Shown here piece after piece: positions 1-64,000 of a stretch of 64,000 bases of DNA. Numbering within the stretch: the first letter of the stretch is position 1; each line of letters begins with the position of its first letter. The translations under genes and the position numbers were made by a program. The DNA comes from Prochlorococcus sp. AG-355-A18 (GTDB lineage: Bacteria; Cyanobacteriota; Cyanobacteriia; PCC-6307; Cyanobiaceae): the NCBI GenBank assembly GCA_003280985.1, contig QCDH01000003.1:9591-73590 (forward strand), in the 5' to 3' direction. The notes under the pieces are model-generated. The model saw nothing but the letters and a program-made list of their open reading frames with translations, was not told the DNA's origin and ran no database searches.

Positions 1-807
1 TGATCTCACGGCAAAGTCATCATCTCTTATTATTTTATGTCTTTGTCTTAATAAGTTAGTAATCTGAAATTTAGCGGCACTAGTTGCATTTTTATTTATC
101 GCTTCAACACTAATGAAGCTTAAACTTACTCCATATGTTGGGTCCTTCCCTGTAATCCTATTGACCATAGTGGTTAATGGTATATAAGCATTTTTGTCTT
201 GATTACTTCCAAATACAGCACCTTTTGGTTTTAATATTCCGATAATTTCATAAGTATGGTCTTTAATTCTGATTTTTTTTCCAAGTGATGAAGATTTATC
301 TTTGAAAAATTCCTCTTTAAGATCAGGACCTATTACAACATAACTTCTTGCACTATTAACATCACTTTGTGATAAAAATCTTCCCTTATCTACTTCAAAG
401 CTTCTTACTTCAAGAAATTCAGGAGTAACTCCGGCAATTGATATATTTAAACTTTTGGAATTTGATTGCACTATTTCGTTAGCAGAGATTTGAGGAGCTA
501 CTTTTTTAACTGTTGGTACTTGATTGCTTATTGCTACTGCATCTTCTAAAACTAGGTTTTTAGGAAATGAAATACCTCTTCTTCTTGTGTCATTATTTCC
601 GGGAACAATGAATAGAACATTGGCACCTAAATTACTTAATTGGTTTTTTGCTAATGTTTGAGCACCTCTACCAAGCCCAACAAGTGTAATAACTGAAGCA
701 TTTCCTATAATTATTCCCAGCATTGTTAACGAACTTCTCAATTTGTTCGAAACTAAAGTTTTTGTTGCCATACCTAAGGCTTCTTTTATTGAGATATTCC
801 TAGACAT
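1..807 (-). CDS. ABC transporter permease, MacB/FtsX family (runs off window start)
   Basis: Manual translation from CAT at 805-807: MSRNISIKEALGMATKTLVSNKLRSSLTMLGIIIGNASVITLVGLGRG..., the typical MacB-type N-terminus; overlaps the pyk stop. Confidence 0.88.
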   Translation of the reverse strand, partial: MSRNISIKEALGMATKTLVSNKLRSSLTMLGIIIGNASVITLVGLGRGAQTLAKNQLSNLGANVLFIVPGNNDTRRRGISFPKNLVLEDAVAISNQVPTVKKVAPQISANEIVQSNSKSLNISIAGVTPEFLEVRSFEVDKGRFLSQSDVNSARSYVVIGPDLKEEFFKDKSSSLGKKIRIKDHTYEIIGILKPKGAVFGSNQDKNAYIPLTTMVNRITGKDPTYGVSLSFISVEAINKNATSAAKFQITNLLRQRHKIIRDDDFAVRS

Positions 808-2593
808 ATTTATATTTATCTATTGCATCATCATCATCCTCAATTTGACCCATGTATATAACACCTTCATTAAGCTGGAGTGTAATAAGGTCGCCATTAC
901 TGATTTGATGATTATCCATATTTTCTAAATTACAAATTGTAGAAATCTTTTTATTATTTTTGTTAAACAAAGCATAAACATCATTTACATTTTGGTTCGT
1001 AACAATACCGGCAATATTTTTACTAAGTGGAATATTTTTCATTAATTCCTTCGGAACAAATAATATTTCTCCTGGGCAAATTAATGATAAATCAAGATTA
1101 TTTTTAATTATTCTTGCTTTACCTGTAACACCGATTTCCCCTATTGAAACTCCTCTTGATACAATCTTTCGTACTAAACCGACTTTTATCAAATCTGTAG
1201 AGCCGCTAATTCCAGTTAATGTGCCTGCTGTTTGTACTACTAAATCCCCTTGATTTAGTATCCCCATCTCCTGAGCAATTTGCATAGCTAAACTAAAAGT
1301 TTTTGCAGTTCTTTCATCATTTTTAACTACTATTGGAGTAACTCCCCAAACAAGTTGCAATCTTCTCGCTACACTTCTCTCTGTGGTAGTTGCCAAGATA
1401 GGTGTTGGTGGTCTGAACTTACTTACATTTCGAGCGGTAGAACCTGATTTTGTTAAAGGGATTATGGCTCCTGCTTCTAGTTGTCTAGCTATATTACTTA
1501 CTGCTGCACTAATAGCATTTGGGATCGTACTGGGTAAGTGGCTTTCAATAGCCTTAAGTGGATAATCCCTTTCAATTCTTCTTGCTATGGTTGCCATCGT
1601 TTCAACTGACTCTACAGGATAATCGCCAACTGCAGTTTCGTTGGAAAGCATTACAGCATCTGTACCATCGAGAATTGCATTCGCAACATCACTAACTTCG
1701 GCCCTAGTTGGTCTAGGGTTAGAAGCCATAGAATCAAGCATTTGGGTCGCTGTAATTATTGGTATACCTAATGAATTAGCTTTTCTTATTAATTCTTTTT
1801 GTAAAAGAGGAACTTCTTCAGCAGGCATTTCTACGCCCAAATCACCTCTTGCAACCATAACCCCATCACATAAGGGTAATACTGTATCGATCTGATCAAT
1901 TGCTTCAAATTTTTCTATTTTTGCGACTACAGGAGTTGAATGCCCATATTTGTTTATTAAATCTTTTATCTCATTTATATCGGATGGATTTCTAACGAAA
2001 CTTAGTGCTATCCAATCAACTCCTTCAGATAAACCGAATTTTAAATCCTCTTTATCTTTTTCTGTTAACGCTTTTACTGATAATTGAACATCTGGGAAAT
2101 TAACACCTTTATTGTTTGAAAGAACCCCTCCTACAGTTACCATGCACTTCAAAAGATTAGCCTGTGTATCTACTTTTTCTACTATCATTTCTATTTTTCC
2201 ATCATCTAAAAGTATTCTTTTCCCTTCACTAACTTCTTGAGAAAGTTTGTCGTAGGTTACATTTGCAATAGTATTTGTACATTCGACTTCATTTGATGTC
2301 AGTGTGAATTGATCGCCTTTTTTAACTTTTACTGGCCCATCTTTAAAGCGCCCTAATCGTATTTTAGGTCCTTGAAGATCTTGCAATATTCCAATATCTA
2401 TATCTAATTTTTTTGATACCTCCCTTATGGTTTTTATTCTTTCAGCATGATCTTTATGATCTCCATGTGAGAAATTTAATCTGAATGTTGTTACTCCAGC
2501 TTTAATTAAATCTGTAATTATCTCTTCAGATTGAGTGGCAGGACCAATAGTTGCTACTATTTTTGTTCTTCTTTTTAAATCAATATTCGACAT
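800..2593 (-). CDS. pyk: Pyruvate kinase with C-terminal extension
   Basis: RRTKIVATIGPA, RLNFSHG, VARGDLGVE, ATQMLDSM motifs. Confidence 0.98.
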   Translation of the reverse strand: MSNIDLKRRTKIVATIGPATQSEEIITDLIKAGVTTFRLNFSHGDHKDHAERIKTIREVSKKLDIDIGILQDLQGPKIRLGRFKDGPVKVKKGDQFTLTSNEVECTNTIANVTYDKLSQEVSEGKRILLDDGKIEMIVEKVDTQANLLKCMVTVGGVLSNNKGVNFPDVQLSVKALTEKDKEDLKFGLSEGVDWIALSFVRNPSDINEIKDLINKYGHSTPVVAKIEKFEAIDQIDTVLPLCDGVMVARGDLGVEMPAEEVPLLQKELIRKANSLGIPIITATQMLDSMASNPRPTRAEVSDVANAILDGTDAVMLSNETAVGDYPVESVETMATIARRIERDYPLKAIESHLPSTIPNAISAAVSNIARQLEAGAIIPLTKSGSTARNVSKFRPPTPILATTTERSVARRLQLVWGVTPIVVKNDERTAKTFSLAMQIAQEMGILNQGDLVVQTAGTLTGISGSTDLIKVGLVRKIVSRGVSIGEIGVTGKARIIKNNLDLSLICPGEILFVPKELMKNIPLSKNIAGIVTNQNVNDVYALFNKNNKKISTICNLENMDNHQISNGDLITLQLNEGVIYMGQIEDDDDAIDKYKYV

Positions 2594-2654
2594 ATATAGA
2601 TAATATTGCTAGATATAAATAAATTTACCATACCCAAAGTTAGTTATTTAAGTC

Positions 2655-2984
2655 ATGGATTTTAAAACTTATCAGATAAAAGCTAGAGAAACAGCACAAT
2701 ATCCAGATTTAGGCTCAAATAATATTTACCCAACTCTTGGTTTAGTTGGAGAGGCTGGTGAGGTGGCAGAAAAAGTGAAAAAGGTTATAAGAGATAAAAA
2801 TGGAATATTTGATAATGAATCAAAATTAGGTATTAAAAAAGAGTTAGGAGATGTATTGTGGTACATTTCAAATCTTTGTACAGAATTAGACTTTAATTTA
2901 GAGGATGTTGCATTACAAAACCTTGAAAAATTAAAATTAAGAGCCTCTAAAGGGAATATAAGAGGTTCTGGAGATGATAGATAA
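2655..2984 (+). CDS. MazG-like nucleoside triphosphate pyrophosphohydrolase
   Basis: LGLVGEAGEVAEKVKK...KELGDVLWY (EXXE..EXXD) motif. Confidence 0.9.
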   Translation: MDFKTYQIKARETAQYPDLGSNNIYPTLGLVGEAGEVAEKVKKVIRDKNGIFDNESKLGIKKELGDVLWYISNLCTELDFNLEDVALQNLEKLKLRASKGNIRGSGDDR

Positions 2985-2986
2985 AA

Positions 2987-3265
2987 TCAGCTATAACCTA
3001 AGCTGGCATACTGGAGGTTTGTAATTAGATTTTGAATAACATTTAAAAGTAAAAAAGCTAATAATGATGAAATATCAAATCCACCTATTGGAGGGATAAT
3101 ACCCCTAAAAATGTTTAAATAAGGATCTGTTATGGAAGTTAATGCAGATAAAACACCGTTACTCCAGTCAATACCTGGAAACCATGTAAGTAAAATTCTT
3201 ATTATCAATATAAAAGAGTAGATTGATAAAGTTTGGCCTAGAACTGCAAAAATCTCAGATAACAT
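2987..3265 (-). CDS. YggT/YlmG (Ycf19) membrane protein
   Basis: RILLTWFP...TDPYLNIFRGIIPPIGGFDIS motif. Confidence 0.9.
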   Translation of the reverse strand: MLSEIFAVLGQTLSIYSFILIIRILLTWFPGIDWSNGVLSALTSITDPYLNIFRGIIPPIGGFDISSLLAFLLLNVIQNLITNLQYASLGYS

Positions 3266-3296
3266 TATCTTTTCGTTATTTAATACATACTAACAT

Positions 3297-3833
3297 TTAC
3301 TTATTATTGCTGCTTCCTATATTTGAAAGGTATTCATTACTAACAGCAAAAGTTTGAAAAAACTTTTCTGATAATGATAACCAATATGATCTACCATCTT
3401 TTTGCTTCCGTTTGACAATAAATTTCTTTTCTAATAATTCTTTAATATGATCATAAGCTCCTGAACCTCGTAGAAGTATAAGATCCGATTGCAGGATCTT
3501 TTTTTTGATTGCAATAGTTGCCAATGTCCTTAATTCTGATGTTTTTAAATCAGAAGGAAGTAAATCATCTACGAATTCATTAAGACTTGATTTTAATTCG
3601 AGAGAAAAACTGTTATTAACTCCATTTAATTCAATAGCTGAGTTGGGATTAGAGTATTTATTTTTTAGATCTTTAATTGCATCATTTATTGAGTTGATAT
3701 CAGAATTAGTAATTTCTGAAAGATCCTTTTTTGATACGGGTCTGCCTTTCAAATATAGAACAGCTTCAACTTTAGTAACTAGATCTATATCAGATATTGG
3801 TGTGGTATTAAGATCAGATTGATTGATTTTTAT
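3297..3833 (-). CDS. scpB: SMC-Scp complex subunit ScpB (start uncertain)
   Basis: KVEAVLYLKGRPVS...LRTLATIAIKK...RGSGAYDHIKEL; the frame stays open upstream of the TTG at 3752, see findings. Confidence 0.88.
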   Translation of the reverse strand: MKINQSDLNTTPISDIDLVTKVEAVLYLKGRPVSKKDLSEITNSDINSINDAIKDLKNKYSNPNSAIELNGVNNSFSLELKSSLNEFVDDLLPSDLKTSELRTLATIAIKKKILQSDLILLRGSGAYDHIKELLEKKFIVKRKQKDGRSYWLSLSEKFFQTFAVSNEYLSNIGSSNNK

Positions 3834-3863
3834 TACCGAAATCTTTCCTAATTTACCTTAAAA

Positions 3864-5405
3864 TTAATCTGATGCACCAAGGAATAATTTATATGTATCG
3901 TTTTGAGTTTCATCCCAGAATTTATAGCCTAGAATTCTTACAAATTTATTCCACTCTAAAATTTCATTTCTATCTATTAGAACTCCAATAACAATTTTCC
4001 CGACATCAGCACCATAATTCCTGTAGTGAAATACGCTTATAGACCAGTTAGATTTCATATTATTTAGAAAGTTTATTAATGCGCCAGGCCTTTCAGGAAA
4101 CTCAAACCTGTATAAAAGCTCAACAAGGTTTCTATCATCCATTTCTTTAAAATTCTTTGGCAATCTGCCGCCTACCATATGTCTGAGATGATTTTTAGAT
4201 AATTCATCATCACTTATGTCAATAAATGAGTACTCCGAATTTCTAAATACATTTAAAAGGTTTTTTTTATCATTTAAACCATAGACTTGTACTCCTACAA
4301 AGATCTGGGCATTCTTAGAATTCGACATCCTATAGCTAAATTCAGTTAAATTTCTATTATCAAGTAACTTACAAAAATCAATTAAACTACCAGCACGTTC
4401 AGGAATTTCAACAGCCATCATTACTTCCTTACACTCTCCAAGTTCTGCTCTTTCTGCTACAAATCTAAGCCTCTCAAAATTCATATTTGCACCACATGCA
4501 ATCGCAACCATTTTTCTATTTGAATGATTCGAATTTAAAATGTCTTTTTTCATCCCTGCAATTGATAATGCTCCTGCAGGCTCAAGTATTGATCTAGTAT
4601 CCTCGAAAACATCTTTTATAGCAGCACATATTTCATCAGTATTAACCCTAATCATCTTATCTATATATTTTCTACCAATATCAAAAGTATTTTTACCAAT
4701 TTTTTTTACCGCCACTCCATCTGCAAATTGACCGATAGAGGATAATTCCACAATTTTTTCTTCTTCCAAAGATTTTGTCATTGCGTCAGCATCCTCTGGT
4801 TCTACACCAATTATTTTTACTTCTGGCCATATTTTTTTTACGTATACGGATATTCCTGATATCAATCCACCACCACCTACAGCAATATAAATTGCATAAG
4901 GTTTGTCCTTAAGCTGCTGTTCAAGTTCAATAGCTATAGTCCCTTGTCCTGCTATTACATCTGGATCATCAAAGGGATGAATAAAGCATAAATTTCTTTC
5001 ATGGCTAATTCTTATTGCCTCTTTGTAAGTCTCATCATAGTTGTCGCCATATAGTATAACTTTTGCTTTTAAATTTTTTACTGCATTAACTTTTACTAGA
5101 GGTGTAGTAATGGGCATTAATATGGTTGCTTGGCAATTTAACTTAAGGGCACTAAGTGCAACCCCTTGAGCATGATTTCCAGCACTTGAAGTAATTACTC
5201 CCTGAGCAAGCTGTAAATTAGTGAGCTTACTCATTTTGTTATATGCACCTCTTATTTTGAATGAAAATACATCTTGAAGATCTTCTCTTTTTAGAAAAAC
5301 TTCATTATTAAGTTTATTACTTAAATTATGAGCTTTCTCTAGTGGTGTTTTTTTTGCAACTTCATAGACTTCAGCTTGAAGTATTTTTTCAAAATAATCA
5401 TTCAT
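3864..5405 (-). CDS. ilvA: Threonine ammonia-lyase, biosynthetic
   Basis: FSFKIRGA PLP lysine, SAGNHAQG, C-terminal ACT-like regulatory repeats. Confidence 0.97.
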   Translation of the reverse strand: MNDYFEKILQAEVYEVAKKTPLEKAHNLSNKLNNEVFLKREDLQDVFSFKIRGAYNKMSKLTNLQLAQGVITSSAGNHAQGVALSALKLNCQATILMPITTPLVKVNAVKNLKAKVILYGDNYDETYKEAIRISHERNLCFIHPFDDPDVIAGQGTIAIELEQQLKDKPYAIYIAVGGGGLISGISVYVKKIWPEVKIIGVEPEDADAMTKSLEEEKIVELSSIGQFADGVAVKKIGKNTFDIGRKYIDKMIRVNTDEICAAIKDVFEDTRSILEPAGALSIAGMKKDILNSNHSNRKMVAIACGANMNFERLRFVAERAELGECKEVMMAVEIPERAGSLIDFCKLLDNRNLTEFSYRMSNSKNAQIFVGVQVYGLNDKKNLLNVFRNSEYSFIDISDDELSKNHLRHMVGGRLPKNFKEMDDRNLVELLYRFEFPERPGALINFLNNMKSNWSISVFHYRNYGADVGKIVIGVLIDRNEILEWNKFVRILGYKFWDETQNDTYKLFLGASD

Positions 5406-5521
5406 ATATATATTTTTAGCATTAATTATTAATCTAATAAAACATTACATGATCTATTTCAAAAAAAATACTCATTTTGCACCTCGGCGTTTTAGATTAT
5501 ATAGATGCCAATTTTTGTTAA

Positions 5522-7411
5522 ATGCTTTTAAGTGAGTTAAGTCATCCAAATCAACTTCATGGCTTAACAATTTCACAATTAGAGGAAATTGCTTGTCAAA
5601 TTAGAGAAAGACATCTTCAAGTAGTATCTACTAGTGGAGGACATCTTGGTCCTGGATTAGGTGTAGTTGAGTTGACGTTGGCTTTATATCAAACTCTTGA
5701 TCTTGATTTTGACAAAGTTGTTTGGGATGTAGGACATCAAGGTTACCCTCATAAATTAATTACAGGACGTTTCAGTCAATTTGATTCTTTAAGACAACAA
5801 AATGGAGTCGCTGGATATCTAAAAAGAAGTGAAAGTAAATTTGATCATTTTGGAGCTGGACATGCAAGTACTTCTATTTCCGCTGCTTTAGGAATGGCAA
5901 TAGCTAGAGATAGGAAAGGTGAAAATTATAAATGTGTTGCTGTTATTGGAGATGGAGCATTAACTGGAGGAATGGCATTAGAAGCTATAAATCATGCAGG
6001 TCACTTACCAAATACCCCTTTAGTTGTAGTATTAAACGATAATGATATGTCTATTTCACCTCCGGTTGGAGCCCTTTCATCTTACTTAAATAAGGTAAGA
6101 GTAAGTCCACCATTGCAATTTTTGTCCGATAGTGTTCAAGAAAGTGTTAAAAATATTCCCTTAATTGGTAAGGATATTCCAGAAGAACTAAAAAATATTA
6201 AAGGAAGCGTTAGACGACTATCTGTGCCTAAGGTTGGAGCTGTTTTTGAAGAACTTGGATTTACATATATGGGTCCAATTGAAGGTCATGATATTGATAA
6301 CTTAGTTAAGACTTTTAACGCTGCCCATAAACTTAAAAGACCTGTACTTGTTCATGTTGTCACAACAAAAGGTAAGGGTTACCCATATGCAGAAGCCGAT
6401 CAGGTCGGATATCATGCACAGTCTGCATTTGATCTTACAACTGGGAAATCTATTCCATCAAAGAAACCTAAGCCAGTTAGTTATAGTAAAATATTCGGTC
6501 AAACCTTATTGAAGATATGTGAGCAAGATAGCAAAGTTGTTGGTATTACAGCAGCAATGGCCACAGGGACTGGTTTAGATTTATTGCAAAAAAATATTCC
6601 AGATCAATATATCGATGTAGGAATAGCAGAACAACATGCAGTTACTCTTGCGGCAGGAATGTCTTGCGATGGTCTTAAACCTGTTGTAGCTATTTATAGT
6701 ACTTTTCTCCAACGTGCATTCGATCAATTAATTCATGATGTAGGGATACAAAATTTACCTGTATCGTTTGTTCTTGATAGAGCTGGGATAGTTGGGGCTG
6801 ACGGTCCTACTCATCAAGGTCAGTATGATATCAGTTATATGAGATCTATACCAAATTTTGTATTGATGGCACCAAAAGATGAGTCTGAATTACAGAGAAT
6901 GTTAATAACATCGATTAACCATAAGGGTCCTACTGCTCTAAGAATTCCTAGAGGTTCTGGATTAGGGGTGGCTGTAATGGATGAGGGTTGGGAACCTTTA
7001 AATATAGGCGAAGCTGAAATACTTGAAGAGGGAGAAGATATTTTAATTATTGCTTATGGATCAATGGTCGCATCAGCTATCGAAACAGCAAGGATTTTAG
7101 AAAATATGAACATTAATGCATGTATTGTTAATGCAAGATTTGTGAAACCTCTAGATAAAAGCCTTATTATGCCTTTAGCAAGTAGGATTCAAAAAGTTGT
7201 AACAATGGAAGAGGGAACCTTAATAGGTGGATTTGGTTCCGCAATAGTTGAATTACTTAACGATAATGAAATAAACATTCCGGTATACAGAATAGGTATA
7301 CCCGATGTTTTAGTTGATCATGCTTCACCTGATCAGAGTAAAGAAAAATTAGGACTTTTGCCTGATCAGATGGCAGATAAAATTGTCAAAAAATTTAATT
7401 TAAATAATTAA
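5522..7411 (+). CDS. dxs: 1-deoxy-D-xylulose-5-phosphate synthase
   Basis: [27 protein letters not shown] motif, [13 protein letters not shown]. Confidence 0.98.
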
Positions 7412-7430
7412 AAATTTAATAAAATAAATT

Positions 7431-7694
7431 TTATAAAACACCACGTGAGGCTAATCCTAAGATTGCTCCAATTCCGAAAATATGACCTAGGCAATTTGCA
7501 CCTACAACTGATGCGTGACTTAAACCACCATAAAATTTTGAATTAGGTATTTCAAAACCTTCATTAGGTTTTCTTATAGTTGCTCTTGCAATTGCATAAG
7601 CAAAAACATTACATGCAATCATAACAACGGCGCACTTTGGTGACCATTCGAATGTTGCTGGAGCAGAAGCAGCTGCAAATAATGTAGTAAACAT
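7431..7694 (-). CDS. psaK: Photosystem I subunit PsaK
   Basis: WSPKCAVVMIACN...GHIFGIGAILGL, two TM helices. Confidence 0.92.
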   Translation of the reverse strand: MFTTLFAAASAPATFEWSPKCAVVMIACNVFAYAIARATIRKPNEGFEIPNSKFYGGLSHASVVGANCLGHIFGIGAILGLASRGVL

Positions 7695-7760
7695 AAAAAA
7701 TCGTTATTTTCATATATTCTCTAATACTTTTACCTAAAAAACACAAAATTGTAAAAGGTC

Positions 7761-8096
7761 TTAAGAGTTGTTTACTTCTAAGTTATTTAAAATTTTTAAG
7801 AAGCCCAGCAAAATAACTAAATCGCTTAGGGTTAAGAAAGATTCTGCTAAACCATGGAAGAAGTCAACCTCGACAAGTGTTTTGTTGTAGTAATTTAATG
7901 TATAGATAGAAACTACTATTGTTATAAAAACAAATAAAACTGTTAATGTATAACCTTTTTTTACTAAATTATTAACAGCTTTAATTTTATATAAGTAAAA
8001 CAAAAAAATTGCATATGGAAATATAGATGCTGCGAACAAAGCTGTATTGTCAATTGAAGCTAATTTTTCTATTAATTTTATAAATAAATCATTCAT
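7761..8096 (-). CDS. DUF3593-like membrane protein
   Basis: LFAASIFPY...VDFFHGLAESFLTLS pattern; paired with the DUF2499-like gene. Confidence 0.7.
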   Translation of the reverse strand: MNDLFIKLIEKLASIDNTALFAASIFPYAIFLFYLYKIKAVNNLVKKGYTLTVLFVFITIVVSIYTLNYYNKTLVEVDFFHGLAESFLTLSDLVILLGFLKILNNLEVNNS

Positions 8097-8391
8097 AAGT
8101 CTCTTTCTTTTTAAAAATGGTGAATGATGCTAGAGCTAATGTTGAATTTCCTATAAATGTAAATATCCCTTGAAGCGTTACTAGTCCATACAATGCATCT
8201 TGGTTATCATAGATATGCCAAGTTATAGCGCACATAGCTCCTATTAAGTTTGGGACCATAGCTAAGCTTAACCAAAAAAATAAATTATATTTTTTATATG
8301 TAGAAATTTTGTATATGACAAAGATGGTAAATATCCATTCAATTACTGAAGAGATATGAATTAACCAAGTTCCAAATGATAGCTCGTGCAA
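8089..8391 (-). CDS. DUF2499 (Ycf49-like) membrane protein
   Basis: LSFGTWLIHISSVIEW...MCAITWH motif. Confidence 0.75.
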   Translation of the reverse strand: MHELSFGTWLIHISSVIEWIFTIFVIYKISTYKKYNLFFWLSLAMVPNLIGAMCAITWHIYDNQDALYGLVTLQGIFTFIGNSTLALASFTIFKKKETYE

Positions 8392-8394
8392 AAT

Positions 8395-8928
8395 TTATAT
8401 TTTTTTCTTTAGTATATTAAGTACTTCCTTGGCATGGTTTATAGGTAAAACACTTATCCATCTATATGAAATTTCACCTTCCGGAGAAATCAAAAAAGTA
8501 TTTCTATCTGAAAATGGAGGAATCCAAGAACCATACTTATCGCTAACAATTCCTTCATGATCAGATAATAAAGTATAGTTTATGGATTTTTCGCTACAGA
8601 AACTTTCGTGAGAATCTTGATTATCAGCACTAATCCCAACAATTTCGGCATTATATTTTGAAAAATCCTTTTTTAATTCAGAAAAACCTTTTGCTTCAAG
8701 AGTGCACCCTGCGGTAAAGTCCTTTGGATAAAAATACATAACAAGCCACTTACCTTGAAAATCATTTAATTCCCATATTTTTTTGGATTTTATGTTTTTA
8801 TTAAAACCTTCTAGTTGAAAATTTGGAGCCAAATCTCCAATTTCTGGAGCAAAATCGAAAGCTATTGCTGAATTACAATTAATTAAAAGAATAAATGATA
8901 TTAATATACTTATAACTAAACTTCTCAT
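8395..8928 (-). CDS. Peroxiredoxin, BCP/PrxQ type, with signal peptide
   Basis: YFYPKDFTAGCTLEA motif; hydrophobic N-terminus. Confidence 0.92.
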   Translation of the reverse strand: MRSLVISILISFILLINCNSAIAFDFAPEIGDLAPNFQLEGFNKNIKSKKIWELNDFQGKWLVMYFYPKDFTAGCTLEAKGFSELKKDFSKYNAEIVGISADNQDSHESFCSEKSINYTLLSDHEGIVSDKYGSWIPPFSDRNTFLISPEGEISYRWISVLPINHAKEVLNILKKKI

Positions 8929-8933
8929 CAAAT

Positions 8934-9170
8934 TTAGATTTTTTTTAAATCAACTCCATTTGATTTAGCAAATTTATCTAATCCCACTTTTTGTATAGAT
9001 TTTAGTGCTTTGGTACTAATTTTTATATTTACCCATTTTTTTCCTTCTTCCCACCAAAGCCTCCTTTTTTGGAGATTAACTTGTTGCAATTTTTTTGTAC
9101 GAATATGTGAGTGACTTACAGCCATCCCATTATTAGCTTTTGCTCCAGTAAGTTCGCAAACTCTTGACAT
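8934..9170 (-). CDS. rpmB: 50S ribosomal protein L28
   Basis: MSRVCELTG...[10 protein letters not shown]. Confidence 0.97.
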
Positions 9171-9209
9171 ATTTTTTGGGTTAAATATGTAAAAATTCTA
9201 ACACACTAC

Positions 9210-11114
9210 TCAATTTGTTGAATTAAGCAATTCGGAAATTAAATCGGCGTTATTATTTTGTAAATTAATAATCTGTTCTTGATCTAATCCACCAACAGAT
9301 AGTTTAGCCATATCGTAAACATGATTTGCAATTTTTGAAACAAATGGATTTTCTATAGGGTCTTTTTTATCAATAATTATTTTATTGCCCGTAATTTTAT
9401 TAAGACCAACAATAAGAGGATGTTCCTTGTTAATTAGAAGCACATGATATTCAGGTAAGCCAGGCATCTTTTGTTCCATGTAAGCTCCCATATCATTAAT
9501 TCTTCTCATTTGCTCTGGAAGCAAGATCATCGCTGGTGGTGCACCTTTACTTGAAAGTGACTGAACTTTAACTGTTACTTTTTCGTTATTAAGTGCTTTT
9601 ACAATCGTATCTCTAAGATTTTCTGTATTTGATTTGCCATCCTTATCTACAATTTCTTTAGATTCTTTATCTTCAAGGTCATTTATTTCTGAATCAACTC
9701 TTTGAAACTGATAATCATCGTTTTTACTTTCTAACCAAGGAAGAAATTGTGCATCAATTAAGGGATCTGATTTAATAACTTCTTTGTTATCAGATAAGCA
9801 AATTTTTAATGCGCTTGACTGAGCAATCAAATCTGAGCAGTAAATTATTTTTTTAGTATCGGTTATGTTATTTCGTTCTTTGTAATTTGCCAGAGTTGTG
9901 AAATATTTATCATTGGATTTGATAAGAGTTTTATTTTCAACATCTTTAGTGACTTCTTTCTCAGAATTTATTATTGTTTCAAAAATTATACTGTTATCTA
10001 CTAATTCAGCAAATTTATCATCTTCGATCGCACCAATTTTAATAAAAGCAGAGATAGAATCCCAAATTTCTGCATAAAATTCTGGAGAATTTTTTATCAA
10101 ATCCTTCAGTTTATTGGCGATTTTTTTTGATATAAATGATGATATAGATCTTACTTTTCTATCTGTTTGTAACGCGCTTCTACTAACATTTAAAGGTATA
10201 TCTGTAGAGTCAATTACTCCTCTTAGAGGTAAAAGGTATTTGGGGACAATCTCTTTAATTGAATCGCTTACGAATACTTGATTACAAAATAGTTTTATTT
10301 CTCCCTTTTCCCAATCAGCTCTACCGGACAACTTTGGAAAATACAATATCCCTTGTATGTCATATGGATAATCTGTATTTAGATGAATCCATAACAGTGG
10401 ATCTCCTTGGAAAGGATAAAGGTATTTATATAACTCAATATAATCTTCATCTTTTAATTCACTTGGTTGTTTTCTCCAAGGAGGATTTTTCTTATTAATT
10501 GTTTCACCTTCCAATAAGACATCTATTGGCATAAAATCACAATATTTTTTTATTAATGATTTAATCCTTTCAGGCTCAATAAACTCTTTTTCTTCGTCAA
10601 GTAGGTGAAGTATTACATCTGTACCAATTGTCTCTCTTTCTGAGTCCTCTAACGTAAAATTTGGCGATCCATCACAAGACCATTTGAAAGCTTTTGATTC
10701 CCCAATTGCTGATTTAGTTAATATGTCAACTCTATCTGCAACCATGAAACTTGAATAAAAACCTAGTCCAAAATGACCTATGAATTCATCATTATCTTTT
10801 TTGTATTTTGTTAGGAATTCTTCAGCACTAGAAAATGCAACTTGATTTATGTACTTCTTGATTTCTTCATCATTCATTCCAATTCCATTATCGGAAATTG
10901 TTAACGTATTTTTCTCACGGTTAATTGTTATTTTTACTTGAGCCTCCTCATTATTATCGCAATCACCTGCCATAGAGGCCATTCTTCTTTTACTAATTGC
11001 GTCAACACCATTACTAACTAGTTCTCTTAAAAAGATTTCATGGTCAGAATATACTGCCTTCTTGATAATTGGGAAGATATTTTCGGTATTAATACGAATT
11101 TCACCTTTTTCCAT
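9210..11114 (-). CDS. htpG: Chaperone HtpG (Hsp90)
   Basis: FLRELVSN, DNGIGM, IGHFGLGFYS, LNVSRS. Confidence 0.98.
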   Translation of the reverse strand: MEKGEIRINTENIFPIIKKAVYSDHEIFLRELVSNGVDAISKRRMASMAGDCDNNEEAQVKITINREKNTLTISDNGIGMNDEEIKKYINQVAFSSAEEFLTKYKKDNDEFIGHFGLGFYSSFMVADRVDILTKSAIGESKAFKWSCDGSPNFTLEDSERETIGTDVILHLLDEEKEFIEPERIKSLIKKYCDFMPIDVLLEGETINKKNPPWRKQPSELKDEDYIELYKYLYPFQGDPLLWIHLNTDYPYDIQGILYFPKLSGRADWEKGEIKLFCNQVFVSDSIKEIVPKYLLPLRGVIDSTDIPLNVSRSALQTDRKVRSISSFISKKIANKLKDLIKNSPEFYAEIWDSISAFIKIGAIEDDKFAELVDNSIIFETIINSEKEVTKDVENKTLIKSNDKYFTTLANYKERNNITDTKKIIYCSDLIAQSSALKICLSDNKEVIKSDPLIDAQFLPWLESKNDDYQFQRVDSEINDLEDKESKEIVDKDGKSNTENLRDTIVKALNNEKVTVKVQSLSSKGAPPAMILLPEQMRRINDMGAYMEQKMPGLPEYHVLLINKEHPLIVGLNKITGNKIIIDKKDPIENPFVSKIANHVYDMAKLSVGGLDQEQIINLQNNNADLISELLNSTN

Positions 11115-11233
11115 TTAAAAAAAAAATTAATCATATTAAATCTTATTTTGAAAAAACTAGTTAATCAAGTTTAATTAGGAGTATTGTCCGAACAATATAT
11201 GAATTTAAAAGTAAATTAAATTTTTAGTTGGTT

Positions 11234-12385
11234 TTATTTAACCCACAAAATCTCACTACAGTTGTTTTCTTTCATAATTTGGTTGGCTTTAGCCAAGTCA
11301 TCACATGGATTTAAATGTAAGACAGCAATATTCCCTTTTTTCTGTTGTACTTTTTGTTCATTCATACTTTTTTCTAACAAATAAGAATCTTTAAACATCA
11401 ATAAAATCTTTTTTTTATCTGTCTTTTCTTCCTTAATTAAATTTCTTAAAATATCTACTGAAATTGTAAATCCAATCCCATTAAATATTTTCTCATTAGG
11501 ACTGAATGATCTTACTAACTCATCATATCTTCCGCCTTTTGCGATGACGCTTTTATTTTTACCATTATCCCCTATTAGTTGAAAAACTATTCCTTCATAT
11601 AAATTCAAGTGAGGTTGAAACGTAGGATCAAGTTGTAATTTAACACCATATTTAGTAGATATTTTTGATAATGTTTCAAATAAAAAATTTAAATCATCTA
11701 TAGTTTTACTATTGCCATATGTACTTTTCAATTTATTTAATATTGCAATTGGTTCCCCTCTTGTGAATAAGAGATCTTTAAGAATATATTTATCATCTTC
11801 ATCAATTTCTAATTTAGATAAATAATCTTGATCAAAATTAACAAGACTTTTCTTAATTTCTTCAAAATTGTTATTCTTATATTTATTTAAGATTAAATCC
11901 ATTATTTTTGTAGTGCTTACTAGTAGAAATAAATTACAACCATCCTTCAAATTAATATTATCGATTGCATCAAACAAAATATTAATAACTTCAATTTCTG
12001 GGTATTTTGTATCATATCCAATTAATTCAATTCCACTCTGGAGTTTTTCTTGTAACTTAAATGAATTTTTATTATTTTGTTTTTTATCAAAGACCATTCC
12101 ATTGGTGAATAATCTAATAGGTCTTTTCTTATTTATTAATCTTGTAGATGATAATTTAACAATAGATGTTGTCATCTCTGGCCTAAGACATAATGAATTA
12201 TTACTTACTATCCCTACAAGCTGATTTTCTTCAATAACTCCACTCCCTTTTATCGTCTCTAAAGTATTTATAAATGATGGTGAAACCTCTTCATAGCCCC
12301 ATAATTTATAAATACTACTTAAATTATTGATGATATTAGAATTATTTTTTACATCGACTAATTTAATTTCCTTTATATCTGTCAT
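11234..12385 (-). CDS. hisZ: ATP phosphoribosyltransferase regulatory subunit
   Basis: HisRS-like LRPEMTTSI, QSGIELIG, GGRYDEL. Confidence 0.9.
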   Translation of the reverse strand: MTDIKEIKLVDVKNNSNIINNLSSIYKLWGYEEVSPSFINTLETIKGSGVIEENQLVGIVSNNSLCLRPEMTTSIVKLSSTRLINKKRPIRLFTNGMVFDKKQNNKNSFKLQEKLQSGIELIGYDTKYPEIEVINILFDAIDNINLKDGCNLFLLVSTTKIMDLILNKYKNNNFEEIKKSLVNFDQDYLSKLEIDEDDKYILKDLLFTRGEPIAILNKLKSTYGNSKTIDDLNFLFETLSKISTKYGVKLQLDPTFQPHLNLYEGIVFQLIGDNGKNKSVIAKGGRYDELVRSFSPNEKIFNGIGFTISVDILRNLIKEEKTDKKKILLMFKDSYLLEKSMNEQKVQQKKGNIAVLHLNPCDDLAKANQIMKENNCSEILWVK

Positions 12386-12404
12386 TTTTATATTTAACCA
12401 AGTT

Positions 12405-13253
12405 TTAGGTATAGAGATTTTTTTTAAATGGAGAAACTTTATCTAGTTCATTTTTTAATTCATTCTCAAGGCTGGGAGAACAAGCTAAAATTCTACCGGA
12501 ACTTAAATTAAATTTGCCTGATGGATAATCTGAAATAATTCCACCAGCCTCTTTTACAATAATAGCACCGGCCGCTAGGTCCCATACCTCCAATCCTCTT
12601 TCCCAATATCCATCGACTTTACCTGAAGCGACAAATGCTAGATCAACTGCTGCTGCTCCGCCTCTTCGGACACCTCTTGTTTTATGTGTTAGATAACAAA
12701 ATTCAGCATAATTATTATCCTCAGTCTCAAATCTGTCATAAGAGAAACCTGTTACAAGTAGGCTATTAGAAAGATTTGAAGGACTCGATACTTTAATTTC
12801 ACATTCATTGCAGAATGAACCCACACCGATACAGGCTGAATATAGTTCATTTAAATAAGGTACTGATATAGCACCTATTATTGGATTGTTTTTATATAGT
12901 AGACCAATAGAAGTTCCAAAAAAAGGATATCCATGAGAATAATTTGTCGTGCCGTCTAATGGGTCTATACACCATGTTAAATCCGAGGATCTGTTTAATT
13001 TACCCGATTCTTCTGCATTAATAGATATGTTAGGTGTCTCTTCTAATAGATATTCTTTTATTTTATGTTCAACTTCCAAATCTACATTTGTTACTAGATC
13101 ACCTTTACGACCCTTAGATGATATTTTCTGAATTTTATTGTAATTAATTTTTAGAATTTCATTACCAATTTGAGCGGAGTTTTTCGCTATTTCATACAAG
13201 CTGGATAAGTTAACTTGATTTGCAATTTCATCTATTTCAATTAATTCAAACAT
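12405..13253 (-). CDS. suhB: Inositol monophosphatase family protein
   Basis: WCIDPLDGTTNY and WDLAAG motifs. Confidence 0.9.
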   Translation of the reverse strand: MFELIEIDEIANQVNLSSLYEIAKNSAQIGNEILKINYNKIQKISSKGRKGDLVTNVDLEVEHKIKEYLLEETPNISINAEESGKLNRSSDLTWCIDPLDGTTNYSHGYPFFGTSIGLLYKNNPIIGAISVPYLNELYSACIGVGSFCNECEIKVSSPSNLSNSLLVTGFSYDRFETEDNNYAEFCYLTHKTRGVRRGGAAAVDLAFVASGKVDGYWERGLEVWDLAAGAIIVKEAGGIISDYPSGKFNLSSGRILACSPSLENELKNELDKVSPFKKNLYT

Positions 13254-13258
13254 GATAA

Positions 13259-13633
13259 TTAATCTTCCTCAAACTCCCATGGTGGAGCAACTCTTGTATT
13301 TCCTCTTCCAAAATATTGTCCAAATTGTAAATCGTAAACTTCATCTTCATATGTAGTTTCGACCTCAAGATCTGAAGTTGCTTTAGCTACACAAAGAAGT
13401 GCATAACCTTTATCTTTTAATACTTGAGATACACCCATGGCTTGAGGTTGTTGCAAACTACCAGACATTATTTTAACTGCACAACTTGTACAACATCCAT
13501 TTCTACATGAAAATGCAAGTTTGAAACCTTTCTTTTCAAATTCCTTAAGTATGTAATCATCACTATTAACCTGCTCTTGGTAAACCTTTCCGGTTTCTTT
13601 ATTTTTAATCGTGACTGTGAAAGTTTTTTTCAA
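13259..13633 (-). CDS. 2Fe-2S ferredoxin (Fed2-like)
   Basis: FSCRNGCCTSC...LLCV; C-terminal DEVYDLQFG. Confidence 0.9.
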   Translation of the reverse strand: MKKTFTVTIKNKETGKVYQEQVNSDDYILKEFEKKGFKLAFSCRNGCCTSCAVKIMSGSLQQPQAMGVSQVLKDKGYALLCVAKATSDLEVETTYEDEVYDLQFGQYFGRGNTRVAPPWEFEED

Positions 13634-13682
13634 ATAACTTTCCTCTAAAATGGGATGATCAAGGGTTAGGATGGTTATCTTG

Positions 13683-13769
13683 GGAGAGGTGGCCGAGTGG
13701 TTGAAGGCGCAGCACTGGAAATGCTGTATAAGGGCAACTTTATCGAGGGTTCGAATCCCTCTCTCTCCG
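13683..13769 (+). tRNA. tRNA-Ser(GGA)
   Basis: GGAGAGG/TCTCTCC acceptor stem, CAGCA-CT-GGA-AA-TGCTG anticodon arm, long variable arm, GAGGG-TTCGAAT-CCCTC T arm; CCA not encoded. Confidence 0.97.
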
Positions 13770-13983
13770 TTTAATATTAGTTTATTCTGGTTAACTACAT
13801 CAACACCTTAGTCATTTAAAAACCTTTTAAAGTTAGGTAGTAATCTTTTTAAGAAGTTATAAATAATCTTATTTATTTAAATTAAGTTGAAAATATTTGA
13901 TTTTTACTATTATATGTAGATATCTAAGATAAAAATTAATTAAATTATTAGTAAATTTTGCTTTAATTTAGCAATCTAAAATC

Positions 13984-15981
13984 ATGGGGCAAATAGTTGG
14001 AATTGATTTAGGTACTACTAACTCTGTTGTCGGAGTTATAGAAGCTGGACGTCCAATTGTTATTGCAAATTCTGAGGGTTCTAGAACTACACCTTCAATA
14101 GTTGGATTTACAAAAGATAAGGAAATAGTAATAGGAGATCAAGCGAGAAGACAACTTGTTCTAAATCCTAAGAACACCTTTTATAACCTAAAAAGATTTA
14201 TTGGTAGTGACTGGGATGAATTAGATGAGAATAGTATTTCTGTTCCTTATAATGTAAAGGCTAATGCCAATGGAAGCGTTAGGGTTCTTAGTCCAAATAC
14301 AGAAAGAGAGTATGCACCAGAAGAATTAGTAAGCTCATTGATTAGAAAATTAATTAATGATGCTGAAACATATCTTGGAGATACTGTTGATTCTGCAGTA
14401 ATTACTGTCCCTGCTTATTTTAATGAATCTCAAAGGCAAGCTACAAAGGATTCTGCAATATTAGCTGGTATTAAAGTAGATAGAATTCTAAATGAACCTA
14501 CTGCTGCTGCTCTAGCTTATGGTTTTGAAAAAACTTCTTCTAATAATGTTTTGGTTTTTGATTTAGGAGGAGGAACATTCGATGTTTCATTATTGAAAAT
14601 TTCTAATGGTGTATTTGATGTTAAATCTACTTGTGGTGATACACAGCTAGGAGGAAACAACTTTGATTCAAAAATAGTTGATTGGCTTGCAGAAAAATTT
14701 CTAGCTAAACATGATATTGATCTGAGAAGGGATAGACAAGCTTTACAGAGATTAACGGAGGCTGCTGAAAAAGCTAAATGTGAATTGTCAGGATTACAAA
14801 AAACAAAAATATCTTTACCATTTATCACAACAAGTAAAGATGGGCCGTTACATATTGAAGAATCCTTAGATAGAAAAATATTTGAAACATTATCACAAGA
14901 TTTACTTGATAGATTATTGGAGCCTGTGCAAATAGCTTTAGATGATTCTGGCTGGAACGCAGAAGATATTGATGAGGTAGTACTAGTAGGTGGCAGTACA
15001 AGAATTCCAATGGTTCAACAATTAGTAAAGACTCTTGTTCCAAATGATCCTTGTCAATCTGTTAATCCTGATGAAGTTGTAGCAGTTGGAGCTGCGATAC
15101 AATCTGGGATTATTAATGGTGATTTACAAGATTTACTTCTAAATGACGTTACTCCCTTATCCTTAGGTTTAGAAACTATTGGTGGGCTTATGAAAGTACT
15201 CATTCCTCGTAATACACCAATACCAGTTAGACAATCTGATGTTTTTAGTACTTCCGAGGCTAATCAATCATCAGTTGTTGTTCAAGTACGGCAGGGAGAA
15301 AGGCCTTTAGCCTCTGAAAATAAATCACTTGGTAAATTTAGACTATCAGGAATACCTCCAGCTCCAAGAGGGATACCTCAAGTCCAGGTTGCATTTGATA
15401 TTGATGCTAATGGTCTTTTAGAAGTAAGTGCAACTGATAGAACAACTGGAAGAAAGCAAACAGTTACAATCTCTGGAGGTTCTAATTTAAATGAACAAGA
15501 AATAAATTCGATAATTGAAGAAGCCAAAGCAAAAGCTAATGAAGATAGGAAGAGAAGATCTGTAATTGATAGAAAAAATAGTGCTTTAACTCTTATTGCT
15601 CAAGCTGAGAGAAGACTTAGGGATGCCTCATTAGAATTTGGTCCTTATGGAGCCGAAAGACAACAACGAGCTGTTGAATTAGCCATTCAAGATGTTGAAG
15701 AGTATATAGATGACGATGATCCTCAAGAATTAGAAATTTCAGTAAGTGCTCTACAAGAAGCATTATTCGGCTTAAATAGAAAATTTGCGGCAGAAAAGAA
15801 AATAGATAATAATCCCTTACAGGGCATTAAAAATACATTTGGATCATTAAAGGATGAACTTTTTTCAGATGAAAATTGGGATGATGATCCCTGGGATAAT
15901 CAAATGAATAGAAATTATAGAAATTCGAGGTATGGTAATTCTAGGGATGATGATCCATGGGACAATGACTACTTCCTCTAA
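13984..15981 (+). CDS. dnaK: Chaperone DnaK, paralogue with acidic/Trp C-terminal tail (DnaK3 type)
   Basis: [27 protein letters not shown]; WDDDPWDN tail. Confidence 0.97.
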
Positions 15982-16891
15982 AAAAGACTATTTGTCGATT
16001 TTGGGTTTATCCCCTGATTTCGATGATAAAGAACTTAAAAAGGCCTTTCGAAGAGAAGCAAGAAAATGGCATCCAGATTTGAATAAAAATGATCTTAATG
16101 CAGAAGAAAGATTTAAATTAATTAATGAAGCATACGAATATTTACGAGATCCTAATCTGAGGAATAAAGATTCGGATGAAAATATCAAGGATGATTACGA
16201 AAATAATAATTTCAAGACAGGGTTTCCTGATTTTCAAGATTATCTTGATGCATTATTTGGATATGAAGTCTCACCAAAGAATTACGAGGAATATGATGAT
16301 GAACATTTTGAGGATGAATCGATAAATACAAATAATGATGAATTTAACAATTATCAATACCCCGCAACTTCTCCAGAAGAGCCGCCTCCAGTTAAACTCC
16401 ACCAAGATATTGAAACAGTTATTGAATTAACTCCTGATGAGGCCTTAAATGGAGCTTCAATTTTAATTGAACTTGAAAATGAAACAGTAGTAGAAGTTGA
16501 TACTCCTCCTTTCGCTGGAGATGGATGGCGATTAAGACTTGAAAATATTGCAAGAGGAGGTAAAGATCATTATCTGCAATTAAAAGTTCAAACGGAAAGT
16601 GGTCTAAGAATTGATGGTTTAAGAGTTCTTTATAAATTAGAGTTATTCCCTCATGATGCTCTACTTGGTTGTGCCGTAGAGGTTCCAACCCTTGATGGAA
16701 ATGTCACACTTCAAGTACCACCAAAATCATCTACGGGAAGAATGTTACGTTTGAAAGGTAGGGGTCTAACATTTGAAGATAATGTAGGTGATCAATATGT
16801 TGAAATCATGGTAGTGATACCTGCTGATATTAATGATGAAGAAATTGCATTATATACAAGATTACAAGAATTATCACTTTCTGATTCTTAA
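15965..16891 (+). CDS. dnaJ: DnaJ class B co-chaperone
   Basis: N-terminal J domain (KWHPDLN), C-terminal DnaJ_C (VEVPTLDG), no zinc finger; start taken at ATG 15965, overlapping the dnaK end. Confidence 0.92.
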   Translation: MTTSSKKDYLSILGLSPDFDDKELKKAFRREARKWHPDLNKNDLNAEERFKLINEAYEYLRDPNLRNKDSDENIKDDYENNNFKTGFPDFQDYLDALFGYEVSPKNYEEYDDEHFEDESINTNNDEFNNYQYPATSPEEPPPVKLHQDIETVIELTPDEALNGASILIELENETVVEVDTPPFAGDGWRLRLENIARGGKDHYLQLKVQTESGLRIDGLRVLYKLELFPHDALLGCAVEVPTLDGNVTLQVPPKSSTGRMLRLKGRGLTFEDNVGDQYVEIMVVIPADINDEEIALYTRLQELSLSDS

Positions 16892-16924
16892 TCAAATACT
16901 ATATATATAGAAAAATCGATAACT

Positions 16925-17308
16925 ATGAACATATTTGTTCTTTTATATAATTCAGGAACAGATAAGGAAGGAATTCATTCAATCGAACTTAAAGGAAAGA
17001 CTATTGTTCTTATGTTTGAAGATAAGGATGATGCGACAAGATATTGTGGTCTACTAGAAGCTCAAGATTTTCCTTTGCCAACAGTTGAAATGATTAACAT
17101 AGAGGAAATTAAAGATTTCTGCATTAGATTAGATTATGAATGCAAATTAGTTGAAAAAAATTTTGTACCCAAAACTGTAGAAGATAGATTATTAATTTCA
17201 CCACCACAGAAAAACCTAGAGGTTGAAAATTGGGAGGAAGACAAAGATAATAACAAAGATAATATTGATTTAAATACCATTAAGGAAAACCTTGAAAAGT
17301 TACTCTAG
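16925..17308 (+). CDS. DUF3110-like conserved cyanobacterial protein
   Basis: FVLLYNSGTDKEGIHS...MFEDKDDATRYCGLLEAQDFP. Confidence 0.78.
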   Translation: MNIFVLLYNSGTDKEGIHSIELKGKTIVLMFEDKDDATRYCGLLEAQDFPLPTVEMINIEEIKDFCIRLDYECKLVEKNFVPKTVEDRLLISPPQKNLEVENWEEDKDNNKDNIDLNTIKENLEKLL

Positions 17309-17345
17309 CTATTAAAATATCAATTAATTATTGAATAAATAAAAC

Positions 17346-17783
17346 ATGACAATTGCATTATTTGAAACAGAGGTTGGAAACATTAATATTGAATTTTTCT
17401 CTGACGACGCACCTAATACAGTTAAAAACTTCACCAGTTTAATTAGCGATGGTTTTTATGATGGTTTAGCATTTCACAGAGTTATTCCTGGATTTATGGC
17501 TCAGGGTGGATGTCCAAATACTCGTGATGGAGCATCTGGTATGCCTGGAACTGGAGGCCCTGGATATAATATTAAATGCGAAATTAATTCCAATAAACAT
17601 CTAAAAGGTTCACTTTCTATGGCGCATGCAGGAAAGGATACAGGTGGTAGTCAATTTTTTATAGTCTATGAACCACAGCCTCATCTAGATGGAGTTCATA
17701 CTGTTTTTGGTAAAACAGATGATATGGATGTAGTTCTAAAGCTTACTAACGGATCAAAAATTCTAAAAGCAACTTTAAAATAA
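17346..17783 (+). CDS. Cyclophilin-type peptidyl-prolyl isomerase
   Basis: [30 protein letters not shown]. Confidence 0.95.
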
Positions 17784-17787
17784 TATT

Positions 17788-19512
17788 CTACCCTTCAAAA
17801 ACAATACTGAATGTCTCTTTATCTAGATTAAATTTTCTTGTAGAAGAATATAAGATTTCGCTATTAATAGTGAATTTAGTATTGATTAGTTTGATGCTAC
17901 TTTTTGGGTGTAATGCTTGTTCAATATTTCTAGAGACAATAATTCCAATATTTGTACTATTTTCAAATTTGGATAAAAATTGAATAAATAATTCTATATT
18001 CTTTATTTCTTCATCATTAATGTTGGAATTGGTTCTATTCTGATCATGTAAAATTCTCCATACTAATTTTGGTCGGTTCCAAAACGCCAATAATCTTGGA
18101 CTACTTTCAAGTTTAATATTAATGTTTTGTTCACTACAGAATTTAATTACATGATTTTTTATTGGAACTAAATCAATAGATTTATATTTTCCGTCAAGAA
18201 AAATTGATATAAATGGATCAATATTACTGGAATAGGAATTATCATCATCAATCATGTGGCCTAACTTTGTTTTTTTAACACTCAAATATTCTGCATTATT
18301 ATCGTTTGGACAAATAACTAATGGAACTCTCTCAATAACTTCTATTCCATAACCACCTAATCCAGCAATTTTTCTAGGATTATTGGTTAGTAATTTTAAT
18401 TTTTTTATACCTAAATCAGTTAATATTTGTGCTCCAACTCCGTAATTTCTGAGATCAGCTGGAAAACCTAATTTTTCATTAGCTTCTACAGTGTCTAATC
18501 CACCATCTTGTAAACTGTAAGCTTTTAATTTATTTATAAGACCAATACCTCTGCCTTCTTGCCTCAAGTAAACAACAACTCCTTCTTCCTCCTTTTCTAT
18601 TCTTGATAAAGCAGCCTCTAACTGAGGTCTACAATCACAACGTAATGATCCAAAAGCATCACCAGTTAAGCACTCTGAATGCATTCTTACTAATACAGGT
18701 TCGCTTAATTTCAATGATTTTTGTTTAACCAATGCAACGTGTTCAGAACCATCTAGTTCATTCACATATCCATAAGCTTTGAAATTACCAAAAATACTTG
18801 GAAGAACAGCATCAGATTTTCTAAATACAAACCTCTCAGTTTGAAACCGATAACTTATTAAATCAGCTATTGATATTAATTTCATTCCCCACTGTTTTGC
18901 ATACTCTTTAAGTTGTGGAAGTCTTGACATAGAACCATCAGGATTTTGTATTTCACAAATCACTCCAGCGGGATAAAGACCTGACATTGCGGCAATATCT
19001 ACTGCCGCTTCGGTATGACCTGCCCTTTTTAATACTCCACCTTTTTTAGCTCTTAATGGAAAAATATGTCCTGGTCTCCTTAAATCTTCAGGTTTTGTAT
19101 TTGGATTTATAGCAACTTGTATTGTCTTTGCCCTGTCTTCAGCGGAAATTCCGGTAGTAACATTATTTTCAGGTCCAGCATCAATTGATACTGTAAAAGC
19201 TGTTTGATTTTCATCTGTATTTCTATCTACCATTAATGGTAAATCTAAAGAATCAAGTTTTTCACCTTGCATTGCTAGGCATATAAGACCACGTCCCTCA
19301 GTAGCCATAAAATTAATTTGCTGTGGAGTTGCAAATTGAGCAGCACATATTAAATCTCCTTCATTTTCTCTTCTTTCATCATCTACAACAATTATGCATT
19401 CACCATTTCTTATAGCTGCCAACGCATCGCTTATAGGATCAAATTCAATTTTAAAAGATTCATTTATATCCAAAATTGTTCCATTATTTGATTTGGGACT
19501 TGTTTCTTTCAT
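17788..19512 (-). CDS. ribBA: Bifunctional DHBP synthase / GTP cyclohydrolase II
   Basis: [37 protein letters not shown]; start may be 19512 or 19524. Confidence 0.96.
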
Positions 19513-19600
19513 TATTCCTATCAATATAGAAAAAAAGTGTTTTAGTTACCTTAAATTCAACACTTTATAATCCTATCTCAAAGTCTGCCAATTCAAAGAA

Positions 19601-20656
19601 ATGAATGTTGCAATAGTAGGTGCTACTGGTTACGGCGGTATTCAAGCGGTAAATCTCTTAAAGAAAATTAAAAAATACAAAATTTCATTTTTAGGAGGTA
19701 ATAAAACATCCGGATCCAAGTGGAATGATAATTTTCCTTTTCTTTATCTAGATAATGACCCTTATATAGAAGAAATTTCCGTTGATAATATTTCAAAAAA
19801 TGCTGATGTTGCTTTGCTTTGCTTACCAAATGGCCTATCTTCAACATTGACAAGGAAATTATTAGATCGAGGACTTAAAGTTATTGATTTATCTGCTGAT
19901 TACAGATATAAGTCTTTAGATGAATGGAAAAGTGTATATTCTAAAGAAGCTGCTATTTATAAAAGGAATGATGATGATTTATGTAAAGAGGCAGTCTACG
20001 GTCTTCCTGAAATAAATAAGGAAGCCATTTCAAAAGGAAGATTAATTGCCTGTCCAGGATGCTATCCAACATCTGCTCTCATTCCATTAGTTCCTTATCT
20101 TTCGCAAGGAATTATTGAAAATGAAGGAATAGTGATTGATTCTAAAAGCGGAACCTCTGGAGGAGGTCGAGAACCAAACCAAAAGCTACTCTTATCAGAA
20201 TGTGGTGAAGGCTTATCAGCTTATGGATTGATAAACCATAGACATACCTCAGAGATCGAACAAGTAGCATCTATAATTTCTGGAAATAAAATTGAACTGC
20301 TTTTTACACCTCATTTGGTTCCAATTTCAAGGGGTATGTATTCGACTATATATGGGAGATTAAGAGATCCAGGATTAACTTCTGATGATTGCAAAATTCT
20401 TTTGGATAATTATTACAGAAATTTCAAAAATATTAAAGTATTACCTGTAGATACATACCCTTCAACAAAATGGGTTAAAAATACAAACCAAATTTTCATT
20501 TCTGTTAAAGTTGATCTTAGAAATGGAAGGATTATTATTTTATCTGCAATTGATAATTTGTTAAAAGGTCAGACTGGGCAAGCAATTCAAAATTTAAATA
20601 TTATGAGCGGATTTTCAATGGATGAAGGTCTTGATTTAACTAATAATTTTCCATAA
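19601..20656 (+). CDS. argC: N-acetyl-gamma-glutamyl-phosphate reductase
   Basis: GATGYGG, ACPGCYPT, DNLLKG. Confidence 0.97.
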   Translation: MNVAIVGATGYGGIQAVNLLKKIKKYKISFLGGNKTSGSKWNDNFPFLYLDNDPYIEEISVDNISKNADVALLCLPNGLSSTLTRKLLDRGLKVIDLSADYRYKSLDEWKSVYSKEAAIYKRNDDDLCKEAVYGLPEINKEAISKGRLIACPGCYPTSALIPLVPYLSQGIIENEGIVIDSKSGTSGGGREPNQKLLLSECGEGLSAYGLINHRHTSEIEQVASIISGNKIELLFTPHLVPISRGMYSTIYGRLRDPGLTSDDCKILLDNYYRNFKNIKVLPVDTYPSTKWVKNTNQIFISVKVDLRNGRIIILSAIDNLLKGQTGQAIQNLNIMSGFSMDEGLDLTNNFP

Positions 20657-21326
20657 AATTACTTCTTATCAAAAAACCAGCTTGAGAGATTGAGTGAGGT
20701 AAAATTTTATGCTCAAGCATTTGTATCCTTTTTGATAGTGATTCAAAATCATCATCATCTCTAATTGACAATGCAGCTTGCATTATCAATGATCCACTAT
20801 CTACCTCCTCTTCTACAAAATGTACAGAACAACCAGTTATTTTTGAACCATTTAATATAGAGTCCTTTATCGCAGAACCACCTTTATATGCCGGAAGTAA
20901 TGAAGGATGAATATTTATTATCTTATTCTTAAATTTATTAATAAAAAATGGAGTAACAATTTTCATCCAGCCTGCCATAACAACGAGTTCAACATCGTAA
21001 TGAATTAAAGTATTTACAATTTCTAATTCAAATGCCTCTTTTTGCAAAAAGTCTTTGCCTCTTATAATTTTGAAAGGTATTTTTTTATTTTCAGCTCTTT
21101 TTATACAACCGGCTTTATCTTTGTTAGTTATTAGAACTTTTATATCTATATCTAATTCTCCTTTTTCTGAGAGATTAATTAATTCCTGAAAGTTTGTTCC
21201 TTTCCCAGAAGCAAGTACACCTATTTTTAATCTTGGTGAAAATCTTCTAAATTCAGATATCTCAGGAGAAATTATGTAATTAAATGATCTATCCAAAGTT
21301 TTTATTTTATCCAATGATAAATTCAT
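20640..21326 (-). CDS. purN: Phosphoribosylglycinamide formyltransferase
   Basis: LASGKGTNF, NIHPSLLP, GCSVHFV. Confidence 0.95.
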   Translation of the reverse strand: MNLSLDKIKTLDRSFNYIISPEISEFRRFSPRLKIGVLASGKGTNFQELINLSEKGELDIDIKVLITNKDKAGCIKRAENKKIPFKIIRGKDFLQKEAFELEIVNTLIHYDVELVVMAGWMKIVTPFFINKFKNKIINIHPSLLPAYKGGSAIKDSILNGSKITGCSVHFVEEEVDSGSLIMQAALSIRDDDDFESLSKRIQMLEHKILPHSISQAGFLIRSNFMENY

Positions 21327-21474
21327 ATGAAATAAAAAAAACCCTATAATTTAATTGTTTATATTCAAAAACATATTTATTTGAAGATAAAAATTTAAAC
21401 AAATTTAAATGATTCAAATCTATGTACTATTGGTATAGATATAATTGGATAATTAAAAGAAACAAATATATAAA

Positions 21475-23058
21475 ATGAATGGAGATTTAAAATCTTGGGA
21501 TAAATTTTGTAATTATCTTTGGTTTGACCAAAAATTAAATATTTGGCTAGACATAAGCAAAATTAATTTCACAAGTAAAGAGATAAAAAATTTAGAAGAT
21601 AAATTTATAGATGTTTTTTCATCAATAAAAGAATTAGAAAATGGTGCAATTTCAAATATTGATGAAAATAGACAAGTTGGCCATTATTGGCTTAGAAATC
21701 CATTAATTTCACCCTCTTCAAAAATAGGAGAGGAAATTAGCGCAGATATTAATGCAATCTCTGAATTTGGAAAAAAAATTTTAAATGGAGATATTAAGAA
21801 TAAGAATAATCAGCAGTATACTGATGTTCTATGGATAGGAATTGGTGGGAGTGGTTTAGGTCCATTACTTATTACAGAGTCACTGCAGAAGTGCTCTAGA
21901 GGCTTAAATTTTTCTTATATCGATAATGTTGATCCTTTTTTAATTAGCGAAAAGTTAGAAGAGTTATCTGAAAAATTATCAACTACATTATTTGTAGTAG
22001 TAAGCAAATCAGGTGGTACACCTGAACCTAGAATTGCTATGGAAATTATTAAAAGTCACTGCGAAAACAATTCTCTTGAATGGAATTCTAATGCTATAGC
22101 TATAACTATGAAAGATAGTAAATTATTTAAAAAGGCCACTTCTGAAAATTGGTTAAAAATATTTAATTTGCAAGATTGGGTTGGAGGAAGAACAAGTATT
22201 ACAAGCTCTGTGGGATTACTTCCATTAGCTCTTATTAATGAAAATATATTTGAATTCATTAGAGGTGCATCATTAATGGATGAGGCCACGCGTATAAGTG
22301 ATTTTAAAAATAATCCTGCAGCATTATTATCATCTGCTTGGTATTTAACTGGAGATGGCGTTGGGAAGAGAGATATGGTCGTATTACCATATAGAGATAG
22401 GTTACAGGTATTTAGCAAATATCTTCAGCAATTAGTAATGGAATCATTAGGGAAGAAATTTAATAGGAATGGTGAAGTAGTTAATCAAGGTATTTCCGTT
22501 TTTGGTAATAAAGGATCTACAGATCAGCATGCTTATGTTCAGCAACTGAGAGATGGTATTGATAATTTCTTTTGTATTTTTATTGAACTATTAGATTCTC
22601 CATCTACTAATATTTTTGATAAAAAAGAGAATCCTAAAGAATATCTTTCTGGTTTTTTGCAAGGAACCAGATCAGCACTCTCTAGTGAAGACAGACAAAG
22701 TATCACTATTACTTTAGAAAAGTTAAATTGTTTTTCACTAGGGGCCTTAATCGCTTTATTTGAGAGGGCTGTATCATTCTACGCTGAATTGGTAAATATA
22801 AATGCATATGATCAACCTGGAGTTGAAGCTGGAAAGAAAGCAGCTGCAAATATTATTGAGTATCAACAAAAAGTAAGTAATTTATTAGAAGAGGGTGGAG
22901 AATATTCTATAAATGACATAACATCACTATTTGATAATTCTGTTAGTGAACCCATATTTTTTATACTCCGTGAAATGTGTTTCGGTAATGATAATTATTT
23001 AGTTAAAGGCGATTGGTCAAATCCAAATTCATTAGTTATTCAAAAAATAAATTCTTAA
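21475..23058 (+). CDS. pgi: Glucose-6-phosphate isomerase
   Basis: [30 protein letters not shown]. Confidence 0.97.
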
Positions 23059-25619
23059 ACAACAATATTCATAATTTTTCCTTTAACAATAATTATTTTT
23101 CTTATTTCCTTATCTTGCGTCCATTTTAAAATGTTAGGTCTTTTAAGAGTCAATTCTTTAATTTGATGTTCACTCATATCATTATTAATATTTAGTTTGT
23201 CTCTAACTTTTCCATTCACTTGTATTACTAGTTCATATGAATCTTCCTTTAATGCCTCGGCATTAAATGAAGGCCAGTGTTCTAAGTGTACAGATTTTTT
23301 AAATCCTATAAGATGCCATATTTCTTCTGCAATATGAGGTGCAAATGGAGCCAACAAAATACAAAATGTTTTTAAAGCATCAATTTTTAAATTATTGTTT
23401 ACGTCATTAATGGAATTTGATAATGAATTATAAAACTTCATTAGTTCTGAAATCGCAGTATTAAATTGGTTATTTAATATGTCATTTGAAATTTCTTTTA
23501 TAGCGATATTCATTGACTTTATTAAACTTTTTTCTTTATCTGGATAGGAATTAGATTTAATATTTATATCTTTTGCACAATTTATATAAAGCTTCCAAAT
23601 CCTGCTTAAAAATCTAAATTGTCCTTCAACATCTGTATCTCCCCATTCCAAATCTTTTTCTGGTGGTGCTTTAAATAATATAAACATTCTAGCTGTATCT
23701 GCTCCATATTTTTTAATTACTGATTCAGGGTCTATTCCATTATATTTAGACTTAGACATCTTCTCGAAAAGAACCTCGAGTTTGGAATTGTCAATTGGAT
23801 CTGTAGGATTTGATATGTCAGTAATATCAGAAGGAGAAACATATTTACCAGTTTTATTGTTTTTATAGGCTGCCGCCTGAACCATTCCTTGCGTTAATAG
23901 TTTTTTGAAAGGTTCATCAATTTCAAATAGTTCATTATCCCTCAAGGCTTTAGTGAAAAATCTTGCATATAACAAGTGCAATATTGCATGCTCTACCCCT
24001 CCAACATATTGATCTACAGGCAACCACTTATTTATTTCAATCTTTTCAAATGGCTTATTAGAACATTTTGATGATGGATACCTTAAAAAATACCATGATG
24101 AACACATGAAAGTGTCCATAGTATCAGTTTCTTTTTTCGCCGCTATTCCACATTTTGGACATGTAGTATTTATCCAATTATTATTATCACCTAAAGCATT
24201 AATCTTGTTAGCCGAGATTTCTATATCTTTTGGTAAGGAAACAGGTAATTCCGATTGCTTTAATGGAACAGATCCACATTTTTTGCAATTAACTATGGGT
24301 ATCGGACATCCCCAATATCTTTGTCTAGAGATTAACCAATCTCTTAGACGATATTGAATCTTATTTTCAGCCCATCCATTATTTACTCCCTCCTCTGAAA
24401 TTTTTATTTTAGCAATAGTATTTTCTATGCCATTGTACTGATTTGAATTAATAAGATAACCTTTTTCTACATAAGCTTCTTCAAGATCTTTATTTTGTTC
24501 ACTTTTATCCTTTATTATTACTTGTTTAATATCAATATTATTTTTCTTAGCAAATTCAAAATCTCTTAGATCATGAGCAGGTACGCCCATAACAGCACCT
24601 GTACCGTATTCATCGAGAACATAACTTGCCACCCAAATAGGAATAGGTTCAGAATTAACTGGATTTATTGCTGTTAAGTTAGTTTTTATTCCAATTTTTT
24701 CAAGTTCATTATTATTATTATTTTTCAAATATTGTTTAAGATTTTCTATATCTTGCATTGTTTCTTGATCAGAAATATTTTTTACTAATGAATGATTAAC
24801 AGAAATTGCTAAATAAGTAACTCCAAATAAAGTATCTGGCCTTGTTGTAAATACAGTAATTTTCTCATCTGGATTGATATTGAAATTAATGTTTGTACCA
24901 ATTGACTTTCCAATCCAATTATCTTGCATTATTTTTACTCTTTCGGGCCAGTTATCTAATTTTTCTAAATCCTTCAATAACTCATCCGCATAATTAGTAA
25001 TTCTTAAAAACCATTGCTTTAATAATTTTTTTTCAACTACTGCCCCAGATCTCCAAGATTTACCATCTGAATCAACTTGTTCATTCGCTAGGACTGTATT
25101 GTCTATGGGATCCCAATTAACTTCTGATTCCTTTTGATATACAAGACCTGCCTTGTATAACTCTAAAAATAGATATTGAGTCCAAATATAATAATTTTCA
25201 TCACATGTTGCAAATTCCCTATCCCAATCAACTGATAGTCCCAAAAGCTTTAATTGTGACTTCATATGAGAAATATTTTTTTTAGTCCAGACACTTGGAC
25301 TAATTCCTCTTTCAATCGCTGCATTCTCAGCAGGCAAACCAAATGCGTCCCAACCCATTGGATGTAAAACAGATTTGCCCTTAAATCTTTGGAATCGAGC
25401 TATTAAGTCTGTAATAACATAATTCCTAACATGTCCCATATGAAGATTACCTGAAGGGTAGGGAAACATTGATAAGGCATAAAATTTATCGCTTTTCTCA
25501 GTTAATTCATCGGTTTTGTATAAATTGTTTTCTGTCCATATTGACTGCCATTTTTTTTCTATTTCAGATGGATTATATAAATTGGTATCAGCCTCATATT
25601 GTTTATCGGGAGAAATCAC
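23055..25619 (-). CDS. leuS: Leucine-tRNA ligase
   Basis: [13 protein letters not shown] and KMSKS motifs. Confidence 0.98.
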
Positions 25620-25726
25620 TTAATTTTTATTTGTTAAATTATTATTTTAATATCCATTGTATAAAATAGAAATAAATTGTTAAAAGGAATAATTTATAAT
25701 TAAAATTTAAAATATATTATCTACAA

Positions 25727-26587
25727 ATGAAAAATATAACTTTTGAAAAATATCAAGGTAACGGAAATGATTTCGTAATAATAGATTCTAGAGGAAATAA
25801 ATTATATAAAAATTACAAGACAAATAAAATATTTGATATAAAAAAAATTTGCAACAGGCAATTTGGTATTGGAGCAGATGGTGTGATTTTTATAGAAGAA
25901 CCTAATGAAGATAATTATGCAAAAATGATAATTTTTAATTCTGATGGTTCTGAAGCACAAATGTGTGGAAACGGAATTAGGTGTTTAGTTGAGTATCTCC
26001 ACGTAAATGATTCAATGAATGATAAAAATATAAAATATAAAATTGAGACTAAAGCAGGTTTAAAAATTGCAAAATATATAAATGATGAAATTACAGTAAA
26101 AATGGGAGTTCCAATTTTAGAATGTCAAAATATTCCAACAACAATTGAGAAAAAAATAAATTCAATTCCTTCACACGAATTTATTGAGAAAGATTTTAAT
26201 AATATGGGTTATGCAGTAGGAATGGGAAATCCTCATTTAATATTCTTTGTAAAAGACATAGAGTCAATTGTTCTTTCCAGACTTGGTCCTATATTTGAAA
26301 AAAATGAATTATTTCCTGAAAAAACTAATGTACATTTTTGTCAAATTTTAAATAGAGATAATATAAAAGTAAAAGTATGGGAAAGGGGTGCAGGAGCAAC
26401 CTTAGCCTGTGGAACAGGTGCCTGTGCTATCCATGTAGCAGCTTATAAATTAGGTCTTTGTAATTCACAAACCATAATAACCTTACCAGGAGGTAATCTT
26501 AAAATTGATTGGTCAGAAGACGATTGTGAAGTAATGATGACCGGTAATGCTAAAAAGGTTTTCTCAGGATCAATGTTAGTAAATTAA
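25727..26587 (+). CDS. dapF: Diaminopimelate epimerase
   Basis: GNGNDF, MCGNG, ERGAGATLACGTG. Confidence 0.97.
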   Translation: MKNITFEKYQGNGNDFVIIDSRGNKLYKNYKTNKIFDIKKICNRQFGIGADGVIFIEEPNEDNYAKMIIFNSDGSEAQMCGNGIRCLVEYLHVNDSMNDKNIKYKIETKAGLKIAKYINDEITVKMGVPILECQNIPTTIEKKINSIPSHEFIEKDFNNMGYAVGMGNPHLIFFVKDIESIVLSRLGPIFEKNELFPEKTNVHFCQILNRDNIKVKVWERGAGATLACGTGACAIHVAAYKLGLCNSQTIITLPGGNLKIDWSEDDCEVMMTGNAKKVFSGSMLVN

Positions 26588-27759
26588 TGGAAAATGATTT
26601 TATTTATTTAGATAATGCATCCACAACTCCATTATCTGAGAATGTTTTAAATATAATTAATTCAACTTACAGGAATTATTGGCATAACCCTTCATCTACA
26701 TATGAGCTAGGGATAAAATGCTCTACATATCTTGAACAAATTAGATCTAAAATTGCTTATATATTTGATGCAGATGCAGAAGATATAATTTTTACATCTG
26801 GTTCTTCGGAATCGACAAATATTGTATTTAATAATATTTATGAGAACTTTAAAAATGGTAGGGTTGTTATTTCAAATGTTGAACATCAAGCAACAATTAT
26901 TTGTGCTAATAAACTAAGAAAACAAAATTGGGATATTTACGAATGGACTGTAAATAATGATGGAATTTTAAATATTTCTAATATCGAAAACATTTTAAAC
27001 AATGATACTAAGCTTGTATCAATTATTTGGGGACAAAGTGAAATTGGAACAATACAACCTGTCCAATTTATTGGTTCCAAATGTGAAGAATTAAATATAA
27101 TGTTTCATTTAGATGGAACTCAAATATTAAGTAATGGAATATTTAGTTGGAATGATCTTAAATGTGATTTTTTAAGTTTATCTGCTCATAAATTTGGAGG
27201 TCCAAAAGGGATAGGTATTCTTTTAACAAAAGAAAAGTCTAGACAAATTTTAAAAAATAATGACATATCACTTACTCAGGAATTTTCAATTAGACAAGGT
27301 ACACAAGCTTTGCCATTAATCGCTGGCATGTATGAATCATTAAAGAATATTAAAGGAAAAATAAAATTATATGATTACAAAACTAAATTTCCTTCTAATA
27401 ATATTAATATACTTAAAAATTATTTTTTTCAAAAAATTAATGATAATAATCATATAAAGATTACGGGCAGTATTAACCATAGACTTCCCAATCATATTTC
27501 GTTTCTACTATTAAATAAACTATTTGAGCCTATAAGGGCCTATAAGATTGTTAGTTTCATGTCAGAAAATAAAATAGCCATAAGTAGTGGAAGTGCTTGT
27601 TCAAGCTCATCTGGGAAACCTAGTTCAACTCTTAAAAATATTGGTTTAAAAGATGATGAACTATATTCAAATATTCGTGTTACTTTAGGTTCAATAAACA
27701 ATAAGTCAGAAATAGATAAATTTTTAGAACTTATTCAAATATGTATTGAGAAATTTTAA
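26587..27759 (+). CDS. Cysteine desulfurase, IscS/NifS-like
   Basis: YLDNASTT, SAHKFGGPKG (PLP Lys), SSGSACSS (catalytic Cys). Confidence 0.9.
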   Translation: MENDFIYLDNASTTPLSENVLNIINSTYRNYWHNPSSTYELGIKCSTYLEQIRSKIAYIFDADAEDIIFTSGSSESTNIVFNNIYENFKNGRVVISNVEHQATIICANKLRKQNWDIYEWTVNNDGILNISNIENILNNDTKLVSIIWGQSEIGTIQPVQFIGSKCEELNIMFHLDGTQILSNGIFSWNDLKCDFLSLSAHKFGGPKGIGILLTKEKSRQILKNNDISLTQEFSIRQGTQALPLIAGMYESLKNIKGKIKLYDYKTKFPSNNINILKNYFFQKINDNNHIKITGSINHRLPNHISFLLLNKLFEPIRAYKIVSFMSENKIAISSGSACSSSSGKPSSTLKNIGLKDDELYSNIRVTLGSINNKSEIDKFLELIQICIEKF

Positions 27760-28385
27760 TGGAAACCAATTACAGACTACCTAAAGATTTAAATGAATCT
27801 CTTAAGAATATGGAGGATGCAATTATTCCAAGTTTATTAGATTCTAATAAAAGATTTACTATAGAATTTAATTTTGAAGGATTAAAGTTTAACAGAATTG
27901 GAATAACTATTTACAAGATATTGACCAAAAATAATAATGTATTTATAACATTTGCTGATCAAGGTGCTGTGGCTTTGGCACAAAGAGACTATCCAGATAT
28001 CAAAGATAAAATTTTTACTTTTAAATCATTTAATGAATCAAATAATATAAATAATATTGATAGTGCAATGATATCGATACTACCTCAGCCATATGATTTC
28101 GATTCATTTGAACCAATGTCTGATAATTATCAAGGTACACATTATTCATTAAATCCAAAATTTGAAGATGCCAATATTGGTATAGGAAGTGTTATTAGAG
28201 AGCGACGTAAAAACTTTGTCAAAACATGGAAAAATATTTATTTTCTGCAGCCTCTAAATAAAGCTGCTCTTATGCATATTTATCCAAATAACTGGTTGCT
28301 TTTTAAAGAAGAAAATAAAAGATATTTTTTTAAAAAAGAATTTGAAATTAAACCCGATAATGAATCTATTTTTGTAAATTTATAG
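27759..28385 (+). CDS. DUF1995-like protein
   Basis: FADQGAVALAQRD...NPKFEDANIGIG pattern. Confidence 0.7.
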   Translation: METNYRLPKDLNESLKNMEDAIIPSLLDSNKRFTIEFNFEGLKFNRIGITIYKILTKNNNVFITFADQGAVALAQRDYPDIKDKIFTFKSFNESNNINNIDSAMISILPQPYDFDSFEPMSDNYQGTHYSLNPKFEDANIGIGSVIRERRKNFVKTWKNIYFLQPLNKAALMHIYPNNWLLFKEENKRYFFKKEFEIKPDNESIFVNL

Positions 28386-28392
28386 ATTTAAT

Positions 28393-29610
28393 GTGATAAA
28401 AAAAATTTATTTATTTTTCTTAATTGTTCTTGTATTAGTAACATCTCCTTTCTTAATAAGATATTTACTAGCAAATCAGAAAATAACTATTTTAAATAGT
28501 ATTTATTTTAATTTCCCGGGAATAATTACTAAATACAAAATATGTCCTACTTATGATGCTTTATTGAATCAAACTCTTGATAATACTTTTAGTGTATCAA
28601 TTATTAATAATAAAGGGGAAATAATAAGTTCCTACAATGAGGATATTCCAAGGTTGCCTGCATCTAATCAAAAATTATTCTCATCAGCTTATGTTTTAAG
28701 TAAATATAAATTAAATAATAATTTAAAAACTTCCTTATTTAAAAATAAAAACGATTACTATTTACACGGTCAAGGTGATCCAGATCTTAATTATGAAAAT
28801 ATAATCGAACTAATTTCAAATGTTAAAGAAAATAAAATTATTAACTTTAATATTGTAGAAATTGATTCAAAATTATATTGGCCTAATGGTTGGACAAATA
28901 CTGATAAACTTTACGAATATGGATCTCCAATTACTTCTCTTGCAATAGAAAGTAATCACAATAAATATGATGATATTTATTCATTAAAAATTTTTATTAA
29001 AAATTATTTAAAAAATAAATTTCCAAATTCAAAAATATATATAGATTTTTTTGATTCAGAAAAAACTTTTTATTTAAAAAAAATTAAAGAGATAAATAAA
29101 ATATATTCAACTCCAATTCTTTCATTATTAACTCTAACAAATTCTGAAAGCCATAATTTTACAGCTGAATCTCTCTTTAAAAATGCATCAAATTCATGGA
29201 ACGATAATGACTATATAAAATTGAAAAGATGGCTTGAAAATAAAGGCCTCCCAACAACTAATGCATACTTCGCAGATGCTAGTGGATTGTCTCGAAAAAA
29301 TAAAATTACAACTAAGTTAGTTGTATTGTTTTTAGATAAAATGAGATATTTTAATGATTTTAAAGCTTATCAATCAACACTTTCAATTATGGGAGTAAGA
29401 GGAACTTTAGCTAAAAGATTTGTGAATAGTGAATTATCTGGAAAGTTTTTTGGCAAAACTGGGACTCTTTCAAATGTCTTTGCATTATCTGGCTTTTTAT
29501 ATAAAAATGAAAAGCCAATAATTATAAGCATTATCCAAAATTCTAATAAAATTGATAAAGAAAAAGCTTTTAAACTATTACGTGATCTTTATTACTTAAA
29601 ATCTTGTTAA
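28393..29610 (+). CDS. dacB: D-Ala-D-Ala carboxypeptidase/endopeptidase (PBP4, peptidase S13)
   Basis: PASNQK (SxxK), SHN (SxN), GKTGTL. Confidence 0.9.
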   Translation: MIKKIYLFFLIVLVLVTSPFLIRYLLANQKITILNSIYFNFPGIITKYKICPTYDALLNQTLDNTFSVSIINNKGEIISSYNEDIPRLPASNQKLFSSAYVLSKYKLNNNLKTSLFKNKNDYYLHGQGDPDLNYENIIELISNVKENKIINFNIVEIDSKLYWPNGWTNTDKLYEYGSPITSLAIESNHNKYDDIYSLKIFIKNYLKNKFPNSKIYIDFFDSEKTFYLKKIKEINKIYSTPILSLLTLTNSESHNFTAESLFKNASNSWNDNDYIKLKRWLENKGLPTTNAYFADASGLSRKNKITTKLVVLFLDKMRYFNDFKAYQSTLSIMGVRGTLAKRFVNSELSGKFFGKTGTLSNVFALSGFLYKNEKPIIISIIQNSNKIDKEKAFKLLRDLYYLKSC

Positions 29611-29618
29611 TAAATATA

Positions 29619-30092
29619 TTATTTAAAATATTCTTTTAAATCCCTCTCAACAGAGGGGGGTACCATGTGATTAATTTCACCACCAAATTTCGCAACTTCT
29701 TTTACTAATGAACTACTAAGAAAACTATAATTTGTATTTGTCGATAAAAATATAGTTTCAATATCATTATTAAGAGATTTATTTGTATGAGCAATCTGAA
29801 GTTCATACTCAAAATCACTCATTGCTCTTAAGCCTCTAAGAATAAGATTAGCTTTTAAATCATTTGCACAATCAACAGTAAGACCAGAATAGGAAATAAC
29901 TTCAATATTAGGTAAATGAGAAAGAGAATTTTTAATTTGTATTATTCGTCTTTCAAGATTAAATGTTGGTGTTTTAGAAGTATTTTCTAAAACAGCAACT
30001 ACTAGATTGCCAAATATTTTTTCAGCCCTTTCTATTAAATCTAGATGGCCGTTTGTTAAAGGATCAAATGTACCTGGATAAAGAATTTTCAT
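29619..30092 (-). CDS. coaD: Phosphopantetheine adenylyltransferase
   Basis: [31 protein letters not shown]. Confidence 0.97.
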
Positions 30093-30151
30093 GAATTTAT
30101 TATGATCGAATAAGAAATTTAGTTAAAATAAGATTATTAGATAATTCAATT

Positions 30152-30640
30152 ATGACATTAAATCTAGAAGCAAAAAAAATCTTATTAAGAAAAATACCTC
30201 ACGGATTATTTATTTGTGGCGTTAGAGACGAGGATAAAAATGAAGTGAATGGATTTACTGCAAGTTGGGTGACTCAAGGTTCCTTCACCCCACCATTAGT
30301 TGTAATGGCAGTCAGAGCAGAGGGTTCTAGTCATGAAATAATTAATTCCACCAATAAGTTCTCATTAAATGTGCTCAAAAGTGATCAAAAGGATCTAGCA
30401 GCTGTTTTCTTTAAACCCCAAAAAGCATTAGGAGGTAGATTTGAATCTGTTGAATTTAATTTAGGTGAGCTTGGATTGCCTATTTTAGTCGATAGTGTTG
30501 GTGGAGTTGAATGTAATGTTGTGGGTAGTGTTATTCATGGAGACCATACAGTTTTTGTAGGAGAGGTTCAATCTGCTTATCTAAATAATGATGTTGACTC
30601 ACTAAATTTATCCTCAACTGGTTGGAATTATGGAGGGTAA
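30152..30640 (+). CDS. Flavin reductase family protein
   Basis: GFTASWVTQGSFTPPL...GDHTVFVGEV. Confidence 0.9.
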   Translation: MTLNLEAKKILLRKIPHGLFICGVRDEDKNEVNGFTASWVTQGSFTPPLVVMAVRAEGSSHEIINSTNKFSLNVLKSDQKDLAAVFFKPQKALGGRFESVEFNLGELGLPILVDSVGGVECNVVGSVIHGDHTVFVGEVQSAYLNNDVDSLNLSSTGWNYGG

Positions 30641-30649
30641 TTATTACAA

Positions 30650-32608
30650 ATGAGTAATTCCTCTATCGAAAAAATTGATAATAAATATCATTTTAAGATT
30701 GAATATAAATTAATTAATAATAAGGAGTTATTAAAATCGAGATTATCCGAAATTCCAAAGTCATCTGGTTGTTATCTTTTTAAAGATATTGATAATAATT
30801 TACTTTATATTGGTAAATCTAAAAAACTACGCAGTAGAGTAAGTAGTTATTTCAATAATTATTCAGATTTAACTCCCCGATTAAGTTTGATGGTTCGTCA
30901 AATAACAGAAATAGAAATAATAGTCACAGATAGCGAATATGAAGCATTAAATTTAGAGTCAAATTTAATTAAAACAAACAAACCATACTTTAATATTCTT
31001 TTAAAAGATGATAAGAAATATCCATATCTCTGTATAACATGGAGTGAAAAATATCCTCGAATATTTATTACAAGAAGAAGAAGAAATAGAAATAATTTAG
31101 ATAGATATTATGGACCTTATGTGGATGTTGGATTGTTAAGGAGGACATTATTTACGATAAAAAAAATATTTCCTCTTAGACAAAGACCAAGGCCAGTCTA
31201 TAAAGATAGAACTTGTTTGAATTATTCAATAGGAAGATGTCCAGGTGTTTGCCAAGAAGTTATATCTACTGACGATTATAAAAAAATAATGAAACAAGTA
31301 TCTATGATATTTCAGGGAAGAAATGATGACTTAGAAGTATTTTTACAAAAAAAAATGCTGCAATTTTCAAATGATTTAGATTATGAGAATGCAGCAAAAA
31401 TAAGGGACCAAATTTCAGGTTTAAAATTATTAACTGAATCACAAAAAATATCAATACCAGATTCTTCAATTAATAGAGATATCTTTGGAATAGTTTCAAA
31501 AAAAAATGTAGCTAGTATACAAATTTTCCAAATGAGATCTGGTAAGCTCATTGGAAGAATTGCCTATAGTCAAAAATTAAATAATGAAGATGAAAATCTT
31601 ATTCTACAAAAGATATTAGAAGAGCATTATATGAATGTTGAAGCTGTAGAAATACCTTCAGAAATTCTTATTCAATATAATCTTCCAAAACAAGCAACCA
31701 TAGAGGATTGGTTAACGGAGCTAAGAAAAAAGAAAGTAAAAATCTTAATCCCAAAAAGAAATAAAAAACATGAAACTGTAGAAATGGTTTTAAAAAATGC
31801 GAAATTGGAATTAGATAGAATATTAAATGGGATACAAGATAATGAATCATCAATTGAGGATCTTGCACAAATACTTGAATTAAGCGAACAGCCTAAAAGA
31901 ATTGAAGGTTATGATATAAGCCATATTCAAGGTAGTGACCCTGTAGCATCACAAGTTGTTTTTATTGATGGGATTCCTTCTAAACAGCATTATAGGAAAT
32001 ATAAAATTAAAGATCCAAACGTTTTTGTAGGACATAGTGATGATTTTGCTTCGATATATGAAGTCATACATAGAAGGTTTAAAAAATGGTCAATATTTAA
32101 AAAAAGCGGAGGGGATTTTTCAATATTAAATGATAAAACGAATAGTAAATTAGATAATGAACTTCTATCAGATTGGCCTGATTTAATAATGATTGATGGA
32201 GGAAAAGGACAGTTAAATGCTGCTATTAAAGCATTAAAAGAATTAAATCTTGAGGAAGAAGTAACTATATGTTCATTAGCAAAAAAAAATGAAGAAATAT
32301 TTATTCCAGGCTTTACTAAGTCTCTTGACACTGAAGAAAATCAAAAAGGAGTTCTTCTATTAAGAAGGGTAAGAGATGAAGCACATAGATTTGCATTATC
32401 TTTTCATAGAGACAAAAGATCTAAGAGAATGAATAGATCTCAATTGTCCCAAATCAGTGGATTAGGACCATCAAGAATAAGAGAATTGCTAGAGCATTTT
32501 AAATCAGTAGATGCGATAAGAATAGCTAGTAAAGAGGATTTATCAGAAGTTAAAGGACTTGGAAAAAATTCAGTAAATGATATATATGAATATTTTAACG
32601 AGTTATAA
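30650..32608 (+). CDS. uvrC: Excinuclease ABC subunit C
   Basis: GCY/YIGK GIY-YIG domain, DISH, IDGGKGQ, C-terminal HhH. Confidence 0.98.
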   Translation: MSNSSIEKIDNKYHFKIEYKLINNKELLKSRLSEIPKSSGCYLFKDIDNNLLYIGKSKKLRSRVSSYFNNYSDLTPRLSLMVRQITEIEIIVTDSEYEALNLESNLIKTNKPYFNILLKDDKKYPYLCITWSEKYPRIFITRRRRNRNNLDRYYGPYVDVGLLRRTLFTIKKIFPLRQRPRPVYKDRTCLNYSIGRCPGVCQEVISTDDYKKIMKQVSMIFQGRNDDLEVFLQKKMLQFSNDLDYENAAKIRDQISGLKLLTESQKISIPDSSINRDIFGIVSKKNVASIQIFQMRSGKLIGRIAYSQKLNNEDENLILQKILEEHYMNVEAVEIPSEILIQYNLPKQATIEDWLTELRKKKVKILIPKRNKKHETVEMVLKNAKLELDRILNGIQDNESSIEDLAQILELSEQPKRIEGYDISHIQGSDPVASQVVFIDGIPSKQHYRKYKIKDPNVFVGHSDDFASIYEVIHRRFKKWSIFKKSGGDFSILNDKTNSKLDNELLSDWPDLIMIDGGKGQLNAAIKALKELNLEEEVTICSLAKKNEEIFIPGFTKSLDTEENQKGVLLLRRVRDEAHRFALSFHRDKRSKRMNRSQLSQISGLGPSRIRELLEHFKSVDAIRIASKEDLSEVKGLGKNSVNDIYEYFNEL

Positions 32609-32698
32609 ATATTAATTAATTTTTGAAAAATAGATTTCTTGATATTGTTAAATATAACTATATTAAAAATATATATATTTTTAAAATAATCTAGTAAT

Positions 32699-33265
32699 TT
32701 GGCAGCTGAAGCATATCTCTGGTTTAAATCACTTCACATTATTGGTGTAATCGTTTGGTTTGCGGGACTTTTTTATTTAGTAAGACTTTTTATATATCAT
32801 GAAGAATCTAAAAATATGGATAATGAATTAAAAATTGCCTTTAATAAACAATACATCTTGATGGAAAAAAGACTGGCGAATATAATCACAACACCTGGGA
32901 TGTTATTAGCTTTAAGTATGGCTATATGCATGGTTATTATGCAACCAAGTTTGTTAAGTGAGAAGTGGTTGCAAATTAAAATTTCTTTTGTTTTAGGATT
33001 AGTAATTTATCATTCTTATTGCTACAAAATAATGTATTCATTACAAAATGGGGCTTCAACCATTTCAGCAAAAAACCTTAGATTGTTAAATGAATTGCCT
33101 ACTTTACTATTATTTATAATTGTACTTTTAGTTATTTTTAAAAATAATTTTCCAACTAGTGTTGCTACATGGAGCGTAGTTGGATTAATTATTTTCATGT
33201 TGGCTTCAATACAATTATATGCAAAGATTAGAAAGAAAAATGAGAATTCACTAAGTAATGAATAG
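32699..33265 (+). CDS. hemJ: Protoporphyrinogen IX oxidase HemJ
   Basis: WFKSLHIIGVIVWFAGLFYLVRLFIYH...RLLNELPT. Confidence 0.93.
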   Translation: MAAEAYLWFKSLHIIGVIVWFAGLFYLVRLFIYHEESKNMDNELKIAFNKQYILMEKRLANIITTPGMLLALSMAICMVIMQPSLLSEKWLQIKISFVLGLVIYHSYCYKIMYSLQNGASTISAKNLRLLNELPTLLLFIIVLLVIFKNNFPTSVATWSVVGLIIFMLASIQLYAKIRKKNENSLSNE

Positions 33266-33905
33266 GGAAGACTTAGTAAAATTAACTTCCAATATTAATA
33301 AAAATAGTTGTCCTAAAAATATTAATTTTCATTGTCATACAAAATTTAGTGATGGAAGTCTAGAACCATATGAACTTTTAGAACAAGCTTATAAAAATAA
33401 CTTGAAATTTTTATCAATTACCGATCATCATACAATTAAAGCTCATGAATATATAAAAAAAAATAATATACTCAAAAATTATCCTAATGATTCTTTTACA
33501 TTAATTTCGGGAATAGAAATCAATTGTTTGATTCTAGGATGTTTAGTACATGTAATTGGATTGGGAATAGATATAAAAAGTAAATACCTAAATCCCTACA
33601 TCAATGGAGAGTCTCCAATAGGTAATGATTTAAATATTAAATCAGTTATTAAAGCAATAAATTTAGCTGGTGGCTTATCATTTCTTGCACATCCAGCGAG
33701 ATACAGGATTCCCTTTTATAAATTAATTCCAGAGGCCAAAATACAAGGTATTGATGGAATAGAGGTTTGGTACGATTATGAACTTAATGAAGTATGGAAT
33801 CCTAGTTTATTTGTATGTTCAGAAATAGATAAATTAGCAGATAAATATTCAATGCTAAAAACATGCGGAACAGATAGTCATGGACTTTCGCTATTTGGTA
33901 GATAA
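33258..33905 (+). CDS. PHP-domain phosphoesterase
   Basis: FHCHTKFSDG, ITDH, LAHP, GTDSHG. Confidence 0.92.
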   Translation: MNREDLVKLTSNINKNSCPKNINFHCHTKFSDGSLEPYELLEQAYKNNLKFLSITDHHTIKAHEYIKKNNILKNYPNDSFTLISGIEINCLILGCLVHVIGLGIDIKSKYLNPYINGESPIGNDLNIKSVIKAINLAGGLSFLAHPARYRIPFYKLIPEAKIQGIDGIEVWYDYELNEVWNPSLFVCSEIDKLADKYSMLKTCGTDSHGLSLFGR

Positions 33906-33906
33906 T

Positions 33907-36900
33907 TCAGAATTCGTTTTTTTCAATTATTGAATCAGTATTAATAATTATGTTCTTTAGATTTTCAATGACATCTGATGAACAATTATTCCACATTTTT
34001 CTATTGACAATTTCAAGAAATCTTTGTGCAATATCTCTTAAAGCCCATGGATTATTCTCTAGAATGAAATTCCTAAGATCATGATCACATATCCATGATT
34101 TATAAACTTCCTCATAACACCAATCTGAGACTACTTCAGTAGAAGCATCAAAAGCGTATAAGTAATCTAGTGTAGCTGAAAATTCAAACGCTCCTTTATA
34201 ACCATTATCCTTCATCCCATTTATCCATTTAGGGTTAAGTAGTCTTGATATAACAACTTTATTAATTTCATCTTGTAATTTTGAAATTTTAGATAATCCA
34301 AATTTTGATAAATCACCATGATACATTTCAGGTAATTTACCGCTCAATTTTTTTACTGCTGAAGATAATCCACCCTGAAACTGATAATAATCATCAGAAT
34401 CTAAAATATCATGTTCCTTATTATCTTGGTTATGAACAACTAACTGCACATTTTTAAGAGCATTTTCTAATGATTTTTTATCCTCTATAGGTTCCAAATA
34501 ATCACTGTAATTCCACTTACTCCAATTAATAAAAGATTCTCCAAAATCATCACTATTTTCCCAATTAGAATTTGAAATTAGTTCTTGCAGACCAGCTCCA
34601 TATGAACCTGGCGCTGACCCAAATATACGATTAATTGAATCACCACCCCTTGATGCACCAGCAAGAGGGTTAAATTTATCATCCTCATTAAGATTAGAAA
34701 CAAGATTTATTGCTTTAGAAGTTAATTTAACTAACTGTGGAAATGCATCTCTAAACATTCCCGAAATCCTTAAAGTAACATCAACCCTTGGTCTATCGAG
34801 AACAGATAAAGGAATGATTTCTAGATCAACTACTCTTCTTGAAGGCCCATCCCAAATAGGCTGTACTCCTAATAAATATAGTATTTGACAAATGTCTTCA
34901 CCACCATTTCTCATTGTGGATGTTGCCCATACAGATATTGCAATATTTTTTAAATCTTCTCCATTATCTTGTTTGTATAAATCAAGTATTTGTGAAGCGG
35001 ATTGACAACCAACACTCCATGCTGATTCAGTTGGCAGACCTCTCGAATCAACTGAAAAGAAATTTTTACCAGTGGGTAAAGCTTCAGTTTTACCTCTCGT
35101 AGGGGCTCCAGATGGACCACTTTTTACATATTGTCCATTTAATGAATTAATAAATGATAATTTCTCATTATATGAAGAATTAATGATTGGATATAGAATC
35201 TCTTTTTTTAATAATAAAAAATACTTATTATGTTTGTTTTCATTAAAGAAATAGTCTATTATTTTTTTATTTTTATATTTTTCTAGATTTTTTATATTGG
35301 TATTCTTTTTGTAAAAAAATAAATATATTAAATACTTTGCTTGTTGTTCCAAAAAATCAATAGCCATCCTAAAGTTTAAAATGTTTTTGTTAGAAAAAAT
35401 CAACAATATTTTTTTATCCTTTTCACTTAACTTTTGATCATATTTATTTGTCCAAGGATCCAAATCTAGTTTTAAATGTTTTGCTATATATTGAACAATC
35501 CCAATTCGATTTGCATTTGGCACTCTAGCGATACACAAGAATAAATTTATTTCATTAATGTCATTCTGCCTATTACCAAAAATATGCAAACCTGTCCTAA
35601 TTTGAGTTTCTTTAATTTTGCAAAGAAAAGAATCAATCTCTTCAATTTGATTATTTTTATTATTTAAAGTAATTTCGTTAAAATCTTTTTTAATTAATTC
35701 AAAAATGGATTTTTCTATAATTTCTATCCGATTAGAACTTAATAATTTTGCTTCAAAATATTCGTCTAAATAATTTTCTAATATTGAATATTTTCCATAT
35801 AATTCTGACCTATCCAAAGGAGGGGTTAAATGATCAATAATTGTTGCAGCAGTTCTTCTTTTAGCTTGGGATCCTTCTCCAGGATCATTTACGATAAAAG
35901 GATATATGTTTGGTATTGCTGGACAAATAATATTTGGAAAACATTTATTACTGAGACCTATAGATTTGCCAGGTAACCATTCAACAGTCCCATGTTTACC
36001 AATATGGCAAATAGCATTTGCGTTAAAAACTTTTTCAATCCAAAAATATTGTGCTAAATATCTATGGGGAGGTGGAAGATCGGGAGAATGAATATCTCTA
36101 TCAGTGAAAGCGTCATAACCTCGTTGAGGTTGAATCAATAAAGTTATTTTTCCAAATCTAATACCATTTATTGAGAAGCCCTCATTATCAAGATCGATCG
36201 CTTCTGATGGTTTGCCCCAACGGTTAACAATAATATTTTTTGGTTCAAGTTCTAAATAATTCCAATATTTTAAATATTCACTAAGTGGTAAGTAATCTAA
36301 TGGTTTATTATTTTGAGATTCAAGATCATTGGTTCTACTTTTTATAAGTTTTGACATTAATTCCGAAGAATCTTGAGGATAATTACAAGATCCAAGATCA
36401 TAACCTTCTTCTTTTAACCAGTTAAGAATATTTATTATCGAAGATGGTGTATTAAGACCAACACCATTACCGATTCTTCCATTCTTTACTGGATAATTAC
36501 TTATTATTAAACAAATTTTTTTATCAAAATTATTAAGTTTTTGAAGTTTCACATAATTTGTTGCGAATTTTGAAATCCATTTAATACCTACATGATCAGC
36601 TTTGTAACTGGTTATTTCACTGTAGAGTGTATTTTTTTCAGAAATTATTTCTTTAAATGCTGAAGGACAGGTAGTAATCCTTCCATCAAATTCAGGAATA
36701 ATTATTTGCATTAATAAATCAGATGAATTCATTCCAATGGATGAATTTAACCAATTTTTTCTTGATCTATTTGAAGAGAGAAGCTGTAAAATTGGAATTT
36801 TAAGAGAAGTAAAAATATTTGTAGAATTTTCAATTAATTCGTTTTTTTTGATTTGAGATGAAGAAAATGAAGTTGTGGTAATTATTAATTTAATATCTTC

Positions 36901-37644
36901 CTTTTTAAAAATATCTATTAATTTCTTTTGAATAATATGATCTTTTAGTGTGGAAATAAATAACGTTTTAGGCGATAGTCCGCATCTTCGTAACTGCAAG
37001 TTAAGTTTTTCGTTTACTTCAATTTCATTAGCCAAAAAAAGTGATTTATAGGATATTATTCCTATTTTTTCGCCTTTTTCAATTTTCCAATCATATAAAT
37101 AAGGATCTGCATAAAAACTTATATTCAAAAACTCATCAGGAATTAATGTTTCATTTACCTTTAGATAATTTAAACAATTAAGAAATTTTCTATAATTGTC
37201 CATTCCTCCCGATCTTAGTAATCTAGAAATATTTAATGCAATATTTTTATCTATACTACTTACTTCACTTAAGGAAACTTCCTGATCAACGGTACCTGAT
37301 AGGATTACTAACTTCCTTTTTTTATTGACTGCTTGCCAATTTAAAAGTTGTTCAATTCCATAGTTCCATGTACCTTTATCTCCAAAAATTCTTAGTATGA
37401 CAACTTTTGCATAATTAATTGTTTTTAATAAATAATTATCTATTTGAGCTGAAGAATTTAAATTAGAAATTTCTAAAGCTCTTATATTATTTTTTAATGA
37501 AGCAAATTCCTTTTCTAACAATAAGTTAGATATGAGATTTAAATCAGCTTTGACACTTGTTATAAAAATAAAATCTGCCGCTGGTTGCTCAATTAAATCA
37601 TCCTTATTCTTTTCATTTCCTGCTATATTTAATATCCTGTGCAT
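33907..37644 (-). CDS. cobN: Cobaltochelatase subunit CobN
   Basis: HIGKHGTVEWLPGK, LPTGKNF, RISGMFRD, 1245 aa. Confidence 0.95.
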   Translation of the reverse strand: MHRILNIAGNEKNKDDLIEQPAADFIFITSVKADLNLISNLLLEKEFASLKNNIRALEISNLNSSAQIDNYLLKTINYAKVVILRIFGDKGTWNYGIEQLLNWQAVNKKRKLVILSGTVDQEVSLSEVSSIDKNIALNISRLLRSGGMDNYRKFLNCLNYLKVNETLIPDEFLNISFYADPYLYDWKIEKGEKIGIISYKSLFLANEIEVNEKLNLQLRRCGLSPKTLFISTLKDHIIQKKLIDIFKKEDIKLIITTTSFSSSQIKKNELIENSTNIFTSLKIPILQLLSSNRSRKNWLNSSIGMNSSDLLMQIIIPEFDGRITTCPSAFKEIISEKNTLYSEITSYKADHVGIKWISKFATNYVKLQKLNNFDKKICLIISNYPVKNGRIGNGVGLNTPSSIINILNWLKEEGYDLGSCNYPQDSSELMSKLIKSRTNDLESQNNKPLDYLPLSEYLKYWNYLELEPKNIIVNRWGKPSEAIDLDNEGFSINGIRFGKITLLIQPQRGYDAFTDRDIHSPDLPPPHRYLAQYFWIEKVFNANAICHIGKHGTVEWLPGKSIGLSNKCFPNIICPAIPNIYPFIVNDPGEGSQAKRRTAATIIDHLTPPLDRSELYGKYSILENYLDEYFEAKLLSSNRIEIIEKSIFELIKKDFNEITLNNKNNQIEEIDSFLCKIKETQIRTGLHIFGNRQNDINEINLFLCIARVPNANRIGIVQYIAKHLKLDLDPWTNKYDQKLSEKDKKILLIFSNKNILNFRMAIDFLEQQAKYLIYLFFYKKNTNIKNLEKYKNKKIIDYFFNENKHNKYFLLLKKEILYPIINSSYNEKLSFINSLNGQYVKSGPSGAPTRGKTEALPTGKNFFSVDSRGLPTESAWSVGCQSASQILDLYKQDNGEDLKNIAISVWATSTMRNGGEDICQILYLLGVQPIWDGPSRRVVDLEIIPLSVLDRPRVDVTLRISGMFRDAFPQLVKLTSKAINLVSNLNEDDKFNPLAGASRGGDSINRIFGSAPGSYGAGLQELISNSNWENSDDFGESFINWSKWNYSDYLEPIEDKKSLENALKNVQLVVHNQDNKEHDILDSDDYYQFQGGLSSAVKKLSGKLPEMYHGDLSKFGLSKISKLQDEINKVVISRLLNPKWINGMKDNGYKGAFEFSATLDYLYAFDASTEVVSDWCYEEVYKSWICDHDLRNFILENNPWALRDIAQRFLEIVNRKMWNNCSSDVIENLKNIIINTDSIIEKNEF

Positions 37645-37716
37645 TTTTATATATAAATAAGGTTTAGAATACGTAAGTAGGTTAAAACAAGTTTACCTTA
37701 ATTAAATAAGTTGAAT

Positions 37717-38631
37717 ATGCATGAATTTCTTCCATACGCCTGGTTCGAAGGTAAATGTATTCCATTTAAAGAAGCAAAAATATCAATAGCTACTCATGCA
37801 CTACATTATGGTACTGCTGCATTTGGAGGAATGCGAGCGATACCTAACCCTATAAATAAAGAAGAATTCCTTTTATTTAGAACTGATAAACACATAAAAA
37901 GATTATCTCAAAGTGCAAAATTACTCTTAACTGATATTTCTGAAGAATATATTTTTAAAGCCTTAGAAGAAGTTATAAAAAGAAATAAGCCAGAAAAACC
38001 TATCTATATTAGACCATTCGTATATACAAGCGATTTAGGTATAGCTCCAAGGTTACACAATATTGAAACAGATTTCTTTATGTATTGTATTGAACTAGGA
38101 GATTATCTATCCCCAGATGGAGTTTCTTGTAGAATGAGTAGTTGGACTAGACAAGAAGATAGATCTCTCCCATTAAGAGGAAAAATAAGTGGGGCTTATA
38201 TTACTAGTTCTTTAGCTAAAACAGAAGCTAGTTTATCGGGTTTTGATGAAGCTTTGTTATTAAATTCAAGTGGTAAGGTAAGCGAAGCTAGTGGTATGAA
38301 TTTATTTATTGTAAGAAATGGAGACTTAATCACTCCTGGTGTTGATCAAGATATCCTTGAGGGGATTACTAGAGCTAGTGTAATTGAATTAGCAAAATCC
38401 TTTGGAATAAATGTAATTGAAAGGCCTGTTGATAAAACAGAATTATTAATAGCAGATGAAGTTTTTCTAACTGGTACAGCAGCAAAAATTACACCAGTTA
38501 AAAAAATTGAATCAAGTGAATTAAATGGTGAAAGACCAATAATGAATAAATTAAAAAGTAAGCTTATAGAAATAACAGAGGGACGTTCTCAAGACTATGA
38601 TAATTGGGTAACAAGAATTTCTCTAAAATAA
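37717..38631 (+). CDS. ilvE: Branched-chain amino acid aminotransferase
   Basis: HALHYG, GKISGAY, EASGMNLF, LEGITR, FLTGTAA. Confidence 0.95.
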   Translation: MHEFLPYAWFEGKCIPFKEAKISIATHALHYGTAAFGGMRAIPNPINKEEFLLFRTDKHIKRLSQSAKLLLTDISEEYIFKALEEVIKRNKPEKPIYIRPFVYTSDLGIAPRLHNIETDFFMYCIELGDYLSPDGVSCRMSSWTRQEDRSLPLRGKISGAYITSSLAKTEASLSGFDEALLLNSSGKVSEASGMNLFIVRNGDLITPGVDQDILEGITRASVIELAKSFGINVIERPVDKTELLIADEVFLTGTAAKITPVKKIESSELNGERPIMNKLKSKLIEITEGRSQDYDNWVTRISLK

Positions 38632-38649
38632 ATTAATTTTTACCTAAAA

Positions 38650-41600
38650 ATGGAATCTTTCAGAACCTATTTAAATAGAAATGAAAAGCCATTAATAATT
38701 TTTGACGGGGGTACTGGAACATCTTTTCAGAACTTAAATCTTACTGCCGACGACTTTGGTGGAAAAGAATTAGAGGGTTGTAATGAAAACCTTGTTTTAT
38801 CCTCACCAAAGGTCGTTGAAAAGGTTCATAATTCATTCTTGGCAGCTGGTTGTCATGTTATAGAAACCAATACTTTTGGAGCCTCATCAATAGTTCTTGA
38901 TGAATATGATATTGCGGATATGGCATATGAGATAAATAAAAATGCTGCATTAATAGCCAAAAAGGCTGCTGCCAAATATGCATCAGTAGATAAGCCAAGG
39001 TTTGTTGCTGGCTCAATTGGACCAACTACTAAATTACCTACGTTAGGGCATATAGATTTTGATGAATTAAAGCATTCATATAAAGAACAAATATATGGTC
39101 TTACAGATGGAGGAGTTGATCTTCTTTTAATTGAAACTTGTCAAGATGTATTACAAATTAAATCTGCCTTATTAGCATCTAAAGAAGTACTTAATAGTAA
39201 AAATATAGATATACCTATAATGGTATCAATAACAATGGAAACAACAGGTACTATGCTTGTTGGTTCTGACATCGCCTCTGCATTAACAATATTAGAACCA
39301 TTTAACATAGATATCCTTGGACTGAATTGTGCAACGGGTCCAGAACAAATGAAAGAACATATTAAATATTTATCTGAAAATTCTCCTTTCGCTATAAGCT
39401 GTATTCCCAATGCAGGACTTCCTGAAAATATTGGTGGTGTTGCTCACTACAGATTAAAGCCAATAGAATTGAAGATGCAGTTAATGAATTTTATATATGA
39501 CTTTAAAGTTCAATTAATAGGTGGATGTTGTGGGACAACACCTGAACATATTAAACATCTTTCTTCAATAATCGATGAAATTACTTATAACGAAAGGTCT
39601 AACAAAATTGGTAATAACAATTTAAGTGGTTATATACCATCTGCATCATCAATATATAATTCTGTACCATACAAACAAGACAATTCTATCTTGATTGTAG
39701 GAGAAAGATTAAATGCAAGTGGATCTAAAAAGGTAAGGGAGTTATTAAATAACGACGATTGGGATGGACTAGTTTCAATTGCCAAGCAACAACAAAAAGA
39801 AAATGCACACGTTCTTGATGTGAATGTTGATTATGTAGGGAGAGACGGTGTGAAAGATATGAAAGAAATAACTTCAAGACTAGTCACCAATATAAATTTG
39901 CCATTAATGATTGACTCTACAGATGCTGACAAAATGGAAAGTGGATTAAAGTCAGCTGGTGGTAAATGTATTATAAATTCAACAAATTACGAAGATGGCA
40001 ATGAAAGATTTGATCAAGTACTAAATTTAGCCTTAGGGTATGGTTCAGGTCTTGTTGTAGGAACTATTGATGAAGATGGAATGGCAAGGAATGCGGATAA
40101 AAAATATAACATTGTAAAACGAGCGCTTAATAGAACTAGAGAATGTGGCTTGTCAGATTATGAGCTATTTTTTGATCCATTAGCTCTGCCAATATCTACT
40201 GGGATAGAAGAAGATAGATTAAACGCTAAAGAAACAATTACTGCTATATCAAAAATTCGTGAAAATTTCCCAGATATTCATATCATACTTGGGATATCAA
40301 ACATTAGTTTTGGTCTTTCACCATTATCAAGAATTAATCTAAATTCAATATTTTTAGATGAATGCATTAAAGCAGGATTGGATTCTGCTATCCTCGCACC
40401 AAATAAAATTTTGCCATTATCAAAAATTTCTGAAGAAACTAAAAAGCTTTGCCTAGATTTGATATATGACAAAAGAGAATTTGAAGATGATATTTGTATT
40501 TATGATCCATTAGTAGAATTAACTAAGGCTTTTCAAGATTTATCTATTCAAGATTTCAAAAAAGCATCTACAGAAAATAAAAATCTAACTCTGGAAGAAA
40601 GTCTAAAAAATCATATTATTGATGGAGAAAAAATAGGTTTAGAGGATCAATTAAATAACGCGTTAAAAAAATATAAACCTCTTGAAATAATTAATACTTT
40701 TTTACTTGATGGGATGAAAGTTGTAGGAGATTTATTTGGTTCAGGTCAAATGCAATTGCCATTTGTACTCCAATCAGCAGAAACAATGAAATTTGCTGTA
40801 TCAATTTTAGAACCATATATGGAAACAGTAGATGAAAATATATCAAATGGAAAACTCTTAATTGCAACTGTCAAAGGCGATGTTCACGATATTGGAAAAA
40901 ATTTGGTAGACATAATACTTACAAATAATGGTTATGACGTAATAAATCTTGGAATAAAGCAAGATGTTTCATCAATTATAGATGCACAAAAAAAGCACAA
41001 TGCAGATTGCATCGCTATGAGTGGATTACTTGTTAAATCAACTGCTTTTATGAAAGATAATTTAGAAGCATTTAACAATGAAAATATAAGTGTACCAGTA
41101 ATATTAGGAGGTGCAGCCTTAACCCCAAAATTTGTAAACGAGGACTGCAGCAAAATATATAAAGGGAAAATATTGTACGGAAAAGACGCGTTCACTGATC
41201 TTAAATTTATGAATGAATATATGGATAATAAAAAAAAGGGTAATTGGTCAAATACAGAGGGTTTCATTAACAATGAGGGTATAAATATTAATTTAGCCTC
41301 ATCAAAATCCAACTCTCAAGCTGTTAAAAAATCAATATCTATAGATATAAAGACTTCTAAATTAAATTTAAAAGAAAATTTTATAAGATCTAAATTTATA
41401 AATGAAGAAGAACCAATACAAGCCCCTTTCTTGGGAACGAAAGTCTTGAACGAGATTGATATAGATTTAAATAAGTTAATTTTTTATTTAGATACAAAAG
41501 CTCTATTTAGCGGACAATGGCAAATAAAAAAAGGAAAAAGCCAAAGCGTAGATGAATACAATAACTATTTGGATTCATATGCTAAACCATTGCTAGATAG

Positions 41601-42216
41601 ATGGTTAGAGACAATTCTAGAAAAAAAACTTATTTCACCCAAAGCAGTTTATGGATATTTCAGATGCGGTAGAAAAGATAATAGTATTTTCTTATTTGAT
41701 GATAAATCATTAAATAAAATTTCCGAATTTAATTTCCCAAGACAAAAATCTGGGAATAATTTATGCATAGCTGATTTTTATTGTGATTTGAAAAAGGATA
41801 AACCTATAGATATATTTCCTATGCAGGCAGTAACAATGGGCGATATTGCTAGTGAATATTCTCAAAAATTATTTAAAGAAGATAAATATAGCGATTATTT
41901 ATTATTCCATGGACTTACAGTGCAATTAGCAGAAGCTCTAGCTGAGTATGTCCATGCATTAATTCGTATTGAATGTGGTTTTAGGACTGAAGAACCAGAC
42001 AAAAATAGAGAAATACTAGCTCAAAAATATAGAGGAGCTAGATATTCTTTTGGTTATCCTGCATGTCCAAAAGTATCTGATTCAAACATACAATTATCAT
42101 TGTTGGATACAAAAAGAATAAGCTTGACCATGGATGAATCTGAACAACTTCATCCAGAACAAAGTACTACAGCTATCATTTCACTGCACTCAAAAGCTAA
42201 ATATTTCAGCGCTTAA
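38650..42216 (+). CDS. metH: Cobalamin-dependent methionine synthase
   Basis: GGCCGT, GDVHDIGKN B12-binding motif, RYSFGYPACP. Confidence 0.98.
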   Translation: MESFRTYLNRNEKPLIIFDGGTGTSFQNLNLTADDFGGKELEGCNENLVLSSPKVVEKVHNSFLAAGCHVIETNTFGASSIVLDEYDIADMAYEINKNAALIAKKAAAKYASVDKPRFVAGSIGPTTKLPTLGHIDFDELKHSYKEQIYGLTDGGVDLLLIETCQDVLQIKSALLASKEVLNSKNIDIPIMVSITMETTGTMLVGSDIASALTILEPFNIDILGLNCATGPEQMKEHIKYLSENSPFAISCIPNAGLPENIGGVAHYRLKPIELKMQLMNFIYDFKVQLIGGCCGTTPEHIKHLSSIIDEITYNERSNKIGNNNLSGYIPSASSIYNSVPYKQDNSILIVGERLNASGSKKVRELLNNDDWDGLVSIAKQQQKENAHVLDVNVDYVGRDGVKDMKEITSRLVTNINLPLMIDSTDADKMESGLKSAGGKCIINSTNYEDGNERFDQVLNLALGYGSGLVVGTIDEDGMARNADKKYNIVKRALNRTRECGLSDYELFFDPLALPISTGIEEDRLNAKETITAISKIRENFPDIHIILGISNISFGLSPLSRINLNSIFLDECIKAGLDSAILAPNKILPLSKISEETKKLCLDLIYDKREFEDDICIYDPLVELTKAFQDLSIQDFKKASTENKNLTLEESLKNHIIDGEKIGLEDQLNNALKKYKPLEIINTFLLDGMKVVGDLFGSGQMQLPFVLQSAETMKFAVSILEPYMETVDENISNGKLLIATVKGDVHDIGKNLVDIILTNNGYDVINLGIKQDVSSIIDAQKKHNADCIAMSGLLVKSTAFMKDNLEAFNNENISVPVILGGAALTPKFVNEDCSKIYKGKILYGKDAFTDLKFMNEYMDNKKKGNWSNTEGFINNEGININLASSKSNSQAVKKSISIDIKTSKLNLKENFIRSKFINEEEPIQAPFLGTKVLNEIDIDLNKLIFYLDTKALFSGQWQIKKGKSQSVDEYNNYLDSYAKPLLDRWLETILEKKLISPKAVYGYFRCGRKDNSIFLFDDKSLNKISEFNFPRQKSGNNLCIADFYCDLKKDKPIDIFPMQAVTMGDIASEYSQKLFKEDKYSDYLLFHGLTVQLAEALAEYVHALIRIECGFRTEEPDKNREILAQKYRGARYSFGYPACPKVSDSNIQLSLLDTKRISLTMDESEQLHPEQSTTAIISLHSKAKYFSA

Positions 42217-42225
42217 TCTAAATCT

Positions 42226-42444
42226 TTAGTTGTTTTCTAAATATTCAATAATTTCTTTTTGAAGATCTTGCATCATTTCATTATCACCTAAATCAAGTCC
42301 CTCACCCGCCGCATCCTGTGTTAACTCAAGATAATATGAAGCGCCATCACTAGATAAAAATTCTAATGCAGAAGTTTCATCACTATCTTTAAAAGCTTCA
42401 TAAAGAGCTTTAAATGCTATGTTTTCAGTAAAGTCCCAATCCAT
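42226..42444 (-). CDS. Small acidic conserved hypothetical protein
   Basis: 72-aa ORF fills the gap after metH; strongly acidic. Confidence 0.7.
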   Translation of the reverse strand: MDWDFTENIAFKALYEAFKDSDETSALEFLSSDGASYYLELTQDAAGEGLDLGDNEMMQDLQKEIIEYLENN

Positions 42445-42543
42445 AATGAAAAAAACCTTATTAGAATTATTACCTCCTTACCCCCCATACTCGTCAACCT
42501 TTTTTAAAGAAATGTTGGTGTTTTATTATTATTAAAAAAATCT

Positions 42544-42927
42544 ATGACCATAAATAATCAAAATCAGTTAAATGTCCTTGGAGAAAAAATTGAGATTTGT
42601 AGTTGCTCACCAATGACAGGGTGGTTCAGGGATGGATTTTGCAACTATGACAAGAATGATGGAGGGAATCATTCCATATGTTGTGTGATGGATGATAATT
42701 TCCTGAAATATAGTAAATCACAAGGTAATGATTTAATTACTCCCATGCCTATTTATTCCTTCCCAGGACTAAAGGATGGTGATCATTGGTGTATTTGTCT
42801 TGATAGGTGGAAGCAAGCATTATTAGACGGTCTTGCACCAAAAGTCATATTAGAATCAACTAATATTGTAGTCTTAGAATCAGTACCTCTTGAAAAATTG
42901 AAAGAATATCAATTTAATAAAAAGTAA
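42544..42927 (+). CDS. DUF2237 family protein
   Basis: NVLG...PMTGWFRDGFC...GNDLITP...GLKDGDHWCIC. Confidence 0.88.
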   Translation: MTINNQNQLNVLGEKIEICSCSPMTGWFRDGFCNYDKNDGGNHSICCVMDDNFLKYSKSQGNDLITPMPIYSFPGLKDGDHWCICLDRWKQALLDGLAPKVILESTNIVVLESVPLEKLKEYQFNKK

Positions 42928-42977
42928 TTACAAGTTTATTTTTTTTTTTTTAAAATAGTTATGATAAATTTTTTTTA

Positions 42978-43808
42978 ATGAGTTTAGAAATATATTGGAA
43001 AAAAGCATTAGAACAAACTCGATTATCAATTGATGATGAATCCTTATATCCTCTCAAAACTGTTAATATCACAAGAGATTTATATGAAAAAGACGACTTC
43101 ATAATTAGGAAACTCGATACTTCAAAATTTATTAAAAGAAAAATTTATGGTCCTAAGCAAAATCCGTTTTGTCCTTGGGAAAAGATACTAGAAATTGAAA
43201 AAATTGGATATAATCATCAACTAATATTAAATAAGTACCCTGTACAAAAAGGGCATATTTTACTTATTACAAATGAATGGAAACCTCAAAATGGATGGTT
43301 AGATATTAAAGATTGGAGAGCGATCCAAGAAGTTAATAATGATACTAGTGGATTATGGTTTTTCAATAGTTCTCCAATTGCGGGAGCAAGTCAACCTCAC
43401 AGGCATTTTCAACTTCTGCGTAGATCTAAAGGTGAGATATCATGCCCTAGAGAAAAGTGGTTTTTAGAGGTGAACTCATATCAAGATCTAGATAGTAAGC
43501 TTAAAAAAAATATTATTGTATCCAAATTTAATTTTTTAGAAAATCCATCATGTCTTTATGATTTTTACTTAGAATTATGCAAGAAATTGGGACTTGGGGA
43601 TCCTATTATTGATAAGAAACCGATATGTCCCTACAATATTTTAATAACTAATAAATGGATCGCTATTATAAAAAGAAAAAATGATCATATTCATGGTTTC
43701 AGTATTAACGGTTTAGGATTTGCAGGATATCTACTAGTAACTGAAAATTCAAATATTAATTATTTAAAGAAATTTGGCCCTGAAAAACTTCTAGAAAGTT
43801 TTGTTTGA
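42978..43808 (+). CDS. ATP adenylyltransferase / Ap4A phosphorylase II (HIT family)
   Basis: NPFCPWE, LNKYPV, AGASQPHRHFQ, NGLGFAG. Confidence 0.9.
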   Translation: MSLEIYWKKALEQTRLSIDDESLYPLKTVNITRDLYEKDDFIIRKLDTSKFIKRKIYGPKQNPFCPWEKILEIEKIGYNHQLILNKYPVQKGHILLITNEWKPQNGWLDIKDWRAIQEVNNDTSGLWFFNSSPIAGASQPHRHFQLLRRSKGEISCPREKWFLEVNSYQDLDSKLKKNIIVSKFNFLENPSCLYDFYLELCKKLGLGDPIIDKKPICPYNILITNKWIAIIKRKNDHIHGFSINGLGFAGYLLVTENSNINYLKKFGPEKLLESFV

Positions 43809-43811
43809 ATA

Positions 43812-43991
43812 CTAATTAGTTACCTCAACTTCCTTATCCCTGCTTATTTGGCTTTCTAGAACTTCTATAGATGCTGTTACAGATGCAATTTTACGTTCAA
43901 GTGAATCCTTAATATAATTGAGCATTTCTAATTTCTTGTGTTGATAAAAACTCTTTTTTTCTTTAGATGACTTGAAATAACAATTAAACAT
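43812..43991 (-). CDS. Small coiled-coil hypothetical protein, 59 aa (not in the ORF track)
   Basis: Manual translation MFNCYFKSSKEKKSFYQHKKLEMLNYIKDSLERKIASVTASIEVLESQISRDKEVEVTN*; divergent from the RHH-J gene. Confidence 0.65.
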   Translation of the reverse strand: MFNCYFKSSKEKKSFYQHKKLEMLNYIKDSLERKIASVTASIEVLESQISRDKEVEVTN

Positions 43992-44135
43992 TTTTTTGAT
44001 TTATTATAAAAAGATACTTAATTGACTTGTGACATAAAAATAAATTGGTTTTAATTTAAAAACAATATTCCTTATGGACTTTCAATTTTTTTTGAATAAA
44101 ATTAAATAAATTCCATACTCTTCAAGAAAATATTA

Positions 44136-45146
44136 TTGAATATTCCTGAAAATTCTAATACAAAAAGAATTTCAATTGATTTACCTGAGGAACTAATTTC
44201 CAGGTTTGATCAATTACGAAAAGAGTGGGGACTTAGAGCAAGAGGACCTGTATTAGAAAAGATACTTAAAGAACTTCTTCAAGAAGATGATTTACTACCT
44301 AAGAACCAACAGCAAGAAATAGACTTTAACGATAAGAATAATAATGAAAATTTAAATATTGATGAAGATACTGCATTGGTATTAATTAAATCAGACGTAA
44401 AAAAAGAAGTTAATGAGGTATCTTTAAATAAAAGATCTACAAATAACAATCAATATAAAGAAAAAGCCAACTCAAATATAAGCCTTCCCAATTTCGTTGA
44501 AAAAAAAGTAAAGAATCTAAGAAGAAGTATTAATAGTGAAAAATTAAAAGAGAATATTAATGATATTCAAATTAATACAATCAAAGAAACTGAATTAATA
44601 AAATGTCGAATTGAGTTAATTAGTCATTGGAAAACCTTATATGGATCAGTTCCTAATGACCATGTAGTAGAAGCTTCAATGGATTGGTTTGAAAGGGATA
44701 TATGGCCAAATCTTGATGGAACTGAAAATCTACCCTTTACTTGGAGCGCAGCCAATAAATTAATGTCAGAATTATGCCCATTTTGGATAAAGAAAAATCC
44801 ATCTCTTGAAATTGTTTTATTGATGATTGGCGTTTTAGAAGACCCTTTTGCTACATCAGATCTGATAAATAGAATACCAACACTTATGAGAAGGTTTGTA
44901 AGTAGATTTAAGCGAAATAATAGATCAAATTCATTTGAAACATTGGACTCAACAATGACAGTACATGGAGCACTTAAATTATTGAATTTATCAACATCAG
45001 CAGGATCAGCTCATACATTCCGTAAAATTAGGGAGGCCTATAAATCAATAGCCTTAGAGAAACATCCAGATGCTGGAGGATCAACAGATCAAATGAGAAA
45101 ATTAAATGAAGCGTATCAATTGCTAAAAAATCTATATAGAGACTAG
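44136..45146 (+). CDS. RHH (CopG/NikR-like) DNA-binding domain fused to C-terminal J-domain
   Basis: N-term KRISIDLPEELISRFDQLRKEWG...VLEKILKELL; C-term IREAYKSIALEKHPDAGG...MRKLNEAYQLL. Confidence 0.82.
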   Translation: MNIPENSNTKRISIDLPEELISRFDQLRKEWGLRARGPVLEKILKELLQEDDLLPKNQQQEIDFNDKNNNENLNIDEDTALVLIKSDVKKEVNEVSLNKRSTNNNQYKEKANSNISLPNFVEKKVKNLRRSINSEKLKENINDIQINTIKETELIKCRIELISHWKTLYGSVPNDHVVEASMDWFERDIWPNLDGTENLPFTWSAANKLMSELCPFWIKKNPSLEIVLLMIGVLEDPFATSDLINRIPTLMRRFVSRFKRNNRSNSFETLDSTMTVHGALKLLNLSTSAGSAHTFRKIREAYKSIALEKHPDAGGSTDQMRKLNEAYQLLKNLYRD

Positions 45147-45154
45147 TATGGTAA

Positions 45155-45205
45155 TTCTCATATGAGACTAATTATAAGTCTTAATAATAGTCTTATATAA
45201 GATAG
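45155..45205 (+). repeat. 51-bp element, copy 1
   Basis: TTCTCATATGAGACTAATTATAAGTCTTAATAATAGTCTTATATAAGATAG; perfect palindromes at 45156-45167 and 45191-45202. Confidence 0.9.
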
Positions 45206-45328
45206 CTGCTAAGTTTAAAATTTTTAATATTAATCAATTATTTTTTACAAATTCAAGAAAACAAAAATTATTTATAAATCAAATTAAAAAAATATACTTT
45301 TAAAAATAGAAATTTCTTTGTATAGCAC

Positions 45329-45379
45329 TTCTTAAATGAGACTTATTATTGGTCTATCATATAGTCTCAAAATAGATAA
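45329..45379 (+). repeat. 51-bp element, copy 2 (direct, degenerate)
   Basis: TTCTTAAATGAGACTTATTATTGGTCTATCATATAGTCTCAAAATAGATAA; 36/51 identical to copy 1 without gaps (hand alignment). Confidence 0.72.
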
Positions 45380-45564
45380 TAAAGATAAACAAATTAATCG
45401 ATTTGAATGAATCATACCCAAACTGCTTAATGCCTTGGAAAAAATTAAGAATTGAATAATAAATCAATAAATTATGTCCTTTAAATGTCCAGAAAATTAA
45501 TCATGGCTAGAAAGTATTGCTATAAGGACTTTTTGTATACATCCGTGCTGCCTTAAAGACAGTA

Positions 45565-45825
45565 CTACTTAGATTGAAGCTTTTCAATAGCAGTTTGTTT
45601 ATCAATACTAGGGACATCACTAAGACCGTTAGCATCAAACCAAGGGGCGCTAGCCCAATCAAATCCTTCCCCAAAAGTATTATCTGGTGCAGCTATATAC
45701 CAATGGCATGAAGCATCTGGTATGTCAACAGCACATTTTGACCAATCATCTGACCACTGAGGGACCTGTACCCACAACACTGAAGATAGAAGTAGAGATA
45801 ATAAATTGATCATGAGCTTTATCAT
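45565..45825 (-). CDS. Small Trp-rich, probably secreted hypothetical protein
   Basis: Hydrophobic N-terminus, WVQVPQWSDDWSKCAVDIPDASCHWY; start may be 45813. Confidence 0.8.
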   Translation of the reverse strand: MIKLMINLLSLLLSSVLWVQVPQWSDDWSKCAVDIPDASCHWYIAAPDNTFGEGFDWASAPWFDANGLSDVPSIDKQTAIEKLQSK

Positions 45826-45856
45826 ACAACATTAATTAGTTTTATAGGATTATTAT

Positions 45857-45907
45857 CTATCTTATATAAGAATTATAAAAAGACTAGTATATAGTCTCAT
45901 ATGAGAA
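45857..45907 (-). repeat. 51-bp element, copy 3 (inverted)
   Basis: Reverse complement TTCTCATATGAGACTATATACTAGTCTTTTTATAATTCTTATATAAGATAG; 42/51 identical to copy 1, with first 16 and last 14 bp exact. Confidence 0.9.
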
Positions 45908-45918
45908 CAGCAATACAG

Positions 45919-48363
45919 TTAATTCCTCAATTTAGTATTAAAATATTTTTCAACATTAGAAATGATATTTGAATGAATTGATGTAATGTCCGAGTCCAAT
46001 AATGTTTTATCTTTATCTCGATAAGATAATCTAAATGTATAACTTATATGATCTTCTCCAAATTTAGCATCTTCAAAAACATCAAGTAAATTTACATCCT
46101 CCAAGAGATTTTTTCCTGTTTTTCTTATCTGTGACGTTATTTCGCTAATCAAAAATTTCTTACTGAAAACAAAATTTATATCCCTTTCCATTTTCGGAAC
46201 AATTGGATATTGCTTATATATTGGAATCCATTTATTTTTTCTTGTACTAGCTCCCAAGAGTTTAGATACATTTATGTTAAATAAATAAACTTTTTTTAAT
46301 GACTTCTTTTCTAGTATTAGTTTTGGATGTATTTCACCAAAATAACCTGCATCCTTGCCTTCAATAACTAATTTCGCTGTTCTTCCTGGATGAAGAAAAT
46401 CAATTGAATCAGTAGGTTTATCCTCAATTTTTATGTTCAATGATGATAAAGCTTCCTTTAACTTTCCTCTGGCCTGGTAATAATTAAGATCGTTATCCTT
46501 ACCAGAATTTATCCATTGTCCAAATTTTCTATTTCCATAAATTGCACCATTCAGAACTTCTTCTTGAATGAACTCAGATTTCTTTTGAAAAACATTTCCA
46601 ATTTCAAATATATAACAACTTGCTTGTCCAGCTTTTATATTACGGTTCACTATCTCTAAATGTTCTTTCCAGATATTATCTCTAAGACAGCTTGTTTCTA
46701 ATAACAAAGGATTGGAAATCTTTATAAGTTTTTCATTATCTTCGGGAACAAGAGAGTAACTTAGTACCTCGTTAAAACCATTTTCTACAAAACCATTTTT
46801 TACTTTTCTCAATGCCAACTGTTCTGATGACAATTTTCCAGGCTTAATTGGATTAGGAAGTTTTAAGTCAAATCTGTCATACCCTATTAATCTCGCTATT
46901 TCTTCAATTAAATCTATTTCTCTTATTAAATCATGTGATCTATTAGGAATTACTGCTACATCCCAGCCATATTCTTTATTCTTTAATGTACAACCTATGA
47001 GTGTTAATTTATCAACTATTTCATTATCAGATAAATTTCTTTTTTCTAATTGATCGTTAATTATTAATGGACCAAGAATTTTATGTATTCGATTTCTCCG
47101 GAGTTGAATAAATATATCCTCATTACTTATTAAATTGGAAGTATTGATGATTGGTGAATTAATAGAAAAATATTCTTCTAAAAGATTAATTGCCCTTGTT
47201 ACCGCACTTATTGTATTTTTTGATGAGATCCCTTTTTCATACCTGCTACTAGATTCTGTTCTTATGCCAACCTCTTTTGAAGATTTTCTTATAGTAACTG
47301 GATTAAAAACAGCGCCTTCAAGGTAAATAGATGAGGTAGTATTAGTTACAGAAGTTTCTAAACCTCCTATCACCCCAGCAATAGCTACCGGTTTATCACA
47401 ACAAGTAATAACTGTGATGTCTTCATTTAATTCATATTCTTTACCATCTAAGCAAATAAGGCTTTCGCTCACGTGGCCCTTTCTTACAGAGAAATCTTCT
47501 GGAGAAACCTCCTTACCAATTAAGTTTGACAGTTTATCTTTATCAAACGCATGCAAAGGTTGACCTTGTTCTAAAAGAATATAATTTGTCAAATCAACTA
47601 GAAGATTAATAGATTTTATACCTGATTTCTCTATACGGTCCTTAAGCCAATTTGGCGATAATTTCTTTCCATTTACTCCATCAATGCAGCTTATTGTATA
47701 AATGCAATTAGATTCTATAGCCTCTGGACAAAGTTTTATTCCCTTAAGTAAATGTATATTGTATTTATGGTTTAATTCTGGAAAATTTAAGGTTGTTTCT
47801 AAAAGGGCAGAAATTTCACGGGCTATACCTATAACAGACATTCCGTCAGGTCTATTAGCTGTAATGGCTAAATCATATATATAATCATTTAATTGAAGCA
47901 AGTCAGACCCTGGAGTGCCCAATTCATATTTGAAGGCTAAATCTTCATCAATGACCTCTATCCCCTCACTAGAGTCCTCTAAACCCAATTCCTGCAATGA
48001 ACATATCATTCCTTCACTAATGACACCTCTAATTTCATTTCTTTTAATAGTTAAATCAACTGCATTTAATTTCGCGCCGACAGTAGCAACATAAACATAA
48101 ATATTTGGTTTAATATTGCGCGCACCACAGATAATTTGTAAATTCTTTGAATTACCAATATCGACTTGGCAAATTGAAAGCTTGTCAGATCCTTCGTGTT
48201 TTAAAACAGATAATACCTTACCTAAAACAACACCATTTACATTTTCTGAACAATCTTCTAATGATTCAACCTCAAATCCACCAATAGACAATTTCTCAGA
48301 GAGATCTTCAGGAGTAGAAGTAATTTCTACTAAATTTTTCAACCAATTTTGAGAAACTTTCAT
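45919..48363 (-). CDS. pheT: Phenylalanine-tRNA ligase beta subunit
   Basis: ICGARN, SEGMICS, ITANRPD, DLIEEIAR, FDX-ACB C-terminus. Confidence 0.98.
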   Translation of the reverse strand: MKVSQNWLKNLVEITSTPEDLSEKLSIGGFEVESLEDCSENVNGVVLGKVLSVLKHEGSDKLSICQVDIGNSKNLQIICGARNIKPNIYVYVATVGAKLNAVDLTIKRNEIRGVISEGMICSLQELGLEDSSEGIEVIDEDLAFKYELGTPGSDLLQLNDYIYDLAITANRPDGMSVIGIAREISALLETTLNFPELNHKYNIHLLKGIKLCPEAIESNCIYTISCIDGVNGKKLSPNWLKDRIEKSGIKSINLLVDLTNYILLEQGQPLHAFDKDKLSNLIGKEVSPEDFSVRKGHVSESLICLDGKEYELNEDITVITCCDKPVAIAGVIGGLETSVTNTTSSIYLEGAVFNPVTIRKSSKEVGIRTESSSRYEKGISSKNTISAVTRAINLLEEYFSINSPIINTSNLISNEDIFIQLRRNRIHKILGPLIINDQLEKRNLSDNEIVDKLTLIGCTLKNKEYGWDVAVIPNRSHDLIREIDLIEEIARLIGYDRFDLKLPNPIKPGKLSSEQLALRKVKNGFVENGFNEVLSYSLVPEDNEKLIKISNPLLLETSCLRDNIWKEHLEIVNRNIKAGQASCYIFEIGNVFQKKSEFIQEEVLNGAIYGNRKFGQWINSGKDNDLNYYQARGKLKEALSSLNIKIEDKPTDSIDFLHPGRTAKLVIEGKDAGYFGEIHPKLILEKKSLKKVYLFNINVSKLLGASTRKNKWIPIYKQYPIVPKMERDINFVFSKKFLISEITSQIRKTGKNLLEDVNLLDVFEDAKFGEDHISYTFRLSYRDKDKTLLDSDITSIHSNIISNVEKYFNTKLRN

Positions 48364-48464
48364 ATATGTTTTTTATTCAATGATGATAAAAGAAATGAGT
48401 ATATCTTCAAAAAAGTTTGTTGAAGATGTACAATAGAAAATTATACAATAAAGTATTAATTAAA

Positions 48465-48659
48465 ATGGCCAAAAAAGGGACAAGAGTTGTAGTTACCCTT
48501 GAATGTACTGAAGCTAGGACAAGCACAGATCCTAAGAGATCAAATGGTGTCTCAAGATATACTACTGAAAAGAACCGCAGAAATACAACTGAAAGATTAG
48601 AACTAAAAAAGTTTAATCCACATTTAAACAGAATGACAATTCACAAAGAAATTAAGTAA
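48465..48659 (+). CDS. rpmG: 50S ribosomal protein L33
   Basis: [14 protein letters not shown]...RLELKKFNP...HKEIK; ATG at 48465. Confidence 0.97.
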
Positions 48660-48676
48660 TCCAATCAATTTAAATC

Positions 48677-48898
48677 ATGCCTAATTCAATTTTTAAAAAA
48701 CAATTATCACCTATCAAACCTGGAGATCCAATTGACTATAAGGATGTCGAACTACTAAAAAAATTTATAACCGAGAGGGGCAAAATCCTACCAAGAAGAA
48801 TGACAGGTTTAACCTCTAAGCAACAAAGAGATCTTACATTAGCTGTAAAGAGAGCCAGAATTGTAGCTCTTTTACCCTTCGTAAATCCTGAAGGATAA
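48677..48898 (+). CDS. rpsR: 30S ribosomal protein S18
   Basis: IDYKDV...ERGKILPRR...AVKRAR...LLPF. Confidence 0.98.
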
Positions 48899-48943
48899 TT
48901 TAATATTGAATATAGTTCGTACTATAATTAATATCTCAAATAT

Positions 48944-50128
48944 TTGAAAGATTTAACTAATTTAAAAACATATATTATTGACTCTGATGATCCACATGAG
49001 GTAGATGACGCTATTTCATTAGAAATAAAAGAAGGAAATAAAAAAAATTTATGGATACATATTAGTAATCCATGCAAACTCATTTTGCATGACTCTAATA
49101 TTGATTTAAATGCAAGAAAGAGAAATAGCAGTTTATATTTAATTGATCAATATGTCCCAATGCTACCTAAAGATATTCTTGAAAAGGCAAATCTAGCTCA
49201 AAATAAAGTTTCAGAAACTATTAGTGCAGCAATAGAATTCAATGACGATGGATCAATAAATAAATATGAATTAACTGAAGCAATAATAAAACCAAAATAT
49301 CAATTAACATATGAAGATGCAAATGAAATATTAGAATTAGAACCCAAAGAAGAAATAGAATTAATTGAGATTAAAAATTTATTAGAAAAAAGTATTACAT
49401 TCAGGAGGAAACAAGGAGCAATTATTTTTGATAGTCCTAATAGTAAAATTAAATTATATAAGGATAAGATTATACTAACTAAATTAGAGAAAACAATATC
49501 ACAGATTATAATTGCAGAATCAATGATATTAATGGGTTATGTAACAAGTTTATTTATAGATAAATATAATTTAGCGGCTGCATTTAGGATTCAAAAATTA
49601 AACTGCAATCCATCTGAAATACTTAATAGATACAAAGATAGTGATATTAAATATATAATATTGAAACAATATATGGGAAGAAGTTATATAACTACTAAAC
49701 CTGGTATCCATGAATCATTAGGTCTTAAAATGTATGTACAATGTACATCACCACTAAGAAGATATCTTGATTTAATTATACAAAGGCAAGTCTATAATAA
49801 AATTAATAATTACGAAGGTCTAAGTCATGATTCAGTCTCTAAGATTATTGATTACTCAAAGAATAGACAATTAGAGAATAATAATATATTTAAAAATGAT
49901 AAATTCAAGTATTTAATATTATTTTTTAAGAATGAAAAAAAACCTTTTTATAAAATAATATTCGTTAAGTGGATTAATCATAAAAAAAATATTGCTTTGG
50001 TTTATTTCCCAGATTATTCACTAGAAATACTTATTACACTTTTTGTATCAATAGATTTATATAGTAATAAAATATATAAAGTTAAATATATTGTTAATGA
50101 TAGTAAACTTTTAGAGTTTATTTATTAA
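48944..50128 (+). CDS. RNB-domain (RNase II/R family) exoribonuclease, short form
   Basis: IDSDDPHEVDDAIS, HESLGL, TSPLRRYLDL. Confidence 0.88.
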   Translation: MKDLTNLKTYIIDSDDPHEVDDAISLEIKEGNKKNLWIHISNPCKLILHDSNIDLNARKRNSSLYLIDQYVPMLPKDILEKANLAQNKVSETISAAIEFNDDGSINKYELTEAIIKPKYQLTYEDANEILELEPKEEIELIEIKNLLEKSITFRRKQGAIIFDSPNSKIKLYKDKIILTKLEKTISQIIIAESMILMGYVTSLFIDKYNLAAAFRIQKLNCNPSEILNRYKDSDIKYIILKQYMGRSYITTKPGIHESLGLKMYVQCTSPLRRYLDLIIQRQVYNKINNYEGLSHDSVSKIIDYSKNRQLENNNIFKNDKFKYLILFFKNEKKPFYKIIFVKWINHKKNIALVYFPDYSLEILITLFVSIDLYSNKIYKVKYIVNDSKLLEFIY

Positions 50129-50196
50129 TAAGATAATAAATATAATAGGTTGTTATTAGTTTAAAAAATATCTGTTAGTATTAATAAAAAAGCTTT

Positions 50197-51732
50197 ATGA
50201 CTTTTGTCATTACTACACCTTTATACTATGTTAATGATAAACCTCATTTAGGAAGTGTATATACAACAATAATTTGTGACTCAATAGCTAGGTATAAACG
50301 GCTTGCAGGTGAAGATGTTATTTTCATCACTGGTGTTGATGAACATGGTTTAAAAATACAAAGAACCGCTAATGAAAAGGGCATTGAACCAAAATCACAT
50401 TGTGATGAAATCTCAGAAGTTTTTAAAAATAATTGGAAAAATTGGAATATATCATTTGATAAATTTATAAGAACAAGCTCAAAAAATCATGAATTTGTTG
50501 TTAATGAATTTTATGAAAGAGTGAAAGCATCAGATGATATCTATATGGGAGTTCAAAAAGGTTGGTATTGCGTCGGTTGTGAAGAATTTAAAGATAATCC
50601 AGAAAACTCACCAACATACAAGTGTCCCATACATCAAAAAAATCTAGAATGGAAAAATGAAGAGAATCTCTTTTTTAGGCTCTCAAAATATCAAAAAGAA
50701 ATTGAAAAAATAATAAACGCACCTTCTTTTATAGAGCCAATAGAAAGAAAGAATGAAATTATAAATTTTGTATCAAGAGGTTTAAAGGATTTTTCAATTT
50801 CAAGAACTAATGTCACATGGGGAATTCCGGTCCCTGACCATGCTAACCATACCTTTTATGTATGGTTTGATGCTTTACTTGGATATGTAAGCGCCATTAG
50901 TTCTGATGCGACAGAACCTTCATTGCAAAAATCCATTAATGGAGGGTGGCCAGCTGATGTTCATTTTATTGGTAAAGATATTCTGAGATTCCATGCTGTA
51001 TATTGGCCCGCAATGCTCATTTCTGCCAGTATGAAAGTTCCTAAAAAGGTTTTTGGGCATGGATTTCTTACAAGAGAGGGACAAAAAATGGGTAAAAGCT
51101 TAGGCAATGTACTCGACCCTGATTTATTGCTTTCAAAATATGGAAATGATCCTGTGAGGTGGTTTCTCATTAAAGACATATCACTTGGAAATGATGGAGA
51201 TTTTCAAGATAAAAGATTTGTTGACATTATCAATAATGACTTAGCTAACACAATTGGCAATTTATTAAATAGAACATCATCTATGTCTAGAAAATGGTTT
51301 GATAATAAAGTGCCAAATAATGAAAAAATTTTAAGTGAAAAAAAATTAGAGAATTCTGCCAAAATTGCAGTTGAGAACTATATTCATAACTTTGATAATT
51401 TCAAATTAGATCTAGCAGCTAATGAAGTACTTAGCCTGGCAATTAATACAAATTTGTATTTGAATGATAATCAGCCATGGCTGTTAATAAAAGAGAAAAA
51501 TAATCTAACTCAAGTTAAAGAAATTATTTATAACGTTTTAGAAAGTACCCGAATAATAGGATTATTATTACTTCCTTTATTGCCCGACTTATCTGCAAAA
51601 ATTAATGAGCAACTTGGTTCTATATATAGAGAAGAAATTCCATGGAAACAACAATTAAGTTGGGGATTATTAGTTAGCAACTCAAATCTACCTCAACCTA
51701 CCCCAATTATAAATAAACTGGAGTATGAGTAA
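50197..51732 (+). CDS. metG: Methionine-tRNA ligase
   Basis: TTPLYYVN..PHLG, YVWFDAL, GKDILRFH, KMGKS. Confidence 0.98.
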   Translation: MTFVITTPLYYVNDKPHLGSVYTTIICDSIARYKRLAGEDVIFITGVDEHGLKIQRTANEKGIEPKSHCDEISEVFKNNWKNWNISFDKFIRTSSKNHEFVVNEFYERVKASDDIYMGVQKGWYCVGCEEFKDNPENSPTYKCPIHQKNLEWKNEENLFFRLSKYQKEIEKIINAPSFIEPIERKNEIINFVSRGLKDFSISRTNVTWGIPVPDHANHTFYVWFDALLGYVSAISSDATEPSLQKSINGGWPADVHFIGKDILRFHAVYWPAMLISASMKVPKKVFGHGFLTREGQKMGKSLGNVLDPDLLLSKYGNDPVRWFLIKDISLGNDGDFQDKRFVDIINNDLANTIGNLLNRTSSMSRKWFDNKVPNNEKILSEKKLENSAKIAVENYIHNFDNFKLDLAANEVLSLAINTNLYLNDNQPWLLIKEKNNLTQVKEIIYNVLESTRIIGLLLLPLLPDLSAKINEQLGSIYREEIPWKQQLSWGLLVSNSNLPQPTPIINKLEYE

Positions 51733-52348
51733 CATTTATAGATTAATAATTTCCCTTCCATTCTTTATACTTGGTTGCACCCCTAAACTAATTGAAGAAA
51801 ATAAATTAGTACAAAAAATTAACAGTTTAGATATGGATATTTACTCTAGAAATGGAGATAAAATATACTCTATCAAAAGTCCAGATTCAAGTTATAACAA
51901 TAGTAAATTAAAATTTGATTTTAAAAAACCTACAATAAATATTTTCAAAGAGGAAGAAACTAAATATATAATTATTTCAGAAGAATCTACACTATCAGAC
52001 AACAATAAACTTCTTATAATGAAAGGAAATGTTAAATTAAAAACTCTTAATCAAGATGAGGATATTTTATATTCTGATTATTTTGTTTGGAATATAGAAG
52101 AGACTAAATATCTATTAGAAGGAAATATAAGATTTGAAAATAAAAATATCATCTTAAACTCATCAAAAGCAACAATGGGCTCAGATAACATCATTGAATT
52201 TTTTAATCCAGTAAAATACATAATAAAGGATGAAAATAAAGATAATAGATACGAAACAAATTCAGAAAATGCCTATTACAATCTAGAAACTGAAACCGTA
52301 AGATTTAAAGCAAAAGATAAAAGAGTTAAATCAATAATTTATTTTTAA
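51725..52348 (+). CDS. LptC-like LPS export lipoprotein
   Basis: Lipobox ILGC, beta-jellyroll-like GNVKL/GNIRF repeats. Confidence 0.65.
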   Translation: MSNIYRLIISLPFFILGCTPKLIEENKLVQKINSLDMDIYSRNGDKIYSIKSPDSSYNNSKLKFDFKKPTINIFKEEETKYIIISEESTLSDNNKLLIMKGNVKLKTLNQDEDILYSDYFVWNIEETKYLLEGNIRFENKNIILNSSKATMGSDNIIEFFNPVKYIIKDENKDNRYETNSENAYYNLETETVRFKAKDKRVKSIIYF

Positions 52349-52971
52349 ATTTTATTTTTTGAAAAAATATTATTAATTTTTTTGGACCAGTTATTAATCC
52401 ATTTTTCATCAGATTTCGTAAAACACTTAGGACTCCAACCTCCTATTAATATAAAAGCCTTTTTATTTATAGGAACAACTAAGATAGATGGGATTTCGGC
52501 ACAAAAATTAAAAAATTCATCTCTTCCAGGATAAAATTTAGTGTTTGCCAATGATATTAATTTCATATCTTTTATAGATCTCAGACAAGTTTCTCCAGGT
52601 TTAAAATCATTACTTGAAGTGATTCCCCTTCTCAATATATTAACGCCATCATTGTGGATTAATATTGCAGCTGCCGCTGTAGAAGTTAAAATCGCCTCAG
52701 AACCCCATGCCAGTTCATCAATAACTTCATCCGGCATGTTTCTATCGAAGAGAAACTTATTTTCTCCTTTTAAAGAAGCTTTATCACCGGCTAATGGTTC
52801 GAATTGTTTAAATAAAAAACCTATCAAAACAATAATTAATGAAGCTATTGCTGCTAACACTTGTGCTCTTTCAAGCTCAGGAGTAATTATTTCTATTGAA
52901 ATGAAATTTGCTATCTGAAAAATAAAAAGTAATGCACCGACTAATATTAATGATTTTCCATTGAATCCCAT
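52345..52971 (-). CDS. CCB2-like cofactor assembly of complex C subunit B
   Basis: Two N-terminal TM helices, ELAWGSEAIL, YPGRDEF, GAF-like C-terminus. Confidence 0.8.
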   Translation of the reverse strand: MGFNGKSLILVGALLFIFQIANFISIEIITPELERAQVLAAIASLIIVLIGFLFKQFEPLAGDKASLKGENKFLFDRNMPDEVIDELAWGSEAILTSTAAAAILIHNDGVNILRRGITSSNDFKPGETCLRSIKDMKLISLANTKFYPGRDEFFNFCAEIPSILVVPINKKAFILIGGWSPKCFTKSDEKWINNWSKKINNIFSKNKI

Positions 52972-53082
52972 ATTTTAAATATGTTATTGCTAATTAAATT
53001 ATGCAAATATTATATTGTTTAGTACATTTAAAAATACTCAAACATATTGTTTTTAATATATAATTAACCAAAACCTCTTAAT

Positions 53083-53394
53083 ATGAACCTACAAATCAAT
53101 AAATATATACTTTCTCTTATCTTTACTGGCTTAATTTTTATTCTTATCCCGTCGACTACATTTGCAAATGAAATTATTAGCATAAATAAATATTTTGGTA
53201 TTACTCAACAGAAGACTGTTATAAATTACGAAAAAAGTCAGCCTTCATCTATTGACAACCCTGTAGTGGACCCAAATTTTAACACTATGAGATCAAAAGA
53301 TACTGAGAGTTCAACTGCTACATATATAGTTATAGGTTTGTTAATTGCTGCCACAATTATTCCTCTAGCAACATGGTGGTATTTCTCTAAATAA
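53083..53394 (+). CDS. Hypothetical protein, signal peptide plus C-terminal TM anchor
   Basis: TFA|NE cleavage-like site; YIVIGLLIAATIIPLATWWYF. Confidence 0.75.
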   Translation: MNLQINKYILSLIFTGLIFILIPSTTFANEIISINKYFGITQQKTVINYEKSQPSSIDNPVVDPNFNTMRSKDTESSTATYIVIGLLIAATIIPLATWWYFSK

Positions 53395-53404
53395 TAGAGA
53401 ATTT

Positions 53405-53965
53405 ATGAGTGCCAAGGATTTAAGTATTAGTGAATATTCATCTTATATAGCTTTTATTACGGGGGGGACAAAGAGTGGCAAAAGTGAATTTGCGGAGCAT
53501 CTTGCAAAGGAGGTAAAAAATTTATCATATGTTGCCTTATCTGAAAACAATTTGGATGATAAAGAATGGCAAGATAAAATTACTCTACATCGAAAAAGAA
53601 GGCCAAAAGATTGGAAATTAATAGAAACGACAGATCTATTAATTACATTAAGGAAAGAAGAAGGTCCATTATTAATAGATTCGATTGGCGGATTTGTTAT
53701 GAAAAGTATTGGCAAGGAACAAAATGAATGGTCAACAAAAATGAATTCACTTATAAGTCTCTTAATGAAAAGAAAAAACATAACAATTATTGTTGGAGAA
53801 CAAGTAGGTTGGAGTCTAGTCTCTGAATATAAAATTGGTAATACATATATTGAAAGAATAGGCGAACTTCAAAAGAGAATAACCAAAATATCAAAAGATA
53901 ATTGGCTGGTAATAAACGGAAGAGCAATCAAAATAGATGAAATAAGTATTGAAATACCTACTTAA
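53405..53965 (+). CDS. cobU: Adenosylcobinamide kinase / cobinamide-phosphate guanylyltransferase
   Basis: ITGGTKSGKSEFAE, HRKRRP, LLIDS, EQVG. Confidence 0.9.
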   Translation: MSAKDLSISEYSSYIAFITGGTKSGKSEFAEHLAKEVKNLSYVALSENNLDDKEWQDKITLHRKRRPKDWKLIETTDLLITLRKEEGPLLIDSIGGFVMKSIGKEQNEWSTKMNSLISLLMKRKNITIIVGEQVGWSLVSEYKIGNTYIERIGELQKRITKISKDNWLVINGRAIKIDEISIEIPT

Positions 53966-53967
53966 AA

Positions 53968-54450
53968 TTGGAAGTCGCTCTTTTTGAACCTAGAATCCCA
54001 CAAAATACTGGTAATATTGCCAGATCATGTGCCGCATTTAATATACCTTTAAATCTTATAGAACCCTTGGGTTTTAAACTAGAAGATAAATATTTAAAAA
54101 GAGCAGGATTAGACTATTGGCCTTTAGTTACTGTTAATAAGTATGAGAATTTTGAAAAATTTTTGATCTCAAAATCAACAAAAAGAATAATTTCTTTTAG
54201 TAAAAAAAATGGATTATACTTAAATGATTTTAAATTTAGGCAGGATGATATTTTGCTATTTGGGAGAGAAGATTCAGGATTACCAAATTCCATTATTAAT
54301 AAAAGCGACTTTTTAATATCAATATTTATGCCGAATTTACAGATTGGAAACAATGATCAAAAAGGTGTTAGAAGTCTAAACCTTTCTGTAGCATGCGGAA
54401 TTGCTATATATGAAGCCCACAAACAAATAAATTTTCAAAATAGTAATTAA
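53968..54450 (+). CDS. trmL: tRNA (cytidine34-2'-O)-methyltransferase, SpoU family
   Basis: EPRIPQNTGNIAR, RAGLDYW, FGREDSGLP, RSLNLS. Confidence 0.93.
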   Translation: MEVALFEPRIPQNTGNIARSCAAFNIPLNLIEPLGFKLEDKYLKRAGLDYWPLVTVNKYENFEKFLISKSTKRIISFSKKNGLYLNDFKFRQDDILLFGREDSGLPNSIINKSDFLISIFMPNLQIGNNDQKGVRSLNLSVACGIAIYEAHKQINFQNSN

Positions 54451-54479
54451 GTACAACCCATGCCTTACAATATTCCCAT

Positions 54480-54553
<74 letters not shown>

Positions 54554-54620
54554 TTTTCAATACTTTTCGATTGAAGAACATAGGTGAAATTTTAATTTAA
54601 CTAAACTATTAAAGATAATT

Positions 54621-54908
54621 ATGTTTAATTCACTCGGGAAAGTCTTAGATCCAAAGAAATCTAAAACAAAATATCCAGAAGCAAGGGTTATAGTTCTAGA
54701 TGACAATTTTAATACTTTTCAGCATGTCGCAAATTGTCTACTAACAATAATCCCAAGCATGAGTGAAAAAAGGGCATGGGATCTAACTATCAAAGTTGAC
54801 AAGACAGGATCAGCGGAGGTTTGGAGAGGTAATCTTGAACAGGCAGAGTTATATCATGAGCAACTCTTCAGAAAAGGATTAACAATGGCTCCAATTGAGA
54901 AAACATGA
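54621..54908 (+). CDS. clpS: Clp protease adaptor ClpS
   Basis: RVIVLDDNFNTFQHVANCL...GSAEVW...EQAELY. Confidence 0.88.
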   Translation: MFNSLGKVLDPKKSKTKYPEARVIVLDDNFNTFQHVANCLLTIIPSMSEKRAWDLTIKVDKTGSAEVWRGNLEQAELYHEQLFRKGLTMAPIEKT

Positions 54909-54919
54909 AATAAGTAAAA

Positions 54920-55171
54920 TTGACAGAAAATTTTTGGCTTATAAATTCGAATCGCTCAAGGGTTAAAAGGTTTTCAAAAAATAATCAAAATAAAGATAAA
55001 TTTTTTGAATATATGTTTATTGACTCTGGAAGAATTCTTGGTGTTTTAGGAAAAGAACCACCTCTAATGACAACCAGAGAAGAACTTAAAGTTGATAAAG
55101 CTAGAGATGAATGGAAAAAGTTAATCATTCAAGGTTGGAGGAGAACCAAACCAGTTTGGGAAGACTCTTAG
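54920..55171 (+). CDS. DUF1651-like protein
   Basis: WLIN...VKRF...FIDSG...PPLM...W..L...GW.R..PVW pattern. Confidence 0.75.
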   Translation: MTENFWLINSNRSRVKRFSKNNQNKDKFFEYMFIDSGRILGVLGKEPPLMTTREELKVDKARDEWKKLIIQGWRRTKPVWEDS

Positions 55172-55299
55172 TAACCAATTTTGTTATTTGGGTTAGTTAT
55201 ATAAATTATGAGATTAAGGACGTAGTTAGCGGGTAAATTTAATGGCTTCAAAAGTAACAAAGCCATTCCTTGAGTAACATTAAATTCTTTATTTTTCAT
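55168..55299 (-). CDS. Putative 43-aa hypothetical protein
   Basis: Manual translation MKNKEFNVTQGMALLLLKPLNLPANYVLNLIIYITNPNNKIGY*; stop overlaps the convergent gene. Confidence 0.3.
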   Translation of the reverse strand: MKNKEFNVTQGMALLLLKPLNLPANYVLNLIIYITNPNNKIGY

Positions 55300-55520
55300 T
55301 AAAAAAAGAAAAGTCTCATTCTAATTATAAAAAGACTGTCAAATATAAACTAAAAATCCTTTAAAAATATATATAAGCATTTATTGATTAAGGATTTTCA
55401 AGATATCTTATATCTAAAAATTAATTTAAAAAAAATTATAGATTTAGTGTTACATGTTATTTTTTTTAAATCCACGTAATAATCTAATAATCCCTAATAT
55501 CTAATAATTACAAATAACCA

Positions 55521-55670
55521 ATGAAAGATCTCATCTCAAGCAAAAGATCCAGAGCTGTATTTGGTATTGGAATAGTTGCTATAAGTATTGGATTAATATC
55601 AAAAAAAGTAATTAATTATCCATGTGGAGGCTATATGAAAGGGACTCAAGAAATAACCTTTAATATCTAG
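55521..55670 (+). CDS. Putative 49-aa single-TM protein
   Basis: Manual translation MKDLISSKRSRAVFGIGIVAISIGLISKKVINYPCGGYMKGTQEITFNI*. Confidence 0.55.
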   Translation: MKDLISSKRSRAVFGIGIVAISIGLISKKVINYPCGGYMKGTQEITFNI

Positions 55671-55693
55671 CCAGTGATCTTCATACTTTTTCC

Positions 55694-56083
55694 TTAATTC
55701 TTAAATCCAGTCAACTTTGATAACTCTTTTAAGGAAAGTACACCTAAAATTAGTTTTCCATTTATTTCCCATGTGGGAAACCCTTTAATTTTTTTATCAA
55801 TGCATAATTGAGTTTGACTGTTTATGCCATCTCTTGCACATTCAACTACATTAAGTTCTCTATAAGCCTGCTTACCAAATAATTCACTTTGATTAAGGCA
55901 ATTAGGACACCAATATGCTGAATATTTAACTACACCATTATCTTTAAGGTATTTTGCCAACTTGATAGATTCCCTACTACTTTCTGAAGTGACTATAAGT
56001 TCTTTCTGATTATACAAATGGGAGCTATTAACAACATTTTTGAAAGTAAGTAAAACTAATAGTGGCATTAATAAGCGTTTCAT
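55694..56083 (-). CDS. Exported thioredoxin-like protein (VKOR/LTO1-type Trx domain)
   Basis: LAKYL...YSAYWCPNC..Q..LFG...VEC...C..KKIKGFPTWEING. Confidence 0.82.
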   Translation of the reverse strand: MKRLLMPLLVLLTFKNVVNSSHLYNQKELIVTSESSRESIKLAKYLKDNGVVKYSAYWCPNCLNQSELFGKQAYRELNVVECARDGINSQTQLCIDKKIKGFPTWEINGKLILGVLSLKELSKLTGFKN

Positions 56084-56232
56084 TTATTTACTACTTTTCC
56101 TCCATATTTTCTAACTATCTTATCAAGCAAAATTCGTATATCTTTATTTTTAAGTTTCTCTATTTGCTGAAGATTTTCAAGAAGATCGCATATTTGATCT
56201 TGTGTATCTTCATTCAATTCACTTACTGCCAT
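56080..56232 (-). CDS. 50-aa hypothetical protein, coupled to the Trx-like gene
   Basis: Manual translation MAVSELNEDTQDQICDLLENLQQIEKLKNKDIRILLDKIVRKYGGKVVNK*; ATGA overlap with the next gene. Confidence 0.65.
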   Translation of the reverse strand: MAVSELNEDTQDQICDLLENLQQIEKLKNKDIRILLDKIVRKYGGKVVNK

Positions 56233-56481
56233 TTATATTTAGATTTTTTATATTCAAATTTTAAATCAAAAGTAAATTTACATACTTATTGTATTTATAT
56301 TTTTTTATTGCTATTTTTTTAAAGCGGGCTAAGGTTCATATCTCCACGAGGATTTAGTCCGCTGAATTTTTAAAGATTCAATTTATTTTGGATCCCTCCT
56401 TAACAAGTTGATTAGAAATATTCAAAAATTATTTTCTTTGCTTAATTTCTAAATTCCATTGAAAAGCATTCTAATATAAAC

Positions 56482-56504
56482 ATAAATAGTGTGACACTAT
56501 TTAT
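56482..56504. promoter_or_regulatory. Perfect 11-1-11 palindrome, core AGTGTGACACT (putative operator)
   Basis: ATAAATAGTGT-G-ACACTATTTAT at the 3' end of the RHH gene. Confidence 0.6.
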
Positions 56505-56866
56505 TCAATAATGTTATTATTTCGCTTCATAATTTTCTTAAAATACTTAAACTCAATAAATTCATGCATCAATTTAATATCATCAGATAATACTTTTTTA
56601 TTAACTGCAAATTCGTCTAAATTAAGTGGAGATTTATTGTTTTCAAAAAATGTTTCGTGATCAAAAGAAAAGTTTATAAAATCCCTATTATCATTTTCAT
56701 TATAACCATAAGATTCATTTAACACACCTCGAGCCCTTAACGCTTCCTCAACCAATAAACCTGTGACTTTTGACTGACTAAACTCATTAGCTTTACACAA
56801 TTTTTCAATGATTTCATGCACTTCCTCACTTGGCAAAAAACCAATTCTTTTCCTCGGAGAGGGCAT
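56501..56866 (-). CDS. CopG-like ribbon-helix-helix protein
   Basis: RKRIGFLPSEEVHEIIEKLCK....SQSKVTGLLVEEALRARG = strand-helix-helix. Confidence 0.8.
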   Translation of the reverse strand: MPSPRKRIGFLPSEEVHEIIEKLCKANEFSQSKVTGLLVEEALRARGVLNESYGYNENDNRDFINFSFDHETFFENNKSPLNLDEFAVNKKVLSDDIKLMHEFIEFKYFKKIMKRNNNIIE

Positions 56867-56880
56867 AATTAAAAAAGATT

Positions 56881-56913
56881 AGTGTCACACTTGCACATTA
56901 TAAGTGTTGCACT
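56881..56913. promoter_or_regulatory. Tandem putative operators AGTGTCACACT (56881-56891) and AGTGTTGCACT (56903-56913)
   Basis: Same palindrome as at 56488; 22 bp apart in the divergent promoter region of the RHH gene. Confidence 0.6.
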
Positions 56914-56942
56914 ATAGTTGATTTAAGTCAACTAATTTTGCT

Positions 56943-57095
56943 ATGCATATTTTATTATTTCCTGTCGGATTTATTCTTTGGTATCTAGCTTATGAAGCAA
57001 AACCTATCATTAATGATGAAGTAACACTTAATTGGGAAGAGAAAAATACAATTAAAAGAACAAAACTTTTAAATATGATCAACGAAAGCTTTTAA
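56943..57095 (+). CDS. 50-aa membrane-anchored hypothetical protein
   Basis: Manual translation MHILLFPVGFILWYLAYEAKPIINDEVTLNWEEKNTIKRTKLLNMINESF*. Confidence 0.65.
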   Translation: MHILLFPVGFILWYLAYEAKPIINDEVTLNWEEKNTIKRTKLLNMINESF

Positions 57096-57271
57096 AATTT
57101 ACTGTTAATCGATTTTGACCAATCCTTGTGCTTATTATCTAGATCTGCGATTAACTGTTTTTGATAAGTAAATTTGAGTTGATTTTCGTTAAGTGATTTT
57201 CTTGTGATAATCATCTCTTTAGAGAAAAAATAAGGAGAGTTAGAACTACTAATTTTTTTTTGAACTTCCAT
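57092..57271 (-). CDS. Putative 59-aa hypothetical protein
   Basis: Manual translation MEVQKKISSSNSPYFFSKEMIITRKSLNENQLKFTYQKQLIADLDNKHKDWSKSINSKF*; 4-nt convergent stop overlap. Confidence 0.5.
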   Translation of the reverse strand: MEVQKKISSSNSPYFFSKEMIITRKSLNENQLKFTYQKQLIADLDNKHKDWSKSINSKF

Positions 57272-57432
57272 ATAATGAATTCATCTATATTTTTTATATG
57301 ACTTAAAAGGTTATAGTCTCAATATTTTTATATTCTTTTTATATTTCCTTCATATGTGTTTTAGCTGGTTTGTAAAAAATATTAGTTTATTAAATAATAA
57401 AGGCTATATTTAAACAAAATATATGTTTTATC

Positions 57433-57606
57433 ATGAATCTAAAGGAAAGAGGGATTACTGTTGGAGATTTACTAATAATATTATTAATAATAATAACCTC
57501 TACAATATTAATTAAATCATTTAGCAAGGATAAGAAAACAACACTTAATTATAGTAATCAAGAGCAAGTTTCTTATAAGAAAAATTACTATCAAAAATTT
57601 ATTTGA
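57433..57606 (+). CDS. 57-aa protein with prepilin-like (class III) N-terminus
   Basis: Manual translation MNLKERG|ITVGDLLIILLIIITSTILIKSFSKDKKTTLNYSNQEQVSYKKNYYQKFI*. Confidence 0.65.
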   Translation: MNLKERGITVGDLLIILLIIITSTILIKSFSKDKKTTLNYSNQEQVSYKKNYYQKFI

Positions 57607-57716
57607 ATAGCTTATGTAAATTATTTATAAAACTCTTAATTAATTCAATTAATTATTAAGTATCTCTTATGTAAATTTCAAGAATTAATAATTATCAAAC
57701 AATGAGTTTATTTATT

Positions 57717-57893
57717 TTAAATATTTTGATGAAATGATTTAGAACTTTCCCATTTCAAATTATCCTTTAAATCATTGATATCATTTGATATTGAAACTAA
57801 ATTAACCATTTGAAGAATTTGACTTTTATTTAGCCTATTAATAACAATAAGTTTATTAAGCATTTCTAAAATAGATTTATCATTAATATTCAT
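57717..57893 (-). CDS. Small hypothetical protein
   Basis: ORF-track frame; ATG 57893 gives MNINDKSILEMLNKLIVINRLNKSQILQMVNL... Confidence 0.55.
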   Translation of the reverse strand: MNINDKSILEMLNKLIVINRLNKSQILQMVNLVSISNDINDLKDNLKWESSKSFHQNI

Positions 57894-58089
57894 TGTTTGT
57901 ATAAAACTATAATCCATCAATTAAATACTTTATCTTATAATTTTTAGATCTTCTCTTAAAATTTAATTATATATTTTATGCTAATCATAAAAAATATTTA
58001 GAAAATCATCAAAAATAAAACTCTTACTTATAAGAAAATATCTTAAGCTCACTTTCTTATAAATTCGTTTATTGTAAAAAGAAAAAAAA

Positions 58090-58260
58090 ATGAAAAAAAA
58101 CTCCAAGAAAGAATACCTTAATAGAGATGAAGTTAATGAAATGATTGAATCAGCTTTAAGGAGACATAATAGAAGATCTACAATAATATCAAGCGTACTT
58201 GGCTGGATTCTAATAGGAGGTTATTCGTTTGGACTTTTTCAAGCAGTTCAAAATGTCTAA
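58090..58260 (+). CDS. 56-aa membrane protein
   Basis: Manual translation MKKNSKKEYLNRDEVNEMIESALRRHNRRSTIISSVLGWILIGGYSFGLFQAVQNV*. Confidence 0.7.
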   Translation: MKKNSKKEYLNRDEVNEMIESALRRHNRRSTIISSVLGWILIGGYSFGLFQAVQNV

Positions 58261-58323
58261 TTAATCTTTTCTTTAAAGTAGAACTTAATAGATGATAAAT
58301 TAATAATAGAATAAGTTTTTATT

Positions 58324-58545
58324 ATGAGGGAATATATTGAAGCAAATCTAATAGTGATAAGAAAATATTTAAAAAAACGAAAGCAGTACACATCAAAATT
58401 AAATAATGCTTCGATAATGGAGGAATTCAAAGAATGGAGCAAAGATCCATTACCTGAGACGGAATCAATTTGGACTTTACCTGACTTAACGAGAAATGAA
58501 AGACTAAAAAATTTTTGTCGCTCAATTAAGAAGGAAATAAGATAA
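58324..58545 (+). CDS. Hypothetical protein
   Basis: 73-aa ORF with ATG start and plausible composition. Confidence 0.6.
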   Translation: MREYIEANLIVIRKYLKKRKQYTSKLNNASIMEEFKEWSKDPLPETESIWTLPDLTRNERLKNFCRSIKKEIR

Positions 58546-58549
58546 GTTT

Positions 58550-58708
58550 TTAACTACCCAGTTCTATATTATTTACCTTTAAGTAAAAATAACCCGCAAA
58601 TCCAACTATATTCAAAATTACAACGAAAATCCAAGCTCCAATTGGCTGATTAGAATCAAATTTTTTTATTTTAATTTTTTCCTTTAGTCTTTCAATATAT
58701 TTAGCCAT
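58550..58708 (-). CDS. 52-aa single-TM hypothetical protein
   Basis: Manual translation MAKYIERLKEKIKIKKFDSNQPIGAWIFVVILNIVGFAGYFYLKVNNIELGS*. Confidence 0.65.
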   Translation of the reverse strand: MAKYIERLKEKIKIKKFDSNQPIGAWIFVVILNIVGFAGYFYLKVNNIELGS

Positions 58709-58919
58709 AATTAAAAAGATTATCCCTAATTATAGAGAGTATAATTTTAAGGAATCTTAAATAAAATAAAATTTCTTTTAATTCGAATTTTTATTGTCAA
58801 GCCTGTTAATGGGATATTTAATTAACTCTTTTTTGAGATTTTTTAAAAGTTTATTGTGATTCAAAATTGTAAATTTCCTAGTAAAGGAATAGTGCCATTT
58901 CATTGAATTAAAAAAAAAC

Positions 58920-58949
58920 TTGCTATTTCATTATTAATAAAATTATAAT
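58920..58949 (+). promoter_or_regulatory. Putative sigma70 promoter of the peroxiredoxin gene
   Basis: TTGCTA-18 nt-TATAAT, 53 nt before the ATG; an AGGA lies upstream of the start. Confidence 0.45.
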
Positions 58950-59002
58950 ATTAATTACGGTCAATCAGACCATACATAATTTAAATAAGGACAAATTTTT
59001 TT

Positions 59003-59587
59003 ATGAGCTTAAGAGTTGGCCAAGAAGCACCAGACTTTAGTGCTACAGCAGTATATGATCAAGAGTTTAAGGAGATTACACTTTCAGGTCTAAAAGGTAA
59101 ATGGGTTGTTCTATTCTTTTACCCACTAGATTTTACATTTGTATGTCCAACTGAAATCACTGCATTTAGTGATAGATACGAAGATTTCTCAGCACTTAAT
59201 ACGGAAATACTTGGGGTATCAGTTGATAGCAAACACTGTCATTTAGCTTGGATACAAACCCCAAGAAATGAAGGTGGTATAGGTGATATTAATTATCCGT
59301 TAGTTTCTGACTTAAAAAGAGAAATTTGTCAGGCTTACAATGTTCTTAATGATGATGGGGAGGCTGATAGAGGCTTATTTCTTATCAATCCCGAAGGTGT
59401 AGTTATGCATACGACTGTTAACAAGGCTCCTGTAGGTAGAAATGTTGATGAAACGCTGAGGATTCTTCAAGGTTATCAATACGTTGCGGCAAACCCTGAT
59501 GAAGTATGTCCAGCAAACTGGACCCCAGGGGAGAAAACAATGTTAGAGGACCCCAAAGGTAGTAAGGAATATTTTTCTGCGCTATAG
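59003..59587 (+). CDS. 2-Cys peroxiredoxin (AhpC/TSA)
   Basis: [13 protein letters not shown] and EVCPANW. Confidence 0.96.
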
Positions 59588-59602
59588 AAGAATTAGAAAC
59601 AT

Positions 59603-60355
59603 TTAAGTAAGTATTGAGTAGTAAATAATTATAAAAAAATAAAAAATAATTAAATTCAAAAAGGGGATGACATCACCTTTTTGAGGTTTGGGCACCATCC
59701 AATCGCTCAAATTAGTTTTATATGATAAAAAGGACCACGTATAAAAAGAAATTTCTATGGCGACTAGGATAAAAAGATTAATTAAATTTAAGTCTTTTAA
59801 ACCAAAATATCTATAAATATGAAACTGATCATCAACACTAATATTATTAATTTGAAGATGCCAAAGATAGAGAGAAATCAAAATAAAATTTACCAAAATT
59901 ATTTTTTTTAACAGAAACCTAGATTTCTTAAAAATTAATAAGATAGAAATTAAAAATATAAAAAAACTTAACTCTGGAACATCCGGTTTTGGTACATTTA
60001 ATCCTTCAATAGATAAATTAATTATAAGATCAATATTTATATATATATAATCAGCTATTAAGTAAGAGAGAAATATTAAATTTATTGCTACTAAGGATAA
60101 TAATCTTTTTCCTTTAATTATTTTTATACTATGGATTTTATCCTTAGTAAAATCATAATATGTATAGTTTTTTAAAGAGTTTATAAACACCAAAGTTGGA
60201 CATATTGCTCCGCTCAAATAATAAAGGATTGAATAAAAGGAAATATCATTAATATTGAGTGAATACAAATTAAACCATTGTTTTTGCACAAATGGAAGAA
60301 TAAGTAAAAATGAAAGTGTAACTAATAACTTCGTTGTATTGTTTTTAATTATCAA
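59603..60355 (-). CDS. Multi-pass membrane hypothetical protein
   Basis: 250 aa, several hydrophobic segments; downstream of ftsH. Confidence 0.75.
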   Translation of the reverse strand: MIIKNNTTKLLVTLSFLLILPFVQKQWFNLYSLNINDISFYSILYYLSGAICPTLVFINSLKNYTYYDFTKDKIHSIKIIKGKRLLSLVAINLIFLSYLIADYIYINIDLIINLSIEGLNVPKPDVPELSFFIFLISILLIFKKSRFLLKKIILVNFILISLYLWHLQINNISVDDQFHIYRYFGLKDLNLINLFILVAIEISFYTWSFLSYKTNLSDWMVPKPQKGDVIPFLNLIIFYFFIIIYYSILT

Positions 60356-60388
60356 GAAAATATTTTTTTTTAATTTAAAGCAATTAAA

Positions 60389-62143
60389 TCAAACATTCAA
60401 TAATTTAGAAGTTATTAATTTAAAAACTTTTTTATCTATAGTTTCTTGATTTAAAAGTATATCAACTAATTTATCTAGTAAGATTCTATTTTTTTTCAAT
60501 ATTTTTATTGAATTATTTAATGAAATTTTAGAAATATTTATGATTTCATTATCTATTCTTGAACTGGTATTTTCCGCTATGAGACGCTTTCTTCTAAATA
60601 ATCCATCACCTAAATACATTTCATTATTATCAGAATCCATTGAAATTGGACCAATAATTGAAAATCCATATTTTGTAACCATTTCCCTTACGATATTTGT
60701 TGCATAAGAGATATCATTCATGGAGCATTGTGTAATTTCACCTTCACCAAAAACTATAGTTTCTGCTGCTCTTCCAGCTAGAGCAATTTCAATTTTTGAA
60801 AATAATAATTTTTTTGAAATCAATCCACTAGAAATTACATCTTCGTCAGGGCATATTTTTGTGTATCCTCCTATAAATCCAGATCTAGGTAAAATCGTAA
60901 TTTTATCAACTGATTCAATTCCATTTCTCACAGCAGATACAATTGCTCTACCTACTTCGTTATAAGCAATAATTTTTTTCATATTAGGAGAAGTTATTAA
61001 TGAGCTTCTAAGGCCAATGGTAATTTTATCAAGAGCATTTTCTATATGCAGATCGCTGATTAATTTAGATTCGTCTCTTGCACAGTGAATAGCACTCTCG
61101 TTAATCAAGTTTGCAAGATCTGCTCCCGAAAATCCAACTGTTCTAGAAGCCCAATATCCTAAGTCAACTTCGCTTGAAAGTGGTTTGGAAAGTGAGTGAA
61201 CTGAAAGAATTTTTTTTCTTCCATCTAAATCTGGAAGCATTACTTCAATTTTTCTATCAAATCTACCTGGTCTTAATAATGCTGCATCCAAAATATCTGG
61301 TCTATTTGTTGCTGCTAAAACAATAATCCCAGAATTATCAGCAAAACCATCTAATTCAGTTAGAAGCTGATTAAGGGTTTGTTCTCTTTCATCATTTCCA
61401 CCTCCGATCCCAGAGCCTCTTTGCCTACCAATGGAATCAATTTCATCGATGAAAATTATACAAGGAGATTTTTCTTTAGCCTTAGAAAACAGATCACGAA
61501 CTCGGCTTGCTCCAACACCAACAAAAAGTTCTACAAACTCTGATGCCGATATTGAAAGAAAAGGCACTCCTGATTCACCAGCAATTGCTTTAGCTAATAA
61601 TGTTTTACCTGTTCCTGGTGGGCCTATTAGAAGAACTCCCTTAGGAACTTTTGCTCCAAGATTTTCAAATTTCTTTGGTTCTTTCAAAAATGTTATTACC
61701 TCTTTTAATTCCTCAGCGGCTTCAGGGACGCCAGCTACATCATCGAATCTCGTTTCTACATCATCAATAGTTACAAATTTAGCTTGATTTTTGGTAAACC
61801 CAAAAGCTCTGGAAGCCAATTTTGATGTACTCCTCAAGATTAAGACTATAGCTAATATGAAAATCAGGAAAAGACTTATTGAAGCAAATGAATTAGCAGC
61901 TGAGGCTTCTTTTCTACTATTGTTAATAGTTAGATCTACCTTATTTTCAGTAGCCTTTTCAAGGATTAATTGATCGTTGTAAAGAATAGGTATTTTAAAT
62001 TTATCGCCATTTTTATACAGCACATCAATTTCTCTCTGCCTTGGATAGAAAAATATTGATTCTATTTTCCCCGTCTCTATATCTTCTAGAAGATCCGAAT
62101 AACTTGATTTAGAATCTGAATATGAGAATTTTGATCTAAACAC
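60389..62143 (-). CDS. ftsH: FtsH-family AAA+ protein with degenerate zinc-protease site
   Basis: [29 protein letters not shown] intact; AYNEVGRA in place of AYHExGHA. Confidence 0.93.
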
Positions 62144-62275
62144 TAATCTTTCATAAGTGATTAATAAAGCATATATGCTTATTTAAAAAATTGACGTATA
62201 TAAACAAAATATACTCAAAAGTTTTGGAGATAACCAGTTAAAGGTTATATTATTATATGGAAATAAAGAAACAGA

Positions 62276-62443
62276 ATGGCTGTACCAAAGAAGAAAAAAT
62301 CAAAGAGCAAAAGGAACCAAAGGCACGCTGTTTGGAAAGGAAAAGCAGCAACAGCAGCTCAAAAAGCTATCTCTTTAGGTAAATCAGTTTTAACTGGGAA
62401 AGCTCAAGGATTTGTTTATCCTATTGAAGAAGAAGAAGAGTAG
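62276..62443 (+). CDS. rpmF: 50S ribosomal protein L32 (not in the ORF track)
   Basis: Manual translation [41 protein letters not shown]... Confidence 0.96.
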
Positions 62444-62446
62444 CTT

Positions 62447-62773
62447 TTAAGATCCTAATTTAAATGCTTCAAGTATAACGGCATAAATTGCGCCAATTCT
62501 TAATTTATCAACAACGGTCCATAGATAATAAAATTTTGAACTTGCGGCAGGTTTAATTCTTATTATGATTTCAATAAAAATAATAATTATTGGGACCATT
62601 ATCAACTCATTTTTACCTTCAGATATAAATTTTGTAATAAAATTTGCGAACAAAAAATAACCTGTCAAAACAGAAATTAGACCAATGGATTTTGTTCGCC
62701 AAGTATCACTTAGAAAACCAAAAAATAAATTATTTAACTGGTAGGTAATTCTTGAAAAATTAGTTTTTTGCAT
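62447..62773 (-). CDS. Ycf20/DUF565 protein
   Basis: MQKTNF...RIGAIYAVILEAFKLGS C-terminal motif. Confidence 0.85.
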   Translation of the reverse strand: MQKTNFSRITYQLNNLFFGFLSDTWRTKSIGLISVLTGYFLFANFITKFISEGKNELIMVPIIIIFIEIIIRIKPAASSKFYYLWTVVDKLRIGAIYAVILEAFKLGS

Positions 62774-63521
62774 TACTAAAAGACATTAAATAATCACATA
62801 GAAAGTTATAGTCAACATATGATTTTTTTAGTTTAGGGCCTTTAATTACATTTGCCACATTATTCTCATCACCAAGACTGTCTAAAATACAGTCTAATTT
62901 AATATTTTCCTCAAGAACAATTGGTATATTTGAAGGAACAAAAATTGTAGGCAAGTTAGCTTCCAAGGAAGATATCAATCCTGGGTTGGAGTCCTCAAAA
63001 ACAATTGAGTTGTTTTTCTTTATACCACTTAATTGGATTGCCTTTAAATATGGTATTGGATTTGGCTTCTTTAATTCAACGTCTTCACTTGAAATAATGA
63101 ACTCAAAAGGGTTAAAGCCATTAAAAAGATATTCAACAAGTATATTGACTTGTACTCTTGAACTTGAAGTAACAATAAATTGCCTTACTTTTTTTTTATG
63201 TAATTCATTTATTAATCTAAAAACACCAGTTTTTAAACAAACGCAATTTTTTTTTATAATTTCTAAATAATGAAACTGCTTTGTTTCATGAATTTTGAGA
63301 ATTAAATCTTCTGAGAAATCATCATTATTAGATTTAGCGTAATAAGCAATCCTATTTTTGCCCCCATTTATCTTCAGAAGTTCAATATATTTATTAGTGT
63401 CCCAATTCCAATTAATACCAAGGTCATTGAAAGCATTATTAAAAGCTGGTAAATGGGCCTCTAATTCAGTATTTGCAATGGTACCATCTAAATCCCAATA
63501 AACACCTTCAAGATACGTCAC
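62760..63521 (-). CDS. HAD-family hydrolase, CbbY-like
   Basis: WDLDGTIANTE, GGKNR, KKPNP, FEDS. Confidence 0.9.
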   Translation of the reverse strand: MTYLEGVYWDLDGTIANTELEAHLPAFNNAFNDLGINWNWDTNKYIELLKINGGKNRIAYYAKSNNDDFSEDLILKIHETKQFHYLEIIKKNCVCLKTGVFRLINELHKKKVRQFIVTSSSRVQVNILVEYLFNGFNPFEFIISSEDVELKKPNPIPYLKAIQLSGIKKNNSIVFEDSNPGLISSLEANLPTIFVPSNIPIVLEENIKLDCILDSLGDENNVANVIKGPKLKKSYVDYNFLCDYLMSFSNAKN

Positions 63522-63536
63522 CAAAAAGAATTTCTT

Positions 63537-63614
63537 TTATTTACGGTAAAAAACGAGAGCAATTATTGCTGGTCCTGCTAACGCAACTACAGCCAAGGGA
63601 ATAAGTGTTGCCAT
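63537..63614 (-). CDS. psb30: Photosystem II subunit Psb30 (Ycf12), 25 aa
   Basis: Manual translation MATLIPLAVVALAGPAIIALVFYRK*; matches the Ycf12 AGPxxIxL..RK pattern. Confidence 0.75.
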   Translation of the reverse strand: MATLIPLAVVALAGPAIIALVFYRK

Positions 63615-63696
63615 GATTAATGAATATGTTTTGTGATACTATTTTTACAAATAAATGACGAAACTGTACTGATACGTTACAAGATTGAATTAAATT

Positions 63697-64000
63697 ATGA
63701 AATCATGGACATGTATAGAAAATTGCGGAGCTTGTTGTAAATTCGACTTGAACGAAAGAAGCGATTTGGCTGACAAACTCAACCAAGAAGATTTAGCTTT
63801 GATAAAGTCGATGACTGCTAGAGACGGTTGGTGTAAAAACCTAGACAGAGAAAATAAAAAATGCTTAATTTATGAAACAAGGCCACATTTTTGCCGTGTA
63901 AAAGAATTTTCAACTACATTTAAAGGATATTTGAAATGTGGTGATAAATTTTTAATAGATTGCTGCAAACAACATATTTCATCTAATTATGGATACCAAA
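63697..64000 (+). CDS. YkgJ/CxxCxxCC cysteine-cluster protein (runs off window end)
   Basis: MKSWTCIENCGACC...GWCKNLD...CLIYETRPHFCR. Confidence 0.88.
   Translation, partial: MKSWTCIENCGACCKFDLNERSDLADKLNQEDLALIKSMTARDGWCKNLDRENKKCLIYETRPHFCRVKEFSTTFKGYLKCGDKFLIDCCKQHISSNYGYQ

Follow-up and report, generated by a model that had tools for sequence, protein, structure and literature searches.

A candidate FtsK-independent resolution site at the chromosome terminus of Prochlorococcus and related cyanobacteria

We propose, with a probability of roughly 0.6, that the locus behind the RHH-J gene of Prochlorococcus is an FtsK-independent site for resolving chromosome dimers, resembling dif and cer, that the RHH-J protein is its chromosome-specific accessory protein, and that phages exploit the site. 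The site is conserved across the picocyanobacteria Prochlorococcus, Synechococcus and Cyanobium, where it lies opposite the presumed origin of replication. The basis in hand is the anatomy of the locus, its conservation, chromosomal position and uniqueness, a search in which FtsK was not found, a recombinase with intact catalytic residues, and phage copies that have the core and boxes but lack the host arrays. The locus lies in the window, by which we mean the whole stretch of 64,000 nucleotides that was analyzed (C3:9591-73590), from an assembly of 1.18 Mb that is 70% complete. The genomes in all counts given here are related, so they are not independent samples.

Anatomy and conservation of the locus

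The RHH-J gene (44136 to 45146, forward strand) encodes a 336-aa protein that is likely an accessory protein. Behind it lie three copies of a 51-bp element, in which an earlier note on this DNA had recognized a phased array. Copy 1 (45155 to 45205) and copy 2 (45329 to 45379) are on the forward strand with the same polarity, and copy 3 (45857 to 45907) is on the reverse strand, inverted relative to copy 1. Ungapped alignment bears out the identities to copy 1 that the note gave, 36/51 for copy 2 and 42/51 for copy 3; copies 2 and 3 agree with each other at 32/51 positions. Every coordinate that it listed for half-sites and for four palindromes of the form TCTYATATRAGA is also correct. The near-uniqueness that it expected is found as well, in that this 12-mer occurs four times in the 1.18-Mb assembly, each time at the locus. 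Outside the locus, the best ungapped match to the 51-bp element in the assembly is 32/51, and among 300 shuffles of the remaining interval none gave a match to copy 1 better than 33/51.

Two parts of this first description had to be revised. The elements are not palindromic as a whole, since 16 to 20 of their 51 positions are self-complementary in register. Each consists of five AGWCT-type boxes in a polar row, spaced 11, 12, 12 and 11 bp apart; in copy 1, the boxes start at 45154, 45165, 45177, 45189 and 45200. An extra box overlapping the RHH-J stop codon (45140) does exist at that place, but it is not conserved, because it appears in one of the 15 half-site lists covered, out of 21. The most conserved parts of the locus had been overlooked, namely, a 27-bp core (45542 to 45568, without strand) and TGTCC boxes at 45475 and 45486.

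The core consists of inverted 10-bp arms around a free 7-bp spacer and, to judge from this layout, is a putative crossover site. Its form across the family is GCGTAMCTGY-N7-RCAGKTACGC, and its form in high-light strains is CTGCCTTAAAGACAGTACTAC, an exact string that is unique in the assembly. The family-wide linkage of the site to the RHH-J gene that the earlier note anticipated is evident: the core lies behind the gene in 46/46 family loci (40/40 divergent loci, at distances of 220 to 880 bp, and 6/6 further loci), and the high-light variant does so in 100/100 high-light Prochlorococcus loci. The high-light set comprises 101 loci, of which 100 have enough flanking sequence and 93 are distinct. 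These counts rest on the fetched loci, because a search with a one-mismatch, family-wide core pattern, which matched in 96/151 cases with chance matches included, is both too loose and too narrow for counting. A symmetric family profile ranks the core of the window only fifth, because the left arm is degenerate in this genome.

The arms are conserved and the spacer varies freely: the 40 hosts have 26 spacer types among them, and the 52 phage sites compared among the matches listed have 37. The spacer is of odd length and is not self-complementary. An 86-aa ORF of no known family (45565 to 45825, reverse strand), probably a passenger, has a stop codon that overlaps the right arm, and this overlap may account in part for the conservation of that arm in high-light strains. 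We also considered a likeness of the arm to the XisC hupL repeat (common CAGTTAT, in the available text of PMC11249958) and rejected it as too short to use.

The TGTCC boxes form two TGTCC(A) direct repeats, 11 bp apart (45475 to 45491, forward strand), and are candidate arm-type sites. The second box is 62 bp from the CTG of the core in 84 of the 93 distinct high-light loci. Among the 40 family loci, 36 carry GTCC at -55 to -57 relative to the core start. The boxes occur only on the side of the gene, with further GTCC copies one and two helical turns away. Between the arm boxes and the core, conserved columns in the high-light loci mark a middle box around TTGCTAT (45517; approximate limits 45511 to 45526, without strand) that may bind a further factor. 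A related imperfect palindrome was seen by eye in phage sites, in either orientation.

The arrays flank this center. In 89/93 distinct high-light loci, a profile trained on copy 1 detected at least two direct copies to the left of the center and, to its right, an inverted one. Copy 3 lies 306 to 309 bp from the core CTG in 91/93 of these loci, and the distance between copies 1 and 2 varies among relatives from 151 to 275 bp. In the divergent host loci, chains of at least three boxes occur in 30/40, versus 2/40 upstream controls; with a relaxed box definition, they flank the center on both sides in 21/40, versus 0 in the control. The array pattern is confined to the locus in G000 and in five near-complete genomes. 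This conservation, the uniqueness and the box chains at host loci support, at the level of sequence, the earlier suggestion that the arrays are protein-binding sites under selection. Some high-light strains (loci L010, L141, L108 and L109) have four array copies, three of them left of the core.

The neighbors of the locus are an Ap4A-phosphorylase-like gene, two small ORFs and pheT. Searches of positions 43500 to 46500 against Rfam gave no match at E-values up to 1, no tRNA was found at the locus or at most island copies (see below), and a scan of the locus ruled out a terminator. Within pheT, an 11-mer at window positions 46272 to 46282, which we take to match the XerD arm of canonical dif, has no partner arm and probably arose by chance.

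Chromosomal position and candidate proteins

We take dnaN as a marker of the origin. Measured from this gene, the core lies at 0.45 to 0.55 of the chromosome in 33/40 closed genomes, with a median of 0.485, and at 0.40 to 0.60 in 38/40, the locus having either orientation. In the lopsided genome G086, where the site is at 0.33, the GC skew switches sign at the site and not at the antipode: the raw skew of 20-kb samples is positive in the three between 720 and 800 kb and negative in every one of the nine from 805 kb onward. A slightly negative skew at 600 to 680 kb, which is noise, counts against this placement. GC skew did not place the terminus in G072 (site at 0.36), where it is uninformative, or in G159 and G183, where it is weak.

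According to the available text of PMC10913375, the highest peak of MED4 vesicle DNA lies within a terminus window at 826 to 832 kb, and the same text labels the Prochlorococcus peak a 'dif site' after its reference 9, giving no sequence; through that reference, the position may already have been recognized as dif. In three high-light genomes that start at dnaN, the arrays lie at 830 to 856 kb. No description of the site sequence appears in the available text of the literature covered, which includes PMC7901474, PMC8138268, PMC11876622, PMC8995045 and PMC3861242. The site is real and family-wide, and it is probably undescribed at the sequence level.

The RHH-J protein consists of an N-terminal ribbon-helix-helix-like domain, a disordered linker, a helical middle domain and a C-terminal J-domain, in which the HPD motif is invariant in the alignment. 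Its Pfam scores are an E-value of 5.9e-6 for DnaJ, just under the cut-off, and 0.14 for RHH_1, below the cut-off; precomputed annotations assign PF01402 to several homologues. Fold searches with the whole protein matched J-domains only. The gene is present in 140/150 well-assembled family genomes and in 20/24 genomes of the same genus, and the 10 family genomes in which it was not found are the same 10 in which the site was not found. Among 16 genomes outside the family, two gave weak matches, confined to the J-domain. The arrays occur only in hosts and are tied to the RHH-J gene, and are therefore most simply RHH-J sites. Binding of the arrays by RHH-J is plausible, given the 11- to 12-bp period of the boxes and the absence of arrays from phage copies. 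Stand-alone proteins of about 58 aa that resemble the RHH domain of RHH-J are encoded at G106:C1:379313, G082:C1:913177 and G041:C1:1526336.

FtsK (PF01580) was found in 0/38 family genomes in a search for which 8/14 controls pass the cut-off. Published surveys of cyanobacteria, as far as their available text goes, report that dif prediction failed in 5/5 of them (PMC3025954, Kono et al.) and that xerC is rare among them (PMC5101192).

The candidate enzyme is a core tyrosine recombinase that is encoded in 148/150 family genomes, at C18:7699-8856 in the present assembly, and is the sole PF00589 match in two closed genomes, G015 and G047. We take its neighbors to be hemH and cobO. Residues R239, R331, H332, H354 and Y363 are invariant in the alignment, and the fold matches XerA, IntI, XerH and lambda Int, with lambda Int aligned over 375 columns at an E-value of 1.5e-4 (for the whole protein). 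Against the NCBIfam models of XerC, XerD, XerS and XerA, its best score is 34 bits, below the cut-off of 220. An extra N-terminal domain of a helix, three strands and a helix (residues 3 to 76) has the three-stranded form that would be expected for arm binding. The available text of Hackl et al. (10.1101/2020.12.28.424599) mentions a Prochlorococcus core-gene integrase, its function unstated there, that groups with tycheposon integrases; this is presumably the core recombinase described here. Two genomes have a match to the core recombinase that is either split or interrupted by a stop (G116:C1:2394839-2395953 and G156:C1:1888258-1889403); G116 still has the site.

The pairing of this recombinase with the site is predicted by elimination. 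Counting against it, the gene is far from the site, and close orthologues (E-value below 1e-85) occur in 45/93 genomes outside the family. Moreover, eight of the 10 family genomes without RHH-J keep the recombinase, namely, genus g21 (G044, G079, G103, G121, G136, G149 and G160) and G050, all drafts that are 90 to 99% complete. Neither the non-family orthologue carriers nor the family genomes without RHH-J yielded a credible copy of the site, the pattern matches in them being chance-like; the core therefore tracks RHH-J and not the recombinase. Neither a core nor an arm pair was found near five orthologous and eight paralogous recombinase loci.

Copies in phages and islands

The core pattern matches at least 120 IMG/VR stretches. 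Among the matches listed (120), 44 have phased GTCC boxes 45 to 74 bp away, versus 1/507 control positions, and 112 have Y..R spacer ends, which the pattern does not require. Part of the viral matches beyond the 44 may have arisen by chance. Among the matches listed, chains of at least three boxes such as form the host arrays were found in 0/80 phage loci, and terL adjoins the site in 17/31 scanned loci, 13 of them T7-like and four of another type. Ten recombinase, RHH-J and DUF1651 queries gave no match in the viral loci listed, 40 of which have flanks of 300 bases only, with positive controls detected. PF00589 occurs in 1/34 whole viral records among the matches listed, many of which are fragments, and in 1/7 near-complete viral records, this one being a provirus whose core match has no boxes. 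The core, the middle box and the TGTCC boxes are thus common to host and viruses and have the geometry of tyrosine-recombinase sites; the protein that reads them is therefore most simply the host enzyme.

Sites were called by profile scan in 10 named podovirus records. Three of these, AP013539.1, S-CBP4 and P-GSP1, carry the site and gave no integrase match. No site was found in the other seven of the 10, five having been examined near terL or the genome ends only, which counts against the proposal; S-CBP1 has an integrase and no site, and S-B28 has neither. The high-light arm variant occurs in P-GSP1, whose host is MED4 by its record, and in six podovirus contigs. The P-GSP1 site comes after talC, at the place of the terminal repeat in P-SSP7, and may therefore lie in a terminal repeat. 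In S-CBP4, the site spans the record join, with boxes directly beside the core; the circular S-CBP4 record (L359, NC_025464.1) is cut inside the core copy, which may mark a physical end or an assembly break. Four public sequencing runs, available as contigs in which rare variants are dropped, contained no recombination joints of the hairpin, inversion or integration type, a result that also counts against the proposal.

In one low-light genus, islands carry the core with boxes about 75 bp away, a longer arm spacing than in host sites, near a gene for DUF1651, an unrelated integrase or a T7-type polymerase. Five of these copies (L076, L077, L079, L080 and L213, at G186 1025827, 1036572 and 1046026, G073 759808 and G132 419036) have two to five GGACA boxes with an 11-bp period, and a sixth (L078, at G145 182756) has no phased boxes. 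The integrase beside the island copies has no significant similarity to the core recombinase, which, like the longer arm spacing, counts against the proposal. Paired copies with different spacers bracket a 9.4-kb island in G186, and comparison of this island with five relatives placed no junction at the core. By eye, the integrase of the G186 element has S where the first catalytic R is usually found. An element of about 9 kb in G073 (L079 7433-12876 and L215 1-1300) carries a T7-type RNA polymerase and an integrase; its integrase end has, again by eye, a similar layout that is made up of a different palindrome and a pair of GGAGAACA repeats.

Known systems, alternative explanations and a proposed mechanism

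By analogy, the locus appears to work like dif with accessory DNA of the cer or att type, and not like MatP/matS, parC or a protelomerase target. We compared it with XerCD-dif-FtsK and with the single-enzyme systems XerS, XerH and XerA. As in Xer/dif, there is one site per chromosome, in the terminus region, with inverted arms and a short spacer, and a chromosomal tyrosine recombinase with fold matches to XerA and XerH is inherited as a core gene. The dif core has 28 bp (11+6+11), whereas that of the locus has 27 bp (10+7+10). Unlike Xer proteins, the candidate enzyme carries an additional domain at its N terminus, and its scores fall far short of the Xer cut-offs. Unlike XerCD-dif-FtsK, the system has extensive accessory DNA, a dedicated RHH-J gene and no FtsK that we could find.

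The sites cer and psi use Xer together with PepA and ArgR or ArcA, and TnpI/IRS is likewise a resolution site. These resemble the locus in having a core with one-sided accessory sequences in fixed helical phase, and in that other replicons appear to borrow the host enzyme; the locus differs in being chromosomal, in its further two-sided arrays and in a candidate accessory protein with a J-domain. Lambda-type att sites are similar in geometry only, having a 7-bp overlap, direct arm-type repeats and a box between arm and core, and the N-terminal three-stranded domain of the candidate enzyme may correspond to the arm-binding domain of such integrases. In contrast to lambda-type att sites and tycheposon integrases, the host site is fixed and not at a tRNA, no element boundary was seen at it in the host, and the recombinase gene is unlinked. 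IMEX are phages that use the host Xer proteins at dif. The viral carriers resemble them in bearing copies of the host site on genomes without a recognizable integrase, many of the records being fragments. Unlike IMEX, the carriers are tailed T7-like and other terminase-bearing phages with diverse spacers, and no integration at the host site was observed. Finally, ParR/parC, Arc and MatP/matS are ribbon-helix-helix systems that, like the locus, have short pseudo-symmetric boxes with a period of about 11 bp next to an RHH gene, the one at the locus being a candidate. The locus differs from these in having no motor NTPase and in its arrays around a crossover-like core, and it is single, whereas matS sites are many and spread across the terminus domain.

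A fundamentally different explanation is that RHH-J and a core-binding protein form a non-recombining complex that organizes or anchors the terminus or arrests forks there, with MatP/matS, Tus/Ter, RTP/Ter or a ParR/parC-type centromere as models. We regard this as unlikely, though it fits several observations: polar arrays face each other across the center in 89/93 distinct loci, the RHH-J gene is adjacent and not found in the same 10 genomes as the site, and the 11- to 12-bp period suits RHH arrays. However, such a complex would leave the 10+7+10 core, the free spacer and the one-sided phased boxes unaccounted for, and would give no reason for phages to copy the core and boxes but not the arrays; the locus is also single, with no motor gene beside it. 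A centromere or iteron, as the earlier note proposed, does not hold up as the main reading, given the position opposite dnaN and the lack of a motor NTPase or initiator gene beside the locus. We consider it quite improbable that the site recombines but is kept mainly for integration or exchange of phages and islands, as an attL/attR-like partner, and not for dimer resolution. In its favor are the paired copies that bracket the G186 island and the polarity of the spacer ends relative to the boxes, which is C..A in 24/40 hosts and the reverse, T..G, in 35/52 phages among the matches listed; also, two of the 37 distinct phage spacers among these matches equal a host spacer reversed, and none does so in the same sense. 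Yet the whole-spacer orientation test is weak (22/37, matches listed), and most phage spacers among the matches listed match no sampled host. Inserts at high-light loci must be rare, because the distance from core to copy 3 is fixed, and a benefit to the host is implied by the strict terminal position and by retention in streamlined genomes. These two explanations keep some probability because neither the directionality across megabases nor the broad distribution of the recombinase is explained.

Transcriptional control, with the arrays as RHH-J operators and the core as a repressor-type palindrome, seems very improbable. A promoter-like match upstream of the 86-aa ORF coincides in part with copy 3, and the core resembles a CTG-spacer-CAG operator, the geometry of LexA-type sites. 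Promoter-like matches nevertheless stand at chance level (8 versus 7.2), and neither the position opposite dnaN nor the phage copies at genome-end regions would be explained. Moreover, converging 3' ends enclose copies 1 and 2 together with the core; the earlier note had made this point for the two copies and argued that they are not simple promoter operators. We give hardly any credence to a hairpin-telomere target of a protelomerase or a res site of a serine resolvase. The core is palindromic and located at the terminus, TelA appears low in the fold list of the recombinase (E-value 3.7e-3), and several viral contigs among the matches listed end within tens of bases of the core. However, the odd-length spacer is not self-complementary, the center is not fully palindromic as in protelomerase targets, and the protelomerase domain PF16684 was found in 0/5 genomes. 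Neither strand-switch joints nor hairpin ends were seen, and a 70-kb contig as well as 100 loci continue across the site. The three array copies recall res subsites, a reading that the earlier note had entertained and that is weakened by G047, in which no serine resolvase was found, although the other four of five site-bearing genomes have one. PF16684, the telomere-resolvase catalytic family, passes the cut-off in a control genome, Synechococcus elongatus.

We return to resolution at a dif/cer-like site, for which a mechanism can be outlined. A single terminal site with a drifting spacer in cells without FtsK suggests resolution between sister sites. The catalytic domains of the recombinase would sit on the two 10-bp arms, and strand exchange would take place across the 7-bp spacer; because exchange would be between sister sites, the spacer may drift between lineages. 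The N-terminal three-stranded domain would reach over some five helical turns to bind the TGTCC(A) boxes, with the DNA looping over the middle box, and RHH-J dimers would line the rows of five boxes on either side of the core. The J-domain could then recruit DnaK, and assembly or dismantling of the complex would supply the timing and direction that FtsK gives elsewhere. Phages and islands without a matching integrase would use the host enzyme on their own copies to circularize, resolve or integrate. This outline does not account for how, across megabases, accessory sites alone could distinguish a dimer from two monomers, which counts against dimer resolution.

A more specific scenario, which we advance tentatively and do not expect to hold in every part, is that in picocyanobacteria a domesticated arm-binding integrase replaced Xer/dif/FtsK, that a J-domain protein bound to the DNA gates the terminus site of this integrase and calls DnaK, so that a chaperone would switch chromosome resolution, and that unrelated lytic cyanophages carry the site at their genome ends for the host enzyme to circularize, resolve or integrate them.

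The most abundant photosynthetic cells have to complete and separate a circular chromosome without FtsK or a recognizable dif. For this step, the present analysis contributes a precisely located site together with candidates for the enzyme and for the accessory protein. A core-gene integrase and a core J-domain protein would gain a function, and the terminus peak of Prochlorococcus vesicle DNA may gain a sequence. From the phage copies, we suggest that cyanophages lacking an integrase rely on the host recombinase. The arm variant may serve as a marker of host group, and the site could become an engineering tool for these cells.
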